Part shown: positions 1 to 30,377 of the stretch, piece by piece
How the letters are laid out: the number at the start of each line of letters is the position of its first letter
Numbering within the stretch: the first letter of the stretch is position 1
IMG/VR virus record: IMGVR_UViG_2565956721_000001
Direction: 5' to 3' (one strand)
DNA: 30,377 nt
Source of the DNA: a virus
Lineage: Duplodnaviria; Heunggongvirae; Uroviricota; Caudoviricetes
Translations under genes and position numbers: made by a program
The notes under the pieces: generated by a model
What the model saw: the letters and a program-made list of their open reading frames with translations, nothing else
The model's database searches: none
Told to the model about the DNA's origin: nothing

Positions 1-1009
1 AGTTCGTTCTTTGTCCCTCAATAAGCAGGCCATCACACTCAAATCGCGGCTCATTAATTTCCGCCGTTTTCAGTTCGCCAGATTTGTTGATATATGTTGC
101 CGTTGATGCGCGACTGAAATTAACCTGTTTATCACTGGCGACCTGAACCACATCGTCACCAATAGCTATTTTTTTATAGCCCGGAGAAAAACCCGCAATC
201 ATATCCAGTGAATCGTTAAACGGTATCCACACATCAGGCAGCGGCGGCACTATATTCGCATAGGGCTCTGCAGTCACTTCCGCTGCGACTTCTGCGCGGT
301 CTGCCGCCTTTTCAGCCCGTGTCGCTGCCGACAGAGCCTCATCCTTTTTCTGCCCGGCCTTTGTTGCGTCTGCTGCGGCCTCCCGCGCTTTTGTGGTGGC
401 GACTCCGGCATTTTCAGCGGCTGACTCTGCATTACGGCGGGAAGCCTCTTCACTGTCTGCGGAGGCTTCTTCTGACGCACGGGCATTTGTCTCTGAACGT
501 TCTGCCGCTGTTGCTGCGTTTTGTGCGGCTGTTTTTGAAGAAGCTGCCGCTTTCGCGCTGTTACCTGCATTCGTCTCTGATGTTTTCGCCGCATTCCTGG
601 ACGATGCCGCTGCTGTTTCTGATTTCTTTGCTGCCGCTGCGCTCTGAGAGGCGGCTTCAGCGTTGCGTGCCACCTCTTCCACCATCTTTTCAAAACGATA
701 CAGTGCCTCCGGACGAACATCATCTTCTGTTGCAGCGCCCAGAAAATCATTCAATGTCCCCGGCTTAGAATCCTCATACACGGTGATGGCCCCGGCATGT
801 GAAGGCGGAAAACCTTCAACCAGCAGGATAACGCTGTACTGGCCATACTCGACATCCATGCTGTAACGTCCGGCTTCATCCGGATTTTCTGAGGCCACCG
901 TGTTCACCACAACCGTGGTGCTGTTACGTTTTGCTTTGAGCTGAATGGTGCAGTTCTGTATCGGTTTTCCTGCACCGTCTTTCAGCACGCCTGAAATCTG
1001 TACTGCCAT
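1..1009 (-). CDS. stf: side tail fibre protein Stf, N-terminal part (gene runs off the left edge of the window)
   Basis: ATG at complement 1007-1009 preceded by a GGAG Shine-Dalgarno; hand translation MAVQISGVLKDGAGKPIQNCTIQLKAKRNSTTVVVNTVASENPDEAGRYSMDVEYGQYSVIL... matches my recollection of the lambda Stf N-terminus; frame stays open to position 1. Not in the ORF track because no stop lies in the window. Confidence 0.8.
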   Translation of the reverse strand, partial: MAVQISGVLKDGAGKPIQNCTIQLKAKRNSTTVVVNTVASENPDEAGRYSMDVEYGQYSVILLVEGFPPSHAGAITVYEDSKPGTLNDFLGAATEDDVRPEALYRFEKMVEEVARNAEAASQSAAAAKKSETAAASSRNAAKTSETNAGNSAKAAASSKTAAQNAATAAERSETNARASEEASADSEEASRRNAESAAENAGVATTKAREAAADATKAGQKKDEALSAATRAEKAADRAEVAAEVTAEPYANIVPPLPDVWIPFNDSLDMIAGFSPGYKKIAIGDDVVQVASDKQVNFSRASTATYINKSGELKTAEINEPRFECDGLLIEGQRTN

Positions 1010-1020
1010 ATTCACTCCAC

Positions 1021-1046
1021 AAATAAAAAAGGCGCCATTTCTGGCG
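1021..1046 (-). terminator. rho-independent terminator between J and stf
   Basis: Minus strand reads GGCGCC-AGAAAT-GGCGCC followed by TTTTTTATTT, 20 nt downstream of the J stop. Confidence 0.6.
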
Positions 1047-1067
1047 CCCGTATCTGGGTTATAAAAT

Positions 1068-4000
1068 TCAACTGATACTGATACCGGCTGTAGATTTCTT
1101 CATCACAACAACAAGAAGGTCGCTGATACTGGTCGTTGGCGTCCAGTTATTAGCACCATATGAAGAAACATTGAAAGTCAGGGTGACATGGCCGTGTCCG
1201 GCAGGCATATCAATGACTGATGAAAATACCCTGCTGACATCCGTCGCGGGTTGCTGAAAGATTTCCTGTCCGTTCTTCAGTACCTGCAGCTTACAGGTTG
1301 AATACCAGTATGACTGTTGGTTGTTGCTGTTGAAGTTTTCATGCTTACCCCCACGAAACAGAACGGGGGGGACTACTATCTGACGGTCAAAAGCCTGGTC
1401 ATCGTACACAGTGACCGTTATTGTACCGCTGGCATAACTGCCATTTCTCGGAAAGGCTTTTCCCACCGTTTTGACAATATCACCTTCAATCTGGTTAGCT
1501 GACAGTTTTCCCAGAATCCGACAGTTCTGATTAATCGTGACGTTGTTGAGCGTCCCGGAGTTCGCGTTCACGTTACCGCTGATATCCGCATTTTTCGCAG
1601 AAAGTCGACCATCAGGTGTCAGTGAAAACGTTGGGGGATTGCCACCGCTGGTAATGGTGGGAGCCGTCAGATATTTCAGGAACACTTCGTTCATGAATAT
1701 CTGATCGCCCTGCCCAACAAACATCGGCTTTGTGTTGCCATTCGCAGGATTAATCATCGCAATCCTGTCCGCCGCCAGCAGCACCTGACTCTGCATACCG
1801 TCAGGAGTATTCTCAACACCGGCACCAATACCCGCGATATAAAGGCGTCCGTCCTGCATCTGCTGCAGCTTCACAGCCCACATGCTGTTCAGGTTATTAT
1901 TTGTATCAACCTGAACCTTCTGTATCTGCTGGATCGCTGCACTCTGGTCTTCCAGTTTCTTATTGACGGTCTGCGTGATTTCATTGCTGACACCCGTAAT
2001 GGACGTCCTGATTTCAGCCAGGTCAGGCGCAAGCTGACCGTTATCAATCTGCGTCCACAACTCCTGAGCCAGATGGGTTTTCCCTATCTCTCCTTTGAAA
2101 AAATTCAGATAGCCGGATGCATCATCACTCGGCTGGCCAACAGCCTCCACAAATGCCGATTTGCCAACGGTGTTCACACTGCGGATGTAAAAATAATAAT
2201 CATGGCCCGGTTTGATATTGATACTGGCGGCTATCCAGTACAGCGCCGTGCCAAGATAGCGTGCTGTGGTTTCAACCTGCCTGATATCCGCAATCCGCTT
2301 TTCCGAGAACCAGAACTCAAACTGTACCGTCGGATCATAAACCGCAAGATGCGGCGTGGCGGTTATCTGAAAATACCCCGGTGTCAGCTCAATCTGCGAC
2401 GGCGCTGCCGGTGCGGCAATCCGGAACGATACCGATGCCGGATCGCCCTGCTGCCCCCACGCATTTACCGCCCGGACTGTCAGCCTGTAGTTCCCCAGCG
2501 CCAGTTGCCTGAAGCGGTATGTGGTTTCCGTCGTCCGGGCCGTGCTGACCAGCCGCTCACTGCCGTCATCCGCTGCCACGGTCAGGCGAAGCATAAAGCT
2601 CACCCCCTTCACCACCTTCGGCGTGTCCCAGCGCGCCAGCACCTGATATTCCCCGCTGTCTGCGGTGACTTCGGCAGTCAGGTGCTGCACCGCTGGCGGC
2701 GTGACACCATTCACCGTGCCGCTCTGGTCGCCGTCAAAGTGCGCCCCGTTATCCACGATGGCCTCTTTTTCCGGTACATGCTGCACGGCAGTGATGGCAT
2801 ACGTGCCGTCATCGTTCTCACGGATACTCACACAGCGGAACAGGCGCTGGCGCAGCGTCGGCAGCTTCAGCCCCCACACGCTGTATTCTGCAACGCCGTC
2901 AGGAACACGGCTCACTTTTACCTTCACGCCGTCGGTGACGGACTGGACCTCCACGCTGACCGGATTCCCCTGTCCGTCAGCCAGGCTTATCAGCGTGGTG
3001 CCGGAGGATGGCAGCGTGATTTCACGGTCGAGCGTCAGTGTCCGCGTCTGGTTGTTCACCGCCAGCACGCGCCCGCCGATGCTGATCCCCGCATAGTCAT
3101 CATCACAGATTTCAATGACATCGCCCGGTACATGGCGAAGCCCTTCTGCACCCACGCTGAAGTCCACGGTCTGCGTTTCCAGCAGCTCCGTTTTAATCAG
3201 CCACAGCCCGGCGCGGTGTGCCTGCCCCCGGCTGGTACAGCCAAAGGCATCCATCTTCGTGACGTTACGACCGTAACGGGCAATGGCCTGCGTGTCCTCC
3301 ACAAGCTCTGTCGCCGTCTCCCAGCCGTTATCCGGGTCAATCCAGTTCACCTCAACGGCATTATGGCGGTCTTTCAGGGCGCTGAAGCTGTAGCGGAACG
3401 GCGCGCCATCATCCGGCATCACCACATTACTGCGGTTATAGGTCCACACCTTATCCGACGGTCGGTCCTGCACGAATGTCAGCGTCTGCCCGTTCCATAC
3501 CGGCATACAGCGCATCGCCGAGCAAAAATCACTGAGCACATCCCACGCCTTGCGCTGTGTGGTCAGGTACGCATTACAGGTGATGCGCGGCTCCGTGCCG
3601 CCAAAGCCGTCCGGCACTGACTGGTCGCAATTCTGGCCGATGACATACAGCGCCCATTTATCCACATCTGCCGCACCAAGACGTTTCCCCATGCCGTAGC
3701 GCGGATGGGTCAGCATATCCCACAGACACCAGGCCATGTTGTTGCTGTATGCTAGCTTAAACGTTCCGTCCCAGATACCGCTGTATTGCCGCGTCTGCGG
3801 GTTATAGTTCGACGGCACCTGCAGAATGCGCCCGCGAAGATGATAATTACGGCTCACCTGCTGGCTGCCGAACTGCTCCGAGTCCACCTGTACGCCGACC
3901 AGTGCCGTGTTCGGGTAGCACTGTTTCACATCGATGATTTCGGTGTATGACGACCAGAGCGTTTTGTTCTGCAACTGGTCTGTGGTGCTGTCCGGCGTCA

Positions 4001-4550
4001 TCCTGCGCATCCGGATATTAAACGGGCGCGGCGGCAGGTTATCCACCACCACCGAGGCCAGATACTGCGACGTGGTTTTGCCCTTAATGGTGATGTCTTT
4101 TTCCGTCACCCAGCCACCGTTACGTTGAATCTGAACCAGCAGGCGGACTTCCGATGGATTCCTGTCCCCCTTTGAGGTGGTTTCCACCAGTGCCTGCACG
4201 CCGAAAGTAAAACGCAGACGGTCAATGTTTGCCGACGTGATGGTCCGGGTGATCGGCGTGTCATATTTCACTTCTGTACCGAGCACCGTCTCGGAGCCGG
4301 AGGATTCAAATCCCTCCGGCGGAGTCTGCTCCTGCTCACCGGCCCGGAACACCACCGTGACGCCGAATATATTGGTATTCCCCTCACTGTCCAGCACCGG
4401 CGTACTGTTCAGCAGCACGCTTTTTAATCCATCCACCGGACCTTCAACCGGCCCTTCGCTGATGGCGTCTATCACGCTCAGCATCTGGGATGATTTCAGG
4501 TTGTCCTTCGCTTCGCGCGGGGTATGCCCCTTACTGCTGCCTTTACCCAT
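1068..4550 (-). CDS. J: tail tip / host specificity protein J
   Basis: 1160-aa ORF; N-terminus [20 protein letters not shown] and most of the length match recalled lambda gpJ; the C-terminal part diverges. Confidence 0.95.
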
Positions 4551-4572
4551 TCCTCATGCTCCATAAACGATA

Positions 4573-4592
4573 AAACCGCCCGGAGGCGGTTT
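4573..4592 (-). terminator. stem-loop in the I-J intergenic region (possible attenuator)
   Basis: Minus strand AAACCGCC-TCCG-GGCGGTTT followed by a U-containing stretch; sits in the 60-nt I-J gap. Confidence 0.3.
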
Positions 4593-4610
4593 CACATAAA
4601 ACATTTTGCA

Positions 4611-5282
4611 TCAGCGACCAATCACCACAACCTGACCACCATCCCCTTCGTCTGCCGTGCTGATCTCCTGAGAAACCACGCGTGACCCCACGCGCATTTC
4701 ACCGTACAGAACCGGCAGAACATTGCCCTGGGCAACCATGTTATCCAGTGAGGAGAAATAGGTGTTCTGTTTGCCGTTATCCGTTGTCTGTGTACGGGGA
4801 GTTCTGGCTTTCGGTGCCAGCATCTGCGCCACACCACCGAGCACCATACTGGCACCGAGAGAAAACAGGATGCCGGTCATACCACCGGCCCCAATGGCTG
4901 CCCCCCATGCTGCAAGGGTGGCTCCGGCGGTAAAGAATGATCCGGCAATGGCGGCAGCCCCCAGGACAATCTGGAATACGCCACCTGACTTGGCCCCGGC
5001 GACTCTGGGAACAATATGAATCACAGCGCCATCAGGCAGAGTCTCATGTAACTGCGCCGTTAACCCGGACGTGCTGACGTCCCGCCCGGCAATCCGTACC
5101 TGATACCAGCCGTCGCTCAGTTTCTGACGAAACACCGGGAGCTGTGTGGCCAGTGCGCGGATGGCTTCAGCCCCCGTTTTCACACGAAGGTCGATGCGGC
5201 GGCCAAATCGTTGTAAATCCCCGTAAAGGCAGATGCGCGCCATGCCCGGTGACGCCAGAGGGAGTGTGTGCGTCGCTGCCAT
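4611..5282 (-). CDS. I: tail assembly protein I
   Basis: 223-aa ORF, same length as lambda gpI; overlaps the 3' end of K as in lambda. Confidence 0.9.
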   Translation of the reverse strand: MAATHTLPLASPGMARICLYGDLQRFGRRIDLRVKTGAEAIRALATQLPVFRQKLSDGWYQVRIAGRDVSTSGLTAQLHETLPDGAVIHIVPRVAGAKSGGVFQIVLGAAAIAGSFFTAGATLAAWGAAIGAGGMTGILFSLGASMVLGGVAQMLAPKARTPRTQTTDNGKQNTYFSSLDNMVAQGNVLPVLYGEMRVGSRVVSQEISTADEGDGGQVVVIGR

Positions 5283-5923
5283 TTGTCGGTATACCTCTCT
5301 CGTTTACTCAGTTGTTCAGGAATATGGTGCAGCAACTCGCCGTCACCACAGTAAATAGCGGCATGATTCGGCACCGATGAACCAAAGCAGCACAGCAGCA
5401 CATCGCCCGGCTGCGCCGCTGACAACGGCACCTGATACAGCCCTGTGGCCTCCAGATTATCAAGATAGAGATTCTGGCCGTTACGCCACCAGTCATCCTC
5501 ACGATGAAAGTCCGGCATCTCAATCCCCGCCAGATGGTAAGCGTCCCGGAACAGCGTGTAACAGTCCGTCACCCCGTGCTCAAAGCGCCGCCCGGTGAGA
5601 TGCGGCACACAGCGGAACTTATGAATCGCCCCCCGGCAGACCAGCCACCACGGCAAATCACTCTGCACCTGCAGCCGCCGGTCGGCCTCACTCAGCCAGG
5701 GCAGACCACCGGGATGACTGTGGACCAGCGCCACAATCTCACCCTGCATCTCTGCCTGCAGCCAGTCCTCCGGAGCCATCCGGAAATACGCCTCCGGCTC
5801 ACCGGAGATATTCACGCAGGGAAAATATCTTTCCCCCTCCGGCGCTCTCACCACGAAGCCGCACGACTCCGCTGGCGCACATCGCCGGGCATGCGCCAGA
5901 ATCGCTGATTCTGTCTCTGTCAT
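5180..5923 (-). CDS. K: tail tip assembly protein K (JAMM/MPN-like plus NlpC/P60-like domains)
   Basis: 247-aa ORF starting MTETESAILAHARRCAPAESCGF; contains an HSHP motif and a Cys-containing C-terminal domain. Lambda K is often annotated from an internal ATG (199 aa; that would be 5180..5779 here). Confidence 0.85.
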   Translation of the reverse strand: MTETESAILAHARRCAPAESCGFVVRAPEGERYFPCVNISGEPEAYFRMAPEDWLQAEMQGEIVALVHSHPGGLPWLSEADRRLQVQSDLPWWLVCRGAIHKFRCVPHLTGRRFEHGVTDCYTLFRDAYHLAGIEMPDFHREDDWWRNGQNLYLDNLEATGLYQVPLSAAQPGDVLLCCFGSSVPNHAAIYCGDGELLHHIPEQLSKRERYTDKWQRRTHSLWRHRAWRASAFTGIYNDLAAASTFV

Positions 5924-5928
5924 GGGAT

Positions 5929-6627
5929 TTACTGCGAAAGTTTGTTAATGGAAAGGAAGCCGCCAAAGTTGCCGACGTTATTGCGAAACTTACAGCCGCT
6001 CAGGCATTTGCTGCATTTATCCTTCGTGATATCGGAAGTCGGCTGATCATATTCATCCGCGACCGCCGGACCGTGATAACCGCACTCATCACCGCGATAG
6101 GTCCAGGTGCAGGTATTAGCCAGCATGATGCGCCCCGGAAAAACGGCACCATCCGTTTCCGTCGGTGTGGACAGTACAAAGGAGGCACTGACCGCACTCA
6201 GTTCGCTGCACTGCTCGATGCGCCAGCGGCTGATCACCTCCTGCTCCGGATCGGCGTCGCTGTTTCCGTTGACGAAGTTCACCGCATCCAGAAAACGGGC
6301 GTAAACCTTACGCCTGACCACCGTTCCGCCGACCAGACTCTGCAGATCTTCCACCATCCCGGTGACCATACCGTACAGGTTAGAAACCGTCAGCGTGGGG
6401 CGCGTACTGGTGCCTTTGCCATTCAGTTCAAAACTACTCCCCTGAATGGGATACGGCTGATACTGTCGCCCCTGCCAGGTGACCGGCTCACCTTTTTCGT
6501 TCTGCTCATTACAGAAAAAATAACGTTCTCCACCGACCTCTGTCAGATCGATTTCCCAGAGCACCACGCTGGCCGACTGCTCCGCACGGGTGCATTCATT
6601 CAATGTTTCCTGCCGGATATCCTGCAT
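5929..6627 (-). CDS. L: minor tail protein L
   Basis: 232-aa ORF, same length and position as lambda gpL. Confidence 0.9.
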   Translation of the reverse strand: MQDIRQETLNECTRAEQSASVVLWEIDLTEVGGERYFFCNEQNEKGEPVTWQGRQYQPYPIQGSSFELNGKGTSTRPTLTVSNLYGMVTGMVEDLQSLVGGTVVRRKVYARFLDAVNFVNGNSDADPEQEVISRWRIEQCSELSAVSASFVLSTPTETDGAVFPGRIMLANTCTWTYRGDECGYHGPAVADEYDQPTSDITKDKCSKCLSGCKFRNNVGNFGGFLSINKLSQ

Positions 6628-6956
6628 CAGTTCACCACCTGTTCAAACTCTGCGCTGAACTCAACACGCAGCATACTGACCCGCGACGACCATTTTGCGC
6701 AGGTCACCTTTATCTGCCTGTAACCATAAGGCGGCGTCCACAGAAAGGCCTTCCAGCCCCCGTGCTCAGCCAGAAACGACTCCAGCGCCGTGGCCTCCTC
6801 ACGGGAGACAGACAGCGTCACGCTGTACGTTTTCAGGTCAGCGTTCAGCCCGGCAGGCGCACGCTGGGAATAGCCATCACCAAAGCGCACCTCCCTGACG
6901 GAAGGAGCCGATGTCACATCCATCCCGGGTTTCACTTTCCAGCGGAAGGTTTTCAT
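6627..6956 (-). CDS. M: minor tail protein M
   Basis: 109-aa ORF between H and L, lambda gene order. Confidence 0.9.
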   Translation of the reverse strand: MKTFRWKVKPGMDVTSAPSVREVRFGDGYSQRAPAGLNADLKTYSVTLSVSREEATALESFLAEHGGWKAFLWTPPYGYRQIKVTCAKWSSRVSMLRVEFSAEFEQVVN

Positions 6957-9514
6957 CGTCCACCTCCGGAGAACAGACCACCATCGCGCATCTGTGCCTG
7001 GATTTCATCACGGGCACCCTTGCGGGCCATGTCATACACCGCCTTCATCATCTGTGGACCTGGCAGACCATTCGTACCGTCGTTCTGAATCACCACGTTG
7101 TTGTTCTGCTCAAACCTGATACCCTCTGAACGCCGCATTTGCGCCGGACTTCCGGTGCCACCGACATAACCGCCGGTGGCATAGCCGCGCATCAGCCGGT
7201 AGAGATTTCCCACGCCAATCCGGCTGGTTGCCTCCTTCGTGAAGACAAATTCACCACGGTGAACAATCCCCGCTGGCTCATATTTGCCGCCGGTTCCCGT
7301 AAATCCTCCGGTTGCAAAATGGAGTTTCGCCGCAGCGGCCTGAATGGCTGTACCGCCTGACGCGGATGCGCCGCCACCAACAGCCCCGCCAATAGCGCTG
7401 CCGATACTCCCGACAATCCCCACCATTGCCTGCTTAAGCAGAATTTCTGTCATCATGGACAGCACGGAACGGGTGAAGCTGCGCCAGTTCTGTTCACTGC
7501 CGGTCAGCATCGCCGCCATATTCTGCGCAATACCATCAAAGGTCTGCGTGGCTGCACTTTTTACCTGCGACATACTGTCCGTGGCGCTCTCTTCCCACTC
7601 ACTCCAGCCGGACTTCAGGCCTGCCATCCAGTTCCCGCGAAGCTGGTCTTCAGCCGCCCAGGTCTTTTTCTGCTCTGACATGACGTTATTCAGCGCCAGC
7701 GGATTATCGCCATACTGTTCCTTCAGGCGCTGTTCCGTGGCTTCCCGTTCTGCCTGCCGGTCAGTCAGCCCCCGGCTTTTCGCATCAATGGCGGCCCGTT
7801 TTGCCCGTTGCTGCTGTGCGAATTTATCCGCCTGCTGCGCCAGCGCGTTCAGGCGCTCCTGATACGTAACCTTGTCGCCAAGCGCAGCCAGCTGGCGTTT
7901 GTACTCCAGCGTCTCATCTTTATGCGCCAGCAGGGATTTCTCCTGTGCAGACAGCTGGCGACGTTGCGCCGCCTCCTCCAGTACCGCGAACTGACTCTCC
8001 GCCTTCCACAAATCCCGGCGCTGCTGGCTGATTTTCTCATTTGCTCCGGCATGCTTCTCCAGCGTCCGGAGTTCTGCCTGAAGCGTCAGCAGAGCAGCAT
8101 GAGCACTGTCTTCCTGACGATCGCCCGCAGACACCTTCACGCCGGACTGTTTCGGCTTTTTCAGCGTCGCTTCATAATCCTTTTTCGCCGCCGCCATCAG
8201 CGTGTTGTAATCCGCCTGCAGGATTTTCCCGTCTTTCAGTGCCTTGTTCAGTTCTTCCTGACGGGCGGTATATTTCTCCAGCGGCGTCTGCAGCCGTTCG
8301 TAAGCCTTCTGCGCCTCTTCGGTATATTTCAGCCGTGACGCTTCGGTATCGCTCTGCTGCTGCGCATTTTTGTCCTGTTGAGTCTGCTGCTCAGCCTTCT
8401 TTCGGGCGGCTTCAAGCGCAAGACGGGCCTTTTCACGATCATCCCAGTAACGCGCCCGCGCTTCATCGTTAACAAAATAATCATCCTTGCGCAGATTCCA
8501 GATGTCGTCCGCTTTCTTAAACGCAGCCTCTGCCTTAATCAGCATCTCCTGAGCGGTATCAGGACGACCAATATCCAGCACCGCATCCCACATGGATTTG
8601 AATGCCCGTGCTGTCCTGTCTGCCCAGGTTTCCAGCGTGCCCATGTTCTCTTTCAGGCGTCGGGTCTGGTCATCAAACCCTTTCGTTGCGGCCTCGTTCG
8701 CCGCCTGCAATGCCCCGGATTCATCGCCGGAACGCTGCAACTGAGCAACATACGCAATCTGCTCCGCCGTTACGTTATGGAACTGGCGCGCCATCGCCGT
8801 CAGCCCCGACGTCGGGTCAGTGGTCAGCTTCCCGAAGGCTTCAGCGACCTTGTCCACCTCCACGCCGGATGCAGAGGAGAAACGCGCCACACTCTGGCTG
8901 ATGGATGCAATCTGAGCCTCACCGCTTACTCCCGCCTTAACCAGTGCGCTGAGTGACTCGCTGGTCTGGTTAAACGTCAGCCCTGCCGCCTGCCCGGCTC
9001 TGGACAGGACCAGCATACGATCTGCCGTCAGACCCGACTGATTGCCGGAAAGGACCAGCGTTTTGTTGAAATCGGACAGGGTTGAGTTACCCTGATACCA
9101 GGCATACGCCAGCGCACCGGTCGCCACCGCCAGCGAGGTGGCCCCGACCATCGGCAGGGTGATCGCACCGGCAAGCCCCCGGAACATGGGGATCATCCCG
9201 CCGAAGGAGTCCTTAACCTGACCACCCTGTTGCAGCAGGATCAGCCACGGGCTTTGCCCGCCTGCAAGCTGCGTGGCCACGTCGGTGAACTGTGCAGGCA
9301 GCATACGCATGGCGGCTTTATACTGCCCGACGGAAATCCCCGCTTTCTGTGCAGCCAGCGCCTGTCGGCTCAGCGACTGTTCAACGACTGCCGCTGTTTT
9401 TTTCGCATCACTTTCCGTACCGGAAAAATGACGCCTGACTCTGGCCATCTGCTCGTCAAATCTGGCCGCATCCAGACTTAAATCAACGACCAGATCGCCT
9501 ACCGGTTCAGCCAT
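6953..9514 (-). CDS. H: tail tape measure protein H
   Basis: 853-aa ORF, same length as lambda gpH; Ala/Gln-rich coiled-coil sequence. Confidence 0.95.
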   Translation of the reverse strand: MAEPVGDLVVDLSLDAARFDEQMARVRRHFSGTESDAKKTAAVVEQSLSRQALAAQKAGISVGQYKAAMRMLPAQFTDVATQLAGGQSPWLILLQQGGQVKDSFGGMIPMFRGLAGAITLPMVGATSLAVATGALAYAWYQGNSTLSDFNKTLVLSGNQSGLTADRMLVLSRAGQAAGLTFNQTSESLSALVKAGVSGEAQIASISQSVARFSSASGVEVDKVAEAFGKLTTDPTSGLTAMARQFHNVTAEQIAYVAQLQRSGDESGALQAANEAATKGFDDQTRRLKENMGTLETWADRTARAFKSMWDAVLDIGRPDTAQEMLIKAEAAFKKADDIWNLRKDDYFVNDEARARYWDDREKARLALEAARKKAEQQTQQDKNAQQQSDTEASRLKYTEEAQKAYERLQTPLEKYTARQEELNKALKDGKILQADYNTLMAAAKKDYEATLKKPKQSGVKVSAGDRQEDSAHAALLTLQAELRTLEKHAGANEKISQQRRDLWKAESQFAVLEEAAQRRQLSAQEKSLLAHKDETLEYKRQLAALGDKVTYQERLNALAQQADKFAQQQRAKRAAIDAKSRGLTDRQAEREATEQRLKEQYGDNPLALNNVMSEQKKTWAAEDQLRGNWMAGLKSGWSEWEESATDSMSQVKSAATQTFDGIAQNMAAMLTGSEQNWRSFTRSVLSMMTEILLKQAMVGIVGSIGSAIGGAVGGGASASGGTAIQAAAAKLHFATGGFTGTGGKYEPAGIVHRGEFVFTKEATSRIGVGNLYRLMRGYATGGYVGGTGSPAQMRRSEGIRFEQNNNVVIQNDGTNGLPGPQMMKAVYDMARKGARDEIQAQMRDGGLFSGGGR

Positions 9515-9941
9515 ACCGGACTCCTCCTGCGATCCCTTCTGATACTGTCATCAGCATTACGTCATCCTCCGTCATGCCCGCCATATCCGGGGAAGCGGGG
9601 ATAACTTCATTTCCGTCCGGGTCAAAGCGGACGCCTCCGGTAAGCCCTGCCGCTTTCTGCATCAGCACATCATCTTCAGGCTCTTCGTCATCCTCACGCC
9701 GGTTCAGCAAACTGAAATCCAGCGGATGCATATCCGGATCGCTGAAAAACAGGCTGAGCACAGTGTACGTCAGCCCGGAAAAGTGCATATCCAGCAGAAC
9801 ATCATGAAAATAATGGGTACTGTAAAAGCGGTGCCAGTCGGCATACTCCGTGGATGACATCCCGGCAAGCATGGCGCGCCAGTCAGGTCGCCCCATCTCT
9901 CGCGCCAGTTTCAGGGCAAAACTCAGCTCACCGTCGAACAC
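9507..9941 (-). CDS. T: tail assembly chaperone T frame (expressed as G-T fusion by -1 frameshift)
   Basis: 144-aa ORF in the -1 frame relative to G, beginning at the slippery site; arrangement as in lambda G/G-T. Confidence 0.85.
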   Translation of the reverse strand: MFDGELSFALKLAREMGRPDWRAMLAGMSSTEYADWHRFYSTHYFHDVLLDMHFSGLTYTVLSLFFSDPDMHPLDFSLLNRREDDEEPEDDVLMQKAAGLTGGVRFDPDGNEVIPASPDMAGMTEDDVMLMTVSEGIAGGVRYG

Positions 9942-10345
9942 TTTCCCGCAGAAACAGGCTCTGCAGGCCCGGAGTCCTCTGCCTGGTCAGGGGCATCATT
10001 CACCACAAACCCATACATACCGGACAGCCGGTACACCACGTTTTCAGCATGAGAAATTGCCTCCGCGGGCCAGGTGGTAAGCACTTCCTGCTCAATCTGT
10101 TTAACGGCTTCATTCATGGAAGGCTGCTTTGTCTTCTGCGGATGGTTATGCCACAGGGACATCGCCACCACAAAAGCACCGGTTCTGATGGCGTCTTCCA
10201 CAGTAACCTGCCGGTTGCTGTCTGACTCCGCCTGTTCTGCCTGCTGTTTCATCAGGGCGAGATGCTCAATACGCTGCAGGGCTGACAGTTCAGAAAGCGT
10301 GACGGTCACGCCGTTATGTTCAAATGATTCGGTTTTCAGGAACAT
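9923..10345 (-). CDS. G: tail assembly chaperone G
   Basis: 140-aa ORF between V and T, ending just after the slippery site. Confidence 0.9.
   Translation of the reverse strand: MFLKTESFEHNGVTVTLSELSALQRIEHLALMKQQAEQAESDSNRQVTVEDAIRTGAFVVAMSLWHNHPQKTKQPSMNEAVKQIEQEVLTTWPAEAISHAENVVYRLSGMYGFVVNDAPDQAEDSGPAEPVSAGKCSTVS
9941..9947 (-). promoter_or_regulatory. programmed -1 ribosomal frameshift slippery heptamer G GGA AAG
   Basis: Minus strand reads GCG GGA AAG TGT at the end of G; this is the canonical lambda G-T slippery sequence, 18 nt before the G stop. Confidence 0.8.
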
Positions 10346-10360
10346 CGCTGACTCTCCGGA

Positions 10361-11101
10361 TTAACTGTCGGTGACAGTGATTTCTGCAACCGCAGCAAGT
10401 TCACCATTACCGGATACAACCGGAATGTTGACCTTGCCTGCAGCAACGCCGTTCACGGTGATGGTCATACCACTGACCGACACGGTGGCTTTTGTTTTAT
10501 CCGCTGACACCGCACGGAAGCTCTTGTCAGTTGCGCCCTCCGGCTGGAAGGCCACGGTCAGCGTGGTGCTCTGCCCTTTCACCACCGAGGAGCTGGCAGG
10601 CGTCACGGTCATACCGGTTGCCGCCGTCACCGTACTGCGATCTTCTGCCATTGACGGACGGCCCACATTGGTGACCTTCACCGTACGGGTGATCACTTCC
10701 TTCGCCGTCACCGCCTTACCGATACTGCTGACCCAGCCACGGAACACATCGACCGTGCCGTTCGGGAAGCGGATTTTATAGGCACGGGTATCACCTTCAT
10801 TAAACCACGCCAGCAGCGCCTGCTGCCCCTGCTCTCCGGGCATCCACGCCAGCGTGAAGCTGGTATCTCCGGCGGATTTCTGCCCCTGCCCGGTCGCGGT
10901 CCAGTCCGCATCTTCATCATCGAGATAACTGTCGTCATAGGACTCAGCGGTCAGTTCGCCGGGCGTCAGGTCTTTAATTTTTGCCAGACGCGACCAGTCA
11001 TTGTCTGAAAGCGGGTTTGCATAAGGGTCGCCGCTCCCGTTATAAACCCACAGTGTGGTCCCGGCCCCTTTCACCGGTGCCAGAGGATTTGGTGTTGGCA
11101 T
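10361..11101 (-). CDS. V: major tail protein V
   Basis: 246 aa from [18 protein letters not shown] (the track ORF extends 10 codons further upstream); C-terminal Ig-like domain; matches recalled lambda gpV. Confidence 0.9.
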
Positions 11102-11108
11102 ATCGTCC

Positions 11109-11504
11109 TCACATTTCATAGGTAATGACATAAGTCAGATCGGCTGAACTCCACAGGCCCGCATCATCGTCGCGCCGGTAGTCATAGCCACTGGCCACCA
11201 TACTGGTGATCAAATCTGACAGTGCCGGGATATCGCTCATCACCGGATAAATCCGGGACTCCATCCACGAATCCAGCTCTGAATCCGGCACCTGAGCAGG
11301 CAGGAAAACTTCAATATGCAGCTCCGCCTGCCAGGTATCGCTGTCCAGCTCTTCGCCCGTGTATTCAGCGCCGGTGAGATAAACGGCAATTGCCGGAAAA
11401 TCTTCCTCATCAAAAACAGCAGGGCGACCATCAAAAAGCGTCGCCCCGGTGTCATGCTTCTCCAGTGCATCCAGTACGGCTGCACGGAGTTCAGTATGTT
11501 TCAT
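11109..11504 (-). CDS. U: tail terminator protein U
   Basis: 131-aa ORF, same length as lambda gpU. Confidence 0.9.
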
Positions 11505-12079
11505 CGCTTTATTACCATTCTCAGTTGATGCTGCAGCGCATAGCCCAGCTCTTTCGGAAGACGCTCACGCCGTATCCGCTCAATATTCTGTTTAAACGCC
11601 GTGGTCAGCGGCACCGCCATCGGGATTTTCACCACATCAATGGGGTAACGGTTTTTCCCGGCCACACGCTGCATGACATGCCACCGGCCATTTTTCAGTT
11701 GCTGAATAAACGCGCCGGGAATACGACGGTTTCCCACCACAAGCACGCTGCCGCCACCTTTCAGGGATGAACGCTGCCCCTTTTTACGACGCCTGCGTCG
11801 GGACAGGACAACCCGCGCGTTACCCAGCCTGATTACGGGCAAATCCCCCCGGTTAACTTTGATTCTGGCCTGCGGATTTTTGACCGTGGCCCTTTTCAGC
11901 CTGGCCCTTTCCTTTACCAGTTTCCGGCGTACCTTTGTCTCACGGGCAACCAGTGACGCCGACTGCGATATCGCGGATGAAGCAACGCGGTTAATGGCCA
12001 TTGCGGCGGCACCAGGCACTGCCGTTTTGCTGATACGGCTGAGGTTTTCAACGGCCTGCTCAAGACCTTTTATGGCCAT
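11501..12079 (-). CDS. Z: tail completion protein Z
   Basis: 192 aa from MAIKGLEQAVENLSRI (the track ORF extends 22 codons upstream); matches recalled lambda gpZ. Confidence 0.9.
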   Translation of the reverse strand: MAIKGLEQAVENLSRISKTAVPGAAAMAINRVASSAISQSASLVARETKVRRKLVKERARLKRATVKNPQARIKVNRGDLPVIRLGNARVVLSRRRRRKKGQRSSLKGGGSVLVVGNRRIPGAFIQQLKNGRWHVMQRVAGKNRYPIDVVKIPMAVPLTTAFKQNIERIRRERLPKELGYALQHQLRMVIKR

Positions 12080-12090
12080 ACATCCCCCTT

Positions 12091-12444
12091 TCAGCGGCGA
12101 CGGCTGGCGGCAGGTGGTTGCCCCCGGTTGAGCCAGAGATAACAACTCCCTCCGTCATCCGGAGAAACACGGTCCACCCAGAACATCTCGCCGTTAATGG
12201 TCAGCGTGTCACCACGCCGTACAGCACAAACCGTATCCGTAAGCACAAATAATGACGGGTTACTTCCTTCAATACGGATCCCACTACTGGCAAAACCCAG
12301 CGACTCCGGATCGTCAAAAACGCCATGAACCTCGCCGCCACGCTGTGCACCGGAGGTGAACTGCGCACTGATGCCCATCACTTCAACAATCGTACTGTCC
12401 ACCCCGGCAAGGGCGGCATCAAAGGCATTCTGAAAATCACGCAT
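12091..12444 (-). CDS. FII: head-tail joining protein FII
   Basis: 117 aa from MRDFQNAFDAALAG; C-terminus VDRVSPDDGGSCYLWL resembles lambda FII. Confidence 0.85.
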   Translation of the reverse strand: MRDFQNAFDAALAGVDSTIVEVMGISAQFTSGAQRGGEVHGVFDDPESLGFASSGIRIEGSNPSLFVLTDTVCAVRRGDTLTINGEMFWVDRVSPDDGGSCYLWLNRGQPPAASRRR

Positions 12445-12811
12445 AAACAGCCATTCCACCATCAACGTGTGTTTTTGCATCTGAGGACATAATCAGAATC
12501 ACCCGACCAACATCCGCAAGCTCAACGGATTCCCCCGTTTCACCATCAACGCCACAGAGATGGAGGCAGGTCAGAACTCTGATGCGCGTTAACGCGCCGG
12601 ATGTTTCCTCACGAACATCATGAGCCGCGGTTTCCCGCTCCCGGATATCCATATTCATAACCTGTACATCATCGCCGGATGACTGCATTTCCTCTTCCCA
12701 TTCTGCCACCCGCTGCGCTATCTCTGCGGCACTCCCGGATATATCCGGCTCACGCCCCAGAATCAGGGCCAGTTCATCAAGCCGTTTCAGATTTTGCTCT
12801 TTCGTTGCCAT
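12437..12811 (-). CDS. FI: DNA packaging protein FI
   Basis: 124 aa from MATKEQNLKRLDELA with a GGGGG Shine-Dalgarno upstream; position between E and FII as in lambda; sequence diverged from lambda FI. Confidence 0.75.
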   Translation of the reverse strand: MATKEQNLKRLDELALILGREPDISGSAAEIAQRVAEWEEEMQSSGDDVQVMNMDIRERETAAHDVREETSGALTRIRVLTCLHLCGVDGETGESVELADVGRVILIMSSDAKTHVDGGMAVYA

Positions 12812-12862
12812 ATCAGCCCCCTGTGAAAAAAGACACGGGGGCATTTCGCCCCCGCTCACGGA

Positions 12863-13891
12863 TTATTTCACCTGTACCACCACAAACTCATCCGGGTCCG
12901 GCAACACCATCAGCGGCGCGGACTGCGTCATGGTAAATTCACGGGCGGGATCCCCTACCGTCAGCCAGTGTTTCGGATAACGGGAAGAGGCCACCACACC
13001 TTCGGACAACGCCTGAGCATCCTGAATGGCACCGTAACAACGGATCCCATCTGCAGCAGTATTCCCCAGAACCAGCATGCCATCTGGAAGATAACGTTTT
13101 TCGATACCGTCTTCTGCTATATAAGACGTTTTCGCCACCACAATGGCCAGATCGCCGTAATACCCCTTGAAGGACACCACTGCGCCCAGATCTTTCACTG
13201 CCGTTTCGAGTTGAGAATTTGAACCGCGACGGGTATCCAGTTTTTCGCGGAACAGCTTAAAACCATTCAGAAGACGCCAGACGGTACCGTCCATAATGGC
13301 AATATTCACAAGACCGCTGGCCAGGTCGCAGTAGAGGTCAATATCATGTGTAGGATCGAACGTGTCACGATCCTGTTTTGACCACTCCTTACCACTACCC
13401 TGAGTGATGTTATTCTTCGTCGACCTGCCAAAATCGACCTCAATTTTCTCGAACTGGTCTCCTTCCATGGTGTATTTGCCATACAACACAGCATTTACCG
13501 CCTGCATTTCTTCCACCTGGACAATCGCGTGCTCTTCCTGTTTGAGGTTATCGGTAATGATACGCAGACGGCGGTAAGCCGGATCATTCAGTTGAGATGG
13601 ATCTTCACCAGGAAGGCGCTCAACCGCCTGCTGGTAATTAAATTCGTGTTTCGGCTTGACGTAGCCCGGACGCAACACGCGGGTTTCACCACCACGATGA
13701 CGCAGCACTTTTCCTTCAACAACCGGGGAGACATAGGCCGCCACCGGCGTTTTTCCGGTAATTTTGTCCAGCATCACCTCTTCGGTATGGAAATTCACCG
13801 TACGGCGGAAAAACAGCTCCAGAAACAGCGCACGAAATTTAACTTTTTGTTCGGTATAACCGAGTAACTGGCGGGTCGTAAACAATCCCAT
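12863..13891 (-). CDS. E: major capsid protein E
   Basis: 342-aa ORF; length and position match lambda gpE (341 aa) with recognisable similarity. Confidence 0.9.
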   Translation of the reverse strand: MGLFTTRQLLGYTEQKVKFRALFLELFFRRTVNFHTEEVMLDKITGKTPVAAYVSPVVEGKVLRHRGGETRVLRPGYVKPKHEFNYQQAVERLPGEDPSQLNDPAYRRLRIITDNLKQEEHAIVQVEEMQAVNAVLYGKYTMEGDQFEKIEVDFGRSTKNNITQGSGKEWSKQDRDTFDPTHDIDLYCDLASGLVNIAIMDGTVWRLLNGFKLFREKLDTRRGSNSQLETAVKDLGAVVSFKGYYGDLAIVVAKTSYIAEDGIEKRYLPDGMLVLGNTAADGIRCYGAIQDAQALSEGVVASSRYPKHWLTVGDPAREFTMTQSAPLMVLPDPDEFVVVQVK

Positions 13892-13948
13892 AAATCAGTT
13901 CCTTTCATTCAGAAATCAGTCAGGCCACCGCGGTGGCCTGATAACGTG

Positions 13949-14296
13949 TTACGGCAGCGCCGCGTGACTCAGGGCACTGCCAGCAAAGGCGTTGGCCTTT
14001 TTGTGTTCATCCACACTTTCAGGCCAGTGGATTGCCTCCGTCGCAAAGGTTCCCGACTTGTAATACGTCAGCGCCGTCTCTGTGCCTTCAAGCGGCAGTA
14101 CCAGTATGCCAACCGCACTACCGGCTTTCTGTCCGTCCCAGACCACCAGTTTCCCGGTGGCTTCATCCAGCATCAGGGGCGTCAGTGCCGGTGTTGGCGA
14201 GGAAATCCCGCTGCTGCCTGTGGCGGTATGAGCCGGATCATTACCGGCAAAAATACGTACTTCCGCACGCTGTTCAGTGATGGTTTTCGTCACCAT
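13949..14296 (-). CDS. D: head decoration protein D
   Basis: 115-aa ORF; motifs DPAHTATG and TPLMLD match recalled lambda gpD. Confidence 0.9.
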   Translation of the reverse strand: MVTKTITEQRAEVRIFAGNDPAHTATGSSGISSPTPALTPLMLDEATGKLVVWDGQKAGSAVGILVLPLEGTETALTYYKSGTFATEAIHWPESVDEHKKANAFAGSALSHAALP

Positions 14297-14332
14297 ATTG
14301 TAAAAACCTCCTATTGATGGTCAGCACTGACT

Positions 14333-15838
14333 TCATGGCATGGCCATGAGCATTTTCACGTCCGCATCACCGTCTGCTGACGTCTGTGCCACGCCACCCT
14401 GTACCGCTGCCGGTGAATGGTTCGCCATGAAATGTTCAAACATGGCGGTTGTGGATGCAGAGACCGGTTCTGCCTTACCTGATCCCGCAGCCAGCACAGC
14501 CCGGGCGCTCTCCACTGTCATTCCCGGGCAGGCAGCCAGCTGTTCAGCCTGCGCCTCAGCCCCTTTTGCCTCATCCAGTGCCATGATCTGATCACGGAGT
14601 GATGGTCCGGCATCCGCCTGCGGTGAAGCAGCCAGGATCGGGCGGGCTTTTTCCACCGTCATCTCCGGCATCGCCGCCAGCGTTGCCGCCAGTTGTTCAC
14701 GACCGTTCGCTTCTTCACACACCATAATGCGATCGGCTTCACTCTGCGTGGATGCCACCGGCTGCTGCGGTGCCGCCGCGGCCAGAATCGCCCGGGCCTG
14801 TTCAACGCTCATGCCCTGTTGTCCTGCCAGCATCGTGGCAAGCTGTTCACGTCCTTTCGCTTCCTGGCATGTCAGGATCCCCATCACTCGCTGGTTCTCC
14901 TGCGCGGCGGCTTCCGTTGCAGTTAATTGCGGCATAGTGCCTCCTCTGACATTACTGTTCAGCGCCGTGGCCATCACACTGATGGCATCCGACGCATTGA
15001 TTAATTCATCCGCCAGCCCGGCCTCAATGCCGGACTGACCTTCAAAAACGGCAGCCTCTGTTCCCGTGACGGCATCAACAGACAGACCGGTATACATCGC
15101 CACTTTTTCGGCAAACATCCGGCGCGCCGCATCAATCCGCTGCTGCATGTCCTGGCGAACCTCTGCCGGCAACGCTTCAAACTGATTGCCATCCACCTTG
15201 TGCGCCCCTGAGTAAATCAGCGTGATATCCACACCGGCCTGCGCCAGATGACCGGCATAGCTGACATGGCTCATCATCACGCCAATGGAGCCGATACGGG
15301 ATGTCTGGGTAACCAGCCGTCGGGAGCAGGCCGACGCCAGCAGCATGGCTGCAGAACAGGCCGTGTCATTGCACAGTGCCCAGACCGGCTTCTGCTGACG
15401 GAGGCGGTAAATCATGTCAGCGCAGTCAAACGCGCCGGCGGCCTGCCCGCCCGGACTGTCAATGTCCAGCAGTACGCCCCGCACCTGGCTATCCGCCATT
15501 GCCTGCTGAAGACAGGCGACAATGCCGTCATAGCCTGTCATTCCGGAAAATGGCCGCATACCACCCAGCCGGTGCACCAGCGTGCCGGTCACCGGCAGTA
15601 CAGCAATACCGTTCACCACCCGGTAAACACGGGCCGGTCGTTTACCTCCGGCCATGTACTCGTCCGTTTCAGCCAGCATTCCGGGAGCATCAAACTGTAC
15701 CTGCTGTTGTGGTACCGAAAGACTTGCTGCCCCCATCTCGCGCCCGAGCGCGCAAAAGAAAACCCGCGCATAGGCGGGCTCCAGAAGCAGCGGTTCATTG
15801 AATGCTGCGGCAATAATGTGTGAAAGATTACGTCTCAC
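14333..15838 (-). CDS. C: capsid assembly protease C with in-frame nested scaffold Nu3
   Basis: 501-aa ORF (GTG start) overlapping the end of B as in lambda; Nu3 would be the in-frame C-terminal portion, starting near 15148 or 15118 (uncertain). About 62 aa longer than lambda C because of a repeated module. Confidence 0.85.
   Translation of the reverse strand: MRRNLSHIIAAAFNEPLLLEPAYARVFFCALGREMGAASLSVPQQQVQFDAPGMLAETDEYMAGGKRPARVYRVVNGIAVLPVTGTLVHRLGGMRPFSGMTGYDGIVACLQQAMADSQVRGVLLDIDSPGGQAAGAFDCADMIYRLRQQKPVWALCNDTACSAAMLLASACSRRLVTQTSRIGSIGVMMSHVSYAGHLAQAGVDITLIYSGAHKVDGNQFEALPAEVRQDMQQRIDAARRMFAEKVAMYTGLSVDAVTGTEAAVFEGQSGIEAGLADELINASDAISVMATALNSNVRGGTMPQLTATEAAAQENQRVMGILTCQEAKGREQLATMLAGQQGMSVEQARAILAAAAPQQPVASTQSEADRIMVCEEANGREQLAATLAAMPEMTVEKARPILAASPQADAGPSLRDQIMALDEAKGAEAQAEQLAACPGMTVESARAVLAAGSGKAEPVSASTTAMFEHFMANHSPAAVQGGVAQTSADGDADVKMLMAMP
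14486..14887 (-). repeat. three tandem imperfect repeats of a ~50-codon module inside C/Nu3
   Basis: Protein-level repeats VMGILTCQEAKGREQLATMLAGQQGMSVEQARAILAAAAPQ / RIMVCEEANGREQLAATLAAMPEMTVEKARPILAASPQ / QIMALDEAKGAEAQAEQLAACPGMTVESARAVLAAG; I recall only one such module in lambda. Confidence 0.7.
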
Positions 15839-17420
15839 GTGGTGTTGTCTCCTCTTCCGGCCTACGACTCTCCGCTATCTGCTGCTGATACGCCTGCTCT
15901 ATCCACACCGGACGTGAGAGTCCGGCTTTTTGCCGCTCAGCAGATTCCCTGACCTGCTGGCGGAAAATGTCCTGATAATCCTCGCCCATCAGCGCCAGCT
16001 CTTTCTCATACGTGCTCAGTCCGGCCTCAATGCGCATCACTGATTCCTGGACTTCCTTGAGCCCGTCAATGGCCATTCTTCCGGCACCAATCCACTCTGC
16101 CCGTGACCAGGCTGATCGCGCCTGATAAAAATCAAAACGTGCCCGTGGCGGACGAATAATCCCCCGAAGAAGTGCCTCTTCCAGCCAGCAGGAAAACATC
16201 TGCGTGGCCAGCCGGGCCGCAATAAATTTTCGCCGCCCCATAAAATAGCGCCACGACTCATTGGCGGAGGCGCGGGCACTTGAGTAACTGACCTTCGAGT
16301 AATCACGGGACAACTGTTCGTAGGAAACGCCAAGACCGGCGGCGATATACCGCAGCAGCGCCTGTTCAAGCGCAGAAAATCCATTGTCTGAATCCTGCGC
16401 AGTCTGTAGTTTCAGATCATCACTAGGGAAAAGGTGCGGAATTTTGACACCGCCCAGTGTCACGTTATTCGTGTCATACCAGCTGGAAAACTTCTCCAGA
16501 ATATTAATAAGCGGATTATCCTTCTGCTCCTGTGGCGCGCCGGCGATATATTCAAAGGCCTTTTCGGTATCAAGTTCACTTTCAATCGTCGCTGCATACA
16601 TCGCCTTCACTATGGCCGACTGAAGCTGTGTTGCCTGCAGGGAATCGAGCATCTTCAGCCGTTCCATGACGCTGTAAAACTGATTAGCCCCACGGGTCTG
16701 CCCGTCCTCCACCGGCTCGAAAATATGCAGCATGGCCGGACGCCCGGTGGGAAGTTCACGCGGGATCCGTTCCCATCGTCCACTACCAGAGAACGGAAAA
16801 TCATCCTCACAGATATGGTACGCGACGGCACGGCCATATCGATCGACCTCCACACCGGCCCGCAGAAAACGGTTCCCCATACCGTGTCCAGGCGTGTCCA
16901 CCCGTTTCGGACTCACGGCTTTAAAACGCGTACGGAATAACTGCGTGGTTTCCGTATCCCAGACCGGCTGCACAAAGATTTCGCCGTTAAACGCATGAAC
17001 GCCCACACCTTCACGGATAAATTCCGTGAACGTGCGTTTTCCTTCCACGTCGATCTCGCCAAACATCCCTTCGGCGTATTCCGACCAGGCCGCCTCCACC
17101 TCATCGACAAAGCTTTTTGCTGCGGTCTCCCGCATCCCCAGCCAGCGCCAGTTCGGACGGTAGCTGATCAGAAACATATGCCCGACAATGTGATCCTTAT
17201 GCAGAGCCACCGCATTAGCCGCTATTCCGTTATTGCGCACCAGATCATCTGCCCGGGCATTCCCCAGACGCAACGCGGGCAGCAGGGCCGCATCGGCACT
17301 CTGCGCCGGTGGCAACCACTCAGCCATTTGCCCGCCAAATCCTGCACCGCCCCCGTTGTAGCTGAGACTCTCACGAAGCGGAACGCCGTTCACATCAATC
17401 AGGACAGGCGTTCGTTTCAT
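15828..17420 (-). CDS. B: portal protein B
   Basis: 530 aa from MKRTPVLIDVNG; its ATG overlaps the W stop (ATGA); matches recalled lambda gpB. Confidence 0.9.
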   Translation of the reverse strand: MKRTPVLIDVNGVPLRESLSYNGGGAGFGGQMAEWLPPAQSADAALLPALRLGNARADDLVRNNGIAANAVALHKDHIVGHMFLISYRPNWRWLGMRETAAKSFVDEVEAAWSEYAEGMFGEIDVEGKRTFTEFIREGVGVHAFNGEIFVQPVWDTETTQLFRTRFKAVSPKRVDTPGHGMGNRFLRAGVEVDRYGRAVAYHICEDDFPFSGSGRWERIPRELPTGRPAMLHIFEPVEDGQTRGANQFYSVMERLKMLDSLQATQLQSAIVKAMYAATIESELDTEKAFEYIAGAPQEQKDNPLINILEKFSSWYDTNNVTLGGVKIPHLFPSDDLKLQTAQDSDNGFSALEQALLRYIAAGLGVSYEQLSRDYSKVSYSSARASANESWRYFMGRRKFIAARLATQMFSCWLEEALLRGIIRPPRARFDFYQARSAWSRAEWIGAGRMAIDGLKEVQESVMRIEAGLSTYEKELALMGEDYQDIFRQQVRESAERQKAGLSRPVWIEQAYQQQIAESRRPEEETTPRET

Positions 17421-17623
17421 AACCTCACTCCCAGCGGACGACGGCGACACCGGGTTGTCCCCAGTACCGACTCCGCATCATTGATCGCCCGGTTAAGCTC
17501 ATCCAGAGAAGCCGCCGTATATTCAATTCTGCGACCATCTTTCTGGACAGACACCACCCGTTTACCGGTTAATAAATCAAGGCGCGCCTGACGCAGCGCC
17601 TGCAGTTCAGCGACTGTAACCAT
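17417..17623 (-). CDS. W: head-tail joining protein W
   Basis: 68-aa [40 protein letters not shown], same length as lambda gpW. Confidence 0.9.
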   Translation of the reverse strand: MVTVAELQALRQARLDLLTGKRVVSVQKDGRRIEYTAASLDELNRAINDAESVLGTTRCRRRPLGVRL

Positions 17624-19535
17624 TCACTCCTCCGGACAGCTTCGCTGCCAGTTCTTTAAGGGTTGGCCGGGTCGTCTCTTCTTCCCGGGATTTTGCCAGT
17701 ACAGCCAGATCAAGCTGCCAGCGTTGCACGGACACACGTAATGCCGCGTAGGCATACACCAGGCAGTCCAGCGCTTCGTTACGCCGCTTTTTGTTATCCC
17801 ACAGCAGACGCATCTTTCCTTTTTCCCACTTCTCCACAAGCTCTTCCGCGACCAGTTGCTGCGCCTCTGTCTGCGAAAAAATCTCCGGATCATCAGGAAA
17901 ACGGATAGCATACGACGTGGCTTCATCCACAGGCGTGGGATCGGCTTTCATACGGGCATAGAGAATTTCTTTTGCGGTGTCCGTCCCCACTTCACACAGA
18001 TACACGCCCCGCTGATTGCGGGTTTTTGGCATGGTGATCACCGGCTTGCCATAGACAGATGCGCCTTTTACCGGCAGCACCCGGAAAACACCGTGTTTTT
18101 TTGACCTCTGATAAACGATTTCGCCATCGATCCCCCCGGTGTCCCAGCAGACACGGGAAATGGTCATTTCGGTTCCGTCTGCATGGCGGTATTTTTTGTT
18201 GATCGCCGCATCCACACGTAACAGCGTCTCTTCCTCATCGGGACGCCCCATAATGATGATTTTATCCACCAGAAAGGCTTCCTCTCCCGGAGCCCATCCC
18301 CAGACATACATCTCAAAACGGTTTCGCTGCGAGTCAATGCCCGCCGTCAGATAAACCACCCGGGCAGGCACCGCCGCCGTGTAACGCACAACCTTATCCA
18401 TCAGCACCTGGTGATCGAGTTTTTCGCCCACAGCCTCTTCCCAGGTCTCGCCCAGCGTGGTGTTCACAAAGGTTTTCAGGCCGTTGGGATCTTTCAGTGC
18501 ATCCAGCCAGTCATAGACAATCTGTACCCAGGTGGTGAACGGACTGTACGCCGTCCAGATATGGAAAGTGATGGAGCGCGGCGGCGGAATTTCATTATCC
18601 GCGGCGCTGAAAAACATCAGGCCGTCACGGGTCCACATGCCCGTGTTTTCACAGATCCACCGCCCGTTACTCTGGTCAAGCTCAGACTGATGGATCACAC
18701 AGCCATGATGCTCACAAAGGTAGAAAACACTTTCTGGCTTATTCTTCTCCCACTTAAGACCGAAAGGCGAGGCATCATCGCCAAATTTCAGATACTGCTC
18801 CTCCCCACAGTGCGGACAGGGCACATAAAAACGCATGAAGTGTGCCGACTCGTTAGCGGCTTTTTCGATCTGGCAGGAGCCTTTGATTTTAGGCGTCGAG
18901 CCGCGAATGGATTTTGGCCATACAGAGCCCTCAATACGTTTATCCCCCAGCAGGGTTGGCGAACCCTCTTTTTCAACATCCGGTTCGAACGAGGAAAGCT
19001 CGTCATAACAGACCACATCCACGGATTTTTCACGGTAGTTTTTTGCTGCCGCACCACCCAGACACCAGAACCCCACACCGGAGGAAAAACGCTTCAGGGT
19101 GAGCGTATTATCGCGGTGTTTTCTTCCGAACCATGGAGCCAGCTCCAGCAATGCAGGAACATCCCTTATCGTTGGCTCAACATGAGATTTCATAAAATCT
19201 TCAGCAGCTGAGTCCGTGGGCTGAAAAAGAAGGCTGTTGCGTGATTTATGCTCAATAAAATAAGCCTCCACTCCCAGCAACATCTTTGTATAACCAACAC
19301 GGGCAGATTTAATCAGGTTAACCGTGCGAATCAGATCGTTGCCCATACAGTTCATGATGCCAACCTGAAACGGCAGTGTTTCCCATCGCCCCGGGGTATA
19401 AGACGACTCTTTAGGAAGGTAATAATGTTTATTGGCCCACTGAACTGTCGTCAGTGGAACAGGAATAATGAGAGATAAAAGCCCTGTAGCTATCGCACCG
19501 GCTGCATTAGCTGCCTTCTGCGCGTCTGAAATCAT
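17607..19535 (-). CDS. A: terminase large subunit A
   Basis: 642 aa from MISDAQ, chosen so that the YYLPKES motif has lambda spacing; overlaps the Nu1 3' end by about 29 nt as in lambda. Confidence 0.9.
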
Positions 19536-20055
19536 CGATCCACCCGCCCACGTTTTCACCGGCCTTAGCTGCAACATTGGAGGCTTTCGCGATTTCAGTT
19601 TTCACCACATCAAGGTGTGATGGTGAAATGTCCGGATATTTACGCTGTAATGTCAACGGCACACGCACAAGTATCCCCGAAATCTCCTGTGCCACACGTT
19701 GCAGAATGAAGGTAAACAGTTCAGTTTCCAGCACTACTCCGTCTTCACGGGCATTTTTCAGTTCCTGCGCATCTGCCTGCGCTTTTGTGAGCCGGTAGCG
19801 TTCATAGTCAATGGTGCCGGGTTGTAAATCTGACTCCGCTGCCGCACGCAAATCGTCCAGTTCTTTGCGGAGCTTTTCGTTTTCGATATCAGTTTCCCTC
19901 TGCGCATACCACTGAATTGCCATGGCAGTATCAAATACAGATTCAATGCCCTTACTACCTTTGGAGGCGCAAGGGAGTCCCTGAGACTGCCAGCGTTCAA
20001 TCGTCCGCGGGTCCACGTTGAAAATTTCGGCAAGCCTCTTTTTATTAACCTTCAT
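19507..20055 (-). CDS. Nu1: terminase small subunit Nu1
   Basis: 182-aa [31 protein letters not shown] with a winged-HTH N-terminus; matches recalled lambda Nu1. Confidence 0.95.
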
Positions 20056-20099
20056 GAAAACAACCCATTATCAAATACAAGGCCCGACATGAAAACGCC

Positions 20100-20290
20100 A
20101 GAAAAAGGCATTTTCGGACACTTTCATGTCGGACCTTTACGGATGCAATATTAAAAAAAACAAAAAGTTATATTCGAGAAGTACCGACACGATTTTCCCT
20201 GAAAAATTTTCATAAATAGTGAAAAACCGCGAGGTCGCCGCCCCGTAACCTGTTGGATCGACGGAAAGGACCCGAAAACGAGAATAATTA
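20100..20290 (-). other. cos site (cosB, cosN, cosQ side)
   Basis: Minus strand at 20243..20232 reads GGGCGGCGACCT (the lambda 12-nt cohesive end), followed by CGCGGTTTTTCACTATTTATGAAAATTTT and inverted CGACATGAAA/TTTCATGTCG motifs toward Nu1 (cosB R-site-like); the other flank resembles the lambda right end. Confidence 0.85.
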
Positions 20291-20294
20291 TCAC

Positions 20295-20324
20295 TTACAG
20301 CAAGAATCGAATCTGATCTATTAT
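20295..20324 (+). promoter_or_regulatory. candidate sigma70 promoter for the plus-strand small-ORF pair
   Basis: TTACAG, 18-bp spacer, TATTAT, about 70 nt upstream of the 83-aa ORF; assigned by eye. Confidence 0.3.
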
Positions 20325-20391
20325 GGTGCTTGCTATTATGTGCCGGCACAAGTGCGTCGTTTACCGTCATTTCACACAGAGGCATCATCAA

Positions 20392-20643
20392 ATGAAAATC
20401 AGAAATATTCTCGCTATCTCCCTTGCGACATCATCCTTCAGTTGCCTGGCATTTAAATCCTCGCCCAATGTGCTACCAGGACCAACGAATCAACTAACTG
20501 CGGTAGAAAGTAAAATTATCGGACATTTTTATGCCCCACACAGTACATTACCCGGAACAACCATCACAGGGACATGTGACGCCTCCCCCGTCCCGGGATG
20601 CACCTGTCCGTTTTGTACTATGCTGCGTAGCCAAAACCGATAA
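20392..20643 (+). CDS. small secreted Cys-rich protein of unknown function (83 aa)
   Basis: Internal ATG of the track ORF 20323..20643, preceded by AGAGG; predicted signal peptide MKIRNILAISLATSSFSCLA; C-terminus TGTCDASPVPGCTCPFCTML has five Cys. Not recognised. Confidence 0.5.
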   Translation: MKIRNILAISLATSSFSCLAFKSSPNVLPGPTNQLTAVESKIIGHFYAPHSTLPGTTITGTCDASPVPGCTCPFCTMLRSQNR

Positions 20644-20704
20644 CATCCGCATTTACCTGGTATTCCATGATGAGTTCACGCAGCGACTGATAGAGGAAGG
20701 AAAG

Positions 20705-20884
20705 ATGGTTAGTAAAAGCAAGGCGCATTGCCGCCGCATGCTGCAGGCATTGCAACAGACGAGAGCAGGTATTTTTGACCAGTTGGAAAACTGCCAGCAT
20801 ACTTTGCCCGAGTATATCGCCATCTCATCGGAAACCAGTGCAACTCTTATTCATCGGGTTCCACCAGAGAAAAAGAAGAAATGA
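20705..20884 (+). CDS. small protein of unknown function (59 aa)
   Basis: ATG preceded by a strong Shine-Dalgarno GAGGAAGG; MVSKSKAHCRRMLQALQQTRAGIF...PPEKKKK; inner start of track ORF 20531..20884. Confidence 0.5.
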   Translation: MVSKSKAHCRRMLQALQQTRAGIFDQLENCQHTLPEYIAISSETSATLIHRVPPEKKKK

Positions 20885-21006
20885 ACAGTGAGGCGTTGTG
20901 TGGCATACAACGCCTTCTTCCATCATTCCTCGTCAGCCATGACAAAAATATAACCGCTGGCTCTTTCATTTTTCTCCTGCTTCCAGCCCCTCTCTACCTG
21001 GAAGCA

Positions 21007-21333
21007 TCAAGGACGTGACGGCGTAAAGATAAATTGTCTCTTCACTCCCTGACAGGGGCGATTCTTTTCAAATCGCCATTTCGCCATGGCCTTCACCACT
21101 TCATCACGAAACAAATTATGAGGCTCTGAGCGGAGAAAAACGATCCGTGTCACAGTCCCATCAGCACCAATATCGAACTTAACCTCAACCAGCCCCTTGA
21201 TATAATTTGCTGCAGCATATTCCGGATATCGTGGATACACCGTCACTAATTGCCGGGGCTCATCAGCTTTTTGCTGCGAGCATCCCACTGCCAGGACAGA
21301 TAACAGAAAAAGTAGTAAAAGGCGTCTTTTCAT
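21007..21333 (-). CDS. lipoprotein with TonB C-terminal-like domain (109 aa)
   Basis: ATG at 21333 preceded by AGGA; signal plus lipobox MKRRLLLLFLLSVLAVGC; mature part has the TonB-C signature (YPRYPEYAAANYIKGLVEVKFDIGADGTV...AMAKWRF). Confidence 0.65.
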   Translation of the reverse strand: MKRRLLLLFLLSVLAVGCSQQKADEPRQLVTVYPRYPEYAAANYIKGLVEVKFDIGADGTVTRIVFLRSEPHNLFRDEVVKAMAKWRFEKNRPCQGVKRQFIFTPSRP

Positions 21334-21813
21334 TTTTATTCCTACGGGTCTTATTCTGACAATATATCCTGTGTTCCAGACTGCCACATCACCACATCCT
21401 GTGCCATTATCTGACTCACATTACATACATCGCATCGGGATACAGTAGTAGCACTTTCTGTAATACAGCTTCCTGTTTCTTCCACCATCGCACCGGGATA
21501 AACCCGCGAATCATTAACGCGGTAAAAACCCGGTGTGCATCGTTTTTAATTATTCCCGCACACTCACGCAGAAGGAATTCCCCGTCGGGCTACGGTCATG
21601 GTTAATGCGGGAATACGGCGACGATACAGCGCAGCTAAAAGGGTAATGGACGGATAGACCGGTTTATTTCATTCCACAGGATTCTGAGTGTCCCCAACTT
21701 CCTCCAATAGTCTGAGCCCACCTGTGTAGTTTTAATTTTCATCAATCCATTTAACTATCGTTTAATTGTTGTCACATAGGATTCTGCCGTTTTTAACAAT
21801 GCAGGATAATAAG

Positions 21814-22107
21814 ATGAAAAAAATGTTGTTTTCTGCCGCTCTGGCAATGCTTATTACAGGATGTGCTCAACAGACGTTTACTGTTGGAAACAAACCTACA
21901 GCAGTAACACCAAAGGAAACCATCACCCATCATTTCTTCGTTTCGGGAATTGGGCAGAAGAAAACTGTCGATGCAGCAAAAATTTGTGGTGGTGCAGAAA
22001 ATGTTGTTAAAACAGAAACCCAGCAAACATTCGTAAATGGATTGCTCGGTTTTATTACTTTAGGCATTTATACTCCGCTGGAAGCGCGTGTGTATTGCTC
22101 ACAATAA
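21814..22107 (+). CDS. bor: Bor lipoprotein (serum resistance; Iss family)
   Basis: 97 aa MKKMLFSAALAMLITGCAQQTFTV...EARVYCSQ, near identical to recalled lambda Bor; opposite strand to the late genes as in lambda. Confidence 0.9.
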   Translation: MKKMLFSAALAMLITGCAQQTFTVGNKPTAVTPKETITHHFFVSGIGQKKTVDAAKICGGAENVVKTETQQTFVNGLLGFITLGIYTPLEARVYCSQ

Positions 22108-22138
22108 TTGCATGAGTTGCCCATCGATATGGGCAGCT

Positions 22139-22600
22139 CTATCTGCACTGCTCATTAATATACTTCTGGGTTCCTTCCAGTTGTTTTTGCATAGTGATCA
22201 GCCTCTCTCTGAGGGTGAAATAATCCCGTTCAGCGGTGTCTGCCAGTCGGGGGGAGGCTGCATTATCCACGCCGGAGGCGGTGGTGGCTTCACGCACTGA
22301 CTGACAGACTGCTTTGATGTGCAACCGACGACGACCAGCGGCAACATCATCACGCAGAGCATCATTTTCAGCTTTCGCATCAGCTAACTCCTTCGTGTAT
22401 TTTGCATCGAGCGCAGCAACATCACGCTGACGCATCTGTATGTCAGTAATTACCGCGTTCGCCAGCGTCAGTTCTCTGGCATTTTTGTCGCGCTGGGCTT
22501 TGTAGGTAATGGCGTTATCACGGTAATGATTAACAGCCCATGACAGGCAGACGATGATGCAGATAACCAGAGCGGAGATAATCGCGGTTACTCTGTTCAT
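22139..22600 (-). CDS. Rz: i-spanin Rz
   Basis: 153 aa from [17 protein letters not shown]; its ATG overlaps the R stop; matches recalled lambda Rz. Confidence 0.9.
22198..22380 (-). CDS. Rz1: o-spanin Rz1 lipoprotein, embedded in Rz in the +1 frame
   Basis: 60-aa [27 protein letters not shown]...PPPPPAW, lipobox plus Pro-rich, fully inside Rz. Confidence 0.9.
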
Positions 22601-23094
22601 TGCTGACCCCACAAACAGATTTCACGCTCAATCTCACGACGAGTCATGAGACCTTTCCATTGCTTACCGCCAGCATATGTCCAGCGACGTAGCTGATCAC
22701 ATGCGCCTTTGATATCGCCCTGGTTTATTTTGCGAAGAAGCGTCGATGTTCTGAAATTACCAGCACCCACGTTGTAAACGAATGAGTAAAGAGCGCCGCG
22801 CATTGTTTCCGGTATATCGACTTTGATGTACGGGTTAATTTGTCTGGCGACCGTGGCAAGGTCTTTATTCAGGAGGGCTTTGCATTCTGCTTTGGTATAC
22901 GTTTTACCGAGCATGATGTCTTTTCCTGTATGCCCGTGACATACAGTCCATACACCAACAATATCTTTGTATGGTATGTAGCTGACACCTTCCAGACCAT
23001 CGTTACCACTTGGGCCAGTGATTAACACTGATGCTATAGCAATTGCTCCGCCACCAATAGCAGCAGCAACGGCTTTTCGTAATGATGGAGGCAT
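22597..23094 (-). CDS. R: SAR endolysin (phage-21-type lysozyme R)
   Basis: 165 aa; N-terminal Gly/Ala-rich signal-anchor-release segment [20 protein letters not shown] followed by a T4-lysozyme-like domain; matches recalled P21 R. Confidence 0.9.
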
Positions 23095-23309
23095 TATTCA
23101 CCTCTCGCAGCCTTGCGCTTATCTTCTTTAATCTTGAAATAAAGGTTTGTCAGGTACGTCAGCAGGCCAAATACCAGGCTACCCAGCACACCTATTGCCG
23201 CCCACTGTGAGGGCGTGACTTTATCGAGCAACTGTAAAAACCAGTACCCGGCACTACCTGCTGAGGTACCATAGGCGACACCCGTTGTTAACTTATCCAT
23301 GGATTTCAT
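23094..23309 (-). CDS. S: class II pinholin (S21-type) with dual-start motif
   Basis: 71 aa [26 protein letters not shown]...[11 protein letters not shown]; Met1 and Met4 give antiholin/holin starts; two TMDs. Confidence 0.9.
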
Positions 23310-23439
23310 AACCCCACCTCGCAGACAAAGCGGGTGTAAATTAAGGGGATACTACGTATCGCAATAAAGGCAGAAACGTAACAGATTCGGAGTCAGTGAA
23401 TAACTCAGGTATTGGGTTATCAGCTAATATCGAGACTCA

Positions 23440-23472
23440 AAAAATGGAAAAACCCGCTCGACGGCGGGTTTA
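23440..23472 (-). terminator. intrinsic terminator upstream of the holin (tR'-type candidate)
   Basis: Minus strand AAACCCGCC-GTCGA-GCGGGTTT followed by TTCCATTTTTT, about 140 nt upstream of the S start. Confidence 0.5.
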
Positions 23473-23897
23473 AGCTGTGTGACGAAGTAACCACTCTTAA
23501 CAGCATAACCAATTTTTTACGTACGTAAACTACTAAATGATATTTGTGAGAATGCCACCGAGTGTTCAAAACACCACCACAAATGCATAAGAAAACTTCA
23601 ACAAATAACCAGTTAATAATTTCCGATGTTATTTTTAGTTTGTTTAAATTAAGCTAAAGAATTATAGAGCACTTATAAATAAGTGCCATTAATATAAATT
23701 AGCTAATAGATTTATTTTTGTTCAGACAAGAGCCATGAATAGGATTAGATAGAAAAGGTTCAGATAAAAATAGAGATCTACTTCACAAATTAAATGAGAA
23801 ACTAAAACTTACATCTTGAAATAATCACATTGATTAGATGAATATTTATCGCGCAGTGACATCATTTTTTAATAATAGTTCAAAAAAAGGGCGTACA

Positions 23898-24980
23898 ATG
23901 AAAAAATTAACAGTGGCAATTTCTGCTGTAGCTGCATCAGTACTGATGGCGATGTCTGCTCAGGCAGCTGAAATTTATAATAAAGACAGTAACAAGCTGG
24001 ATCTATACGGGAAAGTTAATGCCAAGCACTACTTCTCCTCTAATGATGCAGATGATGGTGATACTACTTATGCCCGTCTTGGCTTCAAAGGTGAAACCCA
24101 AATCAACGATCAACTGACTGGTTTCGGTCAGTGGGAATATGAATTCAAAGGCAACCGTGCTGAATCTCAAGGTTCTTCCAAAGACAAAACCCGTCTTGCA
24201 TTTGCAGGCCTGAAATTTGGTGATTACGGCTCAATCGATTACGGCCGTAACTACGGTGTAGCATACGACATCGGTGCGTGGACTGACGTTCTGCCAGAAT
24301 TCGGTGGTGATACCTGGACCCAAACAGATGTGTTCATGACTGGTCGCACTACTGGTGTTGCAACTTATCGTAACAACGACTTCTTTGGTCTGGTCGATGG
24401 CCTGAACTTTGCTGCTCAGTATCAGGGTAAAAATGACCGCACTGACGTAACTGAAGCCAATGGTGATGGTTTCGGTTTCTCCACTACTTATGAGTATGAA
24501 GGATTCGGCGTGGGTGCAACCTATGCTAAATCAGATCGCACTGACGGTCAGGTCGCCTATGGTAAGAGCAAATTCAATGCCTCCGGCAAAAATGCGGAAG
24601 TATGGGCTGCAGGCCTGAAATATGATGCGAACAATATCTATCTGGCTACCACATATTCTGAAACTCAGAATATGACCGTTTTTGGTAATAACCATATTGC
24701 AAACAAAGCACAAAACTTTGAAGCAGTAGCACAATATCAGTTTGACTTCGGTCTGCGTCCATCTGTTGCTTACCTTCAGTCAAAAGGTAAAGACCTTGGT
24801 GTTCATGGTGACCGAGACTTAGTCAAGTATGTCGATGTCGGTGCTACTTACTACTTTAATAAAAACATGTCCACTTTTGTTGATTACAAAATCAACTTAA
24901 TTGACGATAGTAAGTTTACCAAAACAGCTGGTATTGATACCGACGACATCGTCGCTGTAGGTCTGGTTTATCAGTTCTAA
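23898..24980 (+). CDS. nmpC: outer-membrane general porin (NmpC/OmpD family)
   Basis: 360 aa from [23 protein letters not shown] (signal peptide) with AEIYNKD...LVYQF (C-terminal Phe), typical OmpC/OmpF-family beta-barrel; start preceded by AAGGG; AT-rich upstream region. Confidence 0.85.
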
Positions 24981-24990
24981 TCTGACTTAC

Positions 24991-25028
24991 GAAAAAGATA
25001 TGTTGCGGGAGGCTTTGCCTCCGCAACA
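24991..25028 (-). terminator. hairpin just 3' of the porin gene, with U-tract on the minus strand
   Basis: TGTTGCGGGAGG-CTTTG-CCTCCGCAACA; the plus strand has an A-run before the stem and the minus strand a T-run after it, so it is a better minus-strand terminator (tR' candidate) than a porin terminator. Confidence 0.45.
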
Positions 25029-25116
25029 TATAAGTGGAGCCCTCAAGCCACTTCCTTTAGAAGCACTACCTTGCTTCTTACTATATAAACCTTCTGTTAT
25101 ATATTACCCTTTATTT

Positions 25117-25142
25117 TGGGGGCGTTTCCACGCCCCATTTTT
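25117..25142 (+). terminator. plus-strand intrinsic terminator downstream of the porin gene
   Basis: TGGGGGCGT-TTCC-ACGCCCCA followed by TTTTTAATAACTTTT on the plus strand. Confidence 0.5.
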
Positions 25143-25168
25143 AATAACTTTTAGTAAACAATTGCATA

Positions 25169-25552
25169 TCAATTAGAATTATTAGCAACGATATCCATAT
25201 CTAACCGGATATCTAATGCCATTAACATCCCTTCAATTATGCCCTCAGCCTTCTGTAACCTTTTCCCGATATAACCATCCGAGCAGCAATGCTTACTTGC
25301 CAGTGACATGAATGTCATACCACATACATAATAATCTACTAATAAATCGTGTAAATCGCTGTTGTTCTTTTTCAGACGGGCCATGCACCCGCAAATGATC
25401 ATCGCGTCATCGTCACAACATTGCGGGCGAGATTTTACTTTTGAAGGAATTAATCCCTTAAAACCGGCGGCAATGGACGACCAGGTCACATCTTCATGAT
25501 TATTAGCCGCCCACGCACCCCAACGCTCAAGAACCATCTGAATATCACGCAT
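25169..25552 (-). CDS. quuD: late-gene antiterminator Q (QuuD-like)
   Basis: 127 aa from [24 protein letters not shown] with a GGAG Shine-Dalgarno; Cys-rich ([12 protein letters not shown]); sits upstream of the lysis region after rusA/ylcG as in DLP12. The track ORF starts 5 codons earlier at TTG. Confidence 0.8.
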
Positions 25553-25637
25553 CAACTTACTCCACAAAAATCAGACCAGAACGCCAATTACAAGCAAAAA
25601 TCAACAAAACAGTATTAGTTGATTGTTATCTCTGACT

Positions 25638-25778
25638 TCATACTCCTGTTCCTGTCAGGGTTTTGGCGTAATTCTTCAGTATTCGGTAATCGGTCAAAAC
25701 AGAACCGAGGAAACGATATAAGCGCAGACGCCCCCAGCGGTGGCGAAGAAGTTCTGCCATATTAAACTCAAACATCAT
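25638..25778 (-). CDS. ylcG: small protein YlcG (46 aa)
   Basis: Hand translation [46 protein letters not shown]; its ATG overlaps the rusA stop (ATGA). Below the 60-aa cut-off of the ORF track. Confidence 0.7.
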
Positions 25779-26137
25779 TCATTCCCCATTTCGGTGATGG
25801 TCAGTTCCAGCCTCCCACCTTTGGTAACAGGCATCTTCACAACGCGGTAATCAACGACCTGAGCATCATCCAGCCAGAAACCTGCTTTAGTGAGTGCGTC
25901 AAAAGCGGCTTTTTGCAGATTATCCAGGTCACGGCGACGGCGATCCGGCATGTGGCACTCAATGCGGATTTTCACAGGCATAGCCAGGCCGATATCCAGC
26001 ATTGCGTTTTTAATGATTCGGGCGACGTTATCGCGGTATGCCTGCCCCTCTGCGCTGACGTGCGTGCGCCCGCGATTATGGCGGTAATAGCGATTATTGC
26101 TCGGAGGCCAGGGTAATGTGATGCTGTAGGTATTCAC
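25775..26137 (-). CDS. rusA: Holliday junction resolvase RusA
   Basis: 120 aa [37 protein letters not shown]..., matches recalled E. coli RusA; GTG start. Confidence 0.95.
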
Positions 26138-26262
26138 GCCTTAATAACCCCCTCTTTCAGCCACATAACCTGTGTTCTCGCCATACCTTCCAGCGCGCAT
26201 TCTTTTGCATATGCAGCATCGACTTGCTTGGCATGCCCTTTACCGGCAATCTTCTGTATGCG
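26134..26262 (-). pseudogene. ybcO: C-terminal fragment of a ybcO-like (DUF1364) gene, no start codon
   Basis: Frame reads ...[31 protein letters not shown] then stop, overlapping the rusA GTG (GTGA); an in-frame TAG lies 42 codons upstream. C-terminus matches my recollection of K-12 YbcO; N-terminal two-thirds absent. Confidence 0.5.
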
Positions 26263-26343
26263 CTAAACCTAGATAGAATCCACTCTGTGCACATTGAAGC
26301 CCGCTCTATGCTTTCTTTCAGGTATTGAAGGGATTGAGATGGG

Positions 26344-26691
26344 CTAAGCATTATTGGCCTCCTGCATCAGGAGAAAGACAATCATGGCGGCGCGGAGAGG
26401 TCTGGTATCAAATATTGGGCTTACGCCTTTTGCATCCACACACCATTCAGTTAACTGGTCTAAGATAGAAATCCTGTATTTCTCAATAATCGGCCATGAA
26501 GCGCTCGGATCATTGCAGTAGTCAGGCAAATGATTTAATGGCTCAAAAGTTGTATCAGCATTTCCGTAATACCATTTGTTGGTGTTATTCCCTGATGTTT
26601 CCGGTTTACTTGCCCAAAGGCCTTTAAAAATTATGTCTCCTACCATTCTGTTAATTTCAAAATCACTTAACTGTGAATAATCCATTGTCAT
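26344..26691 (-). CDS. nin-region protein of unknown function (115 aa)
   Basis: From [36 protein letters not shown]...[18 protein letters not shown]; its ATG overlaps the ninE stop (ATGA). The track ORF extends 12 codons upstream. Confidence 0.6.
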
Positions 26692-26864
26692 TTCCTCGCA
26701 CGATATCTTAGCCACCGGATATCCCACAGGTGGGCTGTGTAATTGAAGGTTTTTACGTCAGATTCTTTTGGGATTAGCTTGCGTTTATTTCTGGAGCGTT
26801 TCGTTGGAAGGTATTTGCAGTTTTCGCAGATTATGTCGGTGATGCTTCGTCGCTGTCGTCTCAT
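26688..26864 (-). CDS. ninE: NinE
   Basis: 58 aa [29 protein letters not shown]...; ATG overlaps the methylase stop; matches recalled lambdoid NinE. Confidence 0.8.
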
Positions 26865-27388
26865 GCAGCCCTCCTGACGCCCTGCCCGATCGCCATCAAT
26901 GCCGCTTTGGATACGGTAGTAAACATCCGTCGAGGACTGATGAACGGTCGCCAAATCAGCAGCATGGAGCCTTTGCTGTTTCCCTTCTTCTCCAGCCCTG
27001 TCGATGGTTCGATAAAATTAATCCGTCCATCAGTGATAATACGAACTTCGTCAACACTCTCCAGAGCCTTGCTGAACCATCCGACAGACATATCCTCTGG
27101 CACAAGCATCACTACCGTCTGTCGCTGTTGTATACACTGCTCAGCGGCTTTTTCCACCCACGGCCTGATATTGCTGTACGGTGGGTTATTCCAGATTGCA
27201 CCGTGGCTTACCCACTCAGAATTGAGCGCGTCGTCGTCCTCAGTTAGCCAGTGAGCGCACAGAGCATTTTTGTCGCTCGCTGCCGAATCCAGCCAGAATC
27301 CAAACTCAATATCCAGTGCATCAAAAAGCCAAAGCGGCGTTTGCCAGCAGTCCTTGTCGTGTGCTGGCGTATTTGATTTGATAGTCAT
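26861..27388 (-). CDS. orphan DNA N6-adenine methyltransferase (phage Dam family)
   Basis: 175 aa from [26 protein letters not shown]; catalytic-type motif NNPPYS; ATG overlaps the ninB stop. No adjacent restriction endonuclease candidate. Confidence 0.8.
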
Positions 27389-27825
27389 GCAGCCCGATCT
27401 CCCCATCGCGCTTTCCATTCGAGAGCCAGTCGCGCTTCGTCTGACCACTTAACGCCACGCTCTGTACCGAATGCCTGTATAAGCTCTAATAGCTCCGCAA
27501 ATTCGCTTACACGCATCCTGCTGGTTGACTGGCCTATTACCACAAAGCCATTCCCGGCAAGGTTAGGAACAACATCCTGCTGCTTTAATGCTGCGGTAAA
27601 CACACACTTCCAGCTTTCTGCATCCAGCCAGCGACCATGCCATTCAACCTGACGAGAGACGTCACCTAAGCAGGCCCATAGCTTCCTGTTTTGGTCTAAG
27701 CTGCGGTTGCGTTCCTGAATGGTTACTACGATTGGTTTGGTTGGGTCTGGAAGGATTTGCTGTACTGCGTGAATAGCGTTTTGCTGATGTGCCGGAGATC
27801 GAATTTCAAAGGTTAGTTTTTTCAT
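27385..27825 (-). CDS. ninB: recombination protein NinB (Orf family)
   Basis: 146 aa MKKLTFEIRSPAHQQNAIHAVQQILPDPTKPIVVTIQERNRSLDQN..., near identical to recalled lambda NinB. Confidence 0.9.
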   Translation of the reverse strand: MKKLTFEIRSPAHQQNAIHAVQQILPDPTKPIVVTIQERNRSLDQNRKLWACLGDVSRQVEWHGRWLDAESWKCVFTAALKQQDVVPNLAGNGFVVIGQSTSRMRVSEFAELLELIQAFGTERGVKWSDEARLALEWKARWGDRAA

Positions 27826-27840
27826 GACTTCCCTCTCCCC

Positions 27841-27872
27841 CAAATAAAAAGGCCTGCGATTACCTGCAGGCC
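27841..27872 (-). terminator. intrinsic terminator between ren and ninB (tR2 position)
   Basis: Minus strand GGCCTGC-AGGTAATC-GCAGGCC followed by TTTTTATTTG, in the 73-nt ren-ninB gap. Confidence 0.65.
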
Positions 27873-27898
27873 TGTTATTAGCTCAGTGATGTAGATGG

Positions 27899-28189
27899 TC
27901 ATCTTTTAACTCCATATACCGCCAATATCCGTTTCATCGTGGCACTCTGGCGACACTCCTTAAAAATCAGGTTCGTGCTCATCTTTCCTTCCCGTTCTTC
28001 CTTGGTAGCAAACCGGTAATACACCGTTCGCCAGACCTTACCTTCGATAACCAGAAGACCTGCCCGTGCCATTTTAGCCGCGGCCTGATTTATGCTGGTT
28101 ACTGTTGCGCCTGTTAGCGCGGCAACGTCCGGCGCACAGAAGCTATTATGCGTCCCCAGGTAATGAATAATTGCCTCTTTGCCCGTCAT
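27899..28189 (-). CDS. ren: Ren protein
   Basis: 96 aa MTGKEAIIHYLGTHNSFCAPDVAALTGATVTSINQAAAKMARAG..., matches recalled lambda Ren; ATG overlaps the P stop. Confidence 0.9.
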   Translation of the reverse strand: MTGKEAIIHYLGTHNSFCAPDVAALTGATVTSINQAAAKMARAGLLVIEGKVWRTVYYRFATKEEREGKMSTNLIFKECRQSATMKRILAVYGVKR

Positions 28190-28887
28190 ACACTTGCTCC
28201 TTTCAGTCCTAACTTAGCTTTAATTTCTGCGATCTTCGCCAGCGCCTGAACACGATTTAGAGGTCTGCCGCCCATGACAGGAAGTTGTTTTACTGGTTCA
28301 GGTATCGTCTCACCACGGTTAATTCGCGCTGTCATACAGGTCAGTTCATCGGCAGCCTTGCGTCGTAATTCCGCGTCAGTCAGCGCATTGGCCCGCATGT
28401 TCTGGTACAGGTTGGTAACCAGCCAGTAGTGCGCGTTCGATTTCCACGGATAAGACTCTGCATCCGGATACAGGCCTCGCTTCCGGCAATACTCGTAAAC
28501 CATATCAACCAGCTCGCTGACGTTTGGCAGTCCGGCGATAACGGATGCTTCTTCCCGGCACCATGCAACAAACTGCCCGGGTGATGGCAGAAATGGTCGA
28601 TTCTGCCGACGGGCTACGCGCATTCCTGCGTTAACCTGTTCCATTGTGGTGATCCCGTTTTCCCGGAAAGCCAGAACCCACTGGCGGCGGATTTCGTTCA
28701 GTTCGTTCTGGTCACGGTTAGCCAGACTCGCCGGGAAAGTTGCCAGTAACTGGCTGAACACACCGTTGATGATCTGCGCTACCTGCTGTACCTGCGGCTT
28801 TTCGTCGTACTGTTCCGGCATGTTGTTGGCGATCCGACGCATCTGCTCACGGTCAAAATTAACCATCTGTGCGGCGATGTTTTTCAT
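28186..28887 (-). CDS. P: replication protein P (DnaB helicase loader)
   Basis: 233 aa MKNIAAQMVNFDREQMRRIANNMPEQYDEKPQVQQVAQIINGVF..., near identical to recalled lambda P. Confidence 0.95.
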   Translation of the reverse strand: MKNIAAQMVNFDREQMRRIANNMPEQYDEKPQVQQVAQIINGVFSQLLATFPASLANRDQNELNEIRRQWVLAFRENGITTMEQVNAGMRVARRQNRPFLPSPGQFVAWCREEASVIAGLPNVSELVDMVYEYCRKRGLYPDAESYPWKSNAHYWLVTNLYQNMRANALTDAELRRKAADELTCMTARINRGETIPEPVKQLPVMGGRPLNRVQALAKIAEIKAKLGLKGASV

Positions 28888-29783
28888 AAATCCACCCCGT
28901 AAATCCAGTCAGTGTTTGTCAGGTCGAGTTTTGGTTTGCAGGCTGTCACACCTGCCTGTTGCTTGTTACGGTTGATTTCGAGCTGGGTCCACTTGTCGCG
29001 GAGTTTGGCCGGGCTCAGCACGTTACCGGACCAGAAGTTGTCCTGGCATGCCCAGCGGAACAGTACACACATGTCGCGATGGTTACGTCCGTCACGTTCA
29101 CGCATCAGGCGGATATCGTTAGCCCACCCTGCAAAATTCGGTTTTCTGGCTGATGGCGCGATGGTCTTCACCATGTCAAACATCCATTCTGCGGCGGTCA
29201 GGTCTTCTGCTGTCCCCCACTTGCTGCCGCTCTGAATTGCAGCATCCGGTTTCACCACAGAAAGGTCGTTTTCTGGCTGGTCAGAGGATTCGCCAGAATT
29301 CTCTGACGAATAATCTTTTCTTTTTTCTTTTGTAATAGTGTCTTTTGTGTCCCCCTGTTTTGAGGGATAGCAATCCCCCAATTTGAGGGATGTTTTATCC
29401 CTCGTTTTAGGGGATTTTCCCTCGTTTTGAGGGATACACCATTCTGAGATGTTTTTATTTGGTCCAAACATGCCGCCTTGCTGCTTGATAATATTCATTC
29501 TGACGAGTTCTAACTTGGCTTCATTGCACCGTTTGACGGGTAACTTTGTAATCTCGCTAAGTTGAGAATCGGTGATTCTGTCCATTGGTTTATTCCATCC
29601 ATAGGTTTTACGCAGAATGGCAAGCAGCACTTTAAACTGTCGCTTGGTCAGATCTGCGCCTGAATAAGCCTCAAGCAGCATATTTGATAGTCTGGCGTAA
29701 CCATCATCGAGATCTGCCACATTACGCTCCTGTTTGGCAAAGTTACCTCTGCAGAAGTTGAGTATTTTTGCTGTATTTGTCAT
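28884..29783 (-). CDS. O: replication initiator protein O
   Basis: 299 aa MTNTAKILNFCRGNFAKQERNVADLDDGYARLSNMLLEAYSG..., near identical to recalled lambda O. Confidence 0.95.
   Translation of the reverse strand: MTNTAKILNFCRGNFAKQERNVADLDDGYARLSNMLLEAYSGADLTKRQFKVLLAILRKTYGWNKPMDRITDSQLSEITKLPVKRCNEAKLELVRMNIIKQQGGMFGPNKNISEWCIPQNEGKSPKTRDKTSLKLGDCYPSKQGDTKDTITKEKRKDYSSENSGESSDQPENDLSVVKPDAAIQSGSKWGTAEDLTAAEWMFDMVKTIAPSARKPNFAGWANDIRLMRERDGRNHRDMCVLFRWACQDNFWSGNVLSPAKLRDKWTQLEINRNKQQAGVTACKPKLDLTNTDWIYGVDL
29295..29440 (-). other. origin of replication ori-lambda (four iterons plus AT-rich region) inside O
   Basis: Minus strand carries four ~19-bp iterons of the form ATCCCTCAAAACGAGGGA / AATCCCCTAAAACGAGGGAT / ATCCCTCAAATTGGGGGAT / ATCCCTCAAAACAGGGGGA, followed by the A/T-rich stretch AAAAGAAAAAAGAAAAGATTATTCGTCAGAG. 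Coordinates approximate. Confidence 0.85.
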
Positions 29784-29815
29784 AATGACTCCTGTGGATT
29801 GATCCAGTAATGACC

Positions 29816-30112
29816 TCAGAATTCCATCTGGATTTGTTCAGAACGCTCGGTTGCCGCCGGGCGTTTTTTATTGGTGAGTCCATCAAGCGCATACTTAAAA
29901 GCCCTGCTAATCGGACTGATGTCTGATGCCATTCCGAAAGCACACAAGACCGAAGCAATAAATCTCCAGTCCGTTCTGCTTATCTTCGATTCATGACAGC
30001 CAATCATCTTTGCCAGACCGCGCTGGGTAATAGCTGACAGATTGATAAGTAAATCTGTTTCTGCGCGATCAACGTCACGCTGTGATAGTTTGCTGTAACT
30101 TGTTCTTTCCAT
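29816..30112 (-). CDS. cII: CII-like transcriptional activator (chimeric: divergent N-terminus, lambda-like C-terminus)
   Basis: 98 aa MERTSYSKLSQRDVDRAETDLLINLSAITQRGLAKMIGCHESKISR...; the last ~21 aa LTNKKRPAATERSEQIQMEF match recalled lambda CII exactly; HTH-like centre differs. Confidence 0.8.
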   Translation of the reverse strand: MERTSYSKLSQRDVDRAETDLLINLSAITQRGLAKMIGCHESKISRTDWRFIASVLCAFGMASDISPISRAFKYALDGLTNKKRPAATERSEQIQMEF

Positions 30113-30148
30113 TTCTTAAGATTTCCAATAGTGAATAGTTAGTTGAAA

Positions 30149-30172
30149 GGTATGCGTGGAAACGCATATGGC
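30149..30172 (-). terminator. hairpin in the tR1 position upstream of cII
   Basis: Minus strand TATGCGT-TTCC-ACGCATA followed by CCTTTTCAA; lies between the IS end and the cII start. Confidence 0.4.
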
Positions 30173-30377
30173 TGAACCGCCCCGGGTTTCCTGGAGAGTG
30201 TTTTATCTGTGAACTCAGGCTGCCAGATCATCGTTTCCGATGGAAGCATAATAAGCTTTTTCTGCTTCTGCCGGAGGAGTATGGCCCAGCCTTTCCAGCA
30301 ATCGTCGATTGTTATACCAGTCCACCCACGTGAGTGTGGCCAGTTCCACTTCTGCACGGTTTTTCCAGCTCTTACGG
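30173..30377 (-). mobile_element. right end of an IS3-family insertion sequence (IS629/IS1203-like); element continues beyond the window
   Basis: Plus strand 30173..30186 is TGAACCGCCCCGGG, recalled as the terminal inverted repeat of IS629-group elements, reading inward; a transposase C-terminus follows on the minus strand. Confidence 0.7.
30215..30377 (-). CDS. IS3-family transposase OrfB (rve/DDE integrase core), C-terminal fragment
   Basis: Hand translation of the minus strand gives ...RKSWKNRAEVELATLTWVDWYNNRRLLERLGHTPPAEAEKAYYASIGNDDLAA then stop; YNxRRxxxxLG..P motif typical of rve transposase C-termini. Different frame from track ORF 30139..30357. Confidence 0.7.
   Translation of the reverse strand, partial: RKSWKNRAEVELATLTWVDWYNNRRLLERLGHTPPAEAEKAYYASIGNDDLAA

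Follow-up and report, generated by a model that had tools for sequence, protein, structure and literature searches.

A conserved gene beside cos in phage 21-type prophages encodes a predicted exported four-cysteine mini-protein of a family most likely linked to zinc starvation

Introduction

Which of the small open reading frames (ORFs) between cos and bor of a lambdoid prophage are genes, and what might their products do? The question is raised by the window analyzed here, which is the whole stretch of 30,377 nucleotides in IMG/VR record IMGVR_UViG_2565956721_000001 and to which all coordinates refer. The window is a lambdoid prophage that shares 100% identity with phage 21 from cos to bor. 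This segment is present in 1,223 out of 5,426 complete Escherichia coli genomes (~22%, including Nissle 1917, CFT073, S88, and APEC O18), and the listed carriers include many extra-intestinal pathogenic strains (CFT073, S88, IHE3034, and APEC O18). A first-pass annotation of the sequence had described two small ORFs in this interval, here called ORF 1 and ORF 2.

Layout of the cos-bor Interval

The genes and ORFs of the interval and its surroundings are as follows.

17607-19577, minus strand: A
19507-20055, minus strand: Nu1
20232..20243, no strand assigned: cos cohesive end (AGGTCGCCGCCC), identified from the sequence
20392..20643, plus strand: ORF 1 (orf83), 83-aa precursor of a predicted exported four-cysteine mini-protein, identified by homologues, dN/dS, and intactness
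20618..20800, minus strand: antisense ORF (orf60m), 60 aa, WP_000881610.1, CPT_21_75 in phage 21
20705..20884, plus strand: ORF 2 (orf59), 59 aa with a KKKK tail, ATG at 20705 and stop at 20884
21007-21333, minus strand: neighboring TonB_C lipoprotein moron, 108 aa from the ATG at 21333
21766-22107: bor

Both small plus-strand ORFs reported between cos and bor are present, and they are antisense to the late operon, as had been described, since Nu1 and A lie on the minus strand. The match to the phage 21 record (OL657228.1) begins, and the record ends, at window base 20244, and cosQ is annotated at 20267-20273. The first-pass annotation omitted the TonB_C lipoprotein gene that also lies between cos and bor. 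This gene matches PF03544 (at 1e-12) and TIGR01352, its variants comprise nine synonymous versus four non-synonymous changes, and its transcription in an LF82 lysogen was 8-fold above the prophage background (PMC9928086). An Rfam search of positions 19900-21900 returned nothing meaningful.

ORF 1 Is a Conserved Gene

ORF 1, read from the ATG at 20392 to the stop at 20643, is a genuine conserved gene far beyond chance expectation. This conclusion follows from homologues of the same length, a low dN/dS ratio, DNA homology that is limited to the ORF, and the intactness of its copies. Full-length homologues of 82-84 aa with 55-77% identity are found in Salmonella, Klebsiella, and Citrobacter, and when 1.84 billion representative proteins were searched with a profile, ~25 further clusters of the family came up, mostly of 79-85 aa; across the Enterobacterales the full-length members measure 80-85 aa. 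A locus search with a 13-sequence alignment located the family at 22 genomic loci in Enterobacter, Pantoea, Superficieibacter, Phytobacter, Dryocola, Raoultella, Klebsiella, Kosakonia, and Serratia. Pairwise dN/dS is ~0.1-0.2 (0.09-0.20), measured at dS of at least 0.7 where synonymous sites are saturated, and the nucleotide homology to distant loci is confined to positions 20384-20645, that is, to the bounds of ORF 1. None of the 82 near-identical E. coli copies examined has a disrupted reading frame. Over the short divergence within E. coli, the polymorphism (four synonymous and five non-synonymous changes) is evidence of no more than weak constraint. A longer reading of 106 aa from position 20323 was rejected because it is not conserved, and three diverged-looking contigs (L016-L018) were left out because they carry indels throughout, even in the TonB_C gene. 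A codon-usage log-likelihood trained on the structural genes of the prophage gave -0.26 for ORF 1, +0.01 for ORF 2, and +0.14 for the antisense ORF, the real ORF 1 scoring lowest.

The product, which the first-pass annotation did not recognize, belongs to no curated family: ORF 1 matches nothing in Pfam, NCBIfam, PHROG, PADLOC, or PDB, and 25 family members gave no Pfam match at E ≤ 1. The alternative that it is a hypothetical protein already annotated in lambda or DLP12 was checked, and the gene is absent from both; the match to K-12 and lambda is limited to the first ~60-141 bases adjoining cos. Its conservation as an ORF in related elements, a point left to be checked, is established by the full-length homologues and their dN/dS. 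RefSeq lacks ORF 1 in every E. coli record inspected, it is missing from the annotation used in the LF82 transcriptome paper (PMC9928086), and a literature search by motif, by WP_000881610, and by Zur-regulated small Cys-rich proteins found no work on the family.

Predicted Export and the Cysteine Motif

Two segments of the ORF 1 product are distinguished.

20392..20451, plus strand: predicted signal peptide, residues 1-20 (MKIRN / ILAISLATSSF / SCLA), followed by the predicted SPase I cut at A20|F21
20575..20631, plus strand: C-terminal motif C62-x7-C70-x-C72-x2-C75-TMLRS, family consensus GTCxAxPVPGCxCxFCTMLR

The signal peptide claimed for the 83-aa product is backed by heuristic features and by the conservation of the A-x-A|F cut site. 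A heuristic test for Sec/SPase I substrates found a basic n-region (K2 and R4), an h-region within 7-15 residues (ILAISLATSSF), and small residues at -3 and -1 (C-L-A|F). The Kyte-Doolittle 9-residue maximum of 1.99 falls at residues 6-14, and A20 and F21 are each at least 90% conserved among 25 family members. The product is thus predicted to be exported by Sec and cut by SPase I after A20, which would leave a mature protein of ~63 aa.

The C-terminus had been described as carrying five cysteines. It is indeed Cys-rich, but the 20-mer quoted contains four: C62, C70, and C72 never vary among the 25 members, and C75 is kept in at least 90% of them. The fifth cysteine, C18, occupies position -3 of the predicted cut; copies from Escherichia, Salmonella, Klebsiella, and Citrobacter have it, and most of the wider family has Ala (or some other residue) there. 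Position 18 is mostly Ala but A20|F21 is conserved, which indicates cleavage by SPase I. The family has no conserved lipobox with an invariant +1 Cys, and a lipoprotein reading of ORF 1 was dropped because the wider family has Ala at position 18. A PDB sequence-profile search with ORF 1 gave no match. AlphaFold2 models from 15 and 25 sequences reached a pLDDT of 47 and 60, with helices only at residues 33-47 and 73-81, and a Foldseek search of PDB with these low-confidence models gave no fold match.

A Moron in Varied Genomic Contexts

ORF 1 was proposed to be prophage cargo, and its setting agrees with this, as a stand-alone gene between cos and the lysis genes. The gene is accessory, oriented opposite to the late operon, and found in varied contexts. 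It occupies the same position and strand beside cos in two prophage types that differ in their downstream genes, a Klebsiella plasmid copy retains a cos remnant upstream, the island that holds the Salmonella salamae copy also contains bor, an omptin, and a NEL effector, and further copies sit at plain chromosomal sites. Most family members are chromosomal, in plant- and soil-associated Enterobacterales. Neither comparing the flanks of 27 loci with one another by all-against-all BLAST nor scanning 129 flanking ORFs against Pfam revealed a conserved partner gene.

ORF 1 resembles other morons near cos and the lysis genes (bor/iss, the DUF3950 ORF, and the TonB_C lipoprotein) in that it is small, lies opposite the late operon, is exchangeable, and also occurs outside phages. 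It differs from them in belonging to another family and in being absent from lambda and the K-12 prophages; lambda and DLP12 (ylcI) carry the DUF3950 ORF beside cos. Autonomous expression has been shown for the neighboring TonB fragment.

Zur Boxes and Zinc-Related Neighbors of the Family

The Zur consensus GAAATGTTATA-N-TATAACATTTC, with the core TGTTATNNNATAACA, was taken from a published regulon (PMC4219657). The core is found with 0-1 mismatch within 600 nt upstream in 13 out of 28 loci of the ORF 1 family, spread over six groups of loci, against a background of six sites in 277 kb (0.013 per 600 nt, or 0.013 expected per locus). In the eight Serratia-type loci (L036-L043) a site lies 28-29 nt upstream, with two mismatches in seven loci and three in one. 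One of these loci, L036, is titled Pseudomonas lundensis. Several chromosomal relatives stand beside aztCD, COG0523 GTPase genes, or second-copy hemB/pyrC, the genes of AztD and AztC adjoining one chromosomal member. Among the 129 flanking ORFs, from 17 loci, ZnuA/ABC-3 families occur in three, ALAD (hemB) in three, and cobW in two, and the neighbors in the Klebsiella plasmid include a ZigA-like GTPase and a Fur-family regulator.

The Zur operators and the frequent zinc-acquisition and zinc-sparing neighbors in chromosomes suggest that the family most likely belongs to the zinc-starvation (Zur) response. Zur would then regulate family members in vivo, and their Cys4 site may bind zinc or another soft metal; cysteines in the oxidizing periplasm form disulfides more commonly than they bind zinc. 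The zinc-starvation response had not been considered in the first-pass annotation. The prophage and plasmid copies have no Zur box, and upstream of ORF 1 in the window the best site has five mismatches, with none at two or fewer nearby. The window copy is therefore linked to zinc by homology only, a link that may fail in the case of the prophage gene.

Expression Signals of ORF 1

Four elements lie upstream of the ORF 1 start codon.

20279..20293, no strand assigned: Fur-box-like 7-1-7 palindrome CGAGAATAATTATCA, two mismatches to TGATAATNATTATCA
20331-20339, plus strand: candidate extended -10 (TGCTATTAT), proposed by eye
20340-20351, plus strand: perfect 12-bp palindrome TGTGCCGGCACA following the candidate -10, proposed by eye
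20379..20382, plus strand: Shine-Dalgarno GAGG of ORF 1, identified from the sequence

The good ribosome-binding sites noted for the two small ORFs are present: ORF 1 has GAGG, and ORF 2 has GAGGAAGGA, which ends 4 nt upstream of its ATG. A block around the ORF 1 start codon (ATCATCA[AG]ATGAAA) is kept in four out of five distant homologous loci compared. The candidate promoter that had been assigned to the pair fared less well, as a sigma-70 consensus scan at a threshold of at least 9/12 matches found none for ORF 1 and inspection by eye yielded the extended -10 alone. Positions 20331..20351 could, judging from their letters, be a promoter/operator of ORF 1. The Fur-like palindrome lies just inside cosQ, ~100 nt upstream of ORF 1, and is the sole site with two or fewer mismatches to TGATAATNATTATCA, which is taken here to be the Fur 7-1-7 consensus, in the 30-kb window (chance expectation 0.11). 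A perfect copy occurs at the equivalent place in three other loci (L013-L015), and the palindrome is regarded as a lead only.

ORF 2 and the Antisense ORF

The 59-aa ORF with a KKKK tail exists as described, but it is probably not a functional gene, its neutral variation and recurrent frameshifts making it indistinguishable from a chance ORF. That ORF 2 is a genuine second cistron, specific to phage 21 and transcribed together with ORF 1, is rather unlikely, even though its Shine-Dalgarno sequence is strong and ideally spaced, no RNA structure was found between the two ORFs, a stable hairpin follows 5 nt past its stop, and its frame is intact in 71 out of 73 IMG/VR copies. Against it, relatives of ORF 2 among 5.8 billion proteins and in the phage collection are near-identical copies only. 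The ORF is restricted to the phage-21-type module, missing downstream of every diverged ORF 1 homologue, and its variants (two synonymous, seven non-synonymous, and two frameshifts) show no sign of a coding gene under selection. One frameshifted variant is widespread (cluster P0024, on 486 contigs). RefSeq annotates ORF 2 (WP_000253883.1) only where the equally long antisense ORF that overlaps it is broken, and since PHROGs exist for both (4843 for ORF 2 and 3744 for the antisense ORF) they decide nothing between the two.

20890..20916, plus strand: hairpin, dG -17.9 kcal/mol, z-score -3.0

The hairpin separates the plus-strand unit from the convergent TonB_C gene and is a candidate terminator, poor in its U-tract and not called in a terminator scan. 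Positions 20644-20916 are possibly the untranslated tail and terminator region of the ORF 1 transcription unit.

The antisense ORF is usually the choice of RefSeq, and with its protein record, its phage 21 annotation, its PHROG, and its location on the late-operon strand it could be the true gene, expressed from the late transcript. This is scarcely credible in view of the population data, which largely refute it: the ORF is broken in 24 out of 73 copies, about a third, by the stop E46* (22 copies) or a frameshift (two copies), and its variants comprise zero synonymous versus six non-synonymous changes, no pattern of a coding gene under selection. It was rejected as a gene on these grounds and for its weak Shine-Dalgarno sequence, and it has no diverged homologues.

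Discussion

The favored reading, of moderate confidence, is that ORF 1 encodes a Sec-exported, Cys4 periplasmic protein of a zinc-starvation family that was captured as a prophage moron, ORF 2 being likely a non-gene. The 83-aa precursor would be exported by Sec and cut after A20 to give the ~63-aa periplasmic protein, whose C-terminus would carry the four cysteines, treated as invariant, in the spacing C-x7-C-x-C-x2-C. In chromosomes the gene stands behind a Zur operator, often beside zinc-acquisition or zinc-sparing genes, and the protein may handle or bind zinc or another soft metal through the Cys4 site or otherwise serve the envelope under zinc scarcity. Lambdoid prophages (the phage 21 type and a second type) and the Klebsiella plasmid would have acquired the gene as a stand-alone moron by cos, and these copies would have lost the Zur box, so that expression in the lysogen is probably driven by an own, differently regulated promoter. 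A bolder version, which is doubtful, holds that Zur-controlled periplasmic Cys4 mini-proteins bind zinc and feed or buffer ZnuA/AztC, and that prophages of extra-intestinal pathogenic E. coli captured a Zur-uncoupled copy. Lysogens would then express it together with sitABCD, iss/bor, and the TonB fragment, either constitutively or as directed by the phage or by Fur, which would be an advantage against metal sequestration by the host. The prophages on which this mobile, Zur-uncoupled copy travels also bear metal-acquisition and serum-resistance cargo.

Among the periplasmic proteins of the enterobacterial Zur regulon, ZinT, AztD (aztABCD), and PliG (PMC4219657) offer the closest comparison, since chromosomal ORF 1 family members likewise lie behind a Zur box and are predicted to be exported by Sec. 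One family member adjoins aztD/aztC, whereas ORF 1 shares no sequence or fold similarity with these proteins (the fold judged from low-confidence models) and is far smaller at ~63 aa in its mature form. Periplasmic zinc-binding proteins use His/Asp/Glu ligands, whereas ORF 1 has a Cys4 motif, and its prophage copy lacks the Zur box.

The roles proposed in the first-pass annotation (toxin, bacteriocin-like peptide, or envelope modulator) found no support, as no processing, export, or immunity partner is encoded nearby and no ST-toxin or defense model matches. That ORF 1 is a secreted toxin, a bacteriocin-like peptide, or a heat-stable-enterotoxin-like pre-pro-peptide carried as virulence cargo has a low probability. 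ST precursors have a pre/pro/Cys-rich C-terminal layout, and ORF 1 resembles STa/STb in its signal peptide, its ~40-aa spacer, its Cys-rich C-terminal ~20 aa, and its similar size; the S. salamae island and the many extra-intestinal pathogens among the listed carriers would also suit such cargo. However, the number and spacing of its cysteines are unlike those of ST and guanylin, none of the 25 members matches Pfam, enterotoxin families and STa/STb profiles included, and the distribution of most members in chromosomes of plant- and soil-associated species behind Zur boxes argues against an enterotoxin. Equally improbable is superinfection exclusion of the kind exerted by T5 Llp or phi80 Cor, in which ORF 1, as a lipoprotein of the outer membrane, would block the receptor of a phage or colicin, perhaps together with the TonB_C lipoprotein. 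The E. coli sequence SSFS-C18 fits the loose PROSITE lipobox rule, UniRef names some members "Lipoprotein", and the gene lies beside another envelope moron, but the replacement of C18 by Ala in most members together with the conserved A20|F21, the lack of a PADLOC match, and chromosomal Zur-linked members outside any phage context speak against it.

A very slight probability is given to a Sec-exported RiPP precursor that would have its cysteines modified by an enzyme from another locus. Its model is the bufferins, which combine a Sec signal and a conserved C-terminus rich in Cys with a setting of metal stress. ORF 1 is like them in its small size, predicted Sec export, conserved cysteines, and association with metal homeostasis, and in the Klebsiella plasmid a gene of the DoxX family is found at a distance of 3.8 kb. 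In contrast to bufferins, which belong to copper stress, the regulatory link of the ORF 1 family is to zinc starvation, there is no adjacent MNIO/DUF2063/DoxX operon and no recurrent neighbor at all, no member matches Pfam DUF2282, and MNIO/DUF692, DUF2063, and radical-SAM are absent among the 25 commonest of the 118 Pfam families in the flanking ORFs.

ORF 1 defines an uncurated family of predicted exported four-cysteine mini-proteins, and the Zur boxes and zinc-uptake neighbors lead to the concrete hypothesis of a new small player in zinc starvation. If the zinc link fails, the correction of the gene model and the new family would still stand. The RefSeq records inspected carry one of two mutually antisense, unconstrained ORFs and skip the conserved ORF 1, and the same annotation problem affects phage 21, a classic model phage.

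Organization and annotation of the cos-bor interval

The lambdoid prophage runs reversed in the window, with the tail and head genes first and then the terminase, and the gene order continues from Nu1 through cos, the ORF 1/ORF 2 stretch and the TonB_C lipoprotein gene to bor/iss and the lysis genes. Two small plus-strand ORFs had been proposed between cos and bor in the first-pass annotation; both are present, and each is preceded by a Shine-Dalgarno sequence.

Features of the interval (window positions)
17607-19577, minus strand, terminase A
19507-20055, minus strand, Nu1
20232-20243, cos cohesive end
20331-20339, candidate extended -10 TGCTATTAT, 5' of ORF 1
20392-20643, plus strand, ORF 1 (83 aa)
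20618-20800, minus strand, antisense ORF (60 aa)
20705-20884, plus strand, ORF 2 (59 aa)
21007-21333, minus strand, TonB-C-terminal-domain (TonB_C) lipoprotein gene
21766-22107, plus strand, bor/iss

The right end of phage 21 (OL657228.1) is 100% identical to positions 20244-21450, as are prophages of CFT073, Nissle 1917, S88, IHE3034, APEC O18 and others, and 1,223 out of 5,426 complete Escherichia coli genomes carry positions 20240-21000 at ≥97.8% identity. The first ~60-141 bases on the cos side are the only part common to this interval, K-12 and lambda.

Public annotations of the ORF 1/ORF 2 DNA disagree completely. Most RefSeq genomes, like the curated record for phage 21, show the antisense ORF (CPT_21_75, WP_000881610.1), other phage records have out-of-frame ORFs of 67 aa and 117 aa, and some RefSeq genomes have ORF 2 (WP_000253883.1); where the antisense ORF is broken, the RefSeq annotation changes to ORF 2 on the plus strand. 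ORF 1 is systematically missed by reference annotation, being annotated in none of the RefSeq records inspected. PHROGs families exist for ORF 2 (4843) and for the antisense ORF (3744), which shows only that gene finders called both. The phage 21 record adds a 40-aa minus-strand ORF (20847-20969), where natural variants carry a stop and an indel.

ORF 1 is a conserved gene

A search of 5.8 billion proteins recovered full-length ORF 1 homologues (82-84 aa, 55-77% identity) from Salmonella (subspecies salamae, indica, diarizonae, and houtenae), Klebsiella, and Citrobacter. Extending the family by profile search (1.84 billion representatives) and by scanning one genome for each species brought it to ~25 clusters and 22 loci, distributed over Enterobacter, Pantoea, Superficieibacter, Phytobacter, Dryocola, Raoultella, Klebsiella, Kosakonia, and Serratia. 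The window resembles the diverged loci in nucleotide sequence only over 20384-20645, that is, ORF 1 and ~8 bases directly 5' of its start codon; among six diverged loci, synonymous sites are saturated or nearly so and pairwise dN/dS is 0.09-0.20. Every one of the 82 near-identical E. coli copies retains all 83 codons intact. ORF 1 is a real gene. A 106-aa reading from 20323 was rejected as not conserved because every homologue begins at the MK[IV] codon. Rare E. coli variants (P0003 and P0006) run in the +1 frame for ~10-15 codons (…EQPSQGHVTPP…) and then return with the CxCxxC end kept, which may reflect sequencing errors or compensated frameshifts.

A predicted exported four-cysteine protein

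The N-terminus of ORF 1 consists of a basic n-region (MKIRN), a hydrophobic core (ILAISLATSSF) and the sequence C-L-A|F. Across 25 family members A20 and F21 show at least 90% conservation, and Ala usually occupies position -3; C-L-A|F is thus the predicted cleavage site of signal peptidase I, and Cys18, seen in the E. coli copy, was rejected as a lipobox cysteine since no such cysteine is conserved. The predicted mature part (~63 aa, 6.65 kDa, pI 8.5) comprises a variable linker, a helix around E39-Y47 and the C-terminal signature GTCxAxPVPGCxCxFCTMLR, in which C62, C70, and C72 are invariant and C75 is conserved in at least 90% of members. The proposal of a secreted, Cys-rich peptide therefore holds as a prediction, given the signal-peptide features and the conserved signature, with one correction: the supposed five-cysteine C-terminus has four cysteines, the fifth lying inside the signal peptide.

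No family member matched Pfam, NCBIfam, PHROG, PADLOC, or PDB, and the AlphaFold models were of low confidence and gave no structural neighbor. No support was found for the suggested toxin or bacteriocin role. ORF 1 is a real, predicted-exported four-cysteine mini-protein of an uncurated family. Two asparagine-rich, low-complexity, eukaryote-like proteins (P0106 and P0108, 611-627 aa, with a ubiquitin-like N-terminus) bear 4-5 repeats of P[IL]PGCNCPKCT.LRN, the same GCxCxxCTxLR signature; this likeness may be a shared motif or a coincidence.

Genomic settings and a proposed link to zinc

The family occurs beside cos on the anti-late strand of phage-21-type prophages; in a second lambdoid type (71% identity), where a DUF3950 gene follows instead of ORF 2; on a Klebsiella plasmid, downstream of a cos remnant and next to genes for a ZigA-like GTPase and a Fur-family regulator; within an island of Salmonella salamae (PPC-domain gene, ORF 1 homologue, bor, omptin, NEL effector); and elsewhere at ordinary chromosomal sites. 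No conserved partner gene was found among the flanks. On the Klebsiella contig (CP024459.1, 211 kb, probably a plasmid; loci L004-L006) the GTPase belongs to COG0523, and degenerate cos sequence lies at 3820-3862, upstream of the ORF 1 copy, which therefore descends from a prophage. The salamae island (L007-L009, 3454-6166) carries, in this order, a Zur box, the PPC-domain protein, the ORF 1 homologue, a bor homologue and omptin, flanked by a SPATE-type autotransporter and the SspH/SlrP-like NEL effector; the stretch from the ORF 1 homologue to bor contains a Fur-like palindrome, TGATAAAAATTATCA.

When the 160 nt 5' of each family member were aligned, the palindrome TGTTAT-N3-ATAACA was conspicuous in otherwise unalignable DNA. 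The Zur box of proteobacteria, GAAATGTTATA-N-TATAACATTTC (PMC4219657), has this palindrome as its core. A box with 0-1 mismatch lies within 600 nt upstream in 13 out of 28 loci (Citrobacter koseri, Pantoea, Phytobacter/Dryocola/Superficieibacter, Klebsiella/Raoultella, Kosakonia/Phytobacter, and Salmonella, where it stands 5' of the PPC gene that precedes the ORF 1 homologue), compared with six background sites over 277 kb of these loci (0.013 per 600 nt), of which five fall in loci that also bear zinc-transporter genes (L026-L028). In the eight Serratia-type loci (L036-L043, including L036, titled Pseudomonas lundensis) a site lies 28-29 nt 5' of the start codon and shows two mismatches in seven loci and three in one. 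Neighbors in several loci include AztD and AztC, ZnuA/ABC-3 transporters, COG0523 GTPases, and second copies of porphobilinogen synthase and dihydroorotase.

Mobile copies showed no Zur site, whether in the window, in the second prophage type, on the Klebsiella plasmid, or in a phage-borne subfamily (L029, L123, and L124); for the four of them scored over the 160 nt 5' of the gene, the best-scoring site carries 3-5 mismatches. The boxes and zinc-related neighbors of the relatives suggest that the family is most likely part of a Zur-controlled zinc-starvation response, and the lack of a site in mobile copies that the prophage copy is most likely uncoupled from Zur. This link to zinc starvation is specific and testable. 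The four cysteines might bind zinc or, with equal likelihood, form two disulfides in the periplasm.

ORF 2 and the antisense ORF

No relatives of ORF 2 or the antisense ORF were found beyond near-identical E. coli copies, and neither lies downstream of any diverged ORF 1 homologue.

Variants among 82 E. coli copies (29 haplotypes)
TonB_C gene: 9 synonymous, 4 non-synonymous, none disrupting
ORF 1: 4 synonymous, 5 non-synonymous, none disrupting
ORF 2: 2 synonymous, 7 non-synonymous, 2 frameshifts
Antisense ORF: 0 synonymous, 6 non-synonymous; stop codon E46* in 22/73 and frameshift in 2/73 IMG/VR copies

A +1 insertion at 20719, part of a variant present on hundreds of contigs, breaks both ORFs. 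ORF 2 could still be a real, very young gene: its ribosome-binding site is strong, no structure lies between ORF 1 and ORF 2, and a stable hairpin (20890-20916, -17.9 kcal/mol) directly follows its stop. Its confinement to near-identical E. coli copies, its neutral-looking substitutions and its frameshifts make this unlikely. In our reading, 20644-20916 lies between two convergent morons as an untranslated tail with a terminator region. The first-pass pair of genes is thereby reduced to ORF 1: with no diverged relatives and two frameshifts, ORF 2 is not supported.

Upstream signals and neighboring morons

The Perceval prophage of LF82 carries the segment at 99.9% identity. In the LF82 lysogen a "TonB fragment" adjoining the ORF 1/ORF 2 stretch was transcribed 8-fold above the prophage background, and ORF 1, ORF 2, and the antisense ORF were left unannotated (PMC9928086). 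Of the candidate promoter noted earlier, a candidate extended -10 is present, but a consensus scan called no promoter for ORF 1. A perfect 12-bp palindrome, TGTGCCGGCACA (20340-20351), sits between this candidate -10 and the ribosome-binding site; loci L010 and L013 have other inverted repeats (GTTAyGT-N4-ACrTAAC) at a similar distance 5' of the start codon.

A Fur-box-like 7-1-7 palindrome, TGATAATNATTATCA, lies at 20279-20293, just inside cosQ. It has two mismatches, has no second site of its kind within 30 kb (0.11 expected by chance), is perfect in the second prophage type (L013-L015, 3866-3880), and belongs to the part of the cos flank common to >4,000 E. coli genomes. Lambda presumably has TGATAATGATTATCA at this position, ahead of its DUF3950 ORF. 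The palindrome may be an iron-responsive promoter module common to the various morons that adjoin cos.

The TonB_C lipoprotein (21007-21387, minus or late-operon strand, signal MKRRLLLLFLLSVLAVG|C) is under purifying selection, is the moron found transcribed in LF82, and could act as a decoy for TonB-box partners; its placement by PHROGs in phrog_1267, "Rz-like spanin", looks like a mislabel. A 380-aa plus-strand ORF (23838-24980) with the lysis genes on one side and the Q region on the other, in the place where CFT073 annotates a porin (ompC/nmpC-like), would be a further moron on the anti-late strand.

What the first reader, a model, noticed from the sequence alone, without database searches (positions are those of the whole stretch)
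21007..21333. Prophage lipoprotein with a TonB C-terminal-like domain
The 109-aa ORF has a lipobox signal (LAVGC) followed by a domain carrying the TonB-C signature. A small outer- or inner-membrane-anchored TonB-C mimic could compete with TonB at TonB-box receptors. That would give superinfection exclusion against TonB-dependent phages and colicins, by analogy with the Cor and Llp lipoproteins that block FhuA. This function is hypothetical.
Basis: inference. Interest (0 to 1): 0.5.

Follow-up and report, generated by a model that had tools for sequence, protein, structure and literature searches.

The report
Prophage outer-membrane lipoprotein copying TonB's tip
A phage-21-type prophage carries a small, lysogen-expressed lipoprotein that is only the receptor-docking end of the bacterial TonB protein, tethered to the outer membrane; it probably interferes with TonB-powered entry of other phages and colicins, but nobody has tested this.

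Summary
Window 21007-21333 (minus strand) encodes a 108-aa protein with a lipoprotein signal peptide (LAVGC, Ser at +2) and a complete TonB C-terminal domain (Pfam E=7e-13). The AlphaFold model superposes on E. coli TonB-CTD at about 1 Å.

The window is a phage-21-type prophage. The gene is already annotated ("TonB C-terminal domain protein", "TonB family protein") and occurs in 1225 of 5426 complete E. coli genomes.

It is not a decaying tonB fragment:
- dN/dS is 0.12 against a 72%-identical clade.
- Klebsiella relatives at about 40% identity keep the lipobox, the short tether and a mature length of 91-94 aa.
- The lipoproteins form a group separate from true TonB.

It always sits between the lysis cassette and the terminase genes. 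In the near-identical LF82 prophage, published RNA-seq shows transcription in lysogens while the flanking late genes stay silent.

The mechanism is inferred. I favour an energy-uncoupled, outer-membrane-tethered TonB decoy that dampens TonB-dependent import of phages and colicins (confidence about 0.4). Precedent exists: periplasmic TonB fragments inhibit the TonB system. Against it, siderophore-dependent strains carry the gene, and receptors far outnumber TonB.

It has neither the Cor/Llp fold nor any homology to lambda p78/YbcV, and the PHROG "spanin" label looks wrong.

The parts
21007..21333 (-). CDS of the 108-aa lipoprotein (stop included). Same protein as phage 21 CPT_21_73 and RefSeq WP_000830178.1, 'TonB family protein'.
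21280..21333 (-). Signal peptide and lipobox, residues 1-18: MKRRLLLLFLLSVLAVGC. The Cys18 codon is 21280-21282. Ser at +2 predicts outer-membrane sorting.
   Evidence: Sequence read. PS51257 pattern matched in 22 of 23 family members, none with Asp at +2. Lipidation itself was not tested.
21019..21258 (-). TonB C-terminal domain, residues about 26-105. Aligns to E. coli TonB 153-230 or beyond. Includes the YP motif (Y36-P37) and the beta3 strand (residues 94-103).
21340..21343 (-). Shine-Dalgarno AGGA, 6 nt before the ATG.
   Evidence: Sequence; annotated as RBS in phage 21.
21353..21361 (-). Candidate extended -10 promoter element, TGTCAGAAT here and TGTTAGAAT in the 72%-identical clade. It would place a transcription start about 15-20 nt before the ATG. 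Inferred only.
   Evidence: Alignment; relaxed scan. The standard consensus scan found no sigma-70 site on this strand. Lysogen transcription is reported.
21024..21633 (-). Extent of the mobile cassette shared with the second E. coli clade (JLK-2012, Lys8385Vzw, Stx1a phages): the ORF plus about 300 bp upstream.
   Evidence: 71% identity over 610 window bases, a 648-column alignment; nothing else in 20244-22200 is shared apart from a 43-bp match at 22158-22200 with Lys8385Vzw
21465..21633 (-). Strongly conserved non-coding element upstream of the gene. It is more conserved than the ORF between clades. It is also present in 432 phage records that mostly lack the gene, so it is not specific to it.
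20892..20914 (.). GC-rich hairpin (GGCGTTGT-7 nt-ACAACGCC) about 95 nt downstream of the stop codon. Possible bidirectional terminator. Weak evidence.
   Evidence: Sequence; not picked up by the consensus scan.
21814..22107 (+). Context: bor/iss lipoprotein gene on the opposite strand.
   Evidence: Present next to the cassette in 46 of 80 IMG/VR loci.
22139..22600 (-). Context: Rz i-spanin, with Rz1 o-spanin embedded at 22198-22380. The lysis cassette is complete without the TonB_C protein.
19507..20055 (-). Context: small terminase subunit (Nu1 type). The cos site lies near 20244.

Best explanation
The gene is a lysogen-expressed moron cassette. Its product is an outer-membrane, inner-leaflet lipoprotein consisting of a short tether and a complete TonB C-terminal domain. 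It lacks TonB's membrane anchor and proline-rich spacer, so it cannot be energised by ExbB/ExbD.

Held about 10 residues from the outer membrane, it sits where TonB boxes emerge from TonB-dependent transporters. Most likely it binds those TonB boxes, or the TonB boxes of incoming colicins, non-productively. That would make it a dominant-negative decoy. It would lower the chance that a TonB-dependent phage (T1, phi80, HK022/N15 types), colicin (B, D, Ia/Ib, M) or microcin gets the energised step it needs to enter.

Shown here: the domain, its fold, the lipobox, purifying selection, the conserved genome slot and transcription in lysogens. Inferred: outer-membrane location, TonB-box binding, and any exclusion phenotype.
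For: Domain and fold:
- TonB_C scores above Pfam and TIGRFAM cut-offs.
- It aligns to E. coli TonB 151-230 at about 40% identity, with the YP motif and the aromatic residues F53, F75, W86, F88 and F103 matching TonB F180, F202, W213, Y215 and F230.
- The model superposes on the TonB conformers bound to BtuB and FhuA (2gsk_B, 2grx_C) at 0.9-1.0 Å, and the beta3 strand is present.

Anchoring:
- A lipobox is present in 22 of 23 family members, none has Asp at +2, and mature length is 91-94 aa in 21 of the 22, i.e. a short tether.

Real, selected gene:
- dN/dS is 0.12 with dS 1.5 between the two E. coli clades.
- The lipoprotein family forms a group separate from enterobacterial TonB.

Mobile cassette in a fixed slot:
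- Rz lies upstream on the same strand in 76 of 80 loci and the small terminase downstream in 71 of 80, despite divergent flanking modules.
- The same slot is used in Klebsiella phages.

Expressed in lysogens:
- LF82_160 of prophage Perceval is 8-fold above prophage background.
- Its log2 FPKM is 5.0-6.6 in five conditions, against about 2.3-4.3 for the adjacent Rz and terminase genes. In LB it equals host tonB (PMC9928086).

Precedent:
- Periplasmic TonB fragments inhibit TonB-dependent transport (Howard 2001, as cited in PMC9841981 and bioRxiv 10.1101/2020.01.05.895219).
- T5 Llp shows that an inner-leaflet outer-membrane lipoprotein can reach the periplasmic face of FhuA, a surface that TonB also occupies.

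Neighbouring genes: the adjacent morons, a porin and bor/iss, also remodel the outer membrane.
Against: - No binding or phenotype data exist.
- PADLOC has no model matching it and no paper in the library describes a function.
- The TonB residues nearest the TonB box in the complexes are not conserved. Q160 becomes Y, L or other residues, R158 becomes T and R166 becomes an invariant Y.
- The gene sits in 23% of complete E. coli genomes, including Nissle 1917 and LF82. A strong TonB block should be costly to such siderophore-dependent strains (their dependence is from my own knowledge).
- Transporters greatly outnumber TonB, and the mRNA level is only TonB-like. Saturating the receptors therefore seems unlikely.
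- The carrier phage uses LamB, so the benefit would have to be heterotypic.
- No clear sigma-70 promoter or Fur box lies upstream.
Confidence: 0.4

Rival explanations
1. TonB trap. The lipoprotein pairs with the C-terminal domain of TonB itself, in a CTD-CTD heterodimer like the TonB-CTD dimers seen in crystals. This holds the scarce TonB at the outer membrane. The outcome is the same, a dampened TonB pathway, but the target differs.
For: The aromatic residues are conserved; from my own knowledge these are the ones that mediate TonB-CTD dimer contacts. The mRNA level is similar to that of tonB, which suits titration of a scarce partner better than titration of abundant receptors. TonB overexpression is itself dominant-negative.
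Against: The best structural matches are monomeric, receptor-bound TonB conformers. The intertwined dimer 1qxx matches poorly, at rmsd 18 Å. The protein lacks the C-terminal beta4 segment. Nothing was tested directly.
Confidence: 0.12
2. An envelope or host-interaction lipoprotein unrelated to TonB function. The TonB_C fold would serve as a generic binding module for peptidoglycan, OmpA/Lpp or another periplasmic ligand. The benefit would be envelope robustness or serum and host survival, like the neighbouring Bor/Iss.
For: It lies beside bor/iss in 46 of 80 loci. It is found in the gut isolates Nissle 1917 and LF82. It is expressed inside macrophages at the same level as in broth. TonB-like CTDs can evolve other ligands: FusB-CTD binds ferredoxin and is among the top fold hits. 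Family-specific invariant residues (Y39, N43, E70, and K/R99) differ from TonB.
Against: The bor linkage is absent in clade 2 and in the Klebsiella cassettes. No peptidoglycan-binding family is detected. No phenotype is known.
Confidence: 0.2
3. A lysis accessory or spanin-like protein, as the PHROG label 'Rz-like spanin' implies, acting late in the lytic cycle.
For: phrog_1267 matches end to end at E=5e-43 and carries that label. The gene is on the late-operon strand just after the lysis genes.
Against: A complete Rz/Rz1 pair exists upstream. The fold is TonB-CTD, not a short proline-rich o-spanin. The gene is transcribed in lysogens while Rz and terminase are silent. The label most likely comes from genomic position and the lipoprotein signal.
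Confidence: 0.03
4. A functionless remnant of a captured host tonB 3' end, as the database names 'TonB fragment' and 'partial tonB-like protein' imply.
For: Database names. Many copies are 100% identical, so recent spread could mimic conservation.
Against: dN/dS is 0.12 at saturated dS. The lipobox, tether and length are conserved across clades at 40-72% identity in two genera. The family is separate from true TonB in the tree. The fold is predicted with high confidence. Of the 1225 records, 1221 cover at least 80% of the gene.
Confidence: 0.03

Closest known systems
TonB (E. coli P02929), C-terminal domain, residues about 150-239 (PDB 1u07, 1xx3, 2gsk, 2grx)
   Same: Same domain and fold, about 40% identity, rmsd about 1 Å. 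The YP motif, the aromatic core and the beta3 strand are all present.
   Different: No N-terminal transmembrane helix and no proline-rich spacer. Instead it has a lipoprotein signal and a tether of about 10 residues, so it is anchored to the opposite membrane and cannot couple to ExbBD. It scores far below the NCBIfam TonB equivalog cut-offs, 69 against 315 bits. Q160, R158 and R166 are replaced. It ends about 4 residues earlier.
Engineered periplasmic TonB fragments (Howard et al. 2001, J Bacteriol 183:5885)
   Same: A TonB C-terminal region exported without its energy-coupling anchor. These fragments are reported to inhibit TonB-dependent transport. This is the direct experimental precedent for the proposed mechanism.
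   Different: They were artificial, soluble, overexpressed and longer (the shortest was residues 122-239). Here the protein is natural, lipid-anchored, of low to moderate expression and divergent in sequence.
Cor (phi80, N15, HK022, mEp167) and Llp (T5) superinfection-exclusion lipoproteins
   Same: Small phage-encoded outer-membrane lipoproteins acting, or proposed here to act, on the periplasmic face of a TonB-dependent transporter.
   Different: Unrelated fold and sequence. No significant BFVD hits appear, although Llp-like folds are reported to be common there. Cor and Llp are FhuA-specific, and Llp acts allosterically. A TonB mimic would be generic for TonB boxes. The carrier phage here uses LamB, not FhuA.
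Bor/Iss and the Lc/NmpC porin: lambdoid morons around the lysis cassette
   Same: The same genomic neighbourhood and the same logic of lysogen-expressed outer-membrane proteins.
   Different: No homology, and their functions differ.
lambda p78 / DLP12 YbcV
   Same: They occupy the same slot between bor and cos.
   Different: Not homologous. Lambda-type phages match only window 21525-22200 and lack the TonB_C segment. TonB_C is the only Pfam hit for this protein.

Membership tests
TonB_C domain (Pfam PF03544 / TIGR01352) | Profile score above the curated cut-off | tested here: met
   49.2 bits against 24.6; 47.4 against 27.1
TonB_C domain (Pfam PF03544 / TIGR01352) | TonB-CTD fold: two helices packed on a three-stranded sheet with an exposed beta3 edge | tested here: met
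   AF2 mean pLDDT 85.6. Foldseek matches 1u07, 2gsk_B and 2grx_C with target TM 0.88-0.93 and rmsd 0.9-1.4 Å.
TonB_C domain (Pfam PF03544 / TIGR01352) | Binds TonB-box peptides by beta-strand addition | not testable with these tools
   No complex prediction or binding assay is available. The residues equivalent to Q160, R158 and R166 differ.
TonB energy transducer (full-length TonB, NCBIfam PRK10819 equivalogs) | N-terminal transmembrane anchor that couples to ExbB/ExbD | tested here: not met
   The N-terminus is a cleavable lipoprotein signal peptide. Equivalog scores are 45-69 bits against cut-offs of 265-448.
TonB energy transducer (full-length TonB, NCBIfam PRK10819 equivalogs) | Proline-rich periplasm-spanning spacer | tested here: not met
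   Only about 8-10 residues separate Cys18 from the domain.
Bacterial lipoprotein (PROSITE PS51257) | Signal peptide with a lipobox ending in Cys | tested here: met
   LAVGC with Cys18. The pattern matches 22 of 23 family members.
Bacterial lipoprotein (PROSITE PS51257) | Actual acylation and outer-membrane sorting | not testable with these tools
   Only the +2 rule can be applied: Ser here, never Asp in the family.
Cor / Llp superinfection-exclusion lipoproteins | Cor/Llp sequence family or fold | tested here: not met
   TonB_C is the only Pfam hit. There is no BFVD match with E<=0.001. All top PDB matches are TonB.
Cor / Llp superinfection-exclusion lipoproteins | Inactivates FhuA and excludes FhuA-dependent phages | not testable with these tools
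   Needs plating assays.
Spanin (Rz1-type o-spanin; PHROG 1267 label) | Short proline-rich lipoprotein paired with or embedded in an i-spanin gene and required for lysis | tested here: not met
   A separate Rz/Rz1 pair lies at 22139-22600 / 22198-22380. The fold is globular TonB-CTD. The gene is expressed when Rz is silent.
Moron (lysogen-expressed accessory cassette in a prophage) | Transcribed in the lysogen independently of the neighbouring late genes | tested here: met
   Taken from published RNA-seq on the 99.9%-identical Perceval prophage: 8-fold above background in Table 1, and S1/S4 tables. Not measured for this exact window.
Moron (lysogen-expressed accessory cassette in a prophage) | Discrete cassette present or absent between otherwise related phages | tested here: met
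   Absent from lambda-type phages that share the flanks. The cassette limits are 21024-21633. Identical copies lie between divergent lysis and terminase modules.
Known anti-phage defence systems (PADLOC-DB 2.0) | Match to a defence-protein model | tested here: not met
   0 families

The most novel reading that the evidence does not exclude
Temperate phages of Enterobacteriaceae carry a dedicated outer-membrane-tethered mimic of TonB's docking domain. It would act as a generic firewall on the TonB pathway. It would make about a fifth of E. coli strains less permissive to TonB-dependent phages, colicins, microcins and possibly siderophore-antibiotic conjugates, while being tuned by low dose or selective TonB-box affinity to spare siderophore uptake. 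This would be a superinfection-exclusion or bacteriocin-immunity mechanism that works by molecular mimicry of a host energy transducer rather than by blocking one receptor.
Probability: 0.3. Interest if true: 0.75.

Novelty: new variant of a known kind. Interest (0 to 1): 0.5.

Why it matters
If the decoy model is right, a common prophage gene modulates every TonB-dependent gate of the cell at once. The gene is present in 1225 of 5426 complete E. coli genomes, including Nissle 1917 and LF82.

That would bear on three things:
- host range of TonB-dependent phages used in therapy;
- sensitivity to colicins, microcins and Trojan-horse siderophore antibiotics;
- how lysogens trade iron uptake against protection.

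It would also add a mimicry-based mechanism to the small set of understood exclusion lipoproteins (Cor, Llp). It would provide a natural, evolved inhibitor of the TonB-transporter interaction, an interaction that is being pursued as a drug target (PMC9841981).

If the model is wrong, the gene is still a widespread, selected, lysogen-expressed envelope protein of unknown function that databases currently mislabel as a 'fragment' or a 'spanin'.

Tried and rejected
- **Literature.** Nine full-text searches for a characterised phage TonB-like lipoprotein found no functional study. The only direct mention is the LF82 moron table. Howard et al. 2001 (PMC99666) is not held, so it is cited through two papers that summarise it.
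- **PADLOC.** No hit for the protein or its small neighbours.
- **Promoters and Fur.** The consensus scan found no sigma-70 site on the gene's strand upstream. A Fur-box scan found nothing better than 11 of 19 upstream of the gene. The best match in the window (15 of 19) lies next to cosQ and is probably unrelated. Iron regulation is therefore not supported, and LF82 expression is flat across conditions.
- **Upstream conserved element.** I suspected a gene-specific regulatory RNA. Rfam gave no hit, the fold z-score is only -2.7, and the element occurs in 432 phage records, most of which lack the gene. I rejected it as specific to this gene.
- **svsR sRNA of the NC-SV prophage.** It maps to cI, not here, so it is irrelevant.
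- **Self-exclusion.** Rejected because phage 21, whose J C-terminus is 100% identical, uses LamB.
- **Viral structure library.** No significant match.
- dropped the start codon. It was redone.

Full report
**1. The observation**

The ORF lies on the minus strand at 21007-21333, with ATG at 21333 and the stop codon included. It encodes 108 aa, not 109. An AGGA Shine-Dalgarno sits 6 nt upstream. A longer GTG-initiated reading of 126 aa exists mechanically. All annotations and all homologues, however, start at MKR/MKK.

The N-terminus MKRRLLLLFLLSVLAVGC|SQQ has a basic n-region, a 12-residue hydrophobic core and a lipobox matching PROSITE PS51257. The remainder scores as TonB_C above curated thresholds: PF03544 at 49.2 against 24.6 bits, E=7e-13, and TIGR01352 at 47.4 against 27.1.

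**2. What the domain is**

Against PDB sequences, the best hits are the E. coli TonB C-terminal domain structures. These include the complexes with BtuB (2gsk) and FhuA (2grx). Query residues 24-103 align without gaps to TonB 151-230. Counting by hand from that alignment:
- the YP motif is kept (Y163-P164 corresponds to Y36-P37);
- the aromatic residues are kept (F180, F202, W213, Y215, F230 correspond to F53, F75, W86, F88, F103);
- Q160, R158 and R166 are replaced by Y33, T31 and Y39.

An AlphaFold2 model built from a 12-sequence family alignment has mean pLDDT 85.6, and about 95 or more over residues 31-100. It has strands at 47-55, 61-70 and 94-103 and helices at 38-42 and 76-83. Foldseek places it on 1u07, 2gsk_B and 2grx_C with rmsd 0.9-1.4 Å and target TM 0.88-0.93.

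It is therefore a complete TonB-CTD, including the beta3 edge strand that pairs with the TonB box in TonB. The other parts of TonB are missing. There is no transmembrane anchor and no proline-rich spacer, and the NCBIfam full-length TonB models score far below cut-off. Only about 8-10 residues separate the lipidated Cys from the start of the fold.

**3. Genomic setting**

The window is a phage-21-type lambdoid prophage. Positions 20400-22200 are 100% identical to Escherichia phage 21, where the gene is CPT_21_73, 'TonB C-terminal domain protein'. The first 25 kb are 99.7% identical to phages PhiR57_1 and PhiR63_2.

Reading along the late-operon (minus) strand, the order is:
- Q (25169-25567);
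- a porin moron on the opposite strand (23838-24980);
- holin, then endolysin;
- Rz/Rz1 (22139-22600 / 22198-22380);
- bor/iss on the opposite strand (21814-22107);
- the TonB_C gene;
- cos (about 20244);
- Nu1 and A.

Lambda-type phages share 21525-22200 but lack the TonB_C segment. So the gene is a cassette in the slot that holds p78/p79 in lambda, not a homologue of those genes.

The exact gene is in 1225 of 5426 complete E. coli genomes (22.6%). It is at least 99% identical in 1203 of these, including Nissle 1917 and the type strain, and PGAP annotates it as 'TonB family protein'.

**4. Is it a real, selected gene?**

A second E. coli clade occurs in Stx1a phages, JLK-2012 and Lys8385Vzw. 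It is 72% identical, has the same 108-aa length and carries a VMGC lipobox. Nei-Gojobori analysis of window against JLK-2012 gives dS=1.50, dN=0.18 and dN/dS=0.12.

A Klebsiella clade at about 40% identity (phage ST13-OXA48phi12.4 and many prophages) keeps the lipobox and a 94-aa mature length. So do further representatives (P0046, P0057-60, P0068). Across the family:
- 22 of 23 members match the lipoprotein pattern;
- none has Asp at +2;
- mature lengths are 91-94 aa for all but one.

In a neighbour-joining tree of the domain, these lipoproteins form one group, apart from enterobacterial TonB proteins. The tree is short and unbootstrapped, so this is indicative only. The names 'TonB fragment' and 'partial tonB-like' are therefore misleading. 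This is an old, distinct architecture under purifying selection.

**5. A mobile cassette in a fixed slot**

Homology between the two E. coli clades covers only window 21633-21024, that is, the ORF plus about 300 bp upstream. Among 80 IMG/VR loci, out of 218 viral contigs encoding a relative:
- Rz is upstream on the same strand in 76;
- a small terminase is downstream on the same strand in 71;
- bor is present in only 46.

The flanking Rz, endolysin and terminase proteins range from 31% to 100% identity to those of the window. Klebsiella prophages with P22-like or other packaging modules have the gene in the same slot. One K. aerogenes relative sits in an integrase-bearing island instead.

**6. 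Expression**

The gene is co-oriented with the late operon, so it should be read through late in infection. It is also expressed in lysogens. Prophage Perceval of E. coli LF82 is 99.9% identical over this region. Its 'TonB fragment', LF82_160 (327 bp), is listed among morons transcribed 8-fold above the local prophage background (PMC9928086, Table 1).

The paper's tables give log2(FPKM+5) values across broth and macrophage conditions:

| Gene | log2(FPKM+5) |
|---|---|
| LF82_160 | 5.0-6.6 |
| adjacent Rz | 2.3-3.7 |
| small terminase | 2.3-4.3 |
| host tonB | 4.2-7.2 |

In LB, LF82_160 (5.6 and 6.0) is about equal to tonB (5.6). Expression does not change significantly between LB and macrophages (log2FC 0.26).

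A candidate extended -10 element is conserved just upstream. It reads TGTCAGAAT at 21361-21353 here, and TGTTAGAAT in clade 2. The standard consensus scan found no promoter on this strand, so this remains an inference. No Fur box is evident.

**7. Mechanism**

The following is established knowledge. [quoted passage not shown] Irreversible adsorption of T1 needs TonB and proton-motive force (review PMC11658791).

Periplasmic TonB fragments lacking the anchor (33-239, 103-239, 122-239) inhibit the TonB system. The original authors attributed this to competition at the transporters. From my own memory of Howard et al. 2001, phi80 infection and colicin M killing were also reduced. I could not read that paper.

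T5 Llp shows that an inner-leaflet outer-membrane lipoprotein reaches the periplasmic face of FhuA. TonB binding occludes the same surface.

Taken together, the most economical reading is a natural, outer-membrane-tethered, energy-uncoupled TonB decoy. It would engage TonB boxes of transporters or of translocating colicins. That would lower the success of TonB-dependent invaders. Phage 21 itself uses LamB (PMC11336670), and the J C-terminus here is 100% that of phage 21. So the phage would not exclude itself, and the benefit would be heterotypic. I put this at about 0.4.

**8. Why not higher**

- Nothing shows binding.
- The TonB residues closest to the TonB box are substituted. From memory, though, TonB Q160L/K are functional suppressor alleles, and clade 2 has Leu at that position.
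- Transporters far outnumber TonB, and the transcript level is only TonB-like.
- The gene is common in strains such as Nissle 1917 and LF82, which from my own knowledge depend on siderophores. A strong block would be costly, so the effect must be partial, selective or conditional.

A variant model fits the stoichiometry better: trapping of the scarce TonB through CTD-CTD pairing (0.12). A non-TonB ligand is also possible (0.2). TonB-like domains can evolve new partners, as FusB did with ferredoxin, and FusB is among the fold hits. The family also has its own invariant surface residues.

The PHROG 'Rz-like spanin' label and the 'dead fragment' reading are each about 0.03.

**9. Comparison with known systems, and novelty**

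- **Membership.** It is a TonB_C-domain protein and a predicted lipoprotein. It is not a TonB energy transducer, a Cor/Llp protein, a spanin, a PADLOC-listed defence protein, or a p78/YbcV homologue.
- **Likely mode of action.** It most plausibly works like the engineered periplasmic TonB fragments. In biological role it would resemble Cor/Llp.
- **Novelty.** The gene itself is already annotated and has been noted as a moron, so its existence is not new. I found no functional study. An outer-membrane-anchored TonB mimic as an exclusion or immunity device would be a new variant of known kinds.
- **Interest: 0.5.** It is widespread, selected, expressed and cheaply testable. Its function is still entirely inferred.

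Noticed in passing
window 21465-21633 (read on the minus strand): A non-coding element of about 170 bp upstream of the TonB_C gene is about 90% conserved between the two E. coli cassette clades, whereas the ORF is only 71% conserved. It contains paired segments (UUCCCGCA...UGCGGGAA and CACCGGG...CCCGGUG) and folds with z=-2.7. Rfam gives no hit. It occurs in 432 phage records, including lambda, Stx phages and HK629, where it is annotated 'promoter'. Most of these lack the TonB_C gene. Its function is unclear: possibly bor promoter/regulatory DNA, or a recombination linker.
   Followed up: partly
window 20274-20298: The best Fur-box-like match in the whole window (15 of 19 to GATAATGATAATCATTATC, with an overlapping 14 of 19) lies immediately next to cosQ, not next to any moron. 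It is probably a chance AT-rich match.
   Followed up: no
window 23838-24980 (+): A 380-aa general porin gene (Porin_1, E=2e-151) lies on the opposite strand between Q and the holin. It is an NmpC/Lc-type moron. In LF82 Perceval the equivalent gene is expressed in lysogens.
   Followed up: partly
window 20323-20643 (+) and 20531-20884 (+): Two plus-strand ORFs lie between cos and the TonB_C gene. The first has an internal start, MKIRNILAISLATSSFSCLA..., that looks like a signal peptide followed by a Cys-rich tail. Neither has a Pfam or significant PADLOC hit. The phage 21 record instead annotates two small minus-strand ORFs here (20618-20800 and 20847-20969). Which of these, if any, is real is unresolved.
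   Followed up: partly
PHROGs family phrog_1267 (matches window 21007-21333): This PHROG is essentially the TonB_C lipoprotein family (E=5e-43, end to end) but carries the annotation 'Rz-like spanin', category lysis. That is probably a propagated mislabel that will mis-annotate phage genomes.
   Followed up: yes
window 21351-21488 (-): A 45-aa ORF directly upstream of the TonB_C gene is annotated in phage 21 as hypothetical protein CPT_21_72. It has no family hit. Its region aligns poorly between the cassette clades, so it is probably not a conserved gene.
   Followed up: partly
L010-L012 (Klebsiella aerogenes loci), gene at 7001-7342: A 113-aa lipoprotein relative (P0048) lies not in a lambdoid late region but in an integrase-bounded island, with a PerC-like regulator and, in two of the three loci, a ShlB-type two-partner-secretion transporter. 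The family therefore also travels on non-phage islands.
   Followed up: no
one search hit list (e.g. P0056, P0061, P0065): Many long proteins (300-900 aa) contain 3-6 tandem TonB_C-like stretches, and many short secreted proteins have only a TonB_C domain in other bacteria (e.g. P0077, P0089, P0107, P0135). Anchor-less TonB_C modules seem to be a broad, little-discussed class.
   Followed up: no

Follow-up and report, generated by a model that had tools for sequence, protein, structure and literature searches.

Probable recombination scar between ninF and ybcO upstream of rusA in a lambda-like prophage

Results

Genes flanking the stretch

The window, by which we mean the whole stretch of 30,377 nucleotides that was analyzed (IMG/VR record IMGVR_UViG_2565956721_000001), represents a lambda-like prophage read backwards, with the genes of the region on the minus strand (Table 1). 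The same annotated gene order, with 100% identity around the stretch under study, is found in Escherichia coli CFT073 and many strains. The ORF of rusA is intact and matches Pfam family PF05866 over its full length (82 bits against a cut-off of 22.8, E = 7e-23), and the gene is annotated as rusA in CFT073, K-12, and phage 82. On the other side of the stretch, the Pfam profile Phage_P22_NinX (PF10765) is matched from position 1 to 114 of 114 with 62 bits against a cut-off of 22.6 (E = 8e-17); the annotation pipeline PGAP names this gene "phage protein NinX family protein", and its DNA is 95% identical to ninX of ST64T. The original prediction, in which an upstream module containing a 115-amino acid unknown gene had replaced the 5' part of ybcO, holds in that the upstream DNA is foreign to ybcO, but the supposed unknown gene is ninX.

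Table 1 Features of the ninX-rusA region and its surroundings in the window
Feature	Position	Strand	Evidence
O	29783-28884	minus	
P	28887-28186	minus	
ren	28189-27899	minus	
ninB	27843-27385	minus	
Phage adenine methyltransferase gene (dam)	about 27448-26861	minus	
ninE	between dam and ninX	minus	
ninX	26691-26344 (PGAP start 26685, 113 aa versus 115 aa)	minus	Pfam, PGAP
64-codon chimeric ORF	26351-26157	minus	ORF list, translation
ninF-derived relic	26351-26224	minus	ST64T and AU6Stx1 alignments
Stretch under study	26343-26134	minus	
Recurrent rearrangement end point GGTA/AAGGG	26244-26236, break 26241/26240	minus	Junctions in other assemblies
ninF'/'ybcO recombination joint	26224-26217	minus	Ends of similarity to ybcO and to the Stx1-phage relic
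ybcO 3' remnant, last 29 codons and TGA	26223-26134	minus	Translation, Pfam, 3G27, DNA alignments, PGAP
rusA, Holliday-junction resolvase, 120 codons, GTG start at 26137	26137-25775	minus	ORF, Pfam
ylcG	25778-25638	minus	
quuD	25552-25169	minus	
OmpC/NmpC-type porin gene	23838-24980	opposite strand	

The C-terminal stub of ybcO

Three-frame translation shows that the frame ending at the TGA of 26136-26134 is open for exactly 42 codons (26262-26137), up to a TAG at 26265-26263, and that no ATG, GTG, or TTG lies between this TAG and the internal Met codons of the ybcO frame. This bears out the prediction of a frame without a start that runs into a stop 42 codons upstream. Only 29 of the codons (VDAAY...IKA, 26223-26137) derive from ybcO, corresponding to YbcO residues 68-96, while the 13 codons ahead of them (RIQKIAGKGHAKQ) are foreign sequence, read out of frame and lacking a stop by chance.

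Residues 13-42 of the stub frame are identical to residues 67-96 of the YbcO structure 3G27 at 29 of 30 positions (E = 7e-13), and the full-length ybcO alleles of K-12, phage 82, and PhiR34_1 share 94-99% DNA identity with the window from 26223 rightward. A match of this kind is, to judge from these values, far beyond chance, and the claim that ybcO has been cut to a C-terminal fragment is upheld by it. The complete domain of about 92 residues is absent; the Pfam profile YbcO/DUF1364 (PF07102) is matched only from position 62 to 92, with 17.7 bits against a cut-off of 29.9. YbcO has a His-Me finger nuclease fold (PMC5714182), and every cysteine and histidine of K-12 YbcO lies within residues 1-66, the region that the stub does not contain. 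As judged from its translation, the stub is devoid of the His-Me finger and of the catalytic and zinc-binding residues of YbcO, and the original protein cannot be made from it. The stub itself is ordinary and already known, as PGAP flags it as a DUF1364 pseudogene "missing N-terminus".

Position of the breakpoint

In alignments with the full-length ybcO-rusA sequences of K-12, phage 82, and PhiR34_1, near-complete identity (about 99%) extends rightward from GTCGATGCTGCATATGC (26223), and no similarity to full-length ybcO is present upstream of 26223 in any of the three frames. This sharp loss of similarity places the breakpoint at 26223/26224, 13 codons downstream of the beginning of the open frame, and agrees with the predicted recombination breakpoint inside ybcO. 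Two findings had been named beforehand as grounds for giving up that reading, namely a fragment not homologous to ybcO and a full-length, in-frame ybcO; the alignments with K-12 and phage 82 show homology, and no full-length ybcO is recoverable.

Similarity to the relic of a Stx1 phage (see below) extends to 26217, while ybcO similarity begins at 26223 (GTCGATG...). The shared (GT)CGATG thus forms a microhomology of 5-7 bp at the joint (26223-26217). We searched a 221-nt query across the joint against 5426 complete E. coli genomes, of which 3506 had a match, and inspected a spread sample of these. Throughout this sample, the match began at query position 78 (window 26223) in genomes with an intact ybcO and at query position 84 where the ybcO allele was slightly different. 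In the search of phage records, the joint was marked by query positions 138 and 144. A scan of the wider region, with totals as in shuffled sequence, gave no promoter-like or terminator-like signal within the joint (26138-26343); the sole nearby promoter-like match (26122-26093) falls within rusA, and such matches are no more numerous than chance would predict. As read from these alignments, the joint lies inside two genes and leaves two fragments as one chimeric ORF.

The ninF-derived relic upstream of the joint

DNA identity with ST64T is 95% from ninE through ninX to 26289, so that 26351-26289 represents ninF of the P22/ST64T type. The relic has an ATG at 26351, preceded at a distance of 6 nt by an AGGAGG ribosome-binding site (26363-26358), and this ATG overlaps the ninX stop by 8 nt (ATGCTTAG), an overlap that is the same in ST64T. 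The spacer of about 80 bp that had been predicted here is indeed foreign, but it is in reality about 120 bp of ninF-derived sequence with its own ribosome-binding site and ATG. Codons 1-22 of the relic share 17 of 22 residues (77%) with ST64T NinF. What the relic retains of NinF is the N-terminal leader and the start overlapping the ninX stop; the zinc-ribbon cysteines have been lost together with the core CxxC...CxxCC.

The origin of the following stretch is less clear-cut. An unannotated relic of the Stx1 phage AU6Stx1 shares 88% identity with positions 26317-26217, and SH2026Stx1 also carries a relic of this type after ninE. In global alignments with shuffled controls, the divergent stretch 26288-26224 scored only z = 0.9-2.9 against the canonical ninF of ST64T and lambda. 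We call it ninF-like; it could represent either a highly diverged allele or DNA of unrelated origin, and in the latter case there would be a further, older joint near 26289. An intact gene of the divergent ninF type was sought in the phage collection with tblastn, which returned only carriers of the joint and the Stx1 relics, and in a search of 5.8 billion proteins, which returned only E. coli variants of the chimeric ORF.

The chimeric ORF and the rusA start

The chimeric ORF consists of NinF codons 1-22, the divergent stretch, and the tail of ybcO read out of frame, and it is the only upstream frame with a start codon. Its TGA (26159-26157) stands immediately in front of the rusA ribosome-binding site GAGGGGG (26154-26148), and 19 nt separate it from the rusA GTG downstream. 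No family was found for the 64-residue product in Pfam and NCBIfam, even at E values up to 10, whereas ST64T NinF, used as a control, matched Pfam NinF (PF05810) with 52 bits over residues 20-44, which hold the CxxC...CxxCC. In the RefSeq records of ev207 and ev099, the chimeric ORF goes under the name "protein ninF". This label is misleading, given that the predicted product is a chimera without the NinF zinc ribbon, and the naming of the ev207-like entries can be corrected on this basis.

The TGA of the stub overlaps the rusA GTG (26137-26135) as GTGA. The surrounding GCGTGAATACC is identical to K-12, as had been claimed for this overlap, and AAGGCGTGAATACC at the rusA start is found unchanged in K-12 and almost unchanged in phage 82. 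As far as the nucleotide sequence tells, the joint preserves the ribosome-binding site and the GTG start of rusA. The prediction that the translational-coupling context of rusA was retained is correct for the GTGA sequence but not for its use: the ybcO frame has no start and is not translatable, so coupling between the ybcO stop and the rusA start cannot work, and the sequence alone has been kept. The chimeric ORF may still deliver ribosomes to the rusA start and thereby aid initiation. Its translation and any coupling to rusA are what we infer from the arrangement of these signals.

Distribution of the joint

The joint region is present at full length in 585 of the 5426 complete E. coli genomes, mostly with 96-100% identity, and its carriers include CFT073, UTI89, Nissle 1917, S88, APEC O1, and ATCC 25922. 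Copies that are 100% identical occur in the independently sequenced CFT073, UTI89, Nissle 1917, and ATCC 25922 and in phage genomes. Moreover, the joint was found in 27 phage records with 97.8-100% identity, including ev207, ev017, 2G7b, mEp332, and the PhiR series, several of which list K-12, C, or ECOR13 as host, as well as in 84 IMG/VR contigs and 24 metagenome contigs. The rusA side of the invariant joint exists in many haplotypes, including alleles of the phage 82 type, indicating that homologous recombination continued in the flanks after the joint had formed. This spread marks the joint as widespread and old.

A recurrent deletion end point near the joint

At least eight different deletions in other, decayed prophages share a right end at 26241/26240, which is 17 bp upstream of the joint. 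They were first seen in the protein search, as N termini of P and Cro fused to the tail of the chimeric ORF, and then in joint-bearing IMG/VR and metagenome contigs. The junction reads ...TTGCCGGTA/AAGGGCATGCC..., with eight different left partners abutting AAGGGCATGCC. These partners include P codon 33 (contigs L009 and L010), P codon 47 (L015), codon 61 of a 434-type cro (L011 and L012), xis (L030), the ral-sieB spacer (L084), and two points in the exo-xis region (L020 and L104). In L014, the point 26241/26240 serves as a left end, and the ybcO stub, rusA, and the 5' part of ylcG have been removed; in L013, an IS100-like end is inserted 3 nt from this deletion hot spot. Deletion variants occur on at least five rusA-side haplotypes, each of which is also seen with an intact relic, and from this spread of haplotypes the deletions are taken as independent events.

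TA forms the end of seven of the eight left partners, and in all seven the next base of the intact partner is C. Reading the junction sequences by eye, we observed that the partner flanks tend toward GCCGGTA. Several other end points were also used more than once: P codon 33 is joined to ninX as well (L029), the xis site is joined to O (L097), one ylcG site was used twice (L014 and P0002), and so was ninX 26416 (L025 and L091). The ten distinct deletions that keep the joint all end within 180 bp upstream of it, and none of the ten ends in ninE, dam, ninB, or ren.

No hairpin was found at the hot spot in a single-strand fold of 121 nt (z = 0.31), and the whole window contains no Chi site. A metagenome scan for non-G variants of the junction (HTAAAGGGC...) gave 0 matches, and a 71-nt BLAST query aimed at such variants in complete genomes returned an overwhelming number of 28-nt matches to full-length ybcO. 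A mobile "rusA cassette" bounded by the TA of the relic and the TA of ylcG was considered and rejected, as the deletion variants are collinear with the window for at least 889 nt rightward. We know of no IS end mimicry, integron-type site, or type IIS-like site that fits all of the junctions. Candidate causes of the hot spot are microhomology-guided joining at a fragile or nicked site and an enzyme with a TA crossover.

Discussion

The stretch between ninX and rusA is very probably the scar of an illegitimate recombination between two types of lambdoid nin region, and as such a fossil rather than a working element. While the anatomy, the homologies, the breakpoint, and the distribution of the joint are established, the order of events that we infer is the following. 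One parent would have been a P22/ST64T-like phage with the order ninB-dam-ninE-ninX-ninF and the other a DLP12/phage-82-like phage with the order ybcN-ninE-ybcO-rusA-ylcG-Q. The two would have been joined inside ninF and inside ybcO at the (GT)CGATG microhomology, the ninF side keeping about 43 codons' worth of sequence (the first 22 of the P22 type and the divergent stretch) and the ybcO side only its last 29 codons. Subsequently, the joint would have spread by ordinary homologous recombination in the flanking genes, both into prophages and into viable temperate phages. Ribosomes that start at the strong ninF site would translate the chimeric ORF and terminate shortly before the rusA start. 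Shuffling of genes in the nin region has been described (PMC4118853).

The alternative in which the chimeric ORF is functional, either as a small protein or as a leader that brings ribosomes to rusA and replaces ybcO as its coupling partner, has several features in its favor but is unlikely. Its AGGAGG is strong and lies 6 nt from the ATG, its start and the ninX stop are coupled in the manner of P22-like phages, and its stop lies directly before the rusA ribosome-binding site. In each of the 85 loci that carry the relic the ORF is open, and one in-frame duplication of 18 nt has been tolerated. The 85 open copies could point to constraint, but diversity is too low for them to mean much. Three of the deletions (P codon 33, P codon 47, and cro codon 61) fuse to it in frame, which is what a protein search selects for. 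Against these points, the product matches no family, each of the nine variable sites seen in the relic part alters the amino acid, third codon positions are not overrepresented among them, and frameshifted, truncated, and IS-interrupted versions turned up in the protein search. In addition, the deletions from non-coding or antisense partners (xis and the ral-sieB spacer) remove its start. Overall, these patterns give no sign of selection on the predicted protein.

A single ancestor carrying ninX-ninF-...-ybcO-rusA in series could also have produced the joint, through an internal ninF-ybcO deletion and with no exchange between two phages. Microhomology-mediated deletions are common in this region of related prophages, which makes such an event conceivable, but the gene orders render it rather improbable. 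In all full-length contexts examined (K-12 DLP12, phage 82, PhiR34_1, 4A7, and Turner), ybcO directly follows ninE with an 8-nt overlap in the order ybcN-ninE-ybcO-rusA, and none of this handful of nin regions has both ninF and a full-length ybcO. P22-like phages have ninX-ninF and then other genes.

We also considered the joint as a by-product of a nuclease cut or nick at GGTA/AAGGG, followed by imprecise repair from a template bearing ybcO, and hold this to be quite doubtful. The eight left partners and one right partner that meet at the exact point, on at least five rusA-side haplotypes shared with intact loci, would be expected of a site-specific break. Likewise, ybcO takes the place after ninE that lambda gives to ninF, and YbcO has the fold of a nuclease. 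However, YbcO is not known to cut DNA, at a specific site or otherwise, and the recurrent end points elsewhere (xis, P codon 33, ylcG, and ninX) suggest a general microhomology process. The CGATG at the joint is also unlike the TA-type junctions, and the site offers neither a hairpin nor a Chi site.

An extended version of this idea is just as doubtful. GGTA/AAGGGCATGCC (26241/26240) would be nicked or cleaved by a sequence-specific activity, for which a YbcO-type His-Me finger nuclease of a co-resident prophage, acting like a homing endonuclease against nin regions without ybcO, is a candidate; the ninF'/'ybcO fusion would then be the fossil of an aborted homing event, and the same break would drive recurrent, one-sided decay of this prophage family. 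With a recurrent break point 17 bp away, it is conceivable that the joint itself owes its origin to a site-specific break instead of a random illegitimate exchange.

Finally, a full-length ybcO disguised by a sequencing or assembly frameshift is practically excluded: frameshifted full-length ybcO alleles do exist elsewhere (P0017, P0018, and P0020), with the shift at a T-run exactly at the position of the joint, but here nothing ybcO-like precedes 26223 in any frame, and identical copies recur in independently sequenced genomes.

The scar of an exchange between two nin regions is thus our preferred reading, and the joint neatly illustrates how lambdoid nin regions are pieced together; as such, it matters little. 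Nevertheless, it has some practical consequences. Complete genomes of lambda-like phages carry the joint, several of them listed with a laboratory host for propagation, and ybcO is therefore dispensable. The joint also provides a natural arrangement with a leader ORF that ends before rusA instead of overlapping it, and this arrangement can be compared with that of K-12 for rusA expression. Of all these features, only the deletion hot spot next to the joint may be worth pursuing. Should it stem from a specific break, it would offer new insight into prophage decay and possibly into the role of YbcO.

Comparison with known systems

The window shares the last 29 ybcO codons, the rusA ribosome-binding site, and the GTGA overlap with the ybcO-rusA pairs of K-12 DLP12 and phage 82 (orf96-rus, X92588), as well as the downstream genes rusA, ylcG, quuD, and the porin gene, with 94-99% DNA identity. 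However, it lacks the first 67 codons of ybcO, the ybcO start, and the overlap with ninE, and its upstream neighbors are ninX and the ninF relic instead of ninE.

With the P22-like phages ST64T and P22, the window has in common the order ninE-ninX-ninF, the 8-nt ATGCTTAG overlap, and 95% DNA identity up to ninF codon 21. From codon 22, the window exchanges the CxxC...CxxCC zinc ribbon of these phages for the divergent sequence and then for ybcO DNA.

The relic of AU6Stx1 and SH2026Stx1 has the same divergent middle stretch as the window, including the motif GGTAAAGG(G/A)CATGCC. Unlike the relic of the window, it lacks a start, contains an in-frame stop, and has a ninF 5' end of the lambda type. 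Moreover, the relic of these phages is cut off by an inserted reverse-strand gene, which is followed by ninG-ninH-Q, whereas that of the window is followed by ybcO-rusA.

Compared with lambdoid mosaic joints in general, the joint of the window differs in lying inside two genes and not at gene boundaries, while it shares with them a sharp transition between modules, a short microhomology, and a later spread by homologous recombination.

Deletion end points near the joint

Examination of related prophages revealed that a single phosphodiester, located 17 bp upstream of the joint (the ninF'/'ybcO recombination scar), forms the end of eight distinct deletions, and a ninth deletion begins at the same GGTA/AAGGG position (the slash marks the phosphodiester). 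As these deletions are spread over several rusA-side haplotypes, they look like independent events. In seven of the eight, the left partner terminates in TA, and the next base in the intact sequence of all seven of these partners is C.

Further end points are reused with different partners in the same prophage family (loci L029, L097, L025, L091, and L014 and protein P0002, in other assemblies). Codon 33 of P (GGTA/C) is joined to the relic, the ninF-derived piece beside the joint, and also to ninX at 26410, while the xis site CCTA/C is joined to the relic and also to the O gene. The ylcG site ATTA/C (about window 25686) and ninX 26416 were each used twice as deletion end points.

Features by window position, with related loci where relevant
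Feature	Window position	Strand	Details
Recurrent deletion end point GGTA/AAGGG	26236-26244	minus	loci L009-L012, L014, L015, L020, L030, L084, L104
IS3-family element, last ~205 nt	30173-30377 (right end of window)		100% identity to CFT073 copy
IS21-family (IS100-like) insertion, locus L013	about 26239		after CCGGTAAA
IS21-family (IS100-like) insertion, protein P0008	about 26207		after CTGCATATG
OmpC/NmpC-type porin gene	23838-24980	+	380 codons, intact, adjoins quuD

Variation in the ninF' and ybcO reading frames

The reading frames that meet at the joint also vary among relatives. The 9-nt unit CAATCCCTT in the 5' part of ninF is present in three tandem copies in locus L071 versus one in the window (equivalent to about 26332-26315), and the two extra copies lengthen the chimeric ORF by six residues without shifting its frame. 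Some full-length ybcO alleles carry a frameshift at a T-run (CATTTTG) that coincides exactly with the position of the joint, and in some joint carriers 1-nt indels return the ninF' ORF to the ybcO frame or to the third frame (both among proteins P0017, P0018, P0020, P0006, and P0007, from other E. coli assemblies).

Variable gene modules

A phage adenine methyltransferase gene (window about 27396 to 26860), located between ninB and ninE, behaves as an optional cassette, because some relatives (loci L053, L069, and L071) lack it and copies of the 12-bp direct repeat AGGGCGGCATGA, one at each of the two gene junctions, flank its deletion or insertion. A second group of joint carriers (loci L014, L016, and L017, from phage Lambda_2E9 and other assemblies) possesses another Q gene, 378 bp long, and the gene after it is the lipocalin gene blc in place of the porin gene; the joint is thus carried along with no fewer than two distinct late-control modules. 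The porin gene is also present in viable joint-carrying phages, such as ev207. Whereas the window's copy is intact, the K-12 DLP12 copy, nmpC, is interrupted by IS5.

Insertion sequences

The IS3-family end in the window (...GGGGCGGTTCA) stops just upstream of cII, and therefore the early right operon of this prophage contains an IS. The CFT073 copy of the element is located between ren and ninB. In two natural isolates, an IS21-family (IS100-like) end, TGTCACGAACGG..., was observed just upstream of rusA. The IS100-like insertions of L013 and P0008 resemble the laboratory rus-1 and rus-2 IS insertions, which reportedly activate rusA in K-12.

What the first reader, a model, noticed from the sequence alone, without database searches (positions are those of the whole stretch)
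30113..30377. IS629-like element inserted 60 bp upstream of cII, where cro/nutR should be
An IS3-family terminal inverted repeat (TGAACCGCCCCGGG at 30173) and a transposase OrfB C-terminus occupy the position where a lambdoid phage has cro, nutR boxA/boxB and the PR-proximal region. Only a tR1-like hairpin and the cII ribosome-binding region remain between the IS end and cII. The early-right operon (cII, O, P, ren, nin, Q) is therefore physically separated from PR and probably from nutR. That predicts a prophage that cannot replicate or express Q on induction (a cryptic, domesticated prophage), unless the IS supplies an outward-reading promoter.
Basis: partly seen in the sequence, partly recalled or inferred. 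Interest (0 to 1): 0.6.

Follow-up and report, generated by a model that had tools for sequence, protein, structure and literature searches.

The report
IS629 replaced a prophage's control region
A copy of the common E. coli jumping gene IS629 sits 60 bases in front of the cII gene of a lambda-like prophage and, in the source genome scaffold, has replaced the 3.4 kb that held the repressor and early promoters; this is an ordinary, already understood way for a prophage to be disabled.

Summary
Window 30173-30377 is the right end of IS629. It is 205/205 identical to an annotated IS629, with the terminal inverted repeat and the last 53 codons of OrfB. It abuts phage DNA cleanly at 30172|30173, 60 bp upstream of cII.

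The window ends at a gap inside the IS. The source is E. coli HVH 178, scaffold KI538782.1, which matches the window at 10163/10163 bases. Across about 965 N the scaffold shows the IS629 left end joined to a truncated sieB.

Compared with intact relatives (UTI89-type prophage, viable phage PhiR57_1), 3,397 bp are missing: the sieB 3' end, N, nutL, PL, two genes, cI, PR, cro and nutR. The flanking triplets differ (ACT vs GCC), so this is an IS-associated deletion, not a simple insertion.

What remains is the lambda-tR1-homologous hairpin and the PRE-like/cII leader. All 39 genes from cII to J are intact.

The consequence, a non-inducible "grounded" prophage, is inferred and not tested. IS629 deletions in prophages are well documented, so interest is low.

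The parts
30173..30377 (-). Right end of IS629 (last 205 of 1310 bp). The window stops here because the contig ends at a scaffold gap inside the IS.
   Evidence: 100% identical to annotated IS629. L019 shows a run of N immediately beyond the window's last base.
30173..30197 (.). IS629 right terminal inverted repeat (IRR), 25 bp. It matches the left repeat at 23 of 25 positions; the outer 14 bp are TGAACCGCCCCGGG.
   Evidence: IRL/IRR comparison on the reference IS629; sequence read.
30215..30376 (-). C-terminal 53 codons plus stop of IS629 transposase OrfB, read in the same direction as cII-O-P.
   Evidence: Translation; weak rve_3/rve_2 Pfam hits; annotated 'IS629 transposase OrfB' in LC567824/LC567828.
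30172..30173 (.). IS/phage junction. The phage side begins GCC (read toward cII), corresponding to L003 9941.
   Evidence: The match to uninterrupted phages ends at 30172. The flank at the other IS end is ACT, so there is no duplication.
30113..30172 (-). Remaining 60 bp of the cro-cII spacer: the cII leader with its ribosome-binding region.
   Evidence: Identical to the intact relative L003 9941-10000.
30151..30168 (-). Perfect 7-bp hairpin TATGCGT-ttcc-ACGCATA. It is homologous in position and sequence to the lambda hairpin GTATGCA-tttatt-TGCATAC in the tR1 region. The upstream rut/nutR part is gone.
   Evidence: Alignment with lambda. The hairpin forms in both the MFE and centroid folds.
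30090..30122 (+). PRE-like promoter: TTGC-N6-TTGT over the first cII codons, then 13 nt, then TAAGAT. The layout is the same as lambda PRE. It now points into the IS, antisense to orfB.
   Evidence: Sequence read compared with lambda cII 5' end. Assignment by analogy with lambda; not tested.
29816..30112 (-). cII, intact (98 aa).
   Evidence: Pfam Phage_CII E=7e-34; 100% identical to cII of viable phage PhiR57_1.
25172..29783 (-). Rest of the early-right operon: O, P, ren, ninB, dam, ninE, ninX, rusA, ylcG, Q. All genes are full length but now lack PR, N and nutR.
   Evidence: tblastn of PhiR57_1 proteins: full-length matches, no stops or gaps; annotation.

Best explanation
The window is one contig of the draft genome of the human E. 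coli isolate HVH 178. It holds the right two-thirds of a lambda-like prophage integrated beside icd.

A single IS629 copy now joins codon 108 of sieB to a point 60 bp upstream of cII. It replaces the 3,397 bp that normally carry the sieB 3' end, N with nutL and PL, two accessory genes, cI, PRM/PR, cro and nutR.

The two flanks carry different triplets. The structure therefore arose in one of two ways: recombination between two like-oriented IS629 copies, or a transposase/IEE-type deletion running out from one inserted copy.

Inferred consequences:
- The prophage has no repressor to sense SOS.
- It has no early promoters and no N/nut antitermination, so cII-O-P-nin-Q and the Q-dependent late genes have no regulated transcription.
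- It is grounded, and it has also lost immunity and SieB exclusion.

Only weak read-through from the sieB' promoter or the IS629 transposase promoter could enter cII. sieB', the IS ORFs and cII all read the same way.

Every other gene is still intact, so the event is recent. The prophage could be rescued by recombination with an incoming lambdoid phage.
For: Shown directly:
- IS629 identity and the exact junction.
- Source scaffold L019 is identical to the window over 10,163 bases, including a T at window 22759 that none of the nine close relatives compared there (L002-L006, L008, L010) carry.
- L019 reads sieB' (108 aa, stop TGA supplied by the IS tip) | IS629 IRL plus orfA start (218 bp, 2 mismatches to the reference) | 965 N | window sequence. 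A complete IS629 needs 887 bp in the gap, close to the 965 estimated.
- The left flank matches intact relative L003 up to 6543 and the right flank from 9941, so L003 6544-9940 is missing.
- The annotated content of that segment in viable phage PhiR57_1 is the SieB C-terminus, N, two hypothetical genes, cI and Cro.
- Candidate nutR (boxA, boxB) lies in the missing part, and nutL shows the same boxB with a compensating stem change.
- Flanks are ACT vs GCC, whereas annotated simple insertions have a 3-bp duplication (TAA; TTA and CTT).
- All 39 genes from cII to J are full length compared with PhiR57_1.
- No promoter-like site reads from the IRR toward cII.

Background: IS629 sits mostly in prophages and causes deletions (PMC3271280). 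IEE-dependent deletions adjacent to the IS range from a few nt to >40 kb (PMC9943667).

Parallel cases in complete E. coli genomes: sieB'-IS-cII' (L014) and gam'-IS-cro' (L013), both without duplications.
Against: - The middle 887 bp of the IS are not sequenced (run of N).
- The join between the sieB' contig and the window contig rests on the assembler's read-pair scaffolding, which I could not inspect.
- I could not search the rest of the HVH 178 genome for a displaced N-cI-cro segment, or for another prophage that might supply N, Q or repressor in trans.
- There are no expression or induction data.
- sieB', the IS ORFs and cII are co-directional, and no convincing terminator was found in the IS sense strand. 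Some read-through into cII-O-P therefore cannot be excluded.
Confidence: 0.8

Rival explanations
1. Simple IS629 insertion. cro, nutR, PR, cI and N lie intact just beyond the IS. RNA polymerase modified by N at nutR reads through the 1.3-kb element, so the prophage stays inducible. This would resemble classical lambda IS insertions, whose polarity N suppresses.
For: In intact relatives the junction point lies 25 bp downstream of the boxB-like hairpin. A simple insertion would therefore leave nutR upstream of the IS. The IS ORFs are co-directional with PR transcription. A simple insertion of a related element in cro, with TTA duplication, exists in other E. coli genomes (L001).
Against: The source scaffold places sieB', not cro, at the other IS end. 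The flanks are ACT vs GCC with no 3-bp duplication. The truncated SieB' protein is a called gene in this strain.
Confidence: 0.05
2. Two IS629 copies, one in sieB and one upstream of cII, flank an intact N-cI-cro segment (a composite-transposon-like arrangement). The scaffolder skipped the 3.4-kb middle contig, so nothing is really deleted.
For: Each junction would then be half of an ordinary insertion, which would also explain the unlike flanks. Short-read assemblies cannot resolve repeated IS copies. This is the natural precursor of the recombination route to the deletion.
Against: The estimated gap is 965 bp, close to the 887 bp one IS needs and far from the about 5.6 kb that two copies plus the segment would need. 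Two IS insertions would still separate PR/nutR from cII by an IS.
Confidence: 0.12
3. The IS end is a short relic or an assembly chimera, not part of a complete element.
For: Only 205 bp are visible in the window, and the interior is a gap in the scaffold.
Against: The visible ends are 205/205 and 216/218 identical to a functional-length IS629. Both terminal repeats and the orfA start are present. The gap size fits a full copy. The junction falls exactly at the IS tip and exactly at a base of the phage sequence, which a repeat-induced misassembly would not produce.
Confidence: 0.03

Closest known systems
IS629 (IS3 family; e.g. the annotated copy in LC567828.1, and the copies of E. coli O157:H7)
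   Same: The right 205 bp are identical. The left 218 bp in the scaffold are 99% identical. The terminal repeats are TGAACCGCCCCGGG...; orfA comes before orfB; total length is compatible with 1310 bp.
   Different: There is no 3-bp target duplication around this copy (ACT vs GCC). The interior, including the frameshift site, is unsequenced in this assembly.
IS629-associated and IEE-promoted genomic deletions in enterohaemorrhagic E. coli (Ooka 2009 and Kusumoto 2011, as cited in PMC9943667; Rump 2011, PMC3271280)
   Same: The deletion starts exactly at an IS629 end. It lies inside a prophage, and its size (3.4 kb) falls within the reported range of a few nt to >40 kb.
   Different: The host is an extra-intestinal human isolate (HVH 178) carrying a UTI89-type prophage, not an O157 strain. 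Whether it carries iee is unknown. The IS is retained rather than excised.
sieB'-IS3-family-cII' junctions in about 20 complete E. coli genomes of one hit class; only E2865 (NZ_AP018808) was inspected (L014)
   Same: The architecture is the same: truncated sieB, then an IS reading toward cII, then cII-O-P, with N-cI-cro missing and no duplication.
   Different: The junction bases differ: sieB is cut after about 69 codons and the IS removes about the first 10 codons of cII. The IS is only 95.6% identical to IS629. It is an independent event.
Lambda polar IS insertions in the early-right (cII / 'y') region, whose polarity is suppressed by N (classical lambda genetics; from my own knowledge, not checked here)
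   Same: An IS sits between PR and the replication genes of a lambdoid phage.
   Different: In those mutants PR, cro, nutR and N are present, so N restores expression. Here they are deleted, so that rescue is not available.
Phage lambda nutR-tR1-cII leader (NC_001416 38249-38360)
   Same: The retained hairpin, the spacing to the cII ATG and the PRE-like TTGC-N6-TTGY / -10 layout all align with lambda.
   Different: The stretch corresponding to lambda's rutA, boxA, boxB and rutB is absent from the window and replaced by the IS629 end.

Membership tests
IS629 (IS3 family insertion sequence) | Nucleotide identity to the reference element well above the isoform level | tested here: met
   205/205 at the right end (window) and 216/218 at the left end (scaffold L019), against the 1310-bp IS629 annotated in LC567828.1.
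IS629 (IS3 family insertion sequence) | Imperfect terminal inverted repeats ending 5'-TG...CA-3' | tested here: met
   IRR is in the window at 30173-30197. IRL is in L019 at 8818-8842. They match at 23 of 25 positions.
IS629 (IS3 family insertion sequence) | orfA and orfB in consecutive frames with a programmed -1 frameshift; DDE (rve) catalytic domain in OrfB | not testable with these tools
   Only the orfA start (L019 8873 onward) and the last 53 OrfB codons are sequenced. The frameshift site and DDE core lie in the 965-N gap. The OrfB tail gives sub-threshold rve_3/rve_2 hits. The reference copy has both ORFs.
IS629 (IS3 family insertion sequence) | 3-bp direct target-site duplication flanking a simple insertion | tested here: not met
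   The flanks are ACT (IRL side) and GCC (IRR side). This does not argue against the element being IS629. It shows the copy is bounded by a deletion or recombination event.
Lambdoid early-right operon (PR-cro-nutR-tR1-cII-O-P-nin-Q) | cII, O, P, ren, nin genes and Q in lambda order | tested here: met
   Pfam families of relatives, PhiR57_1 annotation, and full-length matches in the window.
Lambdoid early-right operon (PR-cro-nutR-tR1-cII-O-P-nin-Q) | PR/OR, cro and nutR (boxA, boxB) upstream of cII | tested here: not met
   They are present in the intact relatives L003 and PhiR57_1. They are absent from the window and from the source scaffold between sieB' and cII.
Defective (cryptic, non-inducible) prophage | Loss of the genes or sites needed for induction (repressor/early promoters/antiterminator) | tested here: met
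   The 3,397-bp segment with N, cI, cro, PL and PR is missing in scaffold L019. This depends on the scaffold join.
Defective (cryptic, non-inducible) prophage | Failure to produce phage or late transcripts on SOS induction | not testable with these tools
   This needs mitomycin C induction or RNA-seq of strain HVH 178.

The most novel reading that the evidence does not exclude
Removal of the whole N-cI-cro immunity cassette between sieB (or genes further left) and the cII leader by IS629-family elements may be a recurrent, selected route of prophage domestication. Only deletions that take out PL, cI and PR together are survivable, which would explain why independent lineages converge on sieB'-IS-cII junctions. 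In such prophages the co-directional sieB' and IS promoters might then provide low constitutive cII/O/P expression.
Probability: 0.15. Interest if true: 0.4.

Novelty: already known. Interest (0 to 1): 0.15.

Why it matters
For annotation, this prophage in E. coli HVH 178 looks complete, because 39 of 39 genes from cII to J are intact. It should nevertheless be scored as non-inducible, and it has lost immunity and SieB exclusion. More generally, it shows that a contig ending in an IS can hide a deletion, and that the missing target-site duplication is the clue. It adds nothing new about IS629 or lambdoid regulation.

Tried and rejected
1. My first working idea was a simple insertion downstream of nutR, read through by N-modified polymerase. 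I rejected it once the source scaffold showed sieB' at the other IS end and the flanks proved unlike.

2. Exact-junction searches found nothing in GTDB representative genomes, IMG/VR or JGI metagenomes. No single-piece match exists in 5,426 complete E. coli genomes, either for the right junction or the left junction.

3. I looked up the cII protein to find the source. It is far too common (24,861 blocks), and the look-up returned only uninterrupted relatives. Those were useful as empty-site references.

4. I looked for a private amino-acid change near the junction to use as a look-up key. The only private SNP (window 22759) is synonymous.

5. What worked was looking up the 53-residue OrfB fragment that starts at the window edge.

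The exact-sequence cluster look-up then gave the strain name.

7. Promoter and terminator scans of the junction, the IS and the sieB' region gave nothing above the shuffled expectation that reads into cII.

8. Folding the 161-nt junction region was not significant overall (z = -0.93), although the hairpin forms.

9. Literature searches for the strain accession and for PhiR57_1 found nothing.

Full report
**What is at the coordinates**

The genes at the right end of the window read on the minus strand: cII 29816-30112, O 28884-29783, P 28186-28887 and ren 27899-28189. cII hits Pfam Phage_CII at E=7e-34.

From 30173 to the last base, 30377, the plus strand reads TGAACCGCCCCGGGTTTCCTGGAGA.... The minus strand encodes the last 53 residues of a transposase...ELATLTWVDWYNNRRLLERLGHTPPAEAEKAYYASIGNDDLAA*, with its stop at 30215-30217.

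These 205 bases are 100% identical to elements annotated "IS3 family IS629 / IS629 transposase OrfB" in phage records. They also equal the last 205 bases of the 1310-bp IS629 annotated in LC567828.1, which carries a 3-bp target duplication, TAA.

The two terminal repeats of that reference agree at 23 of their outer 25 positions. The transposase reads in the same direction as cII-O-P.

**The junction is exact**

Uninterrupted phages (ev207, ev017, PhiR57_1, PhiR63_2) match window 29700-30172 at 100%, and the match stops at 30172. Against ten prophage loci that encode the identical cII protein, the alignment starts at locus position 9941.

The uninterrupted cro-cII spacer is the normal state. 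It occurs in 1,037 of 5,426 complete E. coli genomes.

**What the spacer normally holds**

In intact relative L003 the cro stop is at 9859 and the cII ATG at 10001 (141-bp spacer). The spacer contains a boxA-like CGCTCTTT (9871-9878), a small hairpin, and a boxB-like TCGCTGAAAAGCGA (9902-9915). The junction point follows at 9940|9941, and then the perfect hairpin TATGCGT-ttcc-ACGCATA.

Upstream of N the same phage has GCTCTTTAAACAA, a small hairpin and TGGCTGAAAAGCCA. This is the same boxB with a compensating C/G exchange in the stem, which supports calling these sites nutL and nutR.

Aligned with lambda (annotation, alignment), the boxB-like element falls on lambda boxB. The retained hairpin falls on the lambda hairpin GTATGCA-tttatt-TGCATAC between nutR/rutB and cII. 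The leader down to the ATG is also conserved.

The hairpin forms in the predicted fold, although the region as a whole is not unusually stable.

**What lies beyond the window**

At first I considered a simple insertion that left nutR upstream of the IS. In that case N-modified polymerase would be expected to read through, as in classical lambda IS mutants (my own knowledge).

The exact junction was absent from complete E. coli genomes, GTDB representatives, IMG/VR and JGI metagenomes. The left end of the window sits in a tail-fibre gene repeated among prophages. This suggested that the window is a whole short-read contig.

Looking up the 53-residue OrfB fragment that begins at the window edge found scaffold KI538782.1 of assembly GCA_000495055.1 (L019). 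After a run of 965 N, this scaffold begins with exactly the window's last bases. It is identical to the window over all 10,163 comparable bases. That includes a T at window 22759 that none of the nine close relatives compared there carry.

The strain is Escherichia coli HVH 178 (4-3189163).

**The other side of the gap**

Before the N run, L019 shows 218 bp of the IS629 left end: TGAACCGCCCCGGGAATCCTGGAGACTAAACTTCC..., with the orfA ATG at 8873. This stretch has 2 mismatches to the reference.

It is preceded directly by sieB, cut after codon 108. The stop codon TGA is supplied by the first three bases of the IS. That truncated SieB occurs on only two contigs in the 15-billion-protein collection.

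The left flank matches intact relative L003 up to 6543 at 99.985%, and L003 continues ...AACT|CTTGGAG.... Relative to intact relatives, L003 6544-9940 (3,397 bp) is therefore missing.

In the annotated, viable phage PhiR57_1 that segment holds the SieB C-terminus, antiterminator N, two hypothetical genes, cI and Cro. It also holds PL/nutL and PR/nutR.

A complete IS629 needs 887 bp in the gap, and the scaffold estimates 965. The flanking triplets are ACT and GCC. Annotated or inspected simple insertions show TAA, TTA and CTT duplications. This copy is therefore bounded by a deletion or recombination event.

**How it arose and what it does**

Two routes fit the structure:
- homologous recombination between two like-oriented IS629 copies, one in sieB and one upstream of cII;
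- a transposase-dependent deletion running out from one copy.

The second kind is documented for IS629, especially with the IS-excision enhancer, with sizes from a few nucleotides to more than 40 kb (PMC9943667). IS629 is also known to lie mostly in prophages (62%) and to cause deletions (PMC3271280). I cannot tell the two routes apart from this assembly.

The functional reading is inference from lambda biology. Without cI there is no SOS-responsive switch. Without PL, PR, N and the nut sites there is no regulated transcription of cII-O-P-nin-Q, and so no Q-dependent late transcription.

No promoter-like site reads out of the right repeat toward cII. No convincing terminator lies on the IS sense strand. 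The sieB' region has only a chance-level promoter match.

sieB', orfA/orfB and cII are all co-directional, so weak read-through is possible but unproven.

All 39 genes from cII to J are full length with no stops or gaps against PhiR57_1, and the DNA is 99.8% identical over 24,973 bases. The lesion therefore looks recent, and the prophage could be rescued by recombination.

**Comparable cases**

In complete E. coli genomes, 31 records have an IS629-family element next to cII in this orientation, at four other sites. The classes come from the hit spans; I inspected one representative of each.
- L001: a simple insertion in cro with TTA duplication, leaving cI intact.
- L012: a junction inside boxA, with unrelated phage DNA beyond.
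- L013: a gam'-IS-cro' deletion.
- L014: a sieB'-IS-cII' deletion, in a class of about 20 records represented by E2865. That IS is only 95.6% identical to IS629.

The query itself selects this orientation, so no orientation bias can be claimed. The repeated loss of the whole immunity cassette is what one would expect if deletions removing cI but leaving PL or PR are lethal. That is a hypothesis, not a result.

**Verdict**

One correction applies: the IS marks a 3.4-kb deletion rather than a plain insertion.

The main uncertainty is that the join across the IS rests on scaffolding with an unsequenced interior. I give about 0.8 to the single-IS deletion and about 0.12 to two IS copies flanking an intact segment.

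The element, the phage family and the type of event are all known, so the finding is ordinary.

Noticed in passing
window 29758-29786 (+) and 29840-29867 (+): A promoter-like site (TTGAGT-17-CATAAT with an upstream TG) lies in the cII-O gap. It is followed about 55 nt later by a strong terminator-like hairpin with a T run, antisense to the 3' end of cII. The layout matches lambda's oop RNA (Po/to).
   Followed up: no
window 30090-30122 (+): A PRE-like arrangement (TTGC-N6-TTGT over the first cII codons, 13 nt, TAAGAT) has the same spacing as lambda PRE. It would now transcribe into IS629, antisense to orfB, and its normal target (cI) is gone.
   Followed up: partly
L003 9871-9915 and L003 about 7190-7235 (minus strand): These are the candidate nutR and nutL of this phage family. 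Each has a boxA-like (C)GCTCTTT, an extra small hairpin in a longer spacer than in lambda, and a boxB-like xGCTGAAAAGCx. The boxB has a GAAA loop and a compensating C/G change between the two sites.
   Followed up: partly
L001, L012, L013, L014 (E. coli Z1323CEC0013, UTAK-1, Z1323HEC0399, E2865): IS629-family elements abut the cII side of the early-right region at four other positions in complete genomes. Three of the four lack a target duplication and have lost cro/cI. One of them, a class of about 20 records of which only E2865 was inspected, is another sieB'-IS-cII' junction.
   Followed up: partly
window 1-1067: The window begins inside a prophage tail-fibre N-terminal-domain gene that is repeated up to 13 times per E. 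coli genome. Together with the IS at the other end, this indicates the window is a complete short-read contig bounded by repeats.
   Followed up: partly
window 23838-24980 (+): An OmpD/Lc-type porin gene (380 aa) sits between Q and the holin on the opposite strand, and Bor lies at 21814-22107. These are lysogenic-conversion genes, presumably with their own promoters (not checked here), so they could stay expressed after the prophage is grounded.
   Followed up: no
window 29400-29440: Repeated CCCTCGTTTT(A/G)(G/A)GGGA motifs lie inside the O gene, at the position of lambda-type ori iterons.
   Followed up: no
L010 (GCA_000461055.1) 1499-2808 and 10917-12357: A sister prophage with the identical cII carries two other IS629 copies. 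One is a simple insertion with CTT duplication near DUF1382. The other is a rearranged copy inside the O gene. IS629 is therefore active in this prophage family outside EHEC.
   Followed up: no
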